Below are positions 1 through 64,000 of a DNA stretch of 64,000 nt, in pieces. Where the stretch lies: contig CM075977.1 in the NCBI GenBank assembly GCA_038087875.1, positions 351,540,001-351,604,000 on the forward strand, given 5' to 3'. Origin of the DNA: Malacoraja senta (lineage: Eukaryota). The position numbers and the translations under genes are program-made. Below the pieces are notes generated by a model. The model was not told the origin of the DNA, made no database searches, and saw only the letters and a program-made list of their open reading frames with translations. The first letter of the stretch is position 1. The number at the start of each line of letters is the position of its first letter.

Positions 1-316
1 TTCTAAATTCTTGTGAATATAAGCCCAGTCGATCCATTCTTTCATCATATGTCAGTCCCGTCATCCCGGAAATTAACCTGGTGAACCTATGCAGCACTCC
101 CTCAATAGCACGAATGTCCTTCCTCAAATTAGGAGACCAAAACTGCACACAATACTCCAGGTGTGGTCTCACCAGGGCCCTGTACAATTGCAGTTGGACC
201 TTTTTGCTCCTATACTCAAATCCTCTCGCTATGAAGGCCAACATGCCATTTGCTTTCTTCACTGCCTGCTGTACCTGCATGCTTACTTTCAGTGACTGAT
301 GTACAAGGACACCCAG
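1..316 (-). mobile_element. CR1-clade (HER1-like) LINE ORF2 fragment
   Basis: Minus strand encodes SLKVSMQVQQAVKKANGMLAFIARGFEYRSK..LYRALVRPHLEYCVQFWSP, the CR1 RT C-terminal region repeated across the window. Confidence 0.9.
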
Positions 317-964
317 TGTTTAAGAAAGAACTGCAGATGCTGGAAAAATCGATGGTAGACAAAAATGCTGGAGAAACTCACTGGGGGAGGCAGCATCTAT
401 GGAGAGAAGGAATAGGCGACATTTCGAGTCGAGACCCTTCGTCAGACTGATGTCAGTGGGAGGGGGGGGAAGGGGGAGGGAAGAAGAAAGGAAGAGGCAG
501 AGACAGTAGGCTTGTGGGAGAGCTTGGGAGGGGAAGGAAGAAGAAAGCAAGGACTATCCGAAATTGGAAAAGTCAATGTGTGTACCGCTGGGGTGTAAAA
601 TACCCAAGCAAAATATGAGGTGCTGTTCCTTCAATTTGCGCTGGGCCTCACTCTGGCAATGGAAGAGGCCCAGGACAGAAAAGTCATATTTGGAATGGGA
701 GAGGGAGTTGAAGTGCTGAGCCATCGGGAGATCAGGTTGGTTAGTGCGAACTGAGTGGAGGTGTTGGGCGAAGCGATCGCCCCGTGGTTCAGCACTTCAA
801 TTCACCCTCCCATTCCAAATCTGACCTTTCTGTCCTGGGCCTTCTCCAATGCCAGAGTGAGGCCCAGCGCAAATTGGAGGAACAGCACCTCATATTTCGC
901 TTGGGTAATTTACACCCCAGTGGTATGAACATTGACTTCTCCAATTTCAGATAGTCCTTGCTTG
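317..964. mobile_element. Penelope-like element remnant: GIY-YIG C-terminus plus pseudo-LTR, with inverted duplication
   Basis: 781-955 (+) reads PVVQHFNSPSHSKSDLSVLGLLQCQSEAQRKLEEQHLIFRLGNLHPSGMNIDFSNFR*, a PLE endonuclease C-terminus. About 547-730 is its inverted copy, followed on the minus strand by a hammerhead-like motif at 418-447. Confidence 0.8.
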
Positions 965-967
965 TCA

Positions 968-1920
968 AGCTCTGTTGAGAAGGGATTGGAATTTAAGAAT
1001 AAAAATATATATTTTGTACATTTGGAATAGTACTGGTGAGGCCACACTTGGAATATAATGCATAGTTTTAGTCCCCTTTCATTAAAAAAGGATGTTGAAG
1101 TACTGGAGAGAGTCCAAAGATGATTTCCCAGGCTAATTCCTTAGGTGAGAGGGTTGTCTCATCAAATAGAAACAAATAGGATCTTATAGAAACATATTCA
1201 ATTCTTAAGGGATTGAACAAGCTAGATGCAGGACAAATGTTCCCAACGTTGAGGGAGTCCAGAACCAGAGGTCACAGTTTAAGGATAAGGGGTAGGGCAT
1301 TTAGGTATGAAATTATGAAAAACGTTTTCACTCAGATAGTTGTGAATCTGTGGAATTCTCTGCCACAGAAGGCAGTGGAGGCCAATTCACTGGATGTTTT
1401 CAAGGGAGAGTTAGATTTAGCTCTTAGGGTTAACAGAATCAAGGGGGAGAAAGCAGGAACAGGGTACTGATTTGAATGATCAGCCATGATCATATTGAAT
1501 GGCTCAAAGGGCCGAAGGGCCTACTCCTGCACCTATTTTCTATGTTTCTATGTTTCTAAAAGAGGATAAACTGTTTGGATCTGTATTCCTTGGAATTTAA
1601 AAGAATGAGGGGCGACATTCCAACATACAATATCCCAAGGGAGCTCGACAGAATGGATGTTGAGATGTTGTAATGTAACTAAAAAATAAGGGCCCAGTTG
1701 TTAAAAACTGAAAATAGTGATTCTCTGAAATTTCCTGCACTTGAGAGGCCAGATTATTTGACATATGTAAGGTGAAAATAGATAAATATTTGAAAAATCA
1801 AGGTCTGACACGTTATGCAGAACTGGCACTAAAGAGGAGTTGGTGCCAGCATAGATCATATTGAAGGGCAGGGCAAGCGAGGGAATGGGTGGCTTACTCC
1901 TGCTCTTATTTTCTTATGTT
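968..1920 (+). mobile_element. Old CR1 fragment interrupted by a younger CR1 3' end (about 1179-1558)
   Basis: Degenerate VRPHLEY/FPRLIP segment. The younger insert encodes RTRGHSLRIRG..VVNLWNSLPQ and ends in TTTCTATGTTTCTA; the older copy resumes at about 1560. Confidence 0.8.
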
Positions 1921-2416
1921 CTTGAGACAGATGTGAGCTGTGGATAAAGTAGGGATCACAAATGTGGGGGGAGGAATCTGTAAATGAGTGAAATGGAGTT
2001 AGGGAGGAGGAATGTATTGCTGCAGGGAGATAGATTGGCTGCTGGAAAACTATAGATTATGAAGACACAAGAAACTGCAGTTGCTAAAATCTTGAGCAAA
2101 AAGCAAAACGCTAGAGGAATTCAGAAGGTGAGGTAGCATCTGTGGAAAGAATAGATTTTCCCCAGAACTCATATGTAATAATCCATGTGTGATCTGAACA
2201 GGACCGTTTGTATTTGTACTGTAAAAGCATAATATATTTAATCTTCTACAAATTAAGGCCAACATTCTAATAGCCTTTGTTCATGCATATCTATAACATT
2301 TTAATGAAGATTTTTTTTAAATTAAAGCAAAAATTGTCAATAGTGCCAAATATACAATATGGATGTATTCACTGTCAATCCAAATGTTAAAAGAAGGTAC
2401 ATTCCTGTTGGCATTC

Positions 2417-3099
2417 ATAGAAACATAGAAAATAGGTGCAGGAGTAGGCCATTCGGTCCATCAAGCTAGCACCACCATTCAATATGATCATGGCTGATAA
2501 TCCAAAATCAGCACCCAGTTCCTGCTTTCTCCTCACATTCCTTGATTCCATTAGCCCTAACTCTCCTAACTCTCTGTTGAAAACATCCAGTGAATTGGCC
2601 TCCACTGCCATCTGTGGCAGAGAATGCCACATATTCACAACTCTCTGGGTGAAAATGTTTTTCCTCATCTAAGTCCTAAATGGCCTTCCCTTTATTATTA
2701 CACTGTGAACCCTGGTTCTGGACTCTCCCACATCGGGATCATTTTTCCTGCAACTAGCCTGTCCAATCCCTTAAGAATTTGACATGTTTAAAAGATCCCC
2801 TCTCACGCTTCTAAATTCCAGTGAATATAAGCCCAGTCGATCCATCCTTTCATCATATGTCAGTCCCACCATCCCGGGATTTAACCTGGTGAACCTACGC
2901 TGCACTCCCTCAATAGCAAGAATGTCCTTCCTCAAATTAGGAGACCAAAACTGAACACAATACTCCAGGTGTGGTCTCACCAGGGCCCTGTACATCTGCA
3001 GTAGGAACTCCTTGCTCCTATACTCAAATCCTCTCGCAGTGAAGGCCAACGTGCCATTTGCTTTCCTCACTTCCTGCTGTACCTGCATGCTTACTTTCA
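2417..3099 (-). mobile_element. 5'-truncated CR1 LINE with 3' UTR and tail
   Basis: ORFs 2771-3196 and 2387-2668 carry CR1 RT C-terminal motifs; the tail reads ATAGAAACATAGAAA on + at 2417. Confidence 0.9.
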
Positions 3100-4473
3100 G
3101 GCATTCACTGGCATCCAGCATATAAAGGAAGACACTGCAGTTGACCAGTTGATCATTTCCTCGAAGGCCTTGCAGTGTCTCTGCTGCTGCTTTCACTGAC
3201 GTTACTAACTGTCAAACACATACTCGCATAATCTTGTTCCTCACCAAACCCAGGAGCAGGCAGCTTTGCATTTTTTTTCTTTAAAAGATTAAAACAAATA
3301 ATAATATTATGGAAAATATATGACTCCATTATCAATAATAGTTTTGTTTGCTGTAATATACTATTGATATGAATTTAATTGAAAATTACGAGTATTTAAA
3401 ATTTTTACTTTTTCTTTGATTTCTACCCTGTTCTTTCATTCACCTACTGTTTATATACAGTTATTCCATGCAAAATTACTTCCAAATGTTTCAATTCATT
3501 TCTTTCATTTATTTTTCACAGTACACTTCAAAGGCTGAAAGCATTTTTAAATTTGGATCTTCATTGACGGCATCAGGACTTCTTAACTCCTTAGAAACTC
3601 AGACTTTGAAGATTGACAAAGTCATATCATTGATGTGGTGAGGTGATTATTTGATAGGCATCTTCTGCAGCTAAATGGACTTGACAGCAGGATCCGTCAA
3701 GAAAGTAAATGTATAAAAATTACTGAACGCTTCAAGGTTTGTACTGTAAATACATCCACCACTTACTAGTTGAAAAAAATATTAATTGAGACAGAATTCT
3801 TCCAGTATTTTCCTGTTATATGTTCAAGTTATAATAGATTTTTTGTTCAAGTAATTTGGCAGGGTAGATGATGAGAGGATGCTTTGTCATGGCTTAGGTT
3901 TAGGTTTATTATTGTCACGTGAACCGAGATGCAGTGAAAACCCCTGTTTTGAATGCTATCCTATCAAACCAGATAATACTATACATAATTGCAATCAAGC
4001 CAAATTCAAGTACTGTAGGTGGAGCAACGGGAAAGATATAAAGTGCAGAATATAGTTATCAACATTACAGAGTATCAGTTCCCTAGATAAAATCCAATGT
4101 CCGCAGTGAGGTAGAGGAGAATTGGACTGTACCCTAGCTTGTGGAAGGACCATCCAATAGTGTGATAACAGAAGGGAAGAATCCGTTCCCGAGTCTGGTG
4201 GTTTGCATATTCATGTTTGTATATTTTCTGTCCAACGGGAGCAGAAAGAAGGAATGATCAGAGTCGGATAAGTCTGATTATGTTGGCTGTTTTCCTGAGG
4301 CAGCGTGAAGATGGGGTCAAGGATGGGAGAGGCCGGTTTGTGTGATGGTCTGGACTACAACTATGACTCTCTGCAATTTCTTGTGGTCTTCGGCAGATCT
4401 GCTTCCAAACAAAGCTATGATGCAACCTGAATGTGCATCTGTAGACGTTTGTAAGGGTCATTGGAAATATGCT

Positions 4474-5542
4474 AATAAATACTAATAAATGTGAAGTCAT
4501 TCACTTTGGGAAAAAAAATGATAGGGCAAGTTATTTTCTAAATGAGGAGGAGCTGCGCTGTAATGCAACGCAAAGGGATCTAGGGGTAGTAGTACATGAA
4601 TCACTAAAAGTTAGTATGCAGGTGCAGCAAGCTATCAGGAAGGCCAATGGAGTTTTGGCCTTTATTGCTAGGGGGATTGAGTATAAAAACACGGAGGTCT
4701 TGCTGCAGCTGTACACAGTATTAGTGAGACCACATTTGGAATACTGTGTACAGTTCTGGGGTCCATACTTAAGAAAGGATGTACTGGCCCTGGAGGCAGT
4801 GCAGCGAAGGTTTACAAGATTAATTCCTGCAATGAGGGGATTGACATATGAGGAAAGGTTAAGTAGGCTGGAACTCTACTCTTTGGAGTTTAGAAGAATG
4901 AGAGGCGATCTCATTGAAACATATAAGATCGTGAGGGGCCTTGATCGGGTGGATGCACCGAGGATGTTCCCAATGATCGGGGAAACTAGAACTAGGGGAC
5001 ATAGTTGCAGAATAAGGGGGGGCTCTTTTAAAACTGAGATGAGGAAGAACTTCTTCACCCAGAGGGTGGTTAATTTATGGAATTCACTGCCCCAGGGAGC
5101 AGTGGAAGCAGAAACATTAAATATATTTAAGTCTAAAATAGATGTTTTTTTAGTTGCCAAGGGGATAAGGGGCTACGGGGAGAGGGCAGGGATATGGACC
5201 TAGGTAGGGTTAGTATAGTAAGACCTGAGTGATCTCCTGGACAAGTGTCGATCGCCTGGATTGGGGTCGGAGAGGAATTTCCCGGATTTTTTTCCCGAAT
5301 TGGACCTGGGTTTTTATCCGTTTTTTTGCCTCCCCCAGGAGATCACGCGGTTCTTGGGGTGGAGAGGGGTGATAGCGGTATAAAGGGGAGGGTAGTGTCT
5401 TGTGTTCTGTGTCTTGTGTCTACTGTTTGTGGGTAGGGGTGTTTGTTTGGTGTTCAGCCATGAGCGAATGGCGGTGCGGGCTCGATGGACCTGGTGGTCT
5501 GCTCTCGCACCTACTTTCTATGATTCTATGATTCTATGATTC
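4474..5542 (+). mobile_element. Young 5'-truncated CR1 of a distinct subfamily with long 3' UTR
   Basis: Uninterrupted 244-aa RT C-terminal ORF (4469-5203), a ~340-bp 3' UTR, a (TATGATTC)n tail, and TATGCT repeated at 4468-4473 and 5543-5548. Confidence 0.9.
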
Positions 5543-5638
5543 TATGCTGAATTTCCTATGTCTCCTCAGGAAGTAAAGGCATTGGTGTGCCGTCTTGGCT
5601 GTCGTCAATGTGGTTGGCCCACAACAGATCATTAGTAA

Positions 5639-6046
5639 TAGACACAAAATGGTGGACTAACTCAACGGGACAGGCAGCATCTCTGGAGAGAAAGAATAGG
5701 TGACATTTTGGGTCGAGACCCTTCTTCAGACTGATGTCAGGGGAGAGGGAGCTACATGGATAAGGAAGTGTAAGGTGTGAAAACAGCACAAAGGGGGTAG
5801 AGATTAAGGAAAATGTAGAATGGTTCATTGTTAGCTGGGAGAATGTAATAACAAAGCAAACAGAGATAAAATGTAGTTGGAGACAGTCAGACTGGCCAGT
5901 CAGTCTGGACTTAATGTGTGCCATGTGTCGGAAGGAACTGCAGATGCTGGTTTAAACCGAAGATAGACACAGAAAGCTGGTGTAACTCAGTAGGACAGGC
6001 ACCATCTCTGGAGAGAAGGAATGGGTGTCGTCTCGGGTCGGGACCC
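5639..6046 (-). mobile_element. Two Penelope-derived pseudo-LTR fragments with degenerate hammerhead motifs
   Basis: Minus strand AGTCTGAAGAAGGGTCTCGACCCAAAATGTCACC at 5699-5732; a second, truncated unit at about 5924-6046. Confidence 0.7.
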
Positions 6047-6675
6047 ATGCCACCATCAGTCTCACAAAGTATTTCAAGATGGTGGATATCAGAACCACTG
6101 GACGGTATTCATAAAGGCAGCCTAACTTAAATTGGCACCAAAATGATAGTGGTCTTCTTAAAGAAAGTGGGGACCTCAGAATAGAGTAGTGAGAGGTTAA
6201 AGATGTCTGTGAATACATCTGCCAGCTGGTCCACACAGGTCATGAGACATGGCCAGGGATTCCATCTGGCCAAGTTGCTTTCCATGGATTCCCTCTCTGG
6301 AATCTGATCTTATGTTGGTGCCAGTGCACCTGAGACTGACAGGGCAGAAGGCGTCCTTCCACCGATCTTCTGTTCAAATCGAGTGTAGAATGCCTTGAGC
6401 TCATCAGGGATCGACCCATTGTTGCCGGTGACACTGCCCACATTGCTTTGTGGCTCACTATTCCAGTCAAGCCTTGCCACAATCTGCGGGTATCTGAGCG
6501 ATTGTCTCGGGACTCCAGCTTGGTCTGAAATTCCCTCTTGTCATCTTCAATGACTCGGCAAGGATCGTAGCTCTTTTACCATTTGAATCATTTGACTTGA
6601 ATGCTGCAGACTTAGACTTCACCTGGGACTTAGTGGTTCATCCATCGTATCCAATTGGGGAACACGTGTATCATC

Positions 6676-6912
6676 TTGTGTATAAAGGAACTGCAGATGC
6701 TGGTATACACTGAAGATAGACACAATGTCCTGGAGTAACTCAGCAGGTCTGGCAGCATCTCTGGAGAAAAAGAATGGGTGACATTTTGGGTTGGGATGCT
6801 TCTTTAGACCCTTCTTGAGTCTGAAGAAGGGTCCCGTCCTAAAACATAACCCAACCTTTTTCTCCAGAGATGCTGCCTGACCTGAGTTATTCGAGCACTT
6901 TTTTGTCTATCT
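6676..6912. mobile_element. Head-to-head inverted pair of Penelope-derived hammerhead units
   Basis: The left arm (minus unit) and right arm (plus unit, CTGAAGA at 6821) are reverse complements; flanks ACGTGTATCATCTT and ACATGTAGCATCTT look like a degenerate TSD. Confidence 0.7.
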
Positions 6913-7789
6913 TACATGTAGCATCTTTTTTGGTTCACAGTCCTCTACACACATGCTGAAGAAGTCAGTGACAGCAGTGACATATTCATCCACGTTAGTT
7001 CAGCTTCATTGAATATGGACCAGTCCACTGACTCACAGCAGTCATGGAGGATCTCATCTGTTTCCTCAGACCATCACGGCATGACTTTCTGTACCTGATC
7101 CTCCAGCTTCAGTTTCTGTTTGTAAGCAGGGATTAGAAGCACAGCCAAGTGGTCAACTTTACCAAATTGTGGTCAGGGAAAGGAGCGGTAGGCGTCTTTG
7201 ATGGCTGTGTAACTGTGGTCGAAGGTAGGAGGAATGTTAACATTATTTTGGTAGCATGCTCTTGAGGTTGGCCTGATTGCAGACCCTGACTAATAAGAAC
7301 AAGGCCATGGGGCACTTTGTTTTAAGGCTATTGGTGACAGTGTATAGTTCCTCGAGAGCACGCAGCATCAGCATGGGGTGAGCTGACGAGATAGTCAAAG
7401 TGAATTCCCATGGAAGGTATTAGGGTTGACACTTCTCCTTAAGGTATTCCAGTTCTGGGGAGCAGGAGCTCACCAGAACATCCGAGCACCATGCAGAGTT
7501 GATTAGGAAGCAGGCCGCTTCACACATAACGCTGCCCAAGGACACCATGCATTGTATGGCACATTAAACTGGAGCATCTCAACCTGTTAGGTGTGGCTTA
7601 GGGTAGGAGATTGGCCATGTAGGATGGTGATCAGAGCATATCCTTTACTTAAAACGGTATAATTTTTCTCTCAATACCCAAGAAGTCTTTGGATTTTCAA
7701 TTGTTGAGTATATTCAAGCTGAAATTGGTAGATTTTACACATTGAGGGAATCCGAGCATTTGGAGAATGGATGAGCAATTGAATGGAGT

Positions 7790-8500
7790 GTGGGACTGGT
7801 ACACCAGTCATTGAAAGTAGGCATGCAGGTGCAGCAGGCAGTGAAGAAAGCGAATGGTATGTTGGCCTTCATAGCAAGAGGATTTGAGTATAGGAGCAGG
7901 GAGGTTCTACTGCAGTTGTACAGGGTCTTGGTGAGACCACACCTGGAGTATTGCGTACAGTTTTGGTCTCCAAATCTGAGGAAGGACATTATAGCCATAG
8001 AGGGAGTGCAGAGAAGGTTCACCAGACTGATTCCTGGGATGTCAGGACTTTCATATGAAGAAAGACTGGATAGACTTGGCTTATACTCGCTAGAATTTAG
8101 GAGATTGAGAGGGGATCTTATAGAAACGTACAAAATTCTTATGGGGTTGGACAGGCTAGATGCAGGAAGATTGTTCCCGATGTTGGGGAAGTCCAGGACA
8201 AGAGGTCACAGCTTAAGGATAAGGGGGAAATCCTTTAAGACCGAGATGAGGAAAAACTTTTTCACACAGAGAGTGGTGAATCTCTGGAACTCTCTGCCAC
8301 AGAGGGTAGTTGAGGCCAGTTCATTGGCTATATTTAAGAGGGAGTTAGATGTGGCCCTTGTGGCTAAAGGGATCAGGGGGTATGGAGAGAAGGCAGGTAC
8401 GGGATACTGAGTGGGATGATCAGCCATGATCATATTGAATGGCGGTGCAGGCTCGAAGGGCCGAATGGCCTACTCCTGCACCTATTTTCTATGTATCTAT
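7790..8500 (+). mobile_element. Young 5'-truncated CR1 LINE
   Basis: Intact 206-aa RT C-terminal ORF (7790-8410), then the conserved 3' UTR and tail. Confidence 0.92.
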
Positions 8501-8561
8501 GTATCAATAATCATATTGAATGGCAAATTGGCTTGAGGGGGTCACATGCGATATTCCAGCT

Positions 8562-9152
8562 TATAGAGTCACACATCACTGAAACAGGCCCTTCAGCCCA
8601 ACTCATCCATGCTGATCAAAATGCACCATGTAAGTTTGTCCTATTTCCCCATGTTGACCCATATCTAGATAAACCTTTCCTGTTGGTCAGTGTGGGCAAG
8701 TTGGGCCGAAGGGTCTGCTTCCACACTGTATGACTCTATGCCTCTATCCATGTACCTGTCAATGTATTTTAAATGGTGTTGTAGTACCTGCCTCAATTAC
8801 CTCTTCTGGCAGCTCGTTCCATGTATCCACTGTCCAATGAGTGAAAAAACTCCCCTTCGGGTTCCTATTAAATCTTGCTCCTCTCACCTTAAATCAATAT
8901 ACTCTGGCTTTTGATTCATCTGCGCTGGGTACAGGACAGTGCATTCACCCTATCTCTCCCCCTCATAAGTTTACACACCTCTATAAGATCATCCCTTCTC
9001 TTCTTGCGCTCCAAGGAATAAAGTCCTAGCCTGCCCAACCTCCCCCGACAGCTCAGCCCTTCAAATGCTGGAAACATTCTCGTAAATCTTCTCTGCACTC
9101 TTTCCAGCTTAATAACATCCTTCCTACAGCAGGGTAACCAAAACTACACACA
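8562..9152 (-). mobile_element. Older CR1 3' fragment, with a short inverted piece near 8680-8740
   Basis: QRRFTRMFP..LGLYSLERKKRRDDLIEV (8916-9098). Confidence 0.75.
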
Positions 9153-9754
9153 GCCAAGAAAATTCACCTTATTTTGTTTATCTTTTAGCGTTTTAGCTTG
9201 AAGGTTCCTAGATTTCAAAGAGGACAAAAAAAACTGAGACTAGTTTACAACATTGCAAATTTGTGAAATATGATATATCATGTAAGAATAACAGAGTCTT
9301 CAACTTTTCCCTCCGGGCAGGTTTAAACACACAAGATCAAACTTAATAACAACCAGAAACAAGAATAAAGATCATTTCAAATGTTGGCATGAAGCTAACA
9401 TTGCCCTCCATTTCACTTGGTGGGAGTGCAGATTACATGGCTAAATTCCTTGAATCTTTATGTTTAAGAAGTTGTAGATTCAATGAAATAAAGTGACTTT
9501 TAATAGATAAAGATGCTTGTACTATTGTGCACTTTTAAAGTAAGTGAAACCTGTAGAGCGCACCAACGGTTCATGTTGTTACAAAATAAAACATTATGCT
9601 TATGATCAAACTAAATCAACCAAAAGTCTCATTCCATCAGAGCATTTAAAATAGTAAACAGTATCAAAGCAATTCTGGAGCATTATTAACAAAAGTTGAC
9701 CAAAGGACTCATTTTATGATTTTATTAAAGTAACAGCTTAACACCTTTATTAAG

Positions 9755-10073
9755 GGCAGCACGGTGGTGCAGTGGTAGAGTTGATGCCTTGCAGCGGTCG
9801 CAGCAAAGACCCGAGTTCGATCCCTATGGCTGCTGTCTGTAAGGGGTTTGTGCAGTCTCCCCGTGACTGCATGGGTTTTCTCTGAGACGTGCGGTTTCCT
9901 CCCACACTCCAAAGACATACAGGTTTGTCGGTTAATTGGCTTGGTATAAATGTAAATTGTCCCTAGTGTGTGTAGGATAATGTTGATGTGCGGGGATCGC
10001 TGGTCGGTGCGCACTTGGTGGGCCGAAGAGACTGTTTTCACCCTGTTGTCCCCAAACTGAACTAAACTAAACT
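9755..10073 (+). mobile_element. HE1/V-SINE-type tRNA-derived SINE
   Basis: Pol III box A (TGGTGCAGTGG) and box B (GTTCGATCC), V-domain-like core GGTTTCCTCCCACACTCCAAAGAC, CR1-like 3' end and (CTAAA)n tail. Confidence 0.85.
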
Positions 10074-10214
10074 AAGAGAGAGGACTGAGTTCTGGAGCAC
10101 CTTAAAGGAAGAGATGTAAGGGTACCAGGAAAGTAGGTTAAGGAACAAATTCCAGAGTATAAGGTCTAGCAACTGTTCTGAATCTGATCAGGTAACTGAT
10201 CTAATAATCAGAAC

Positions 10215-10492
10215 TTTACTTTACTTTAGAGATACAGCGTGGAAACAGGCCCTACACTCACACTATCCAACTTGGGATAATTTACAAGTTACAGAATCCA
10301 ATTAACCTGCTGGAGATTAAGAACTGGAATATCTTAGGGTGTAGATTTTCAGAGTGTGGGAGAAACTGGAGCACCCGGAGAAACCCCATGCGTCACAGCG
10401 AGAACGTACAAACTCCGTACAGACAGCACACAGAGTCAGGATTGAACTCAGATCTCTGGCGCTGTAAGGCATAAACTCTACCACTGCGCCCC
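10215..10492 (-). mobile_element. HE1-type SINE
   Basis: Reverse complement of the 9755 SINE (GAAACTGGAGCACCCGGAGAAACCCCA..ACTCTACCACTGCGCC). Confidence 0.8.
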
Positions 10493-10509
10493 CTAATAAT
10501 TGAACTGTA

Positions 10510-11830
10510 CCATTACAGGTAGATATGGTGGTGAAAAAAAGCTTTTGCCATACTGACCTTCATCAGTTAGGAAATTGAGTGGGATGTTATGGTACAGTTG
10601 TACAAGATGTTGGTGAGACTGCACTTGGAGTATGGTGTTTTATTTTGGTCACTCTGCAATAGAAAAAATGCCATTATGCTGGATAGAGTGCTGACATTTT
10701 TTACTAGTTTTACCAAGTTTTTGCTGGGACACGAGGGCCTGAGCTAAAGGGAGAGGTCAAGCAGACTTGGTCTTTATTCCTTGGAGCACAGGAGGCTGAT
10801 GGATGATGATATAAAATTATGAAGGAAGTAGATAGGGTGGATACACCAAGTCATTTCCCAGGGTCTGGGAATCAAAAACTGGAGGGCATAGGTTTAAGGT
10901 GAGAGTGAAAAGATTTAAAAGGAGCCTAACATGCAACTTTTTCATACAGAGGTGGTGGGTATATATAAAACAAGTTGCCAGAGGAAGTAGTTGCGGTAAG
11001 TATATTAACAAGAATCAAAAGATATTTGGACAGGTACATGGATAGGAAAAGTTTAAAGTTATATGGGGCTAGGTGTGGTCAAATAGGACTAGTGTTGATG
11101 GGCCATGTTGGGTTGGTCTGTGTGGAAGAGTTAGGCCAAAGGGCCCATTTCCACGCTGTAAGACTATGACTGAAGTGTTGGTGCAGGTGGAGAGAAGAAA
11201 ATCATGTTTGAGGAATAGCCAGAATTGCAGAATTAAAGAGATTTTGAATATTTGTAGGGGATAGATGTGTCTCAGAAATGTATGTGAGCCTGTGGAGTGT
11301 TTTAAAAACAATGTGAGAACTGCAATGTTGAAGAATTGCTGATGAGTCATGAGCGACGAAGAAATAGATGAACAAAAATCATTTCAGAAGGAATATTTGT
11401 GAGGTGGATTACACTGTTGGTGTACCTCAGTTTCGATGCTTGATCCATTGTTATTTGTCAGCAATATCAACAAATTGGATGAGAATATACAAGTAAGGTT
11501 TGTAAATTCGCAGAAGACACTAACAAAAGTGGCATGGTAGAGAGGGAAGAAGGTAAATAAACATTATTTCTGGGTAAATGGGCCAAGGAATGATAAATGG
11601 AGTTTAATTCAGATATGTGTGAGGTGTTGCATTTTGATAAGTCAAAGCAGGGTAGGACTGTCACCTTGCATGGTAGGGTCCTGGGGAGTGTTGTAGAGTG
11701 GAGCTAGCATAGGTGGGCATCTTGGAGAGATACATGGAGATAGATCAAATGCGAGCAAGTGGGGCTAGCATAGGTGGAGTTGTTATGGTGGAGTTGGGTC
11801 GCAGAACATGTTTCCATGCTATATAACACT
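10510..11830 (+). mobile_element. Two old CR1 fragments (about 10510-11170 and 11400-11830)
   Basis: Degenerate LVRLHLEY, GHRFKVR, GVPQFRCL, KFAEDT and WQMEFN-like motifs. Confidence 0.7.
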
Positions 11831-12332
11831 GTGCCTCTATCTACCTTACAGTTCAATAGTTTATGCAATCCTGAAGTTGCTATCTTCAACCAATAAATAT
11901 CAGTGTGCCTTGCAACAGATTCTATAACAATAACTGACTGTAATGTCTGCATCAATCAATCTTTTAACAGCATGGCTGTTGATATTGGCAGTTTGATTTT
12001 AACATTACTTAAGAAAAATAAAACATTTATCACACAAATAGCTTTTTTTTTAGGAAACATTTCCAATCATGCATGATGATAGACTCAAAAATAAAATATT
12101 ATGGCCCTCAGGCTCTTAGAATCAAGATGACAGTACTTGATAGAGTTTCCACCCTCACCAGAATCACTGGTCTGGATGCACATTGGGCTGGTTTTGAAAA
12201 GAGTTTTGTTTTGTCTCAAGTTCCTGTTTAAACATGTTTTCATTTGCTCAATCAGTCTATGATTTAGAAAGTTACAGAAGAGTGTTTTTGTTTTAAATAT
12301 TCCTTGATATATTTAATAGAAGTTTGTCTTTT

Positions 12333-12626
12333 TTTAGTTTAGAAATACAGCATGGAAACAGTCCCTTCAGCCCATCCGGTCCATGCCGACCAACAATCAC
12401 CCATACACGAGTTTTAACCTACACTCTAGGGACAATTTACAGAAGCCAATTTACCTACAAACCTGCACGTCTTTGTAATATGGGAGGAAACCGTAACACC
12501 CAGAGAAAACCCATACGGTCACAGGGAGAACGTACAAACTCCGTATAAACAGCACCCGTAGTCAGGATTGAATCCAGGTCTGTGAGTGCTGTAAGGCAGC
12601 AACTCTACCACTGTGCTACTGTGCAC
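12333..12626 (-). mobile_element. HE1-type SINE
   Basis: Same consensus as the 9755 SINE, reverse orientation. Confidence 0.85.
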
Positions 12627-13744
12627 CCCAAAATAATTTGATGCAACTTGATTAAGGATTGAAAGTGAGTTTAGCAACAAAACTTGGCCTCTTGATCAGT
12701 ATTTATCCACTACCTGTGACAAATATCATTTTTTTTAAATCTTCAAACTAAAACTTTGAAATTGTACACAAATAGTTACTTTGTGTCTCTGTAGTTAATT
12801 TCTGAGCAAGGCAGAACAAAATAAAATCTTTTAAAATGTTCCAATTTATGGTCTTGCACTTAAAATAAATCATTTTTAAGCTTTTAAAAAACCTGTAAAT
12901 AAGCTTACTTAGCAGTAACTCACAGTTGTGATTAGTTTATCTGCAGGCCTAATCAGTTGTTTTAAGGGGCAAAGCAGACTTGCAACAGGATGTTTTTAAA
13001 ACAAGCACAGAAGACCATGAAGACTTAATTTGTGCTGAATGTAATTTGTGCGAGAACATCTACAATGTTTGCACTGAATTAGCCAATTTCTGGTAAATTG
13101 CATCAAAGAAAAGAACCCAATTCAATATCATTTTGAAATTCAGATCTGTATCTTTAACCTGTTTAGATTATTTTGCTTTTTTAAATTACCATTTTGTTGC
13201 TAATTCTTGGAACATAAATCCATCAATGCAACCAGTATTGATCCAGTGATCCACTGCTATTGAAGATAGCAACCAGTACATTACATTGGTAAATATAGAA
13301 TAGGAAATAGCACATTACGTAGGGCACATTTGACCATAATTTGTGATAGCAGTCTTGGTTGCACTTGGGACTTCAGGCTTTTTCAGCACCAATATTGTTT
13401 ATTTTAATTTATCAAACTTGTTTTTTATTCTTTTATTGAGGTACTATGTTTACAGACCTGTTATGCTGCTGCAAGTAAGAATTTCATTGTTCCATTATGT
13501 GGTGCACATGACAATTAAACACTCTTGACCAGGAATCTAGAACCTGACTGAATAGGGTGCATTTCTGGCTTTACTTCAAGGGTGAAGGAATATGAAATTA
13601 ATAGCGCAAGGAAATGTAAGAGTAAGTATATGAGAGGAAAAGAAAGATTAGATTAAATGATAAAATAGAGATATGAAAAGCAAAATATATATTTTTAAAT
13701 CTTTCTAATAAAATCAATATCGGAGGGAGGTGTTAGAATCAGCT

Positions 13745-13865
13745 GTGGCTTAATGGGTAGTATTCCCACGTCAGAATGAAAGGTCATTCATTTAATTTCC
13801 ACTTGAGATAATTAAACAGTGGGCTGACACTCCAGCGCAGTATCAACAGAGTGCACACTGTTGGA
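13745..13865 (+). mobile_element. Ancient SacSINE1/DeuSINE-like remnant
   Basis: Box-A-like GTGGCTTAATGGGTAG followed by GGCTGACACTCCAGCGCAGTA..GAGTGCACACTGTTGGAG, recalled as the SacSINE1 pre-Deu segment. Confidence 0.5.
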
Positions 13866-16784
13866 GATCACAGTGAATGGTGGTGCTGGCCCAAAGGGCT
13901 GAATGGCCTACTCCTGCACCTGTTGTCTATTGAAATCAAATATTTTTGCTATCACCGCATTGTTGTTTTCATGCTCAAATTGGAAGAGTTCAGCAGGTTA
14001 AGCAGTATCAGAGTAGACAGTACTTTTACTGCACAAACAGAACTTGTGACCAGCAGTACAGCAATTCCTAATAAAGAGAGGGTGATTTTTCTAACAAAAT
14101 ACAATGAGTGAAGGAAAGTTATATAAGAAAATTTAGACACAAACAACAGCAAATGTTGGAAGTTGGAACAAAAATAAAAGTGCTGGAGGAACTCAGCAGG
14201 TCGAACAGCATATGTGGAGATAACGGGATGGTTGTCAAATGTACGGCATTGGCGTACTGCAGGGTCTCAAACCCAAATTTCAACTGTGCCTTTGCTTCCA
14301 CTGAAGCAGCTCAATGTGCGGACTTCCTCCAGTAGATGTAAGAAAATGATGGGATGTGGCCAACAAGGGAAATAACCAGACATCTCCATTTTAATGGAGA
14401 ATGAGAATATTGGGAATAATGACAAGCCTTTCCAGCCATCCTAGGACAAAGATGAAAGTAACATCATCCTTTCAAACTGAATGGAAATCCATGCTTAGGT
14501 GCATGGCTGGATAGAAGTTCAGTTTCATTGAATCTCTGTCAGTTGTGAGGGCCGGAGAACCACAAGAAACATACACAAGTATTGCCACAGAAGGCTGTGG
14601 AGGCCAATGGATATTTATAAGGCAGAGATAGATAGATTCTTGATTAGTGCGGGTGTTAGGGGTTATGGGGAGAAGGCAGGAGAATGGGGTTAGGAGGGGG
14701 AGATAGATCAGCCATGATTGAATGGTCATTCAATATAGACTTAATGGGGAGTAGATTTAATGTGCCGAATGGCCTAATTCTGCTCCTATCACAAGAATTT
14801 ATGACCCCAAAACAACAAACTGATTCACAATTTATGTACCTAAACATCTTTATAAGATTATTTCTACACAGAATCTCCCCCATACATTTTTACATATTAT
14901 TCTTTGAATATGACTATAATTTAAATCTTTGATCAGACCATTTTACTTGACTTCCCTTTCCCCATTAGCATTAATAGTAAATAGTCACCCAGCTGCTGTC
15001 ACTGTTCTCAGTATGTATGCAAACGAACAGTATTGTAGTTCGACATTAAATGTTGAATGTAGACAAAGGATCCCATTGCTTTCTTCTCTCCAAGCAGTCA
15101 CTCAATCTGCTTACCCACAAGAAGTTCAATTAATTCAATAGGTCCATGTTAATAGAAAGCTTTGCGATATGAATGTGTGATGTGAAATACTTTGTGTGTT
15201 CCTCATTAATGATCTTTACATAGGCCTCAGAATGCAAGAGAAGTCTCTGAAAATGATTGTTCAAATTTGGGGGGATTCAAATCCTCAAATCACTGAGACA
15301 GCGACAAAAAAAAATGTTGTTAGTGAATGCAATACATGCTTTGATTTTTTAAACAGTGTTTCTAAAATTCTAAGAGAACTTAAAACCCTAACTTGCAATT
15401 TATTTTATATTATTTACTCAGAGTGAGTTTAATACAATAAGTTTGCAGCTCTATTATACTGGAATATTTAGCATTAATTGCATTGAAAAATAATGTTATA
15501 TTCAAAGTTAGTTATTTAAATGCCTAATTTTATAATCTGTACGATGAACCACATCTGTCTAATTACGACCTGATATTTTAAAAGGGAATTGAATTTAGTT
15601 TCTCTATTATACAGAGAACTATAAGCAAATTATGTTAAATTGGAAAATTCTTTAAAAAGATGTAACTTTGGGTGGCAAATGGGTGTGGAACAAGGACATT
15701 GTTGAAATACCATCCTTGTGTTTGAGAGTTTCTTCGTTCCCTCTTTGTTAAAGAATAATATTTGTTCAGTGTACTTGTCCTTAATGAAAAAAAATAGGAG
15801 TGTTTGTTTGACTGATTTATTGGCCAATAATGCAACAGAGCTCAAAGTCTACTTATTGTTGATTTATTACTGAAACAAGCTTAAGATTTAATGCCACAAC
15901 AAACCTTTTTGTTCTAATAAAGCTCAGGGGCATGGTATTTCCCTTCACTTGAAAGTGAGGATTTGCTGCTTACTGTTTCTGTTTCCTGGAGCAAACACCT
16001 CACAAATTGATGGATCTATCCTCTGAGGCATTACTGCTTTTTAAAATATTAATATGTGAGCACATTTAGCAGAGAGTAGCTAGTCTGAAAGTCTCCTGTG
16101 GCTGCTATACAGGACACCAAAGACCTTCCGCCACACAGAGAAAAAGATTTGGTCTAAGTATGGCATTAAGCCGAGCTTTCAGATTTTACAAAATGACCTT
16201 CCTCGCATTTCTGAGGAAACAGCAGTAGCATTTTTCATACAATTTTTCTTCGTTTCAGAATTTGGTTTCTGTTCTGGAAATGAAAGTGATACATGCTGCA
16301 CTGCAGCCTCAGATCTCAGCTAAACACTGATTAGGTAGGACTGGTCGTCACATCTTGTTATAGTGGCGTATAGCCGCAGGATCCCCTCTGTGATTCAGAA
16401 AAAGACTTGCACTGATTCCATGTAGAAACATAAACTTCTGCAGAAGTGCATCGTTTGGCAGTAAATCTTAATCAAGGTCCAGATTATTATCAATATTTTT
16501 TAACGCAAGTGTGGCCAATGTTTCAAATTCCAGTGGAGTCAAACTTTGGAATACATTTCATTTGTTATACCTGCAGAGACATCTGCTGAACACAGCAATA
16601 TTAATGTGTGTTGGAGAATAAAAAGCATCATATTGAAGAATTTAACAATACAGATTGGTCACTAAACACAGATCACCTTCACAATGTCAATCGGAGGGAA
16701 CCTTTTACTTTGGTTAGTCAAAGTTTGAAATTCAAGCTTGTTATTTGATGGCTTGTAAAGGGCTAAGCAGGTAATCACATTTTG

Positions 16785-17495
16785 GATGATAAACACAAAA
16801 TGCTGGAGTATCTCAGCGGCTCAGGCAGCATCTTTGGAGAAAAGGAATAGGCGATGTTTTTGTCGAGACCCTTCTTCAGACTGAGAGTCAGGGGAGAGGG
16901 AAACGAGAGGTATGAAAAGGAACAAAGAACAAATGAATAAAAGGTATGAAAAGAAAAAGCCAACACCGATGATCAAGTAAAGGTTGAACCCACAATGGCC
17001 CATTGTTGGTCGTAGATAAGATGATTATGAAGGGATATGAACAGTGAAACTAAGCAGAACGACAGTGAAACTTGTAGGATGATGGGTGGGGAGGGGCAGA
17101 GAGAGGGAATGCAAGGGTTACGTGAAAATAGAGAACTCAATATTCAAATCACAGGGTTGTAAGCTGCCCAAGCAAAATAAGAGGTACTGTTCCTCCAATT
17201 TGCATTTGGCCTCATTCTGACAACAGAGGAGGCTCAAGAAAGGAAGGTCAGTATGGGAATGGGAAGAGGAGGTAACATCCTCTCTCAGTGCTCCCCCGCT
17301 GTGATTCCTCCTGCTCTCCAGCTCCACACTTTTCATACCTTTCATTCATTTGTACTTTGTTCCTTTTCATACCTCTAGTTTCCCAATTAAAACGTCACCT
17401 ATTCCATTTCTCCAGAGATGCTGCCTAACCTGTTGAGTTACTCCAGCATTTTGAGTCTATCTTTGGCGCAAACCATCATCTGCAGTTCCTTCCTA
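16785..17495. mobile_element. Penelope-like remnant with GIY-YIG C-terminus, pseudo-LTR and inverted tail
   Basis: Minus strand HSHTDLPFLSLLCCQNEAKCKLEEQYLLFCLGSLQPCDLNIEFS (17118-17270); hammerhead-like motif near 16850-16883 (-); plus-strand tail 17390-17495; CACATTTTG at 16776 and 17496. Confidence 0.75.
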
Positions 17496-17718
17496 CACAT
17501 TTTGTCTACTCCACTGCAAAATCTCTTCAAGGTATGCCTACTTTGAAGAAGTCCTCCTCCTCTCTCCAATGGGAGTTCAGCAACATCCTCTCTGCAGTTC
17601 CATCCTACACAAACACATTTAAGTGCGTGCATGCATGTTTGATACGCTGTCTTGGGTTTGTTCAAAAAGAAAATAACTGCATTTATATGTTATACTTTCC
17701 TAATATCAGGATATCTCA

Positions 17719-19176
17719 GACACAAGGAACTACAGATGCTGGTTTACATGCTGGAGTAACTCAGTAGGCCAGGCAACATTTCCGTAGAACATGGATAGGT
17801 GATATTTTGGGTCAGGACCCTACTTCAGAATGATTTTGGTGGTGGGGGTGGAGAAAAGTGGAAGTGAGTTGGAGACAGAACAAAGCCTGGCAAAGTGATA
17901 AATGGGGCGGCAAGGTAGCGCAGCGGTAGAGCTGCTGCCTTACAATGCCAGAGACCCGGGTTCTGACCACGGGGGCTGTCTGTATGGAGTTTATACGTTC
18001 TCCCTGTGACCACGTGGGTTTTCTCCGGGAGTTCCGGTTTTCCCCCCACACTCCAAAGACATGTAGGTTAATTGGCTTCGGTAAAGATTGTAAATTGTCC
18101 CTAGTGTGTGGAATAGTGCTAGTGTACGGGGTGATCGCTGGTCGGTGCAAACTTGATGGGCCGAAGGACCTATTTCTGCACTGTATCTCTAAATTAAACT
18201 AAATGGGTACAGGTCAGGGGACCGGGGTTGATTAACTTACAAACAACTCACCTCCTCGTTCTCTCCCCCCCCCCTCTTTTTCACCCTTCTCTTTCCTATG
18301 CCCCACAAGAATTCTTTCTCCCGTTCCCCATCCAAATGTTCTCTTTCACCTATGTTGCTTCCAGTAGCTTCCCAATTTTCATCGCTTCTATCCAGTAGCT
18401 TCCCAATCTTCATCGCTTCACACTTTTTGTCTTTTCATCTCAGGCCTTTGTTTCACCCTTTGCTTATCAACCCCCCCCCCCCCGCACACACACACACACA
18501 CACACTCTCTCTCTCACCCGTATCCACCTATCACTTGCCAGGCTTTGTCTTGCCCCAACTTCAGTTCCAGCTTTCTCCCCACCACCACAGTCAGTCTGCA
18601 GAAGGGTCACCACCCAAAATGTCATCTTCCTATGTGGTCCACTGATGCCGCCTCACCCGCTGAGTTAGTCCAGCACTTTGTGTCTTGTTTTTCACCAATC
18701 ACTTGCCAGGCTTTGTCCTGCCCTCTCCTCCATTCCAGCCTTCTCTCCCCCCCCCCCCCACCACAATCAGTCTGAAGAAATGTCTCGAGCCGAATAATCA
18801 CCTATTCATGTTCTCCAGAGAAGCTGACTGGCTGACTGTCTTCCAGCACTTTGTATCTTTTTTTTGTTAAACAGCATCCGCAATTCATTGTGTCTCAATA
18901 TCACTTGACAGGCATTAGTCCTGCTCCCACCTCTATTCCAGCTTTCTCCCCCACCAAAACAATTAGGGTACCGACCTGAAACATTGCCTTTCCATATGAT
19001 CCACAGATGCTGCCTCACCTGCTGAATTAGTCCCGCTCTTTGTATCTTTTTCTGCTAACTATCACTTCCCAGGCTTTGGCCTGCCCCCACCTCTCTTTAG
19101 CTTTCTACCCCCAGCACAATCTGAAGAAATGTCCCGACCCAAAACATAACCTATCCAGCACTTTGTGTCTTTTTTT
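17719..19176. mobile_element. Penelope-derived non-coding element: one inverted unit plus four tandem ~160-200-bp hammerhead-bearing units
   Basis: 15-bp TSD TATCAGGATATC(T/C)CA at 17704-17718 and 19177-19191. Units start ATCACTT(G/C)(C/A)CAGGC near 18530, 18698, 18899 and 19061, each with a degenerate CTGAAGA..stem..GAAA motif. Confidence 0.75.
17907..18199 (+). mobile_element. HE1-type SINE inserted in the Penelope-derived element
   Basis: SINE consensus with 8-bp TSD TAAATGGG at 17899-17906 and 18200-18207. Confidence 0.88.
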
Positions 19177-19243
19177 TATCAGGATATCCCACATAATTTA
19201 AGCCCAATGAAGTGTTTTTTACGTTTTTGCTAATGATTGAAAA

Positions 19244-20298
19244 ATTAACGGGTCCCTTTCAGAATGGCAGGCAGTGACTATTGGGGTACCGCAAGGCTTG
19301 GTGCTGGGACCGCAGTTATTTACAATATACATTAAATGAGGGGATTTAGATGAGGGGATTAAAAGTAACATTAGCAAATTTTGAGATGACACAAAGCTGG
19401 GATGCTATGAGGATGTAGGGTGACTTGGACAGGTTGGGTGAGTGGGCAGATGCAAGGCAGATGCCATTTAATGTGGATAAATGTGAGGTTATCCACTTTG
19501 GTGGCAAGAACAGGAAGACAGATTATTATCTGAATGGTGTCAAGATAGGAAAAGGGGAAATACAATGAGATCTGGGGGTCCTTGTTCATCAGTCACTGAA
19601 AGTAAGCATGCACGTACAGCAGGCAGTGAACAAAGCTAATGGCATGTTGGCCTTCATAACAAGATGCGTTGAGTATAGGAGCAGAGGTCCTTCTGCAGTT
19701 GAACAGGGCCCTGGTAATACCACACCTGGAGTAATGTGTGCAGTTTTGGTCTCCAAAATATGAGGAAAGCCATTCTTCCTATTGAGGGAGTACAGCGTAG
19801 GTTCACGAGTTTAATTCTCGGGATGGCTGGACCATCATATGTTGAAAGAATGGAGCGACTGGGCTTGTATACTCTGGAATTTAGAAGGATGAGAGGGACT
19901 CTTATTGAAACATATAAGATTATTAAGGGATTGGACACGCTAGAGGCAGGAAACATGGCCCCGATGTTGGGGGAGTGCAGAACCAGGTGCCACAGTTTAA
20001 GAATAAGGGGTATGCCATTTAGAACGGAGATGAGGAAAAACTTTTTCACCCAGAGAGTTGTGAATCTGTGGAATTCTCTGCCTCAGAAGGCAGTGGTGGC
20101 CGATTCTCTGGATGCTTTCAAGAGAGAGTTAGATAGAGCTGTTAAAGATAGCGGAGTCGGGGGATATGGGGAGAAAGGAGGAATTGGGTACTGATTGTGG
20201 GTGATCAGCCATGATCACAGTGAATGTGGTGCTGGCTCGAAGGGCCAAATGGCCATCTCTTGCACCTATTGTCTATTGCTTATTGTCTATTGTCTATT
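19244..20298 (+). mobile_element. 5'-truncated CR1 LINE
   Basis: GVPQGLVLGPQLFTIY through VVNLWNSLPQK, with a (TATTGTC)n tail. Confidence 0.9.
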
Positions 20299-22517
20299 AG
20301 AAATTGTTTATACCGTGACTTATTTATCTTCTCTACAGTGTAGAAACCCATACAGAGCTGAGGTAAATCTTACCACATTTTTAATCAAATTATCCCCCGT
20401 GGCAAATGTGCCATTGATTTATTTCTTCTGGGTGTAACAAAAAGTGACATTCAAGCCTGCGTTACATGGTGGGAGCTTTGTTCCTGTTGTTCCACATAGG
20501 AAGTAAATTATGAGGATGAGCAGCTTGGCACACTCCTGTGATACTGAAGTGATTTATGGAAATAAAATGCAACTAAGGTTCACTGAAACAATTTAAATAA
20601 AATAGCACTGCAATTTTGCTGAAATTAAAATGAATTTACAAGATTTGAATAAGGCAACTTTGAAGACAGGCCCCCATTAAAATTTAAAAATAAACTGATC
20701 ATTCGACATAAAGAAAAACTGTTTTCGCAATGAAATACAGGATCTTCATTAAGATGAGTAGGCTGGAGTAATTTTGAATGTTAGCCACACTGAGTAGGAT
20801 TACCACAATTGAAAGGAGCTCGCGAAGAAGTTACACCAGAGCTTTGTGTCTTTTTTTATTGAAAGAAGCTTGTAGTTTACATTCTAATGCCATTTACCAT
20901 GGGTATTCTGTGAAAATAGATGCATATTGAATGGCACTGCTGGCTCAAAGGGCCGAATGGCCTACTGCTGCACCTATTTTCTATGTTTCATATTTCATAT
21001 TTCTCCCACTGTTCCCTGGCAAAAGAGAACGATCTTATGAACATGAGAATGATGTTCTCTATCACTTCACTCTACTGACTCTATACTATCACTCTACTGA
21101 AGCACTTCAATATCACAGGGGTGATATACTCATAATTTACAGGAGAGGGTGGTGCTCTGTGGAATTCATTGCTACAGATGGCTGTGGAGGTCAAGTCAAT
21201 GGATATTTTTAGGGTAGAGATTGACATATTTTTGATTAGTACATGTGTCTGGGGTTATGGGGAGGAGAATTGAGTTGAGAATGAAAGATAGATCAGCCGT
21301 GATTGTATGGCGGAGTAGACTTGAAGGGCAGAATGGCCTAATTCTGCTCCTATAACTTATGAACTTATGAACTGCCTGCATCTCTCTCCTTTGTGTGCAA
21401 CACTGTTACAATACAAATTTCTCCAATTGTTGACAGAAAAAATTCATAGCCACAATTACGAATTCATAACCAGTGCAATCAGGTCCTTGCTGCTTTAGCT
21501 TTGCAATTGTGGCTGTTTCAGGTGGCAGGTTTAAATTGTCTAACTGGAACGTAGATGTCCCATTCACTGTTGCTCAGGGAGGGGGAGGCAGGGAATAACA
21601 AAGGGGAACCTGGCACAGGGGGGAGGAGGGGGGGGGGGGGAATTTGTAACTTTGTAAGTGCCATTTATGGGCGACTATTTGCTAAGAATTTCACTGTGAC
21701 TTGTCATCTTCTCATCTCTCCTCATCCTTCTTTGCTCATTTTCCCAGTATAACGGGTTGGTAAGGAGAATGGCAACTAGTTTGTGCAGGTGCCTTAAAGT
21801 CAGGACAAAGTGGAACATCACCTGACATAGCACTCTTTGTAGCTTTAACCACCAAACACTTGTGCAATTCACTAAATATTCACAATATGACTGATGATTC
21901 CCATAACTAACACTGTTCCTTCCTTACGCGCTTTTAGGTGTCTAAAGTTAAGAGATGACATTAGCTGGAATACTGAAATCCAAAATAACATTGTAGGACA
22001 CTGGGGAGTGTTGTAGAGAAGAAGGATCATACACAGTTCAATGAAAGTGGTATCACAGGTAGATAGGGTGGTAACGAAGGTTGTTGGTATATTGGCCTTT
22101 TACAGTCAGGGTATTGAGTATAGAATGTTATTCAAATTGCTGACCCGAAACATTACCTATTCCTTTTCTCCAGAGATGCTTTCTGACCCACTGAGTTACT
22201 CCAGCTTTTTGTGTCTATTGAGTATAGAAGTTGGGACATTATGTTACAGTTGGACAAGACGTTGGTGAGGCTCCATTTGTAATATTCTGTTTGGTTTTAG
22301 TCACACTGTCATAGGTAGAAAGGCATTAAGATGGATTTCTGGATTGCGCGTAGATTTTCGACAATGTTGTCAGAACACGAGGGCCTGAGAAATAGGGAGA
22401 TAGTGGGTAGGCTAGGATTTTTTTCCAAGGAGCATAGGAGGGTAAAACATGATCTTATAGAGGTGTACAAAATCATGCGGCAAATTAACAGAGTTAATGC
22501 ATTGAGTCGTTACTCAG

Positions 22518-22896
22518 TTCCCCCCGCCACAGGTACTATGTAATGCCGTGCTACCTGCTCCATGGTCGGATAGTCAGCGACTAAACCGTCTCCCCCACCT
22601 GGTTTTCCAGGTGAGGAGGGGGCTGTGGACCCCCAGCAGGTCCAAAAACAAGACCTGTCAAAGGGCGGAGGAGCTTCTAGCGAGCCAACGGCCATCCACA
22701 CTTCAGTAGAAGTTGCGATCACTGTCGTATATAGCATTGGAAGGAATGATGATAAAGCACACACACCAAAATCCTATACTTCCAGCGACGGAAGTCCGCA
22801 GGAACTGGAGGACAGAGATGTGTGGTACGTCCGTCACCATTCCCGTTGGAAACCACCACCACTGCGTCGCTAATGTTTTCAACGATGATGATGAAT
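22518..22896 (+). mobile_element. Short non-autonomous RTE-like retroposon inserted in an old CR1
   Basis: 8-bp TSD TTACTCAG (22510-22517, 22897-22904), (GAT)n tail, and terminal peptide ELEDRDVW..R* resembling an RTE ORF C-terminus. Confidence 0.6.
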
Positions 22897-23029
22897 TTAC
22901 TCAGGGTAGGAGAATCAAGAAGCAAAGGGCGTGAGTTTATGGTGAGAGTGGAAATATTTAATAGGAGAGGGAACTTTTTCACTGGTGGGTATATGGCATA
23001 AGCTGCCAGAAGAGGAGTTGATACGCATA

Positions 23030-23565
23030 TCGAGCCAATGGCCAAGAAAGCACACAATGCCTCGACTTCCTTAGAAGGCTTAGGACGTTTGGCATGTCCC
23101 CAACAACTCTCAGCAAATTCTACAGATGTGCCGTAGAAAGCATTTTATCGAGATGCACCACAGCATAGTTTGGGAGCAACTCCATCTAAGATTGCAAGAA
23201 ATTGCAGAGAATTGTGGACGCAGGCCAGACCATTACACAAACCAACCTCCCTTCCATTGACTCCATTTCCACTTCACGCTGTCTCAGCAAGACCACCAGC
23301 ATAATCGAGGCTGAGGCTCACCCTAGTCACTCCCTCTTCTCCCCTCTCCCATCGGGCAAGAGGTACAGAAGTGTGAAAACGCATACCTACAGATTCAGGG
23401 ACAGTTTCTTTCCAGCTGTTATCAGGCACCTGAATCATCCTATCAATAACTAGAGAGCAATCCTGAGCTATTATGTACCTCATTGGAGACCCTCCAACTA
23501 TCTTTAATCAATCTTTATTGGACTTTATCTTGCATAAAACGTTATTCCCTTTATCCTGAATCTGT
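23030..23565 (+). mobile_element. Rex1/Babar LINE 3' fragment
   Basis: LQRIVDAGQTI..LPSIDSI.TSRCLSK..HPSHSLFSPLPSGKRYRSVKTHTYRFRDSFFPAVIR (23202-23453). Confidence 0.8.
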
Positions 23566-24475
23566 ATCAACCTGCTGAGTTACTGCAGCACTTTGTGTCT
23601 TTCAAAGGGAGAACTGACTCCGAGAAAGGTAGGGGTTTTTTAATTCGATTTTTTTAAAGTGGTTCAGAACTTTTTGTGTTTTTCAAGTGTGTATATGTGT
23701 GTTATATTCTTCCTCACTAACATATTTTAAGGATTATTTAAGGATTTTAGGTTGCTTTTTATTCTAACAGATCCCAAGTGATTCTCAATCTTTTTGATTT
23801 CCAGGACGTTCACCAAGGCTTGGCTTTAAACAGCAACTTTGACATCGGATGAGCTGCGCAGGGTCTTACCGGCTGTTCAGATTCTTGCGTCAGAGCAGCT
23901 GGCATCTTGCCATGCGACGCCATGGTGCACTGGGCTGTCAGGATAACACCTCGTCGTGGATTACAGTGGAAGAAGTGGCATTGTCCAAACGCGTGGCCAA
24001 TGAATGCAGGAGGATCTGCTGCAAAAGATGTCAAAGGCTATGGGGAGAAGGCAGGAGAATGGGGTTGAGCAGGAAATATAGATCGGCTATGATATAATGG
24101 CAGAGTAGACTTGATGGGACAAATGGCCTAATTCTGCACCTATGACATGAACTTATGGAAGTTGCTGAATCCAGATATGCCTAAACTTCCAACTTGCTGA
24201 TGATTTTTTTCCACGGACAACATCAAAATAGATCTAATCTCACAGGTTAAAATTCCTCACACAAACTTTCATTATCTGAGAAAGGAGGTAGACCATGGAA
24301 GTTCTTCATATCCATCTGCAATATGAGATATCAGCACAAAATCCAAGGTTATATTGTTGGAAATCAAGAGCTATTCATACATATCTTTCAGCATTGGGGC
24401 TTGTAGTTGGACAAGAGCCAGGATGGTGAGTGACACCGCATTGTGCCTGCTGGAAGGATACAGTTTTAAAGGAGA

Positions 24476-25545
24476 CTAGATCAAGTGCAGACCTGTTGGG
24501 TCTGCTCCCCCAACGAATGATTCCACCACTCACCCGTTCCCCCAATGCAACCTGTTCCCCCAACGCAATATTGCACCACTCACGCATAGCCCCCAACTGC
24601 ACAGGTGCGGCTCATTTCTCCTCATCCCCAGCACTCCCTCCTCCTCCTCTTCACCCTCCCTCTTCAATCCCTAGAGAGGGAGGGGGATAGAGAGGGAGGG
24701 GTGGTAGAGAGGGAGGGGTGGTAGAGAGGGAGCGGGGTAGAGAGGGAGCGGGGTAGAGAGGGAGCGGGGTAGAGAGGGAGGGGGAAGAGAGGGATGGGGG
24801 GCAGAGAGGGAGGGGGAAGAGAGGGATGGGGGGCAGAGAGGGAGGGGGAAGAGAGGGATGGGGGGCAGAGAGGGAGGGGGAGAGGGAGGGGAGGGGAGTA
24901 GAGAGGTAGTGTAGAGGGAGGGAGGGAGAGGGGCAGAGAGGGAGGGGGTAGAGAGTGAGAGGGAGGGGGTAGAGGGAGAGGGAGGGGTGTATAGTGGGGG
25001 GACATGGCAACCTCCCTCCGTAACCCCTCCTCTCTCCTTCCTCCTCATCTCCTTCATCCTCCTGCCCTCACTCCCATTCCCTGCTCCAGGACCTACCCAG
25101 GTCGTAGAACAGCGCCAGGGCCTGGAATTCGGCCTGGTTCCCTTACTCGGACCGGCCCTGGCTGCAGACTCCAGCCCTCAGCTCAGCCGCCGCCTGGGTT
25201 CCAATCCAAGCCCCAACTTCATTTCCGGGCTCGTCCCTGACCCTGAACCCAGGCTCGTCCTTGGTCCCAGCGGTGGCTTCTTTTGCGGCCTCCGTAACAG
25301 CCCCATCCCAAGCCCCGGGCTCGGCCCTCACTCCAGCTCCAGCACCAGACCCCGGGCTCGGCCAGCGGCACCACCGTCCCTGTCGGGCGTCGGGCGCCAT
25401 CAGCCACCGCCACTCCTTGTTCACCGCGAGCGCTGGAGTGCCCCTCCCTCCCGGAGTGTCCCGTCCTGCCTTTCGAGTGCATTGTGACGTCACTTGGATT
25501 TTTTTTCCCAAAGTGGGAAGGTTATCTTTGGTGACTCTCATAAGT
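24476..25545 (-). mobile_element. Putative non-autonomous Helitron (3' end defined, 5' end uncertain)
   Basis: Minus strand ends GCAGACC-CAACA-GGTCTGC hairpin, 7 nt, CTAG, then T at 24475; interior is a polypurine minisatellite and a CpG-rich block. Confidence 0.55.
24672..25000. repeat. Polypurine G/A minisatellite (~16- and ~32-bp units)
   Basis: Repeats such as TAGAGAGGGAGCGGGG and CAGAGAGGGAGGGGGAAGAGAGGGATGGGGGG. Confidence 0.9.
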
Positions 25546-26522
25546 ACACACGAGTCATAGAGTGATAGACTTCTACCAAATGGAAACAGGTCCTTCCATT
25601 CAACTCATCCATTCCAAATAAGGTGCCTTCCTGAGCTTGTTCCATTTGCCTGCATTTGGTCCATTTCCCTTTCAATCTTTACCATCCTCAACCCTGTCCA
25701 AATATCTTTCAAATACTATAATTGTACCCACATCTACCTTTTCCTCTGGCAGCTCATTCTATATACACACCACTCTCTGAAAAGATTGCCCCTCACTTAC
25801 CCATTAAATCTATCCTTTCTCACCTTAAATCTATGTCCTCGAATTTTAGATTCTTCTAACTTGGGAAAAAGACTGTGACCATCCACCTTATGATTTTGTA
25901 CAACTCTATGAGGTTGCCCCTCAGGCCCCTTCACTCTAGTGCAACCAGTCCCAGCTTATCCAATCTCATTTTATAACACAGACACTCCATTCCCATCAAC
26001 ATTTCTGCACCTTCTCTAACTTACTCACATCTTTGCTTAAGTATGGTGGCCAGAACAGCACACAATATTTCAGGTGCAGTAACATGAAGTTCCAAATTTT
26101 GTGCTCAGTGTCCTGTCTGGTGAAGGCAAGTGTGCCACATGATTTCTTCACCCACTTGTCTTCCCATATTGGCACTTCTAGGGAACTAAGCACTTGTATC
26201 ATCACCTTCACAAAATCAAGTCGTCAAGAGAGGTTATTGTCATGTGACCCAGATAGGACAATGAAATTCTTGCTTGCTACAGCACAACAAAATATTGTAG
26301 GCATTGTAAGATTAAACGAGCTTACCAGTTTGAAGTTTGATCTTTATTTTTTGAGTAGTTACGATGAGGGATTACGTGAATAAGCCCGCCAGCCCGCATG
26401 CGCGTCAACCTTCAAAGCAGCGGTGTGAAATCACAGAAATCAGTTGCTGAACTGATTATAAGAAGATTCGAGAACTAGAACTACCACATGATTTTTATGA
26501 GAAGAGGGTTGGGAGTGGAGGG

Positions 26523-26635
26523 CACGTAATCCCTCATCGCAACTTCTCATTAAAAAAAGATCAAACTTCAAACTGGTAAATTCTCGTTTAATCTTACTAT
26601 TTAACTTCGAAGTCACGTGAGTGACTACGTGAAGA
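26523..26635. repeat. DIRS internal complementary region (ICR); ITR cores at 26372-26408 and 31148-31183
   Basis: 26523-26597 is the reverse complement of the left terminus 26306-26378. 26598-26635 is the reverse complement of the right terminus 31173-31210 (one mismatch). Confidence 0.92.
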
Positions 26636-26783
26636 TTTTAAAGCTCTGTGATGTCATGCTGCGAACACGAGTCCATGCAACACACTGCATTAGTTGACCA
26701 GAAATGATTGAAAAGATAATGCATTCAGACATGACATAGATTTAAAACATGCTAATGCTATTAATAAGCAAATAATAAGCAAA

Positions 26784-27760
26784 TTATTGAATAAAACTTA
26801 AAATTGAGTTGGCAAACGAACCCGGCCTGGCAATCGGTTTATTATAAAAGGTTTGGAAAGTCCGCTCATTCGACCATCCTGCTGTCGCTAGGATGCGGTC
26901 CAGCAGAAACTCCATGAACCTTGCTGCTGATGTTATCGCAGCCTTGGTGGAGTGAGATTTAAAAACATCAGTGTTCACACCTGCACAAGCCAATACATAT
27001 CTAAACCATCTGGAGATGGTCTGCACCGAAACATTCTTGTGTGTTTTTTTGTGGCTAACGAACATTGCCAGCTCAGTGCCTCTAAGGTTCTTAGTAGCCT
27101 TAAAATATTGATGAATATGTGTGACAACACACAATCTATGGTCCATAGGTTATGCCAGAAATACCAGCTTTAGACCCAACGCCCCCAGTCTGCTTAGTTT
27201 AATTTACTCATTTACATAGAATGTTATTTTGTTGGTAGATATACCCATTCTGTTCAGCCGTAGCTTATGCAATGACTGGACGCTTTGCGCTGAAACCAGC
27301 GCCATGAGCGTAACTACTTTATATGAGAGCCGGGCCAAAGATAAGGACGTAGCTGGAGCCCACCGGCGAAGTAGTGTTAACACAATGTTAACATCCCATA
27401 CTTCCGTGTACCTGGGCCTGGGAGGATTTGTGTTAAAGATATCCTTCATAAATCTGGATATCAGAGGGTGAGACCCAACAGAGTGGGTCCCAATCCCAGC
27501 AGCAAATATGATGACAAGGCACTTTTGGCACAGTTAATGGCACTATAACTTAATTTTTTGTCAAAGAACATTTGAAAGGAACTCCAAGACGTCAGTTATC
27601 CGTGCCGTATTATATATTATATTAGCATTTAAACAAAACACTTCCCATCTCCTGATGAGGAAATGTACTGCTTTTTGGTGCTATCCCTCCAAGCTGCAGT
27701 GATCACGTCCACGGTTCGGTCTGACAACCCGAGCCCCAGGAACGGTCTTCTTAGAGTCTG
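26784..27760 (-). pseudogene. DIRS tyrosine recombinase (frameshifted)
   Basis: PPRPRYTEVWDVNIVL, LMALVSAQSV, SVQTISRW, FKSHSTKAA, TAGWSNERTFQTFYNKPI; the HxxR arginine appears as K. Confidence 0.88.
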
Positions 27761-27764
27761 CAAA

Positions 27765-28110
27765 TCAATAAATTGATTCTATCATGCAGAGGATGGCTAC
27801 CTGAGTCATGGGATGAACCAGCAATTTTTTGTGTTTAGAAATAACCATATACGGTTCTATTATCATTCCCAACATCAGCGTGAACCATGGCTGTGTAGGC
27901 CAGTCAGGCACTATGAAAATGCCTGAATCGGAATCTTGCTGGATTTTTTGCAAGACCCGACTGATGAAGCAAAATGGAGGAAAGGCATAAAAGAACATTC
28001 CTCCCCAGTGTAGTGAGAATGCATCTATCGCCACTGCCCCAGGGTCTGGCTCCCATGCCACATATTTTTGCAACTAGTGATTGAGCCTAGATGCAAACAA
28101 ATCATTATTC
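27765..28110 (-). pseudogene. DIRS DNA N6-adenine methyltransferase-like domain
   Basis: DLFASRLNH*LQKYVAWEPDPGAVAIDAFSLHW..YAFPPF..IVPDWPTQPWF, the domain known to follow RNase H in DIRS1 elements. Confidence 0.82.
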
Positions 28111-28182
28111 GGTGTTCCATACTGAGCAACAATGTCGTTAAATACTTTGTGATCCAACATCCATTCTGTGTTGTCATTAAAT

Positions 28183-29730
28183 TTACGTGACGATACACCA
28201 GCGCCAAATGAGGTTAGCTAAACTATTACAGGATACTGACTTGATTCCACCCATGTGATTAATATATGCCACCGCCGTAGTGTTATCACCTTGTAGTTGA
28301 ACATGCAGATTATGCATATTCCCACAATAAGCCTTTGACCCATAGAATTCCCCCAGCATCTCCAGGTAGTTGATACCATATAACTGAAGAATTGGTAACT
28401 CATGCACATCCCATCTGCCACCGCAACTAGAGATGGTATTAGTAGTTCCCCATCCTTGAGCACTTGCATCAGTTTGTAATATAACTGAAGGTTTACTGAC
28501 CAAAAATGTAACTGGAGCAATGCTGAATATTGGTCGTCCACCATTGTAATTCTGATAGCTTCAGCTGGTAATAGCATAGGTCTGTTAAAATGACCTAAAT
28601 GGTACTTGAGAGCTTGCTCCTTTGCACGTTGTAAATTCTGATAATGCAAAGGCCCAAATTGCGCATCTGGAAAAACAGCCACTATTTTGCCAATTACACT
28701 AGCCACCCGGCGAATAGAAGGCTGCTTCATAACAACAAGGTTGTTACAGGCTTCTATTAATTCTAATCTCTTGCCCCAGGGCAGAGTCATAGATATTAAT
28801 AGAGTTAAAGGTAAATCCCAAATAATCAATAACTCTAGTTGGTATCAACTTAGATTTAACTGGATGGATGAGAAACCCCAATTTCTCAAATATGAGTTTT
28901 GTGGCTGAAACAGCTAATTTAGCCAAATACAGCGTTTTAGAATATCATCCAGTTAGGCCATAACAATGTGTTTTTGAGCTCTGAGCAGCCCAAGCACCAG
29001 CTTTAGTAATTTGGTAAATAACCTGGGAGCTGATGTTAGCCCATTAGGCAAAGCTTTAAACTGCCATAGTTACCCCATCCAGCTAAATTTCAAATATCTC
29101 CGGTGATCCCTGTGAATGAGAACTGAACAGTATGCATCTTTGAGATCGATGCATGCCATAAAGCATCCTTTGGGAATCAGTTGTTAGGCAGTAACAAAGT
29201 TTTCCATTTTTAAATGTCTATACTGCACATGTGAGTTAAGTTGAGTTAAATCAAGGATGATCGGACATCCTCCATCTTTATTTTCTGGAGGCGCAGGGGT
29301 GTTGTCGCCGAAACAGTGAAGCTTTCCTCATCGTGGGTGCTTTAATTAACCCAACAGCTTTTGCTTCCTCATCCAGATTTTTTATTTGTTTGGATAGGTC
29401 TTCCCCGAACAGAAGATTAGGCTGCTGGACATTGACTTGACTTCTTGATTACCCCTTTAGTGTGTAATTTATGAATTTCTGCTTGTATATCCAAACCTTC
29501 TTGTTTTGAATGAATAAATGCCTGACTTGGTGTATGTTGTATGGGTGGCAATGAGTTAAGAGGAAATTCAATTTGGAACCCTTGTATACAGTGCAGTATA
29601 AACGGATCTGATGTTATCCACCGCCATTTGTGCAAAAACAAGTGCAATCTACCACCAACTTGTAACTGATCCACACACCCCATGTTCCGGAAAGAACCAG
29701 ACCCACCTACCTCCATGGTTACCGGTGGTC
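28183..29730 (-). pseudogene. DIRS reverse transcriptase / RNase H (disrupted)
   Basis: VGGRLHLF, KDGGCPIILDL, MASIDLKDAY, FKALPNGLTSAPRLFTK, MA*LDDIL (the Y of YLDD is a stop at 28953-28955). RNase H: TDASAQGWG, INYLE, DNTTAVAYINHMGG. Confidence 0.9.
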
Positions 29731-29763
29731 TTATGGTAGGCCCAAAGGCCCCTGATATGGGTT

Positions 29764-30996
29764 CTATTTCCGTGCTCGAGGTTTGGAGGGTAGGACTGCT
29801 CGGGTGCGCGGATTGCGCATTTTCCATGAAGGCCGGCTTGGTTCTTGGCCTAAAAAATACCTCTGCCCAGAGAAATCAGCTTTCGAGCTACCACCAGCTT
29901 CAGCGAACCGCTTACTGCTGAGGGAGGCGTAGGGGGGTTGTTGCCGAAACGGTGAAGCCTTGCTCGTCGTTGGTGCCTTGATTAGCCCGACAGCGTTTGC
30001 TTCCTCATCCAGGTCTTTAACCTGTTTGGGTAGAACTTCCCCGAACAGAAGATTCGGTGGCTGGACATTGCTGGCCTTACATAAGCCTGCAAATGTGGGA
30101 TTTAAGGCAGGTCTGATGGCGTTCTTCCGAAAGCAGTTCATTTCGAAGTGTGCATTGCACATCAACGCCAGGGCATCCTGCTGGACGTCCGATAAGGGCC
30201 CCCCATCCACAGATCAGGCAAATGCCGTGACGCCTGAAGCCAGCAATTTTAAAATTCTTTGGAGTTTCATTTCTTAGGCTTTGATGCCCCCTCCAATGTA
30301 CCCCCAGATAGAGCTGTTCACTGCCGGCACTTTCAGGGATACACAATTTACAGGTGTATGGTATTTTGCAGCCGTTTCAACCATCACCTCTTCCTGTAAT
30401 TGATGTGACGTGAGGTTGTTTATGCTGGAAGCCAACTCTTCTTGCAGCGGCTCCCCTGTTTGCGAGGGTATCGCAAACCTTGATGCCATGGCAGGCAATT
30501 CTTGAACCTTACGCATGTCATGCATTCCAGTATGTTCCACGGACATACCTCCGAATTTGGAGTCATTCATATACTGACCCCGTACACTCCCCTCCTCAGA
30601 GTGGGAGATATTAAGCAGCCCTGGACCAGGTGCTGCCGCAGGCTCGCAAGGAGACCTGCGCTGATATGTCCCCGTTTCACGGAGCATATCATGATGGAGC
30701 ATCCTTTCCATAAGGTGCTCCATCCGGGATAAACGCCCGAAGACGCTTTCCATGTTTGTAGGAGGAGAATCCTCCTGGCCTGACTCGTCTGAGTACACAG
30801 GCCTATCAGATTTATTTTTGGCCTTGCCCCCTTTCGGGGTTGCCAAAGTGCTTTGGGCAAGTACCAAGTCTGAAGTCGCTGACCGCACTGTCAGCGACTC
30901 GGACGGCGAAACCGACGGCCGCCAGCAACCCGCACTCCCGCGGTCCTCCGTAGCCGGTTTCCCCGCGGCCCGTCTGGATTTCGCCCTGGATTCCAT
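29764..30996 (-). pseudogene. DIRS ORF1 (gag-like), frameshifted near 30270
   Basis: ORFs 30274-31047 and 29764-30210 upstream of RT: KYHTPVNCVSLKVPAVN, DALALMCNAHFEMNCFRKNAIRPALN, LLFGE. Confidence 0.8.
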
Positions 30997-33654
30997 TATC
31001 CGTAGCAATTGGAAAATCTGTAAAGAGAAATTTTCCACCAAAAACACGACCTCATAATAAGTTTGAAACTTACCTGCAGGGTTTTAAACTTACCGCTGGA
31101 GGAGTGACACTCCTCCCAGCCAGTCGTGTGCCATGCGTTAGACGTATTGACGCGCATGCAGGATGGCGGGCTTCTTCACGTAGTCACTCACGTGACTTCG
31201 AAGTAAAATACAGATCAGATCAGTGTGTCCATATACAATAGAATATATATATATATATACACACATAAATAGACAGATAGAGTGCAATAGGCAGTTATAG
31301 TTTAGAGTTTGTTTGAAGTTGTGTTTAATAGCCTGATGGCTGTGGGGAAGTAGCTGTTCCTGAACCTGGGTGTTGCAGATATCAGGCTCCTGTACCTTCT
31401 ACCTGATGGCAGCGGAGAGGTGAGTGTGTGGCCAGGATGGTGTGGGTCCTTGATGATGTCGACAGCCTTTGTGAGGCAGCGACTGCGATAGATCCCCTCA
31501 TTGGTAGGGAGGTCAGAGCCGATGATGGACTGGGCAGTGTTTACAACTTTTTGCAGCCTTTTCCGCTCCTAGACGCTCAGGTTCCCGTACCAAGCCACGA
31601 TGCAACCAGTCAGCATGCTCCCCACTGTACACCTGTAGAAGTTCGAGAGAGCTCTCCTTGACATACCGACTCTCTGTAATCTTCTCAGGAAAAAGAGGCG
31701 CTGATGTGCTCTCTTTATGATTGGGACCAGGAGAGATCTTCGGAAATATGCACGCCAGGAATTTGAAGTTCTGGACCCTCTCCACCATCGACCCGTTGAT
31801 ATAAACGGGACTGTGGGTCCCCATCCTACCCCTTCCGAAGTCCATAATCAGTTCCTTGGTTTTGCTGGTGTTGAGAGCCAGGTTATTGTGCTGGCACCAT
31901 TTGGTCAATCGATCGATCTCACTTCTATACTCTGACTCGTCCCCATCAGTGATATGTCGCACAACAGTGGTGTCGTCAGCGAACTTGATGATGGAGTTCG
32001 CACTATGTCTGGCTATGCAGTCATGAGTATAGAGTGAGTACAGCAGGGGGCTGAGCACGCAGCCTTGAGGTGCTCCCGTGCTGATTGTTATCGAGGATGA
32101 CACATTTCCACCAATACGGACAGACTGTGGTCTGTGGATGAGGAAGTCGAGGATCCAATTGCAGAGGGATGTGCAGAGACCCAGATCTGAGAGCTTGGTA
32201 ACCAGCTTGGAGGGGATGATGGTATTAAATGCCGAGCTGTAGTCAATGAATAACAGCCTGACATATGAGTTTTTGTTGTCCAAGTGGTCCAGAGCGGAGT
32301 GGAGGGCCAGCGAGATCACATCCACCGTTGATCTGTTGTGGCGGTAAGCGAACTGCAGTGGGTCCAGGTTTTTGTCGAGGTAGGAGTTGATTTGCGCCAT
32401 GATCAGCCTCTCAAAGTACTTCATCACCACAGATGTTAGTGCCACAGACCTCAGAAGTGAGAGGTTGAAAATGTCCGTAAAAACTCCAGCCAGTTGGTCC
32501 GCACAGGTTTTTAGAACACGCCAGGGTATACCATCAGGTCCAGGCGCTTTCCGAGGGTTCACCCCTCTGAAGGATCTTCTGACGTCGGCCTCTGTGACCA
32601 TGATCAAAATACCATCACGGCGAATGTGGGCTCAGGAGGGCACATCAGTGTTCTCCCTATCAAAGCGTGCGTAAAACGCATTGAGCTCATCAGGGAGTGA
32701 TGCTTCGCTGACATTTGAGCTGCCTCCTGATTTTGCCTAGGAGGAGGTGATTGCATTCAAGCCCTGCCACAGTTGCCAAACATCCGTCTCATCCTCCAGT
32801 TTGGAGCAGAAGTGCCTTTTGGCCTTTTTGATGGCCTTACCAAGGTCGTATCTGGACTTCTTGTAGACCTCTGCATCGCCAGACCTGAATGCCCGGGATC
32901 TGGCTTCAGAAGAATGCGGATCTCATGGTTCATCCAAGGCTTCTGGTTAGGAAACACTCGGAAGGATTTTGTTGGGATGCAGTCCTCCACACATTTCTTT
33001 ATGAAGTCTGTAGCGACTGTGACGTATTCATTCAGGTCCGTTGCCAAGTCCCTGAACATTGCCCAGTCTGCAGACTCCATACAGTCTTGGAGTTGTTCCT
33101 CTCTCCCCCCACCCCCCTCCCCCAACCAGCTCTGTACTGTCCTCACCTATGGGGATGCGCTCTTCAATTGCTGCCTGCAGGCAGGAAGAAGCAATCAGTA
33201 TGGTCGGATTTTCCGAAGTGAGGGCGAGGGATAGCGCGATAGGCATCTTTGATGGTCGTGTAGCAGTGGTCGAGGGCACAGAGAATGCATCACTTCACAC
33301 TTGTCTGCATTAAATTCCAGCTGCAATTCCTTTGCCCATTGATTCAGGCGATCTCGCAGTCCATTCGTAACCTTAGACAACCTTCACTGTCCACTAGACC
33401 TATGTGGTATCATCCACAAATGTACTAATCGTGTCACCCACATTTTCATCCAACTTGTTAACGTATGACAAACTTCAGAGGACCCAGCACTAATCACTGT
33501 GGCATACCATAGTTCACAGGCCTCCAATCTGAAAAAGAACCATTCACTAACACGTCCTTCCACCAAGCCAATTTTATATCCATTCATCTAACTCACTATG
33601 GATCCCACATCTTCTCACGTTCCAGAGCAGTTTACCATGCAGGACCTTGTCACT

Positions 33655-34890
33655 GGTTTAGTTTAGTTTAGAGATACAGCACGGAAACATGGCCTTCGGC
33701 TCATCGAGTCCGGCTGACCAACGATCCCCGCCCACTAACACTATCCTCAAGTTAAAGTCAAAGTATCCTTTATTGCCATTTCGGTCTGAACGAAATTTCG
33801 TGCCTTGCAGTCATACATATAATAAAAATAACAAAAACACACAATAAACACAAATTTAACATCCGCCATAGTGAGTTTATCATGCACCTCCTCACTGTGA
33901 TGAAAGGCAAAATTAAAGTCTTTGTCTCTTCCCTCCTTGTTCTCCCTCTGCGGTGAGGCGATCCAGGCCTCCAATGTTGTGACTCTGCCGGGTGATGGTT
34001 AGTCAGTCCCACGGCTGAATCCGAGCTCCGCGAAGTAACGGGCCGGTTCAAACTCCGCGGCCCGGACCGGTCGAAGCTGCCGAAGCTGCCGCCTCCAGTC
34101 CAGCAGACGAAGCTGTTGTTGCGGGAGCTCCGGAAAAACAGGTACCAACCTGTGACCTGCGAGCTCCCGACGATCCACTGGGCCCGCGGCCGAGCCGCCG
34201 AAGTTGGGCCGCCGCCGCCGGAATGCCGCCATAGCCCCAAAGCCGCGCCGCCGCCGAAACGCCGCCACAGCTCCGAAGTCGGGTCCGCTGCCGGAACACC
34301 GCCACAGCTCCGAAGTCGGGCCGCCGCCGCCGCCGCCGGAACGCCGCCACAGCTCCGAAGTCGGGCCTCCGCCGGAACGCCACCACAGCTCCGATGTCGG
34401 GTCCGCTTCCGGAACGCCGCCATAGCCCCGAGGCCGCCAGCTCCGCCATTAGGCCTCAGCGCAGACGGAGACGGAGGACACAACAAGAAAAAGTTGCATC
34501 CCCCCAAAGGAAGAGACTAAAACCATGTTTCCCCCCCCCCCCACACATACATAACCTAATAAACTAAATTTAACTAAAACAGACAAAAGAAAACAGCAAA
34601 AAAAAAGAAAAACAGACGGACTACAGGCGAGCCGCAGCTGCCAGGCAGCGCCGCCACGTCCTACACATACTAGTGACAATTTAATCTTATACTGAGTATA
34701 CAAACCCAAGCCAATTAACCCCCAAAACTGTACGTTTTTGGTGTGTGGCAGGAAACCGAAGATCTCGGAGAAAACCCATGCGGTCACAGGGAGAAACTCA
34801 CAGACAGCACCCGTAGCCGGGATCGAACCCGGGTCTCTGTCGCTGCAAGCGCTCTAAGGCAGTAACTCTACCGCTGTGCCATGGTGCTGC
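33655..34890 (-). mobile_element. HE1-type SINE split by a 0.9-kb insertion
   Basis: The SINE 3' part (33655-33747) and 5' part (34659-34890) join at ..CTATCCT/ACAC.. Confidence 0.85.
33748..34658 (-). mobile_element. GC-rich non-autonomous retroposon with internal minisatellite and Rex-like 3' tail
   Basis: TCCT duplicated at both ends; tandem GCCACAGCTCCGAAGTCGGG units at about 34190-34450; 3' end AATAAAGGATACTTTGACTTTAACTTG on minus. Confidence 0.65.
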
Positions 34891-35244
34891 ACTAAAGCCT
34901 CAGTACACAAGGTCTACCACGCTGCCCTCATCAATCCTCCTGGTCATCTTTAAAAAAATACTCCATTAAATTCACGAGACATGTTTTCCCCTGCAGAAAA
35001 TCATGCTGACTATCCCTAATCAGTCCTTGCCTTTCCAAATGCAGATAGAGCCTATCTCTTAGAATTCATTCCAGGAACTTTCCTACCGCTGATGTTAAGC
35101 TCACCACCTGTAGTTCCTAGCTTGTCCTTGAGCCCTTCTGAAATAAAGGCACAACATTTAGGTTACAGTTTCAATGTACACGATTCATTTCCCTGCACCT
35201 TCGGGTGTATGTGACGAATAAAATTGACTTTGCCTTTGACGTTG

Positions 35245-35823
35245 ATGAGGTCACATCTGGAGTATTGTGTTAAATTTTGGTCACCCTGCTATAGGAAATA
35301 TGTTATTAAGTTGAAAAGGTTGCAGAGAAGATTTATAAGGATGTTGCCAGGCATTTAGGGCCTCAGCTTTAGGGAGGCCCTAAATGCCTGGCAACATCCT
35401 TATGGAGAGGCTGGGCAGGCTAGGACTATATTCCTTGGAATGCAGGAGAATGATGGGTGATCTTATAGAGGTGTATGTGCATCAACCCTATCTTTTCCCC
35501 TCATGATTTTATACGTGAGTCTTTTACCCAGAGTAATGGAATCAGGAACCTGAGGTCATAGGTTTAAGGTGAGAGAGGAAAAATTTAATAGGAATTTGAG
35601 AGACTATTATTTACCCAAAGGGTGGTGGGTATATGGAACGAGCTGCCCGAGGAGGTAGTTGAGGCATGTACTGTCATAACTTTTAAAAGACATACACGGA
35701 TAGGAAATGTTTAGAGGGATATAGGCCAAAGGCAGACAGGTGGAACGTATAGATGGGCATCTTGGTCGGCATGGGCAAGTTGGGGAAATGGCTGTTTCCA
35801 TGCTGCATGATACTATGACTCTA
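35245..35823 (+). mobile_element. Old CR1 3' fragment with two local inversions
   Basis: RSHLEYCVKFWSP, GHRFKVR, WNELP motifs; inversions described under findings. Confidence 0.8.
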
Positions 35824-37099
35824 TTAGCCAAGCTTCAGTCTTCTGACGCATCACTTATGCCAAAGATGAAACAAACATCTCTGGTACCTCCTCTGCAATT
35901 TCTTCCCTGGCTTCCCACAATGTTGTGAGATCCATCTGGTCAGGGCCTGCATTGATCACTGATGGCTGTTGCATTTGTCCATTGAGCTCCATTATAATCA
36001 ATGGAATTGAACATTAGAAGGTGTGTGTAACAACGAGCTGATACGTTCAACATATTTATCACATCACGTTCATCTGCATTCATCATGCAGGGGTGAATTC
36101 CTTCCTGATGAAATTTATCCGTTATTTCTTACCTTGCCTTCTTTAACTAATCTGGGGCTGCATAGGATCCCACATCACTTTTAAAAAACAACACAAATAT
36201 AGCTAGAGTTAGGACAGATAATGCAATAGGCTGTTTCTAAATAAATAAATGTCATAATCAATCATTCTATGTTGTTAAATTGACGTTTGTATGATGTTAA
36301 TCCCTTTAAGGTTCCCCTGTTCCTCAGAAGGGCATGTGCTAATTAACAAAGGAAAAGTGCTGCTCATTGTTTGTTGAGAGCTGAACATTAAACGACCATG
36401 GTCATAGGTTACTGGTGCATTCAACCCACCCATTGTCACTGAAAATACAGACAGGTGAATGTAGGGAAACAAGCACAAAGAAACCCTGATGGAAAAGGAG
36501 TGAATGACCTCAATCCGGTCATACAAAGCATCATGCGAGGATAAAACAGAAATTAATGCAAACACGCACAATATAACTTGTAATTCTGGTAAATTACAGA
36601 ACGCAAGCAAGGCAAATGTATAATGACAACAAAAGAGAAAGAGAACAGTGAAGGGAAGCAAGAACTCCAGGGGTGCAGTTCCTGAATTACTCTGATGAAA
36701 TATTAAACCAGTTAGGGACATGCAGTTTAGAAGATAATTGTCAGGCAAATGTAGGGGGATGGGAATTGTGGGGCATCAGGTTGCCATGGTATCAAAATCC
36801 TGGTGAAGAAAGAGAGGGAACTCAACACGGCAGAAGGATTTTATCTAAATTAAAGCAGAGTTAGCTTTCTTGTGAAGAAGATGCCATCTCCTTTCGATAG
36901 TCCTCATCAAGAACCAAGGGATCTCTGCCCAAAATATTGTAAAACAGGTTGCACTCCAATGGTACTCTTCCTGCTTATTAGAACAACTTTGCCTTCCAGC
37001 CTTGTTAGCAATGGTGTTTACTGGATGGATATCATTGTAGGGAGTTGCAGAAAATTGCTGAAGTGAGTTTGTTAGAAACTGATGATTGTTTGAAAATAA

Positions 37100-37638
37100 G
37101 TCTCTGAGGAAGGACATTATTGCCATAGAGGGAGTGCAGAGAAGGTTCACCAGACTGATTCCTGGGATGTCAGGACTGTCTTATGAAGAAAGACTGGATA
37201 GACTTGGTTTATACTCTCTAGAATTTAGGAGATTGAGAGGGGATCTTATAGAAACTTACAAAATTCTTAAGGGGTTGGACAGGCTAGATGCAGGAAGATT
37301 GCTCCCGATGTTGGGGAAGTCCAGGACAAGGGGTCACAGCTTAAGGATAAGGGGGAAATCCTTTAAAACCGAGATGAGAAGAACTTTTTTCACACAGAGA
37401 GTGGTGAATCTCTGGAACTCTCTGCCACAGAGGGTAGTCGAGGCCAGTTCATTGGTTATATTTAAGAGGGAGCTAGATGTGGCCCTTGTGGCTAAAGGGA
37501 TCAGAGGGTATGGAGAGAAGGCAGGTACGGGATACTGAGTTGGATGATCAGCCATGATCATATTGAATGGCGGTGCAGGCTCGAAGGGCCGAATGGCCTA
37601 CTCCTGCACCTAATTTCTATGTTTTCTATGTTTCTATG
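37100..37638 (+). mobile_element. Young 5'-truncated CR1
   Basis: ORF 37086-37538 is nearly identical to 7790-8410; tail present. Confidence 0.92.
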
Positions 37639-37939
37639 AATGAGAGGAACACGAGGCCAGGGACGATGAAGAGTCTGTGAAGTCAGGTATGCAAGTCTAG
37701 TCGCTCAGCCAATTCTAAATGATGAAAACTAACTTGGATCTGTGTAAACCAAACCCTTGTTTGACAAAGGTAAATGAGGTAATGCTAACCGACCCCCTTT
37801 GGAGCAAGATCAATAAGGAAAGCACACGACCCGGCTGAGTGGGTTTAAGTCAAGGAGAAGAAGACCAGAGAGGTAGTCAAATCATTGCACAGGTAAATTA
37901 GGCTTGTACATTAGTGTAACGTGTGGATTTAGATTTGTC

Positions 37940-38575
37940 TAACGAGAGGCGTTGAACATAGGAGCAGAGGTCCTTCTGCTTTTGTACAGGGCCCTGATGA
38001 GACCACACCTGGAGCATTGTGTGCAGTTTTGGTCTCCTAATTTGAGGAAGGATATTCCTGCTATTGAGGGAGTGCAGCGTAGGTTCTCGAGGTTAATTCC
38101 CGGGATGGCGGGACTGTCATATCATGAAAGAATGGAGTGACTGGGCTTGGATTCACTGGAATTTAGAAGGATGAGAGGGCATCTTATAGAAACTTTAAAA
38201 ATAATTAAGGGATTGGACACGCTAGATGTAGGAAACATGTTCCCAATGTAGGGGGAATCCTGAACCAGGGGCCACAGTTTAAGAATAAGGGGTAGGCCAT
38301 TTAGAACTGAGATGAGGAAAAACTTTTTCACAGAGAGAGTTGTGAATTTGTGTAATTCTCTGCCTCAGAAAGCAGTGGAGGCCGATTCACTGGATGCATT
38401 CAAGAGAGAGTTAGATAGAGCTCTTAGGGCTTGTGGAATCAAGGGGTATGGGGAGAAGGCAGGAACAGGATACTGATTGTGAATGATCAGCCGTGATCAC
38501 ATTGAATGGCGGTGCTGGCTCGAACGGCTTAATGGCCTACTCCTGCACCTATTGTCTATGTATCTATCTATGTTT
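37940..38575 (+). mobile_element. 5'-truncated CR1
   Basis: LYRALMRPHLEHCVQFWSP through the 3' UTR and tail. Confidence 0.9.
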
Positions 38576-40164
38576 GTCGGTTGATTCATCTCCTCTTGTC
38601 TGAAGATGAAAACTGTGAATAAAGAAGCCTTAAAACCTGCTTTTGGTCTTTAAACACCCTTGAAAACAAGATATGTTCTGTCAGTCATCTTCATCTGGCT
38701 GTGGCTTAAACTAGCTTGAACCAAATTGATAGGAGACATCTCGTTGTTGAAGCAGATGCCAGCAGTCATGATGCAAGTCTGGGATGTGGAAAACATTGTG
38801 GCACAATGTGGCAGATCTCAACAACGTCAGCCACCACACTGAAGACTGCTGTGAAAATGGTGGATCAAAGAAGAAGAATTGTGTGTGTGTAATGGGGATT
38901 CCAGACACAGACTTGGAAGACAATGGGAGTCCACATTCGCAATGTCATTTCCAAGAAAATCCTCTGGTCATCACATTTACCCCTTGTACATTCTTCTGCT
39001 GATTTATGCTTCTCCTCACAGCTCTCTTTCTTGTGTAGCTTTATACTGTCACCAAACTTGAATACGTTACACTTTTTATCCAATTGTCATTAATATAGGC
39101 TCTAAAGAGCTGAAGAACACATCCCAGTTCCCTGCATCATGGTTTCTGGCATCAGCTTCAGCAACAAGACATCTTCTATCAATGAGATGCAAGTTAGATT
39201 TAGCCAGTGCCAAATGAAGATGACCATAAGACCATTAGGACATGGGAGCAGAATTAGAACATTTGGCTCATCGAGTATCTTCTGCCAATCGGTCAGAGCT
39301 GATCTATTTTTCCCTCTCAATCCCATTCTCTTGCCTTCTCCCCATAACCTTTGATGTCCTAACTAATCAAGAACTTATCAATGTCCATTTTAAAAATACC
39401 CAATGACTTGACCATCTGTGGCAATGAATTCTACTGATTGACCACACCCACTAAATTCTCATGCCAATCTTTGTGGCGCTCCAGGAAAAACAGCCTGAAA
39501 ATAAACCTGTTTCCTCCAAATCCTTTCTTCCCTTCTTGTGAGGAGCAAAGATTATGTCCAAAGGACCCGCCAAAGACAAGCTGCACAAGTATGGCCCATA
39601 GATTTTCAAAGACACTGTTTATATTTCATTGGAAAGTTAAATTAATTACATTTATGATTTAATGTTACGTACGCTCATATTTTATAATACCAATAACATT
39701 GAATATTTTGTGATTTATAATTACTGAATTATGAAAAAGTATAACTTTTTTCCAACTACAGGACATTTTTAAATGTAACAACAGATCAGGAAAGTGGGTG
39801 ATGGTAAAACAAAATTAACCTCAACATTTGTTATGACTCCAAGGAGCTGGTTAGATATTAGTGCTTACATGTCCTACTGAAAGAAAAGCCTGTATTTAGA
39901 CAAAAGTCAAATTTCCATTTTGTGTCATCTGTAGCCAACTAGTGTATTGTGGCTCAAAGCCGACAAAAACAGGACTAGTTTGGCTCGATGAATATCTTTC
40001 AGGGTCAGCCTTCACTTCAATTTCACATCACATTCTCCATAATTTGGGCCTTGGGGATAGATTATTTAATGATACATTAACCATTGTTAAAGCTTGGTCA
40101 TTGGTATTAAAAGCAAATCTAAATATACATATGTGGACAATAAAAAGCCCTGAATGTGCAAATG

Positions 40165-40448
40165 TTTTGGTTTTAGTTTTGGAAATGCAGTCAACAAAAC
40201 AGGCCATCCCAACCAACCATCACCATACACTAGTTTCAACTTATTCTACTAGGGACAATTTACAGAAACCAATTAACCTATAAACATGCACATCTTTGGA
40301 ATGTGGGAAGAAACCGGAGCACATGGAGGAAACCCACGTGGTCACAGGAAGGATGTGCAAACTCCATATAGGCAGCATCTGTAGTCAGGGTTGAACCCGG
40401 GTATCTGGCGCTGTAAGGCAGCAACTCTACCAATGTGCCACTGTGCTG
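40165..40448 (-). mobile_element. HE1-type SINE
   Basis: Reverse SINE consensus (GAAACCGGAGCACATGGAGGAAACCCACG..GCAACTCTACC). Confidence 0.8.
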
Positions 40449-41101
40449 CTCAAGTGTACTGAGAGAGAGAAAAAAAATCCAGTTCTTGTAAGACTTGTAA
40501 AACTCAACAGATACCAAAATAAATGCAGAAAGAAAAAAATGGGTAAGGTTTCCGCAGACAGAATGGTGTAGTACCTACTGTAAACCATTTGATGACTGGT
40601 GAGATGTATTTGCAAAAGTGGTCATGAAAGAGGATGCTTTGTTTGATCAGCTGGTACTCCTCTCCAGGAACACTGCAGTAAAATGAGTAGAAATTAATGC
40701 TCTGCACCAAAAGTGTATTCAAAATTTAATTCAGTGGGAAACCACAGAGCAAGTCCATCTGTGATCACCTACTTGTTAATAATGCAGCTCAGTTTGTATA
40801 ATTTATAATATTGTAAAAAGGCCTTTAAGTAGCTTTGATTTTCAATTCTTTGACAACAATGCTTCAGCAATTCAACAACATGCCCAAGCAGAAAAATGCA
40901 AATATGGAAAAAGCTTGAGCACAATGATGGCCTTGATGGTACCTTGCTGCGTTTTACATGAAACTTAAGTGCTCTAGAGGGATCTGGGATTACCAATACA
41001 TGGTTCCCTGAAAGTAGTGTCACAGGCAGATAGGGTAGTAAAGAAGGCTTTTGATACATTGGCATTCATCAGTCAGGGTAGTGAGGTATGGATGTTGGGA
41101 T

Positions 41102-41313
41102 TGACACAAAGTGCTGGAGTAAGTCAGTGGGTCAGACAGCATCTCTGGAGAAAAAGGATGGCTGATGTTTCAGGTCGAGACTCTTTTTCAGTCTGAAGAA
41201 GGGTTCTGACCTGAAACGTTACCCATCCTTTTTTCTCCAGAGGTGCTGCCTGACGCGATGACTTATTCCAGCACTTTGTGCCTATCTCAGATATAAACCA
41301 GTATCTGCAGTTA
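41102..41313. mobile_element. Inverted pair of Penelope-derived hammerhead units inside an old CR1 (about 41000-41850)
   Basis: GA(T/G)GTTGGGAT flanks at 41091-41101 and 41314-41324; plus-strand core CTGAAGA (41193) to GAAACGTT. Confidence 0.75.
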
Positions 41314-43420
41314 GAGGTTGGGATGTGGGTGAGGTTGTATTTGGAGTACTGGGTTCAGTTTTTGTCATCTTGATGTAGGAAGGATGGCATTAAGCTGGAA
41401 AGCACCAGATAGGTTTTATGAGGATGTTGACAGGACTTGAGAGTCTGAGCTGTTGGAGAGATTAGGCAAGCTGGAGTTTATTCCTTGAACTGCAGGAGAC
41501 TGAGGGGAGATCTAAAAATGGTGTATAAATTCATGAGGGAAATAGCTAGAATGAATACAGTAGAGTCTTTCATCCAGAGTAGGGGAATTCACAAATAGAG
41601 GTCATAGTTTTAAGGAGAAGAACCTGAGGAGCAACATGGTGGGTATATGTAATGAGCTGTCAGAGGAGGTAGTTGAGGCAGGTGCTATAACAGCATTTAA
41701 AATACATTTGGACAGGAACTGGGATAGGAAAGGTTTAGAAGGATGCGTGCAAAATGCAGACAAAGGAGACAAGCTTAGATAGGGCATCTTGGTCGGCATG
41801 GACGAGTTGGGCCAAACGGCCTGTTTCTGTGTCGTATGACTATGACTCCATGATTCCCAGAGGTAACTCCGCTTCTCCCTGCCCAACCTATTGATTTGCA
41901 TGAGAAGCTCATGTGTTTATTTTTACACGTTTCATGCAATCTCAGCATCTTTTCTAATGATGCAGGTTGGCCACAGGCTTTCTTGTGGCAACTAACTGGG
42001 CCATGCTACTGGATTCAGAGCATTGTAGACCAGTTACATGACAGTCGTGCAGACAATCTGGCTCTGGTGGTTGTTGGTCTCATTGCATGCATTATTTTAT
42101 CTTAGACCACTTCAGCTGTAAAATACCATATTTAATGTACATTAAAGGCAATCCAATAATTCATTTTACGTTAACCTGCCAACTAGTATGGGTTCTTTCA
42201 TTTTCCCGATAAATGCCTTGACTTTCCCTGAGTTTGTATTCTATAACAGTTTGCATTGTCTCATATTCACTATTTTTTTTATGGCCTTCTGGTCTGCTGC
42301 TTCTTATAAATCATTCAACTAAATTGAGCATTCCAGTGGTCCAGAAAACAAAATTCAGCTGTTACTTTTTAATCCAAGTACATATTCCTTTCATTTTCTG
42401 ATTACAAATCAATAGGAAAATCTACTGAAAAGCCACATTTTAGAAATTCTACTTTAAAAACTCATTATCAATTTTTCATTTTTTTGGGTTAAAAGAAATG
42501 TCCATCTGAATGAATTAGTAGTATGTGCAATGTAGTACCATACTAAATAAATTAAAAAATCATGCCAAGGATTATTTTTGTTTATGAAGATTGGCTGAAA
42601 GATTGCATTGGGTAGAATGAGCAAGAATCAAGAGAGAGGGCTTAATTTTTCAACATTCTCACATCTGTTCCACGTTCAGTCTTTCTAGCAGAGAGTTGTG
42701 AGTCTGTGGAATTCTCTGCCTCAGAGGGTGGTGGAGGCCAGTTCTCTGGATACTTTCAAGAGAGAGCTGGATAGAGCTCTTATAGCGGAGTCAGGGGATA
42801 TGGGGAGAAGGCAGGAACAGGGTACTGATTGGGGATGATCAGCCATAATCACATTGAATGGCTCGAAGGGTCGAATGGCCTACTCCTGCACCTATTGTCT
42901 ATTGTCTATTGCAGTGTTTTATACAGTTCACAAATTAAATTATTCCTGAAGCGTATTCGCCACACAGGCAAAGAGATTAACCTTTTGCAGTATTGCAGAG
43001 CAATGTCCCACAACATACAAGACCGATTAAGTGTGTTTCCATTACAATTAACTGCGTGAGGTGGAAGAATGAAAAAGTTCACAATGCTTCCTTTGGATGA
43101 GGACCAGGTTCTTTAGCATCTACTTGCACATTTGGAACAGCTGGAAATTGACCTCAGTGTAATTTTGCATCTAAAGAATGAAGAAGGGTCTCGACCCAAA
43201 ATGTCACCCATTCCTTCTCTCCAGAGATGCTGCCTGTCCTGCTGAGTTACTCCAGCTTCTTGTGTCTATTTTCATCTAAACACAACACTTCCTCAGTTTT
43301 CTCAGACTTGTCAACAGATTACAAATCGGGGCATAATTTTTTTGTGCACCCAAACTGCTAATTGGAAAAAAAAGAACTGCTTAATTCCAGGTGTCCAGCT
43401 AAGAGGAAGAGAGGGAGGTT

Positions 43421-43454
43421 GGTCTGAAGAAGGGTCTCGACCCGAAACGTAACC
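43421..43454 (+). ncRNA. Minimal type I hammerhead ribozyme motif (intact core)
   Basis: GGT-CTGAAGA-A-GGGT CTCG ACCC-GAAA-C-GTA^ACC: CUGANGA, stem II, GAAA, palindromic ACGU stem III and NUH site. Confidence 0.7.
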
Positions 43455-45330
43455 CATTCTTTTTCGCCAGAGATGTTGCCTGTCCCGCTGAGTTACTCCA
43501 GCAATTTGTGTCTATCTTCGAGTAAGATTTACATTTTGGTTTGATTTTTATGTAAACTATGACACATATGTTAACAGTTTTATACCACAAGGTTTAATAG
43601 AAATGATTTAAAAAAGGCTGCAGCAACATTTCTTGTTTGACATAAACTGCTGCTTGTATTGTGGGGAAACACTGATACCCCCATTAGAACAAGCACAAAA
43701 TGATGCAGTAAAAATGAGTTCACATTATCTTTGCAGACTCCTCAATTGACAGAGGAGCTCAGAATGTCATTTTGTTACTGCAGGTGGGAGACGCAACAAA
43801 TTATATGATTGTGTAATTGGCTGCCCGAGAGCACCTAAAGGGGTCACAAGCACATTTTTTGAAATCCACTCCTTCATAAATCACGATGTATTAATCTGAC
43901 CATCACATCTACCTCCAAAAGTTTGTATTGATTCTATATCCATCGATGGGAAACCTCAGCAAGCACCTATTACCAGTGATGGTAAAAGCAAGCACTTGTG
44001 TAATAAAATAAATGGACTGGTCAGAAGGAGGATCAGGGAGCCAATTAGAAAATCAATGGGAAAATTATTGTAATAAACAAGAGACATAGCTGAGGATCTC
44101 AATATTTATTCTGGTATTCAAAAGTACATTTGTATCACATCATGTCAACAGCAAGTTAAAAATTGAGTGAAATCTTAAAATGCAATTTTTTTATATTTAT
44201 GGAAGAACTCACTAATTATTAAGCTGTTGTGGTCTAGTTGTTATTAAAATAGTGAACATTCTGAAGTAATTATCGTTTTTATTAATAGCTAGTAATCCCT
44301 GCAAAGAAAGCACCACTGTTCATGTTTGAATTAACAACATAAATGTCGCAAGATTTTACTTAAATACATGGCTGTAGTAAGCACAAGGCCTCCACTGTGC
44401 TTAAACTGCAAGGAAAAAGAAAATGCAGATGCAAGAAATCTGAAATATATTCAGGATATATATCTGCTGATTTAAAGCTGGTTACTTATGCTATTGATGA
44501 TGAGATAAGTTCTTACCTTAAAAAACATAAGAACTTGTTTAGTTATGAGTGGTCATTTATCTGCAATATTAATGATACTTTGCTCCACCAAATATAATAC
44601 CACTTTGGTTCAACCATTTAAAATGATTCCATGTTTCCCCCATTAAGGCAGCTAATTGCCTCTGAAATTAATCAGTGGTGTTTGCCTATGCTGTTTACTT
44701 AAGGTGCTGATTATCATGTGGAGGAGAAAACGCCAGAAGGTAGGAAAATTAAAAGCCATATATTTATATGGAGCTTAGGTATTGGATTCATTAACACTTG
44801 TGTTTTATGTGCAAATTGCACAAAGAGGTGATTTGGCAGAAGATTAATTGCTTTGGTATGCTGATGATCATTTCCAGGTGAAATTGCAATAGTTGGGAAA
44901 CTAGTACAAGCTCTTTCATATGCTAGTCTCTCTAACTTCAGGCCTAATTGGGGGCACACACTCCACACACAGTGTCCTTCCATGCCTTTAGTTAGCAGCA
45001 TAATGTTAAGAATGTGCTTTGTGGACGGACACTCTTCCCAGTAATCATGTATCTCCTGCTGGATAAGTTGTGTTTTAGTGCATGAAATTTGGTATAAACC
45101 GCAATAACTCTGTTCCAGATATGATTTTGGTCAATTCCCCAAGTTTTTGAGAGGTTGGGAGTTCAGCATATTAGAAAAAGGTCCAATCCATTGTGCAGGC
45201 TAATGTCTTCGTTTTTTATTTTGAAGTAACCATTGCATAGTTTAGGAATGCATGAAACATGGTCTCACCAACAGCAATATAATTGTAATGGCTGGATGAT
45301 CTCTACCAGTGATGTTGATTGAGAAATGGG

Positions 45331-48300
45331 ATTGAGAGCAGGAACAGGGAGATACGGGACCTGAATGTGTGGCTGAGGAACGGGGGCTGGGATTTAGACT
45401 CTTAGATCACTGGGATCTGTTTTGGAGTAAGGGGGAACTGTACAAAAGGGACGGATTGCATCTTAACTGGTGGGGGACCAGCATTCTGGCAGGCAGGTTT
45501 GCCACTGCTACACGGGTGGTTTTAAACTGAATAAGGGGGGTGGGGTGTCAAATGGGATAGTCGAGGATGGAGTTAAAGGGAAAGAGAGTAAAGGGATGTT
45601 TAATGACCCCAGAATTAACAGGAAAGGAAGCTCACACAGGGATAGGAGAGTATGGCCAAGTGAAATAGGGATCGATGTGAAAGGTGAGATGCATAAGGAA
45701 TTAAAAGTATTGTATATGAATGCGCAAAGCATAAGAAGTAAAGTAGATGAGCTTGAGGCTCAGTTAGAGGTTGGTAGATATGACATTGTGGGGATTACTG
45801 AGACGTGGCTGCAGGAGTATCGGGCCTGAGAACTTAATATTCAGGGTTATACATCCTATAGAAAGGACAGGCAGGTGGGCAGAGGAGGGGGGGGGTAGCT
45901 CTGCTGGTGAGGGATGGAATTCAGTCCCTTGCGAGGGAAGACATAGGGACTGACGAGGTAGAGTCACTGTGGATTAAGTTGAGGAATTGTAAAGGCAAGA
46001 AGACACTAATTGGTGTTATTTACAGACCCCCAAATAGTAGTCCGGATGTAGGGTGTAAGTTGCAGCAGGAGTTAAAACTGGCATGTAACAAAGGTAATGC
46101 CACTGTGGTGATGGGGGATTTCAATATGCAGGTAGACTGGGAAAATCAGGTTGGTTCAGGACCCCAAGAAAGAGAGTTTGTAGAATGCTTCCGAGATGGA
46201 TTCTTAGAGCAGCTTGTAAAGGAGCCGACCAGAGAAAAGGCAATTCTAGATTTAGTGTTGTCCAATGAACCAGATATGATAAGAAAACTCAAGGTGAAGG
46301 AACCGCTTGGAGGTAGTGATCATAATATGATTAGTTTTAATCTGCAATTTGAGAAGGAGAACGTTAAATCAGAAGTGGCAGTGATGCGGTTCAACAAAGG
46401 GGACTATGAAGGCATGAGAGGGAAGCTGGCCAAAGTAGACTGGAAAGGGAATCTAGCAGGAATGACGGTGGAACAGCAATGGCAGAAATTTCTGGGCATA
46501 ATCCGGGAGACGCAGGATCATTTAATTCCAAAAAGGATGAAAGATTCTAAGGGGAGTAGGAGGCAACCGTGGCTGAGAAGAGAAGTTAGGGATAGAATAA
46601 AACTAAAAGAAAAGATGTATAACACAGCAAAGAGTAGCCGGAAGCCAGAGGACTGGGAAACTTTCATAGGACAACAGAAGGAAACAAAACGGGCAATACG
46701 GGCTGAAAAGATGAAGTACGAGTGGAAGCTGGCCAGGAATATAAAGAAGGACAGTAAAAGCTTCTTTAGATATGTTAAGGGAAAAAGAGTAGCAAAGTCA
46801 AATGTGGGTCCCTTGAAGGCAGACACGGGTGAAATCATTATGGGCAACAAGGAAATGGCAGAAGCGTTGAATAGGTACTTCGGATCTGTCTTCACTAAGG
46901 AAGACACAAACAATCTCCCAGATGTACTGGAGGACAGAGGATCTAAGGGGGTAGAGGAACTGAAAGAAATTTTCATTAGGCGAGAAATAGTATTGGGTAG
47001 GCTAATGGGACTGAAGGATGATAAATCCCCTGGGCCTGATGGTCTGCATCCCAGGGTCCTCAGGGAGGTGGCTCTAGAAATAGTGGACGCATTGGTGATC
47101 ATTTTCCAATGTTCAATAGATTCAGGATCAGTTCCTGTGGATTGTACGATAGCTAATGTTATCCCACTTTTCAAGAAAGGAGCGAGAGATAAAACAGGGA
47201 ATTACAGACCAGTTAATTCGGTGGTGGGAAAGATGTTGGAGTCAATTATTAAAGAGGTAATAATGGGGCATTTGGATAGCAGTAAAAGGATTAGTCCAAG
47301 TCAACATGGATTTATGAAAGGGAAATCATGCTTAACTAATCTTCTGGAATTTTTTGAGGATGTGACAAGTAAAATGGATGAAGGGGTGCCAGTGGCTGTA
47401 GTGTATCTAGACTTTCAGAAAGCCTTTGATAAGGTCCCGCACAGGAGTCTGGTGACTAAAATTAGAGCACATGGTATTGGGGGTAGGGTGTTGACATGGA
47501 TAGAAAATTGGTTGGCAGACCGGAAGCAAAGAGTGAACGGGTCCTTTTCAGAATGGCAGGCAGTGGCGAGTGGAGTGCCGCAAGGCTCAGTGTTGGGGCC
47601 GCAACTGTTTACCATATATATTAATGATTTGGAAGAGGGAATTAGGAGCAACACTAGCAAGTTTGCGGATGACACAAAGCTGGGTGGCAGTGTGAACAGT
47701 GAAGAGGATGTTAGGAGGTTGCAGGGTGACCTGGACAGGTTGAGTGAGTGGGCAGATTCATGGCAGATGCAGTATAATATAGATAAATGTGAGCTTATCC
47801 ACTTTGGCGGCAAAAACAAGGGGGCAGATTATTATCTCAATGGGGTTAGGTTAGGTAAGGGGAAGGTACAGCGAGTCCTGGGTGTCCTTGTACACCGGTC
47901 ACTGAAAGTTGGCTTACAGGTACAGCAGGCAGTGAAGAAAGCTAATGGAATGTTGGCCTTCATAACAAGAGGATTTCAGTATAGGAGTAAAGAGGTTCTT
48001 CTGCAGTTGTATAGGGCTCTGGTGAGACCACATCTGGAGTATTGTATACAGTTTTGGTCTCCTAATTTGAGGAAGTACATCCTTGTGATTGAGGCAGTGC
48101 AGCGTAGGTTCACGAGATTGATCCCTGGGATGGCGGGACTGTTATATGAGGAAAGATTGAAAAGACTAGGCTTGTATTTCACTGGAGTTTAGAAGGATGA
48201 GGAGGGATCTTATAGAAACGTATAAAATTATAAAAGGACTGGACAAGCTAGATGCAGGAAAAAAATTCCCAATGTTGGGCGAGTCCAGAACCAGGGGCCA

Positions 48301-48365
48301 CAGTCTTAGAATTAACGGGAGGTCATTTAAGGTTGAGGTGAGAAAAAACTGTTTCTATGTTTCTA
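45331..48365 (+). mobile_element. Long CR1 copy: ORF1 esterase C-terminus plus ORF2 (APE + RT) with few disruptions
   Basis: ORF1 LDHWDLFW..LYKRDGLHLN. ORF2 YMNAQSI..GITETWL, GVIYRPP, MGDFN, GSDH, SPGPDGLHP, YLDFQKAFDKV, GVPQGSVLGP, KFADDTK (761-aa ORF 45907-48192). Confidence 0.95.
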
Positions 48366-51144
48366 ATGCACATTGGGCAGGATAGGAAGAAACGCAAGCT
48401 GAACATTTCCAATGGAGGGCTCATAAATCAAAGTCTTGACTCCTCTGACTATTGATGCTGCCTGAGCTACTGAATATTCTCTGCATTTTTTTATTTGAGA
48501 TGGAAGAACTCCCGAGTTTTTATCTTGAAAAGAATGCCACAGGATAATTTATATCCAGCTGAGTATACTTACTTGTCCATTGAGAACATGCTTTAATAAC
48601 ACTTCTGAAAGGCAACACTACCAACACGTCTTGAATGCTGCATTTTATTTTTGCCTGCATAGTGTTCTCCAATATGGAACACAAGCCCATAATCTGTCAT
48701 TGATTTGATTTGATTGATTGATTTTGATTGATTGATTGAGGACATAGGTTTAAGGTGAAGAGGAAAAGATTTAATAGGAATCTGAGGGGTAACTTTTTCA
48801 CACAAAGGGTGGAACAAGCTGCCAGAGGAGGTAGTTGATGCAGGCACTATCCCAACATTTAAGAAACAATTAGACAGGTACATGGACAGGTTTGGAGGGA
48901 TGTGGACCAAACGCAGGCAGGTGCGAATAGTGTAGCTGGGACATGTTAGCCGGTGTGGGCAAGTTGGGCCAAAGGGCCTCTATGACTATGATTAATTACT
49001 ATCTTTGAGCCAAAACTGAAGATGAATTGGCAGATAATTTGTAAAACTCAAAATGCAAATACAAATGATTGAGTTGATTTTTAAAATAAATTCTTATTGT
49101 TTGTAATCTTAGGCAATTGATCAAATGATTTGTGTCCACACAGGGAAGATGTCTTATTTTATTATTGTCTTGTCTTGTCTTATTTTATTATTTTAATGAA
49201 GATTATTTTAACATGGGCTGACCTTTGCACAGAAGATTCCACCTGGCCTTCGCTGGATGAACCCTTGATCCAATAGTGAGGAGATTGAAGGTAATTGAAG
49301 GCCAGGCTCAGTTGAAAAGATGTACACATAAAAGCACATGCATACACACATGCATATGCACAAAAACATGCTCACACTTTACCGACTCAGGCAACCATAT
49401 AAACCACACTAGCTTTGACAAGCTGCATTTCACATTCCGTGCCTCACCTGGCATCCATTTACTTTATTTTAGTTTAGTTTAGAGATAGTTTAGTGAAACA
49501 GGCCCTTCAACCCACCAAGTCCACGCTGACCAGCAATCCACACATGCTAGAACTATCCTACACACTAGGGCCAATTTACAATTGTTTACTGAAGCCAATT
49601 AGCATACAAACCTATACGTCTTTGGAATATTCTTTGTAATGAAGTAACTGCTACAACAGATGCACGATAAAGAGTTGTTATCCCATGTGCAAAGCTTCTT
49701 TTGTTCAAGGACCAATGGTGGAGTCCACCTTCATCTCCACTTGGGAAAGAAATAAAAGTAATCGAAAGTACAGCCGGGGCCTGGATTTACCTGGTTACGG
49801 AGATAGTAAGATTCTGCTTCAAGCAGATTCTGACTTTATCAGCCTCAACATGTCAAAGGCGTGTCAGCACGAGAGTGGTTGGTGCAATGAGTGGGCCTTG
49901 TATTGCACTAAGGGCGCCCAAGGAAGAGCCAGACATGTACTAAACACAACAGGGGGTTTCAGTCCTTGATGCGCTACCACTCTGCACATCACTTAAGTAA
50001 TTGCAGCTGACCACAGACACACACACATTTCATCTTACAGGCAGTCAGAATCTTTTTTTCATATCAAAAACAAGAAAGCATACGTTTTGTAATGCAGAGT
50101 CTGCGGTTCCCTGTTTCTACATTCTGACTATTAAAGGGGATTTGAGGGATAGGATTTTGACAGAGGGTGATTGATATTGCAACCATGCTACCAACAGAGA
50201 TGGTGGAATCAGATAATTATTATTATGTTTAGGAGGCAATTAGACAGACACTTAAATCATGAAGGCATAGAAGGATATGGTCCATGTGCAGGCAAATGGA
50301 ATAAGTGTAGATGGGAGAACAGGTCAGCATTTAATGGTGAGCCAAAAGGTTTGCTTCTTTTGTGCGCAGCTCAAGGGCTCTCTGAATGGAACACGCTGGT
50401 GCAAATCACCACCCAGAGCAAAAACTGTAAATCCTGGAAGCACTCAGAAGTTCAGAAAGCAAAACCAAGTTAATGTTTCAGGTTTGAGTCCCATCATCAA
50501 ACTTGAAAATGGGAACTGTCTTTTGTGTTCTGGGCACCTCAATCATGGAAAGCAGGAGGAAAGCTCAGCCAAGCAATTCAGGATATCAAGGATTAGCTTC
50601 CGACAAGGATATTCATGAAATGATTCATTTTCTCTTATTCCCCTTCCTTGTATCAATCCTAGTGAACAGCAATTCCTTTGTGCTATACCCTACCCCCACA
50701 CACATCTCCCACACGCACCCATGGTCCAGTGTGCATGGAATTGAGAAGGAAAAATACTAATGTTCCGTTTTGAACCATGTAAAAATGAAAAAAAATCTGC
50801 ATATGCTGAAAATCTGAAACAATAGCAGAAAACACTCAGCAGGTCATGGAGCATGTGAGGAAGGAGAAACAAAGTTAATGTTTCAGGTCAAAAACTGAAG
50901 GGTATTATCAATGTGCATGGTCTGGAAGAAGTATCTCCTTTTAGCATGCAATCAATGTTTACATGGTCATTTGATTGTGAGCATCCTGGATCACAATTGG
51001 AGGACTCCCAACAAACACATGCAGGCAAGAACATAAGAGTGAGTGTGGGCAGATTATTGCACGTACGTACAGAGCCTGGAGCTGTCCCATTACAAATAAA
51101 TTTAGATTAATTTAAGTTCATTGTCAGAAGAGGAGATTGCAAAC

Positions 51145-51370
51145 AAAATGTCTAGAAAGGAACTGCAGACGTTGGTTTATACCAAAGATAGACACAAGTT
51201 GCTGGAGTAACTCAGTGGGTCAGTCGGCATCTCTGGAGAAAAAGGATGGAAGATGTTCCCTCCCTTCTATTTTCAGTCTGAAGAAGGGGTCCAACCCGAA
51301 AAGTCACCCATCCTTTTTCTCCAGAGAAGCTGCTGACTCGTTGATTTACGCCAGCACTTTGTGTCTATCT
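51145..51370. mobile_element. Inverted pair of Penelope-derived units
   Basis: Minus tail followed by plus CAGTCTGAAGAAGGGGTCCAACCCGAAAAGTCACCC. Confidence 0.7.
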
Positions 51371-51949
51371 GAGGAGTTAGCATAGATCGACCATAGTTGA
51401 ATTGCAAGTCAGGCTTGAGGGACCAAGTAGCCCCTGCTGCTTTGATATGTTCATGTGTTTGTGTTCTAAGATGGCACCAATCACACAGAAACCTGCTGCA
51501 GCCTCACCTACACAACAACCTCAGCCAGATGTGGCATCCAGAATCAACGAGGTGACAAACCACAAACAAGTTGTGACATTCTGCCATTTAAATGGACTTT
51601 AAAATATATGCCTTTTAAAATGACAGCAAAATTGAAATAGGCATAAAAACATTTTTTAAATGGCAAAACATTCAACCAGAGAGCTGTGAGAGCAAGTTAC
51701 AAATGCACTGAAAACAACGAATTTGCCTAGAATGGAGAAGACTGCTAATTTTGGGACAGGGGAAAGGGATATTTCTTTAAGACATTATCAATACACCCAA
51801 ATACCAGTAATGCATATTAATGAGATCAGTTTCCATGAATGCAATCAACCTGACGTGCACAATCAATTAAGATCAAATAGAATAAGTTGTCCTACAACTT
51901 TAGGCTGTGCATGCCATACGCAAGAAGAAGATCAGTGCTATACAAATGT

Positions 51950-52240
51950 AGCAGCATGGTGGCGCAGCAGTGGAGTTGTTGCTTTACAGTGCCAGAGACC
52001 AAGATTCGATCCTGACTACAGGTACTGTCCGTACGGAGTTTGTACGTTCTCCCTGTGACCGCTGGGTGCTCCAGTTTCATACCACATTTCAAAGTCATGC
52101 AGGTTCGTAGGGTAATTGACTTCTGAAAATTATTCCTAGAATGTAGGATAGAACTGGTGTAAGTAGAGATCATTCGTCGGTGTGCTCAATCAGCCCAAGG
52201 GCCTGTTTCCACGCAGTATCTCTAAACTTAACTGAACTAA
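51950..52240 (+). mobile_element. HE1-type SINE
   Basis: Box A TGGCGCAGCAGTGG, box B ATTCGATCC, (CTAAA)-like tail. Confidence 0.82.
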
Positions 52241-52832
52241 AGTCCTCGATAAACAGCCAGACTGCTAAACTCTCAAGGTGATGTAATAGTCATTTTCTGT
52301 TTTTGAAATGTTTGTGAACATGTTTTCTTTCAATGTTCTTTATTATAAACTTTAGTTTCCTTGATTTATCAATGACAAAATTGTGACACATCACTGAAAG
52401 AATGCAGGTCTCAGTAACTGCTTTTACTTCTGCTATTATATTCATATTCTTCAGGAATTCAATCTTTACCTAGCCTGAGTTAAATGTGACTCAAAATCTA
52501 ACAATGTACTTGACTCAAATGCAAACAAACTAAAATAATTTCTGAAAAAGATTAAACATTATTGAAATGACCCAACATATAAAGATTCAAGTTTATGGGA
52601 GAAAACTGGAGTGTGGGATACTACTGGAACTAAAAGAGACACAACAGATTGAATGGCACACTTCTCTGATGATTGTATTCTCCTCAATTTTGAGGGAGAT
52701 TCCAAGTAAAAGTCCTAAATGTGAATAATTATTCAAACCAGTTTATAATGTGAAGAATAACTGCAGCACTCTGGGAGAAGAATGGAGGAAGTTAGTTAAC
52801 TTAATTGGGTCTGAACTTCCATATTATTTATC

Positions 52833-52995
52833 TTCTTCTTCTTATCGAGTCCACACACAAGATTAGAAGTTGTTCTGCCAGAGCTGAACACACTTCTCGG
52901 CATCTGCATACAATGGTGTCTGTCGCGCTTCCTGCGCATGGTGGTGGAAAGATTGGTGGAAACAGGGCCGCGATGTGAACGCTCTTTCCTTGACC
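52833..52995 (-). mobile_element. Short non-LTR insertion with (AAG)n tail, possibly Vingi/Ingi-like
   Basis: Perfect 14-bp TSD CCATATTATTTATC (52819-52832, 52996-53009); minus strand ends ..AEKCVQLWQNNF* then GGACTCGATAAGAAGAAGAA. Confidence 0.6.
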
Positions 52996-53789
52996 CCATA
53001 TTATTTATCATTTGTTGCTTTATAATCTATATCAAAAATTAAATGTTTGTAAAAGTTAGCTACTCCCCAAAAATAAACGCAAAGATCTAATTCTATAATT
53101 TGAAAATATAGTTATCTATTTACTTTCTGTTGGGAAGTACTTCCTGCTGAACTGTTTGCTTTGAGGACAAATCACAGAACTGTGTGTAAAGTTCAGTAAG
53201 CCCCGAATGGACTCCTATTTTTCCCTTGTGTTTAAAATGAATGACTAGAAAATAATTTTCCACATGTTTCTGACTGTGTGAAAGACTCATTAAAGGTTGA
53301 AATCCTCAAAAATTATAGATGGATTAGGATCCCAACACCTCCACTACCTGATTCACAGCTCCCTTTTGATGTTCAGGTTTAGACGGAATATTGCAGGCAG
53401 TGAGGCACAGTAATAATTGTTTACCGAGACAAAGAACCAGTATGCCTTCCTGCGGTTTAATTTTTTCTCCCACCATTCCTTTTCAAAGAAACTGGGTGTG
53501 ACAAGTGATAAAGCAGTGGTCTGCACTTCATCATTTTAGAGCTGTATGGCATATGCTTTTGCCTTTCAAATTCCCTGGGAGTTTATAATTGATTATAACA
53601 CCGTGCTTAACACCTCTTGAAGGCAATAAATATGTTATTCTTTAAGTCACACGTTCCACTTAATTTCTTTATCATTTTTGAGTATTACTATTTTGCTGTT
53701 TGAATGCTTAGACTTTCCAACACTTGTAGGTTTTGCGAAAATTTGTAGAATTTGCAGATCCTAAAACAATTGATTTAAAAAAGATGAAA

Positions 53790-55040
53790 TCAGACAGTAT
53801 CTTTGAGGAATATGAAGCGAGCGGAAAATAACTCAAGTGGGCAATTAGAAGGGGCGAAAGGAGCTGTGAAATGCCATTGGCGTCGGATTAAAGAAAATCC
53901 CAAGGCTTTTTGTATGTACATTAAAAACAAGAAGGTAACCATGGAGAAGGTGGGAGCCATCAATGATAAGGTGGGAATTTATGCTTGGAGGGAAAGGATG
54001 TAAGAGGTATAATCAAGTGCATCTGTATTCACCAAGAAGGACATTGAAGACAGTGAGAGGGTGGGAAGGTATTCAAGAGGATTCTACAGGATTTAGGTTA
54101 ATTAGAGACAGTCAGCATGACTTTATACATGACAGGATGTATATTACTAACTTGATCAAGTTTTTTGATGAGTGATGGAGATGATCAATGTGGGTAAGAT
54201 GATGGATGTTGTCTACGAGGATTCTATTAAGGCATGGTAAACTGATTCAGAAGATTAGGAGGCATGAGATTAACAGGGCCTTAGTCAAACGGATTCAGAA
54301 CTGGCTCACGAGGATTGTAGTGGAAGGACAATATTCAGGCTGGAGGTCTGTGACCAGTGGAGTTCCGCAGGGATCTGTGCTGGTACCTACGCTAAATGAC
54401 TTGGACGTAAACGTAGACGGGTTGGTTAGTAAGTTTGCAGAATGACTGTGAGAACGACTGCCAAATTATATAGTGGGATAAAGATCAGCGACAGAAATGG
54501 GCAGAGAAATGGCAGGTGTAGTTTAATCAGCGCAAGTGTGAGGTGTTGCACTTTTGGAGGTTGAATTGTAAGGTCGGTGAACTGTCATCTTCGAAGGTTG
54601 AGGGAAACTGACTTTAGACACTTGAAAAGTAAGGAAGTTAGAAGTAACCACAAAGGTAGATGGGAATGCAGTGTTGAGGTGAAAATCAGATCAGCCATGA
54701 TCTTACTAATAACAGAACGTACTTGTAATTTGCATGTTAGCATGCTGGTGGACAATCAAAAACTAGAGGACGTTAGGGTGAGAGAGGAAAGATTTAAAAG
54801 GAACCTGAGGTGCAACTTTTTTCATGGAGGGTGGTGAGTATTTTGAACAAGCTGCCAAAGGAAGTAGTTGAGACAGATACAATAATAGCATTTAAAAGAC
54901 ATTTGTACAGGGACATGGAAAGGAAAGGTTTAAAGGGATATGGGCCAAACAGGGGCAAGTGGGACAAGCTTAGATGGGGCATCATGGTCAACATCGACAA
55001 GTTGAGCCAAAGGTCCTGTTTCTGTTTTGTGTGACTCTAT
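53790..55040 (+). mobile_element. Old, internally deleted CR1
   Basis: RIKENPKAF, LIRDSQHDF, VTSGVPQGSVL, SKFA and NKLPKEVVE motifs. Confidence 0.8.
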
Positions 55041-56392
55041 GTCCATATATAGAAATACAATTGGGATATATCACTTTCTTCATTTGCCGTACTAAGCAAT
55101 TTACTAAGAGATTGTTACATGGGACCCCCTTTGCCTCAAGGCAGTAGGGCCCTTGTTTGTGGTCTGGTGGCCTATCAACAAAATAATAAAAATGTTACAA
55201 AATCATTTCAGCTTATCATTTCAGCTTATCATTTCAGCTTTCTGATTATAAAAGTTATGGAATGATGCTGGTAACTTTAGGTCAGGTGAGACAATTAATG
55301 GCCACCTATGTGTAGGAAAGAACTGCAGATTCTGGTTTAAATCGAAGGTAGACACAAAATGCTGGAGTAACTCAGTGGGTCAGGCAGCATCTCTGGATGC
55401 TGGATTAATGGCCACCTAGTTCCTCTGAAAGTCTATCAGATTTGATGTGTTTCTGAATCAGATGCCAAGAGGTAGGTGGTATGTAGACTAATGGATGTGC
55501 ACATGCAGCCTATGTCACTTAACACGAGATTTAATTTTGGAACAACTATACAAGTTAACTATAATTTATGGAAATGGTGTCTGAAATTATCAAGAGTCAA
55601 GTGTTTTTTAATTGTCATATGCACCGGGACTGGTAGACAGTCAGAACCGTTTTCCCAGGGTGGAAATGTCAAAGACTAGAGCTTTAAAGTGAGAGGAGCA
55701 AAGTGTGAATGAGATGTACAAGGCAAGTTTTTACAAGACAGCAGTGGGTGCCTGGGATGTGCTGCCAGGGGTGATGGTGGACACAGATATGATAGTGAAA
55801 TTTAAGAGGCTTTTGGAAAGGCATGTGGATATCCAAGGAATTGGGGAATATGGATCCGGTCCAGGTAGAGAAGATTAGTTTAAATTGTCGTCATGTTCAG
55901 CACGGACATTGTGGGCTGAAGACCCTGTTTTGCACTGTCTATAGAACATGAAATTCTCCCTTGCTGCAGCTTTACACACAGACTAACGCAACAAGACAAC
56001 AGATAAATATACAATAATACAATAAATTATCAGTTATTTTTGATAACCAGACCACAGTTGAAGTATGTAGTGCAATCTTATACTAAATCCATAGTAGTTT
56101 GGTACTGAGATATAGGATAGTTCATGGGACATGACATTTAGGAATTTGCACTAAACGCTGTAATTTCAGTAATCCTCAGCTCCTAAAAAAGGAGAAAATA
56201 TTTAAAATCTGTCAGGCATGGCGATATAAAGAAAAAATATGTCAAAATTAAAGTAAAAGTTAATAATTAAGTGATAAACATGGGACTAGTGACAGCCACA
56301 AATTGCTATATCATGGGAAGGGAAACTAATAACCAAAGGATTAGGAAGGTCCAATTAACCACACATGGATCAAAATTGGGAAACACCCTCCG

Positions 56393-56426
56393 AGTCTGAA
56401 GAAGGGTCTCGACCCGAAACGTCACC
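56393..56426 (+). ncRNA. Minimal type I hammerhead ribozyme motif (intact core)
   Basis: AGT-CTGAAGA-A-GGGT CTCG ACCC-GAAA-C-GTC^ACC. Confidence 0.7.
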
Positions 56427-56739
56427 TAGTCCATTTCTTCAGAGTTGCTGTCTGACCCGCTGAGTTACTCCAGCTTTTTGTGTCTAGCCTCTGGCAAGAC
56501 CCTGCAATAAGTGTCTCCTATGAATCTCCTGTGGTTGAAAGGGAGGAGAATGGATTAGAAAAATATATTCACCTTGACCATATCACAATTATATTTAAAG
56601 AAAGATCTGAAACAATATGCAGCGATGTTCAAAGATTCATACATTCGCATGCATCAAGGTCTATAAATTTCACTTATTAAATAAAGCAACAAACCAATCT
56701 AAATCAAGGTCAGCACTGTAAATTCAAGCAGAGTAAGAG

Positions 56740-57080
56740 CTCAACAAACTTGCATTCTCATCTCCTTACTGTACTACCTTTACAATGATTTTTTTGTGCT
56801 AACTCCATTTATATGTTTGCTGATGACATCACTGTTGCAGGCCAGATCTCAAACAATGGCAAGACGGAGTACATGAAGGAGATGAGTGTCAATGTTACTA
56901 GCTAAAGGAGCTAGTTATAGACATAAGAAAATGAGGAAGATACACACCACAGTCAGCAGCAATTATACTGAAGTGGAAATTGTCTTCAGCTTCACGTTTC
57001 TAGGTGTAAATACTCAGCAAGAATGTGTTCTGATCCAACCACATTTATGCGACACCAAGAAACCATACAACACCCTGTGA
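56740..57080 (+). mobile_element. Degraded Rex1-like RT fragment (a similar piece lies at about 57935-58080)
   Basis: MFADDITVAGQISNNGKTEYMKE. Confidence 0.6.
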
Positions 57081-57673
57081 CTTACAGGTGGTGAAAATGC
57101 AGGATTGCTGCATTAGGTTGTCTGACCCCTGACCTGATCTTGTAACTGCAGCGTTTGTTATGGTTAGTCCAGTTGAGTGTTACTAGTAAGTCCCAAAAGT
57201 GGACCTGCAAGATGGTGGCAGCAGTGGACGGAAGAAAAGAACAGTGCCGGCGAGCAGGCTCAGGAATTACATCCTGGACACTGGAGGTTCTCTGGCTGCT
57301 CCGAGGTTGGCTGCAGGAGACATCCTGGGGCATGGTGGCCACATGAGGCGGGCAACGGCGCATTCGTGGGTGGATGTGTCTGGGTTGAGGTGTCGGATTG
57401 ATGCCCGTTCCCCTTCAGTCTCTGTCTCAGCCGAAGTGTGTTCTGATGCTATGTGGCTGCCTAGTACAGCCTCTCTTTAAGGGCTGTCTCTTTTTTGTTG
57501 AAAGCTGCATAAAATCAGAGAAATCTGCATCAGGAATCAAGTGTGTTCAGTTTTTGTGCCGGTTTCTGAATGTTAATCACCTATCACATTTTCAAACTGG
57601 CATTTGGCTCACTTCATAATCTCCACCATCAATAATTATATATTATTCAAAATTGCATCCCCAACAAATCACT

Positions 57674-57707
57674 AGTCTGAAGAAGGGTCCCGACCCGAAA
57701 TGTCACC
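57674..57707 (+). ncRNA. Hammerhead-like motif in a Penelope-derived unit (one CpG-type change in stem III)
   Basis: AGT-CTGAAGA-A-GGGT CCCG ACCC-GAAA-T-GTC^ACC. Confidence 0.6.
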
Positions 57708-58359
57708 CATCCTTTTCCTCCAGAGATGCTGCCTGACCCGCTGAGTTATTCCAGCACTTTGTGTCTATCTTTGATACAAACCCGAATCTGCAGTTCTTTG
57801 TTTCTAGAACAATATTGAGCCCATGTTTTCATATTTTAATGGCGATCAGGAAACTCAGCCCAAACATTCTTGTGAAATTTTCATGGGTCTTAATATCATT
57901 TTCTCAGAATAAAGCTCCAAAAATAATTTCAATCAATGACAAGATAGGGTACAGGAAGGAGATGAGAGCTTAGTAACGGTGTCAATGTCAGCAAGACAAT
58001 TGAGCTAGTTATGGACATCAGGAAATGAGGCAGTTTACACACCACAGACAGCATCAAATGTACTGAAGTGGAAATGCCCAAACATTTCGGTGAAATTTTA
58101 ACTTGTCTTAATATAATTTTCTTAGAATAAAGCTCACAAAATAATTCCCCCCCACTGTGAACCGCTCCAAACTTTATTTCCACTATGATTTCAACTGCCA
58201 CTGTCCAGGAAAACAATGTCTCTTCTGTTATGCATGGAATTATCTGCTTTACTATCCCCATTTCATCTGAAACTACACTATTTAATGGGCCAACATGCAA
58301 GTTACCATCCTGAGATCAGAGACTTCCTGTGATGTCATATCCAATCGGACTCAGACTTA

Positions 58360-58878
58360 AAGGCCTGTCTCACGAGTCTGCAGTCATTGGCGGTGATACA
58401 GGAAGTATCTACCGCTCGTGGACCGCCAGAGACCGCGGGTTCGGTCAAACGCACACTGCCGAGGACGTGCGGCGTTGGTCCCAACACCGCACGGTGCTCA
58501 CAAAAAGTCAACAATGTCTAAAAATAATTTCTTACCGCACAGCCGCTGCCAGTGAAGCACGAGTGCGGCACGGTCACCGCCACAGCCGCCGCCAGTGCGG
58601 CACGAGCGCCATGAGTCGAACTTTCACCGCCACAGCGAGGCACGTGTGCGGCACGGCCGCCGCCACAGCCCCGCGATCCGAAAGAAGTCATCGCGTAGCG
58701 CGTCGCGTTGCGCGATGACGTCATCACCCGACGCCGCAAGCTCGTGGAACCGGCCGTCGGAGATCACTCGGCCCCCGCGCAGCATCCGTGCGGCGCTCTT
58801 GTGGTTGCCGTGCGGTCCCCTCTTCCGGCGACGCCGCGCTTCACCGCCAATGACCGCAACACCGTGAGACAGAGCCTT
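58360..58878. mobile_element. CpG-rich MITE with ~38-bp TIRs (PIF/Harbinger-like or TA-TSD type)
   Basis: Left AAGGC-CTGTCTCACGAGTCTGCAGTCATTGGCGGTGA; right reverse complement AAGGCTCTGTCTCACGGTGTTGCGGTCATTGGCGGTGA; flanked by TA (TAA/TTA). Confidence 0.8.
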
Positions 58879-58896
58879 TAGAGATTATCCAACAAA

Positions 58897-60500
58897 AGAC
58901 AATAGACAATAGACAATAGGTGCAGGAGTAGGCCATTCGGCCCTTCGAGCCAGCACCGCCATTCAATGTGATCATGGCTGATCATCCACAATCAGTACCC
59001 CGTTCCTGCCTTCTCCCCATATCTCTTGACTCCGCTATCCTTAAGAGCTCTATCTAACTCTCTCTTGAAAGCATCCAGAGAATTGGCCTCCACTGCCTTC
59101 TGAGGCAGAGAATTCCACAGATTCACAACTCTCTCTGTGAAAATGTTTTTCCTCATCTCTGTTCTAAATGGCTTACCCCTTATTCTAGGCATAAGCTCAG
59201 GGGCGACCGCGCCCTTGCGGTTGCAGCCCCTAGACTGTGGAACAGCATCCCCTTTCCCATCAGAACTGCCCCCTCCATCGACTCTTTTAAGTCAAGACTA
59301 AAAACGTATCTATACTCCCAAGCCTTTCCTGATGTCCTCTGAGTGAGGGCTACATGTATATATGTGTATAGTTTGTTTTGTTTATGCTATTCTTATAACA
59401 AATGTAAAGCACTTTGGCCAACGAGAGTTGTTTTTTAAATGTGCTATATAAATAAATGTGACTTGACTTGACTTATTCTTAAACTGTGGCCCCTGGTTCT
59501 GGACTCCCCCAACATCGGGAACATATTTCCTGCTTCTAGTGTGTCCAAACCCTTAATAATGTTATATGTTTCAATAAGATCCCCTCTTATCCTTCTAAAT
59601 TCCAGAGTATAAAAGACAAGCCGCTCCATTCTATCAATATATGACAGTCCCGCCATCCCGGGAATGAACCTCGTGAACCTACGCTGCACTCCCTCAATAG
59701 CAAGAATGTCCTTCCTCAAATTTGGAGACCAAAATTGCACACAATACTCCAGGGCCTTGTACAACTGCAGAAGGCCCTCTTTGCTCCTATACTCAACTCC
59801 TCTTGTTATGGCCAACATGCCATTCACTTTCTTCACTGCCTGCTGTACCTACATGCTTACTTTCAGTGGCTGTTGAACAAGGACCCCCAGATCTCATTGT
59901 ACTTCCCCTTTTCCCTTGACATCATTCAGATAATAATCTGCCTTTCCGTTTTTGCCACCAAAATGGATGGGACACATTTATCCATATTAAACTGCATCTG
60001 CCATGCATCTGCCCACTCACCCAACCTGTCCAGGTCACCCTCCATCCTCATAGCATCCTCCTCACAGTTCACACTGCCACCCAGCTTTGTGTCATCAGCA
60101 AATTTGCTAATATTACTTTTAATCCCTTCATCTAAATCATTAATGTATATTGTAAATAGCTGCGGTCCCAGCACTGAGCCTTGCGGTACCCCACTAGTCA
60201 CTGCCTGCCATTCTGAAAGGGACCCGTTAATCCCTACTCTTTGTTTCCTGTCTGCCAACCAATTTTCTAACCATGTCAGTACCCTACCGCCAATACCATG
60301 TGTTCTAACACCATGTGCTCTAATTTTGCCCACTAATATCCTTTGTTGGACCTTATCAAATGCTCAAATTCTGAAAGTCCAGGTACACAACATCCACTGT
60401 CTCTCCCTTGTCCATTTTCGTAGTTACATCCTCAAAAATTTCCAGAAGATTAGACAAGCATGATTTCCCCTTCGTAAATCCATGCTGACTCGGACCAATC
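58897..60500 (-). mobile_element. CR1 LINE interrupted by an L2 3' end
   Basis: ORFs 59926-60333, 59444-59836 and 58992-59192 are colinear CR1 RT segments; (CAATAGA)n tail on +. Confidence 0.9.
59187..59471 (+). mobile_element. L2-clade LINE 3' end
   Basis: RGDRALAVAAPRLWNSIPFPIRTAPSIDSFKSRLKTYLYSQAF; TGTAAAGCACTTTG..AATAAA; (GACTT)n tail; 8-bp TSD CTTATTCT (59179-59186, 59472-59479). Confidence 0.85.
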
Positions 60501-60890
60501 CTACTGGGGCAATCTTCATGCCCTTCGATTTACTATGAGTAGTCTGCATCTCCCTCTCCCACCATTGTCACATCTATTCAATGACTGGAAAGAGTGGTGC
60601 TTATATTGGGATATCACTCTTTAAGGCCTGACTGGTGAGGACAAAGGTGCTGGGCTAAATGCTGGCAGCTGCAACAGCCTACAACAGATCAAAACAATAG
60701 CAGGTGCTGAAACTAACATGCCAGAATACAAATATCTGAATTAACAAATTACATAAAGAAATGTGTTAAATCACTACCAAGATCAGTTGAAAGAAACATA
60801 TTTTAAGGGAGGCTTAATATTTACTTTCAGCTGAGCTAGACAGTGAATGAATGGTGATGGAGCCTGGATGTAAAGAGGTATCAGAGTGAA

Positions 60891-61098
60891 TAGGAAGGAA
60901 CTGCAGATGCTGGTTTACACTGAAGATAGACACAAAATGCTGGATTATCTCAGCGGGTCAGTTAGCATCTCTGGAGAAAAGGTTAGGTAATGTTTCGGAT
61001 CGAGACCCTACCTCAACCTGAGTTTCCACCCGAAACGTCACCTACTCCTTTTCTCCAGAGATGCTGCCTGACCTGCTGGGTTACTCAAGCATTTTGTC
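60891..61098. mobile_element. Inverted pair of Penelope-derived units
   Basis: Arms are reverse complements; ATCA(G/A)AGTG flanks; plus arm retains CCCGAAACGTCACC. Confidence 0.7.
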
Positions 61099-63058
61099 AT
61101 CAAAGTGGAACCAGCCTCACAGAAGGTGCTAAGATTGGCACAGGCCAATTAGGTTGAATGGTTTGATTAGATGTAGTAGTTTCAATGAAGATAATTGAAC
61201 TTTCTGTGTTTGTGTAAAATGCATGATTTAAAATTGGTTTCCATTATTACTGAAATGAAAGGAGGAACTCCTGAGAATAATAGGTAGGCTTTAATACTTG
61301 GCCAACTTGTTATTGCCTGCCCTACACATTGCAAACCCCTCCCTAAATTCCCACCTCCACCCTTCAACCACTTTCCCATTCCTGTCCCACCATCCTACCC
61401 CACCAATGGTTGCAAAACAAGGTTAGATATTCCATTCCTCAATAATGGCATCCAAAGGAGACAATAGAAAATAAATTAGTTCTTGGTTGCATGCGATGAA
61501 CACATAATATAATGGTGAGTGCATGATAACCATTATATTATGGTCATCATACACTCACGACCATAATATAATGGTCGTGCAGCAGATGATAAATTCTTGC
61601 TGGCTCAGTTTCACTACTGATTTCCATCCTAAGAAAACAATCCACATTTATTTTCATGTAATTACAGTTAGAAAATGTTAACATACATTTGATACAAACA
61701 AAATGTATTCTATTTTTTCATCACCTGCTATAATGTAAAGCCATTTTTGTGACACCCTCTACATTACCTCCACGTTCGTCTTTATGCTGTACAGGATCTT
61801 TATTACTAGCCTGTAACTGACCTATAATTTTTTGCTTATCCGCCCAAGCAATGTAAATTCTGTATTCCAAATGCATTCCAGCAGACAGCCCGATGACTTT
61901 ATTTACTGAACTAAAGGGAAGCAATTTCAGCATCGGCTGGGGAAAATATATAAATATTGATTCCATAACTTAGAAGATACAGTAAAAGACTGACCCTCCC
62001 TCACCCTTTTAGTGGAACAATGCCATAAATAAATTTTATCTCCACGTCTTTAGTAGTTCGATTGCTGTTTAATTCATCCAGTAAAGAATCTTCATTATCA
62101 TTGTGCCTGTTGGATAGGATGAAATGACAAGTATAATCCTGGAGATGGACTATTTTGTGCAAATCACTACACAGGATACTATGCAATGTCAACTAAGTTC
62201 TTTATTTATGATGCACTCCAAAAGCCCGTTTGTAATGAACAAACATTATTCTGGAGCTAAAGGGCACAACTGACAAATGTTGTTTATATAAATTCCTACC
62301 CGCAATGAAAACAAAATCAATAAATGCAATTCTGGAATGAAGGAAAAATGTCTTCCTGCCATTTTGGGTCAAGGTCCACTCATTTATTTACTTATTTTTC
62401 AAAGGAGAAAGACTTTGTTACCAACAGTATTAACATGATTTTGTTTTATAAATTAAGTTCATCACAGAAGGAAATCTCTTTCTTTCAAGAGAAGTTGGTT
62501 AGGATGAAATGGGTCATCTATTACAAGCATTCATTTTGGCTCATGGCGTGACATTAATCTTTTGACTGTCTCTCAGATAGAATTTGCTTGAAAACTTAAC
62601 CAGTGCAGATTTGAAGTTGGCTGCTTTTGAAGTTATAGATTTTCAAAGAGTGTAATGAATGTTTTTTTTACTGAGAAGACAAATTAATCTAAGGTGTCAG
62701 CTCTCAGTCGTGGGGCACGATTAAACTTAATTATTTGGTTTTCCAATGGTACTGAGAAAAACCATAGATGTGAGTGTGTCAGTCTCTTTATATTAAAAAT
62801 ACACAGTGCAGGAAAAGGTGAGGACATTTTAACACATTTTAAATATTTATTATTATCATCTATATATGATTTATTCCAGTTTTTAAAGTGGCAATATAGC
62901 AACAAAATAACCAGAGAAATGTTTTTTTTTTTAAACTTGAATCTTCCGCAATGCCAATGCTCAGTAGTTGGAAAGAATTTGAAGAATTTTAGATCCCGAA
63001 AAAAAATCCTTAATATGTGCTTGTTCTCATAGCATGTTCTTAAAGCCTCCTTGAAGAA

Positions 63059-63580
63059 ATAGAAACATAGAAAATAGGTGCAGGAGTAGGCCATTTGGCC
63101 CTTCGAGCCAGCATCACCTTTCAATGTGATCATGACTAATCATCCACAATCAGTACCCCGTTCCTGCCTTCTCCCCATATTGTGTTGGTCCCTTGATTCC
63201 GCTAGCCCTAAGAGCTCTATCTAACTCTCTTTTGAATGCATCCAGTGAATCGCCCTCCACTGGCTTCTGAGGCAGAGAATTCCACAAATTCACAACTCTC
63301 TAGGTGAAAAAGCTTCTCCTCATCTCACTCCTCATCTCTAGCCTACCCCTTATTCTTAAACTGTGACTCCTGGTTTTGGACTCCCCCAACATCAGGAACA
63401 TTTTTCCTGCATCTAGCCTGTCCAATCCCTTAATAATTTTATGTTTTTATATGATCCCCTCTCATCCTAAATTCCAGTGAATACAAGCCCAGTCGTTCCA
63501 TTCTTTCATCATATGACAGTCGCACCATCACGGGAATTAACCTAGTGAACCTACACTGCACTCCCTCAATAGCAAGAATG
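63059..63580 (-). mobile_element. 5'-truncated CR1
   Basis: ATAGAAACATAGAAA tail on + and CR1 RT C-terminal sequence. Confidence 0.88.
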
Positions 63581-64000
63581 TAGCATCTTCACCGAATAAA
63601 GAGCCCCTTAAAGATCAACAATGTTTATCATCAGCCTGTCGAGGCACGGGCGATGGGCAAAGTGTCAAATTAATATATCTCGTCTGTGTTTACTGTAGCC
63701 ATGGGGGGGGGGGAGGGGGCGTGTCCCCTCCGTGTTTTGAGAGGTGGGGGATAATCCCCCCCATGTTTTGTGAAATGTATTTTGCAATCATTTCCCACCC
63801 GACCGCGCACTGCGGGGTCGCGGCCGCATGCATGGTCAGCTGGCTCAGACTCTGAAAATAATTAAACGTCATCCTTTGGTAATGATAAACACTCCTCCAT
63901 TCCTCCTACCATACACAAAATAGATTGCAGCAAAAGCAAAACCGCCTTGGAATTTTACATTTTTAAAAAGCTCTCGGGATTAATGAGTACTGCAGAACGA

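What the first reader, a model, noticed from the sequence alone, without database searches (positions are those of the whole stretch)
17704..19191. TSD-bounded tandem array of hammerhead-ribozyme units: candidate retrozyme-like element in a cartilaginous fish
Seen: a 15-bp TSD (one mismatch) brackets a non-coding insert made of one inverted unit (later split by a SINE) and four head-to-tail ~160-200-bp units. Each unit carries a degenerate hammerhead motif (near 18594, 18770, 18965 and 19120). Established: Penelope-like pseudo-LTRs carry minimal type I hammerheads, and metazoan non-LTR retrozymes are tandem short hammerhead repeats processed to monomer and circular RNAs. Inference: the array moved as one unit, mobilised by a Penelope RT/EN and possibly copied from a multimeric or circular template. 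The copies here are decayed and probably no longer cleave.
Basis: partly seen in the sequence, partly recalled or inferred. Interest (0 to 1): 0.8.

Follow-up and report, generated by a model that had tools for sequence, protein, structure and literature searches.

The report
Decayed Penelope-type hammerhead repeat insertion
This is an old, dead insertion of a very common short mobile element that carries a minimal hammerhead ribozyme and was copied in by Penelope-type machinery as an inverted copy plus four tandem copies; it is a clear example of a kind already described, not a new kind.

Summary
A 15-bp target-site duplication (17704-17718 and 19177-19191, one mismatch) brackets a non-coding insert.

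The units belong to a highly repeated family, with about 25 copies in this window. The family consensus carries a Penelope-type minimal hammerhead: CUGAAGA, one bulged A, a 4-bp helix II, GAAA, and a palindromic ACGU before the cleavage site. All five cores in the array are broken, largely at CpG sites.

The insert and family carry the insertion marks described for Penelope-like elements (PLEs):
- two alternative 3' ends about 35 nt apart (the "tail");
- head-to-head inverted arms inside one duplication;
- duplications of 12-15 bp.

An internal tail at the U2/U3 joint and a tail-less terminal end indicate that at least three units were already joined at insertion. The irregular joints, alternating unit types and the spacer argue against rolling-circle copying of a monomer circle. 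No circular RNA evidence could be obtained.

Minimal hammerheads in PLEs (2014), metazoan non-LTR retrozymes (2020) and their PLE origin, including in one chondrichthyan (2026 preprint), are published. The scan has flagged this family many times on other DNA of this genome. Interest is low to moderate.

The parts
17704..17718 (.). Left copy of the 15-bp target-site duplication
17719..17748 (-). The roughly 30-nt 'tail' (long 3' end) of the inverted unit. It abuts the left duplication.
   Evidence: 80% match to the U2 tail; aligned to the family tail
17749..17906 (-). Inverted unit INV: core with a broken hammerhead (17802-17829) and the head.
   Evidence: nhmmer E 6e-47; core changes A9>U and G12>A
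17907..18199 (+). Later SINE insertion that splits INV. Its own 8-bp duplication lies at 17899-17906 and 18200-18207.
   Evidence: very high contig depth in four runs; ARAGORN finds no tRNA
18208..18217 (-). Continuation of the INV arm upstream of its head. By eye it may run to about 18245.
   Evidence: BLAST alignment of 17749..18217 to U1 18675..18513; weak ATCAACCCC match to the spacer end
18218..18513 (.). Spacer X: CT-rich, with a 31-bp x1.9 repeat, poly-C, (CA)n and (CT)n. It has no detectable relation to the units. Part of it is near single-copy.
   Evidence: depth about 75 at 18266-18352, against 1e4 to 1e7 over the units
18514..18692 (+). U1 (type a): head, broken hammerhead at 18596 (A6>C, G12>A), short 3' end, no tail.
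18693..18896 (+). U2 (type b): head, broken hammerhead at 18772 (helix II and A15.1 changed), short-end motif, then a 31-nt tail at 18866-18896.
18897..19054 (+). U3 (type a): head; hammerhead has lost the CUGANGA box; short 3' end, no tail.
19055..19176 (+). U4 (type b): head, broken hammerhead at 19121 (G10.1 and G10.2 > A and T, G12>A), an internal deletion of about 41 bp, and a short 3' end plus T run that abuts the right duplication.
19177..19191 (.). Right copy of the target-site duplication (one mismatch)

Best explanation
The stretch is one ancient, complex insertion of a short non-coding retroelement derived from the 3' terminus of a Penelope-like element (PLE).

The family unit has three parts. 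A head of about 85 nt comes first. A minimal hammerhead follows, and then about 66 nt up to a 'short' 3' end. An optional tail of about 35 nt extends this to a 'long' 3' end.

Inferred mechanism: a PLE RT/GIY-YIG enzyme encoded elsewhere nicked both DNA strands about 15 bp apart. Each 3'-OH then primed reverse transcription at one of two internal start sites on the element RNA. One cDNA became the inverted, 5'-truncated left arm, which has a tail. The other became the right arm, which starts at the short site and runs back through four units and a spacer. Joining the two arms left a head-to-head structure inside a 15-bp duplication.

The right-arm template was already a heterogeneous multimer, or was built by template jumps that re-started at either start site. 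A SINE later landed in the left arm, and all five ribozyme cores decayed.

Shown: the anatomy, family membership, the two end types, the duplication and the decay. Inferred: the enzyme, dual-strand priming, and how the multimer arose.
For: Duplication and unit boundaries.

Family abundance: about 25 copies in the window. Contig depth over the cores is orders of magnitude above the depth over the near-unique spacer.

Family hammerhead:
- The window consensus and the genome-wide loose-end consensus upstream of 17390 both read ..AGTCTGAAGAAGGGTCTCGACCCG, in three organisms' runs.
- Two fully intact cores lie at 43424-43451 and 56396-56423, against 0 in 200 shuffles.
- The core shows the features listed for PLE minimal hammerheads in PMC4209133: a nucleotide between A9 and G10.1, the G10.1-C11.1 pair, and palindromic positions 15.2-16.2.

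Two 3' end classes about 35 nt apart: roughly 11 short and 12 long in the window by my reading of the alignments. This matches the PLE 'tail' at one end of an insertion (PMC8557442). It also matches the two RT start sites, and the cleavage and extension of both strands, reported in PMC11167929.

Inverted pairs:
- Four other head-to-head pairs each have one long and one short arm.
- Two of them have detectable 11-14-bp duplications around the pair.
- Opposite-strand joints at the hammerhead recur in the contigs of three organisms.

Solo copies have 12-14-bp duplications.

Multimer at insertion:
- U2 carries an internal tail, while the array ends at the short site directly against the duplication. 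Simple duplication of a terminal unit cannot produce this.
- No copy of the duplication lies at the internal joints.
- All five units share subfamily markers, and U2/U4 and U1/U3 share derived characters.
Against: - No PLE RT or GIY-YIG ORF lies in the insert or the window. Only LINE-type RTs were found, so the mobilising enzyme is inferred.
- Spacer X is unexplained.
- INV is preceded by sequence that resembles the spacer end, not an a-type unit. The two arms were therefore not copied from one identical template.
- The a/b alternation rests on only about 6-7 characters, with 2-3 conflicting.
- Two of the four inverted pairs show no significant duplication.
- Helix I of the hammerhead is only about 2 bp. 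The minimum-free-energy fold does not give the hammerhead, and no Rfam hammerhead model matches.
- The units differ by 19-30%, while the duplication differs at 1 of 15 positions. This fits units that had already diverged at insertion, but it is not decisive (about P = 0.08 by my own binomial estimate).
Confidence: 0.7

Rival explanations
1. True retrozyme cycle. A multimeric transcript was cut by the hammerheads and ligated into a small circle. Rolling-circle reverse transcription of that circle gave the tandem array, which was then inserted.
For: The units are tandem, non-coding, each carry a hammerhead motif, and sit inside a long duplication, as described for metazoan non-LTR retrozymes (PMC7229834). 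The 2014 paper proposes circles to explain more-than-unit PLE copies. A dimeric a-b circle would fit the a-b-tail-a-b pattern.
Against: - Only one of the three joints has the tail.
- An unrelated spacer of about 290 bp lies inside the insert.
- The array ends lie at RT start sites 66 and about 100 nt downstream of the cleavage site, not at the cleavage site.
- The ribozyme is the minimal PLE type, which has poor self-cleavage in vitro. Cleavage was not needed for PLE insertion in vitro.
- No RNA data could be obtained beyond contigs.
Confidence: 0.1
2. A monomer or dimer inserted first, and the array grew later at this locus by unequal crossing-over or replication slippage. This is the local amplification model for retrozyme arrays.
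For: This model is proposed for vertebrate non-LTR retrozymes by Li et al. 2026. The U1-U2 block aligns to the U3-U4 block at 71% over 282 bp. The outer duplication would be kept.
Against: The b-tail-a joint together with a tail-less terminal b requires at least three units in the original insert, unless the terminal tail was deleted exactly at the duplication boundary. Every joint falls at a natural element end (short or long 3' end joined to the head start), not at arbitrary breakpoints.
Confidence: 0.12
3. Several independent insertions piled up, either by homing of new copies next to the tail of an older copy or by nested hits.
For: PLE endonuclease is reported to recognise its own tail region and to nick within its own terminal repeat. 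The family is dense enough for nested hits, at about 20 events per 64 kb.
Against: No internal duplications flank any unit, and no copy of the outer 15-mer lies inside the insert. All five units share subfamily markers that most other window copies lack. Both outer ends are 3' ends that abut the single duplication.
Confidence: 0.06

Closest known systems
Terminal repeat (pLTR) and 'tail' region of endonuclease-positive Penelope-like elements with minimal hammerheads, for example Poseidon/Neptune of fishes and PAc of Anolis (PMC4209133, PMC8557442, PMC11167929)
   Same: - Minimal hammerhead with a bulged nucleotide after A9, the G10.1-C11.1 pair, and a palindromic helix III stub.
- Two 3' ends 30-40 nt apart, downstream of the ribozyme.
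- An inverted, 5'-truncated copy next to direct partial tandems.
- Heavy 5' truncation.
- A duplication longer than 10 bp.
   Different: The unit has no RT/EN ORF and is only about 180-235 bp, so it is non-autonomous. No autonomous partner was examined here. Helix I is about 2 bp.
Metazoan non-LTR retrozymes (PMC7229834; Li et al. 2026 preprint, DOI 10.64898/2026.07.22.740005)
   Same: Short, non-coding, head-to-tail units that each carry a type I-like hammerhead, with a long duplication. They are proposed to depend on PLEs. They have been reported in one chondrichthyan genome, with mean consensus length 363 bp; the U1+U2 block here is about 380 bp.
   Different: The 2020 definition uses canonical type I hammerheads with loop-loop contacts and shows circular RNAs. 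Here the motif is the minimal type, all copies are inactive, the joints are irregular, an inverted arm and a spacer are present, and no RNA evidence exists.
Hammerhead-bearing satellite or SINE-like repeats, such as newt satellite 2 and Schistosoma Sm-alpha (cited in PMC4209133; otherwise from my own knowledge)
   Same: High-copy short repeats whose hammerheads have a weak helix III and are thought to act in dimeric form.
   Different: Those repeats have canonical helices I and II, and form long homogeneous arrays or SINE-like solo copies. They lack the two-end tail signature and head-to-head pairs.
L1 twin priming inversions (my own knowledge)
   Same: One retrotransposition event gives an inverted 5' part and a direct 3' part inside one duplication.
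   Different: In twin priming the two arms are different, non-overlapping parts of one RNA. Here both arms contain the same 3' region, so two 3'-end-initiated cDNAs were made.

Membership tests
PLE-type minimal hammerhead (Cervera and de la Pena 2014) | Catalytic boxes CUGANGA, GAAA and U-H at the cleavage site | tested here: met
   Met for the family: window consensus, genome-wide loose-end consensus, two fully intact cores against 0 in 200 shuffles, and 5 of 18 copies keep all 11 invariant positions. Not met in any of the five array units.
PLE-type minimal hammerhead (Cervera and de la Pena 2014) | An unpaired nucleotide between A9 and G10.1, the G10.1-C11.1 pair, and palindromic positions 15.2-16.2 with no helix III loop | tested here: met
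   The consensus reads CUGAAGA-A-GGGU/CUCG/ACCC-GAAA-CG-UC. Helix II pairs are kept in 14-17 of 18 copies, with no compensatory changes seen.
PLE-type minimal hammerhead (Cervera and de la Pena 2014) | Helix I of 4-5 bp | tested here: not met
   Only U2.1-A1.1 and G2.2-C1.2 pair in the consensus (reading). The minimum-free-energy monomer and dimer folds do not give the hammerhead. A 2-bp helix I is reported for the D. virilis variant.
PLE-type minimal hammerhead (Cervera and de la Pena 2014) | Self-cleavage (dimeric or protein-assisted) | not testable with these tools
   Needs in vitro transcription or raw RNA read ends. Only contigs were available.
Canonical type I hammerhead (Rfam hammerhead models) | Match to a curated hammerhead covariance model | tested here: not met
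   No hammerhead hit at E up to 10 in 16000-21000, in the whole window, or in 111 nt around an intact core.
Endonuclease-positive Penelope-like element insertion | ORF with a telomerase-like RT and a GIY-YIG endonuclease | tested here: not met
   The insert has only low-complexity ORFs. The ten window ORFs scanned against Pfam, out of 26 of at least 130 aa, gave APE+RT and RT matches only. One of these is a FADD-type LINE RT. The insert is therefore at most a non-autonomous derivative.
Endonuclease-positive Penelope-like element insertion | A 30-40-bp tail present at only one end of the insertion unit | tested here: met
   The tail is at the INV end (17719-17748) and is absent at the U4 end. 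The same long/short asymmetry is seen in four other inverted pairs.
Endonuclease-positive Penelope-like element insertion | An inverted 5'-truncated copy adjacent to direct partial tandems, inside one duplication | tested here: met
   recurrent opposite-strand joints in three runs
Metazoan non-LTR retrozyme | Head-to-tail non-coding units of about 150-450 bp, each with a type I hammerhead | tested here: inconclusive
   Four direct units of 121-205 bp with hammerhead remnants are present. TRF does not call the array, and the motif is the minimal type, not the canonical one.
Metazoan non-LTR retrozyme | [quoted passage not shown] 2026) | tested here: not met
   0 of 5 cores are intact.
Metazoan non-LTR retrozyme | Expression as monomeric circular RNA | not testable with these tools
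   No run on record as RNA holds the stretch. All runs are kept as contigs, which show no ends or circles.
Metazoan non-LTR retrozyme | Low GC content (below about 45-50%) | tested here: inconclusive
   Units are 48.8% GC and INV is 46.3%, against 42.6% for the window.

The most novel reading that the evidence does not exclude
The array is a fossil of multimer transposition. This Penelope-dependent family could move as a pre-formed heterogeneous a-b multimer. Alternatively, it built multimers during reverse transcription by re-starting at either of two start sites. On this reading, the tail-less and tailed joints are an in vivo footprint of the two-start-site mechanism so far seen only in vitro. 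They would also show a direct route from Penelope termini to retrozyme or satellite arrays in a vertebrate.
Probability: 0.3. Interest if true: 0.45.

Novelty: new member of a known kind. Interest (0 to 1): 0.25.

Why it matters
The locus is a readable example of Penelope-type insertion architecture. It shows dual inverted arms, two 3' end classes and head-to-tail joints at natural ends, in a genome where the family is extremely abundant.

A genome-wide study of such joints could test how PLE-derived tandem hammerhead arrays arise: by multimer templates, by template jumps, or by circles. It could also link recent in vitro findings on PLE reverse transcription to natural insertions.

This single locus adds little. 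Its ribozymes are dead, and the class is already described.

Tried and rejected
- Rfam scans gave no hammerhead match, even on intact family cores. The models do not see this minimal variant, so the negative result says only that the motif is not canonical.
- TRF does not detect the array.
- The spacer X looked by eye like further decayed units. Neither nhmmer (E of 1 or more even when the spacer was searched alone) nor BLAST supports that, so I dropped the idea. Only a short ATCAACCCC match links the spacer end to the sequence upstream of INV.
- Minimum-free-energy and dimer folds of an intact core do not give the hammerhead.
- ARAGORN finds no tRNA in the SINE head, so 'tRNA-derived' rests on reading alone.
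- The search for a Penelope ORF in the window found LINE RTs only.
- RNA evidence: neither run search listed a holder on record as RNA, and all runs are contigs. The single read-laying run therefore gave family consensus, joints and depth, but no molecule ends or circles.
- A regex census of near-intact cores under-reported copies and was replaced by anchored alignments.
- Duplications for two inverted pairs and several solo copies were not significant.
- A LINE-mobilised SINE reading was rejected. There is no A-rich or microsatellite 3' end, and both arms repeat the same 3' region.

Full report
**Observation.** The sequence is as described. The 15-mer at 17704-17718 recurs once in the window, at 19177-19191, with one mismatch. 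The whole window would give 0.28 matches by chance at up to two mismatches. In a flank test, the 12-nt perfect core scored above all 300 random flank pairs. The two copies abut the last bases of family homology on each side.

A profile built from the units finds five copies in the insert:
- INV on the minus strand (17718-17905);
- U1 (18509-18692);
- U2 (18690-18865, plus a tail to 18896);
- U3 (18889-19054);
- U4 (19054-19176).

Their E-values range from 2e-28 to 7e-54. INV is split by a 293-bp SINE that has its own perfect 8-bp duplication. The insert has no real ORF.

It contains a 31-bp x1.9 repeat and microsatellites. It has no relative in the window and no significant match to the unit profile, even when searched alone.

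A 472-nt contig of a public run matches 18800-19271 without a difference. It may come from the assembled sample, so it is not independent support.

**The family.** The 3' two-thirds of each unit belongs to a repeat with about 25 copies in the 64 kb. In public runs, contig depth over these cores is orders of magnitude above depth over the near-unique spacer. Depth over the unit heads is intermediate, so the head-bearing subfamily is also multi-copy. One complete unit with both head and tail lies at 57572-57810. Two truncated copies with the subfamily's tail variant lie near 2103-2154 and 14177-14226. The array is therefore not a sequence unique to this locus.

Exact 31-mers of two family copies are held by runs labelled as at least eight organisms.

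**The ribozyme motif.** The window consensus reads CAGU-CUGAAGA-A-GGGU(CUCG)ACCC-GAAA-CG-UC. The same core appears as the consensus of thousands of contig ends upstream of the truncated copy at 17390, in three organisms.

The motif has the features that Cervera and de la Pena list as emergent for Penelope minimal hammerheads (PMC4209133):
- a nucleotide between A9 and G10.1;
- the G10.1-C11.1 pair;
- palindromic positions 15.2-16.2 with no helix III loop, implying action as a dimer.

A strict descriptor finds two intact cores, at 43424-43451 and 56396-56423, against none in 200 shuffles. Five of 18 copies keep all eleven invariant positions.

Several weak points remain:
- Helix I is only about 2 bp.
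- Helix II shows no compensatory changes.
- Minimum-energy folds do not give the hammerhead.
- No Rfam hammerhead model scores at E up to 10, even on 111 nt around an intact core.

It is therefore a minimal, PLE-type motif by sequence, not a canonical type I hammerhead. Activity is untested.

In the array all five cores are broken:
- INV: A9>U and G12>A.
- U1: A6>C and G12>A.
- U2: helix II and A15.1 changed.
- U3: the CUGANGA box is lost.
- U4: G10.1 and G10.2 changed, and G12>A.

Across the 18 window copies, CpG columns carry twice the substitutions of other columns (0.31 against 0.16 per site). G12>A, at a CpG, is seen in 8 of 18 copies.

**Insertion signatures.** Family copies end at one of two places. 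The 'short' end lies within a few bases after TTTGTGTCT. The 'long' end lies about 35 nt further on, at ..CAGTTCCTTCCTACACAT. By my reading of the alignments there are about eleven short and twelve long ends in the window.

This matches the 30-40-bp 'tail' found at only one end of PLE insertion units (PMC8557442). In vitro, that tail corresponds to two adjacent internal start sites of PLE reverse transcription located downstream of the hammerhead (PMC11167929).

Four other loci in the window are head-to-head inverted pairs: 6685-6901, 41103-41283, 51175-51366 and 60895-61097. Each has one long and one short arm. Two of them have weakly significant 11-14-bp duplications around the pair. Opposite-strand joints at the hammerhead recur in the contigs of three organisms.

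Solo copies have duplications of 14, 14 and 12 bp.

Both arms of a pair contain the same 3' region. This differs from L1 twin priming. It fits the report that the PLE protein cleaves and extends both DNA strands.

The array has the same plan. Its left arm is inverted, 5'-truncated and tailed. Its right arm is direct and ends at the short site. One 15-bp duplication encloses both.

**Was it a multimer when it inserted?** Three lines of evidence bear on this.

The joints fall at natural ends. U1>U2 and U3>U4 join a short end to the head start. U2>U3 joins a long end (tail at 18866-18896) to the head start. The array itself ends at a short site directly against the duplication. An internal tail together with a tail-less terminus cannot arise by duplicating the terminal unit. 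So at least U2-tail-U3-U4 were joined at insertion, unless a terminal tail was later deleted exactly at the boundary.

No copy of the 15-mer and no other direct repeat lies at the internal joints. This speaks against serial homing.

Shared derived characters group U2 with U4 (3, including GG>AT in helix II) and U1 with U3 (3-4). INV leans to U2 and U4 (2 each), and the conflicting groupings have 1 each. Pairwise identities are 70-81%, while the duplication differs at 1 of 15 positions. By my own binomial estimate, P is about 0.08 if the units had been identical at insertion. Together these suggest units that had already diverged, in an a-b-a-b order. That would mean a heterogeneous multimeric template, or several RNAs joined by template jumps that re-started at either start site. 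The evidence for this is modest.

**Against a circular template.** A monomer circle copied by rolling-circle synthesis would give uniform joints and identical units, with no spacer. The array boundaries lie 66 and about 100 nt downstream of the cleavage site, not at it. A dimeric circle is not excluded for the a-b-tail-a-b part, but it does not explain the spacer or the sequence upstream of INV. That sequence resembles the spacer end rather than an a-type unit.

No RNA evidence could be obtained. No holder is on record as RNA, and all runs are contigs.

**Comparison with what is known.**
- Minimal hammerheads in PLE terminal repeats, often dispersed as single motifs or as nearby pairs on opposite strands, were described in 2014, including in fishes, coelacanth and Xenopus.
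- Metazoan non-LTR retrozymes were defined in 2020. They are short tandem units with canonical type I hammerheads, with larger duplications when present, and they are expressed as circular RNAs.
[quoted passage not shown] It used both canonical and minimal descriptors and found them in its one chondrichthyan genome.
- Non-autonomous PLE derivatives that form multicopy head-to-tail insertions are also noted for Chlamys elements.

The present insert works like these. It qualifies as a decayed, non-autonomous PLE-type insertion. It fails the strict retrozyme criteria: no canonical hammerhead, fewer than two intact motifs, and no circular RNA shown.

No PLE ORF lies in the window, so the partner enzyme is inferred from the signatures.

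The scan's first readers have flagged this family dozens of times on other DNA of the same genome. One note describes a Penelope RT/GIY-YIG ORF followed by a ribozyme core. Those notes are unchecked leads.

**Verdict.** The feature is real and was read correctly in its essentials. It is a new member of a known kind. The internal-tail joint and the dual-arm architecture are good teaching examples and could seed a genome-wide test of how PLE-derived arrays form. This locus by itself is ordinary and inactive. Interest is 0.25.

Noticed in passing
window 52946-53009 (-): Sub-threshold match to the CPEB3 (HDV-like) ribozyme model: 30.3 bits against a gathering score of 35, E 4.7e-4. It could be an HDV-like ribozyme of a retroelement 5' end.
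   Followed up: no
window 43424-43451 (+) and 56396-56423 (+): These are the only two fully intact minimal hammerhead cores in the window, against 0 in 200 shuffles. Both lie in 5'-truncated solo copies that begin a few bases upstream of CUGA.
   Followed up: partly
window 6685-6901, 41103-41283, 51175-51366, 60895-61097: Four head-to-head inverted pairs of the same family. Each has one long-tailed and one short-ended arm. Duplications around the pair are detectable for the first two.
   Followed up: partly
window 57572-57810 (+): A solo copy with head, hammerhead (all invariant positions kept), core and long tail. It is the only other copy in the window with the array's head. No clear duplication was found.
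   Followed up: partly
window 55294-55417 and 22112-22229: Two 5'-truncated solo copies with perfect 14-bp target-site duplications. In the second, about 15 nt of unrelated sequence lies between the duplication and the start of homology.
   Followed up: partly
window 17907-18199 (+): A SINE with box A/B-like head motifs by eye and a TAAAC-type 3' end. It has very high contig depth. Parts of the 1.7-kb query (12-16% of its sampled 31-mers, roughly the SINE's share of its length) are held by runs labelled as about nine other organisms. ARAGORN sees no tRNA.
   Followed up: partly
window 19250-19600 (+), 31513-32607 (-), 45907-48192 (+): LINE remnants: an RT fragment directly right of the array, a 364-aa FADD-type RT ORF, and a 761-aa ORF with APE endonuclease and RT domains.
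   Followed up: partly
window 24620-25100: A GA/CT-rich, partly palindromic low-complexity region that draws dozens of spurious miRNA model matches.
   Followed up: no
family consensus, e.g. window 56396-56445: AGAAGG, which spans A9 and the 5' strand of helix II, can pair with CCUUUU about 30 nt downstream. The predicted minimum-energy fold uses this pairing instead of the hammerhead. It may be an alternative, inactive conformer.
   Followed up: no
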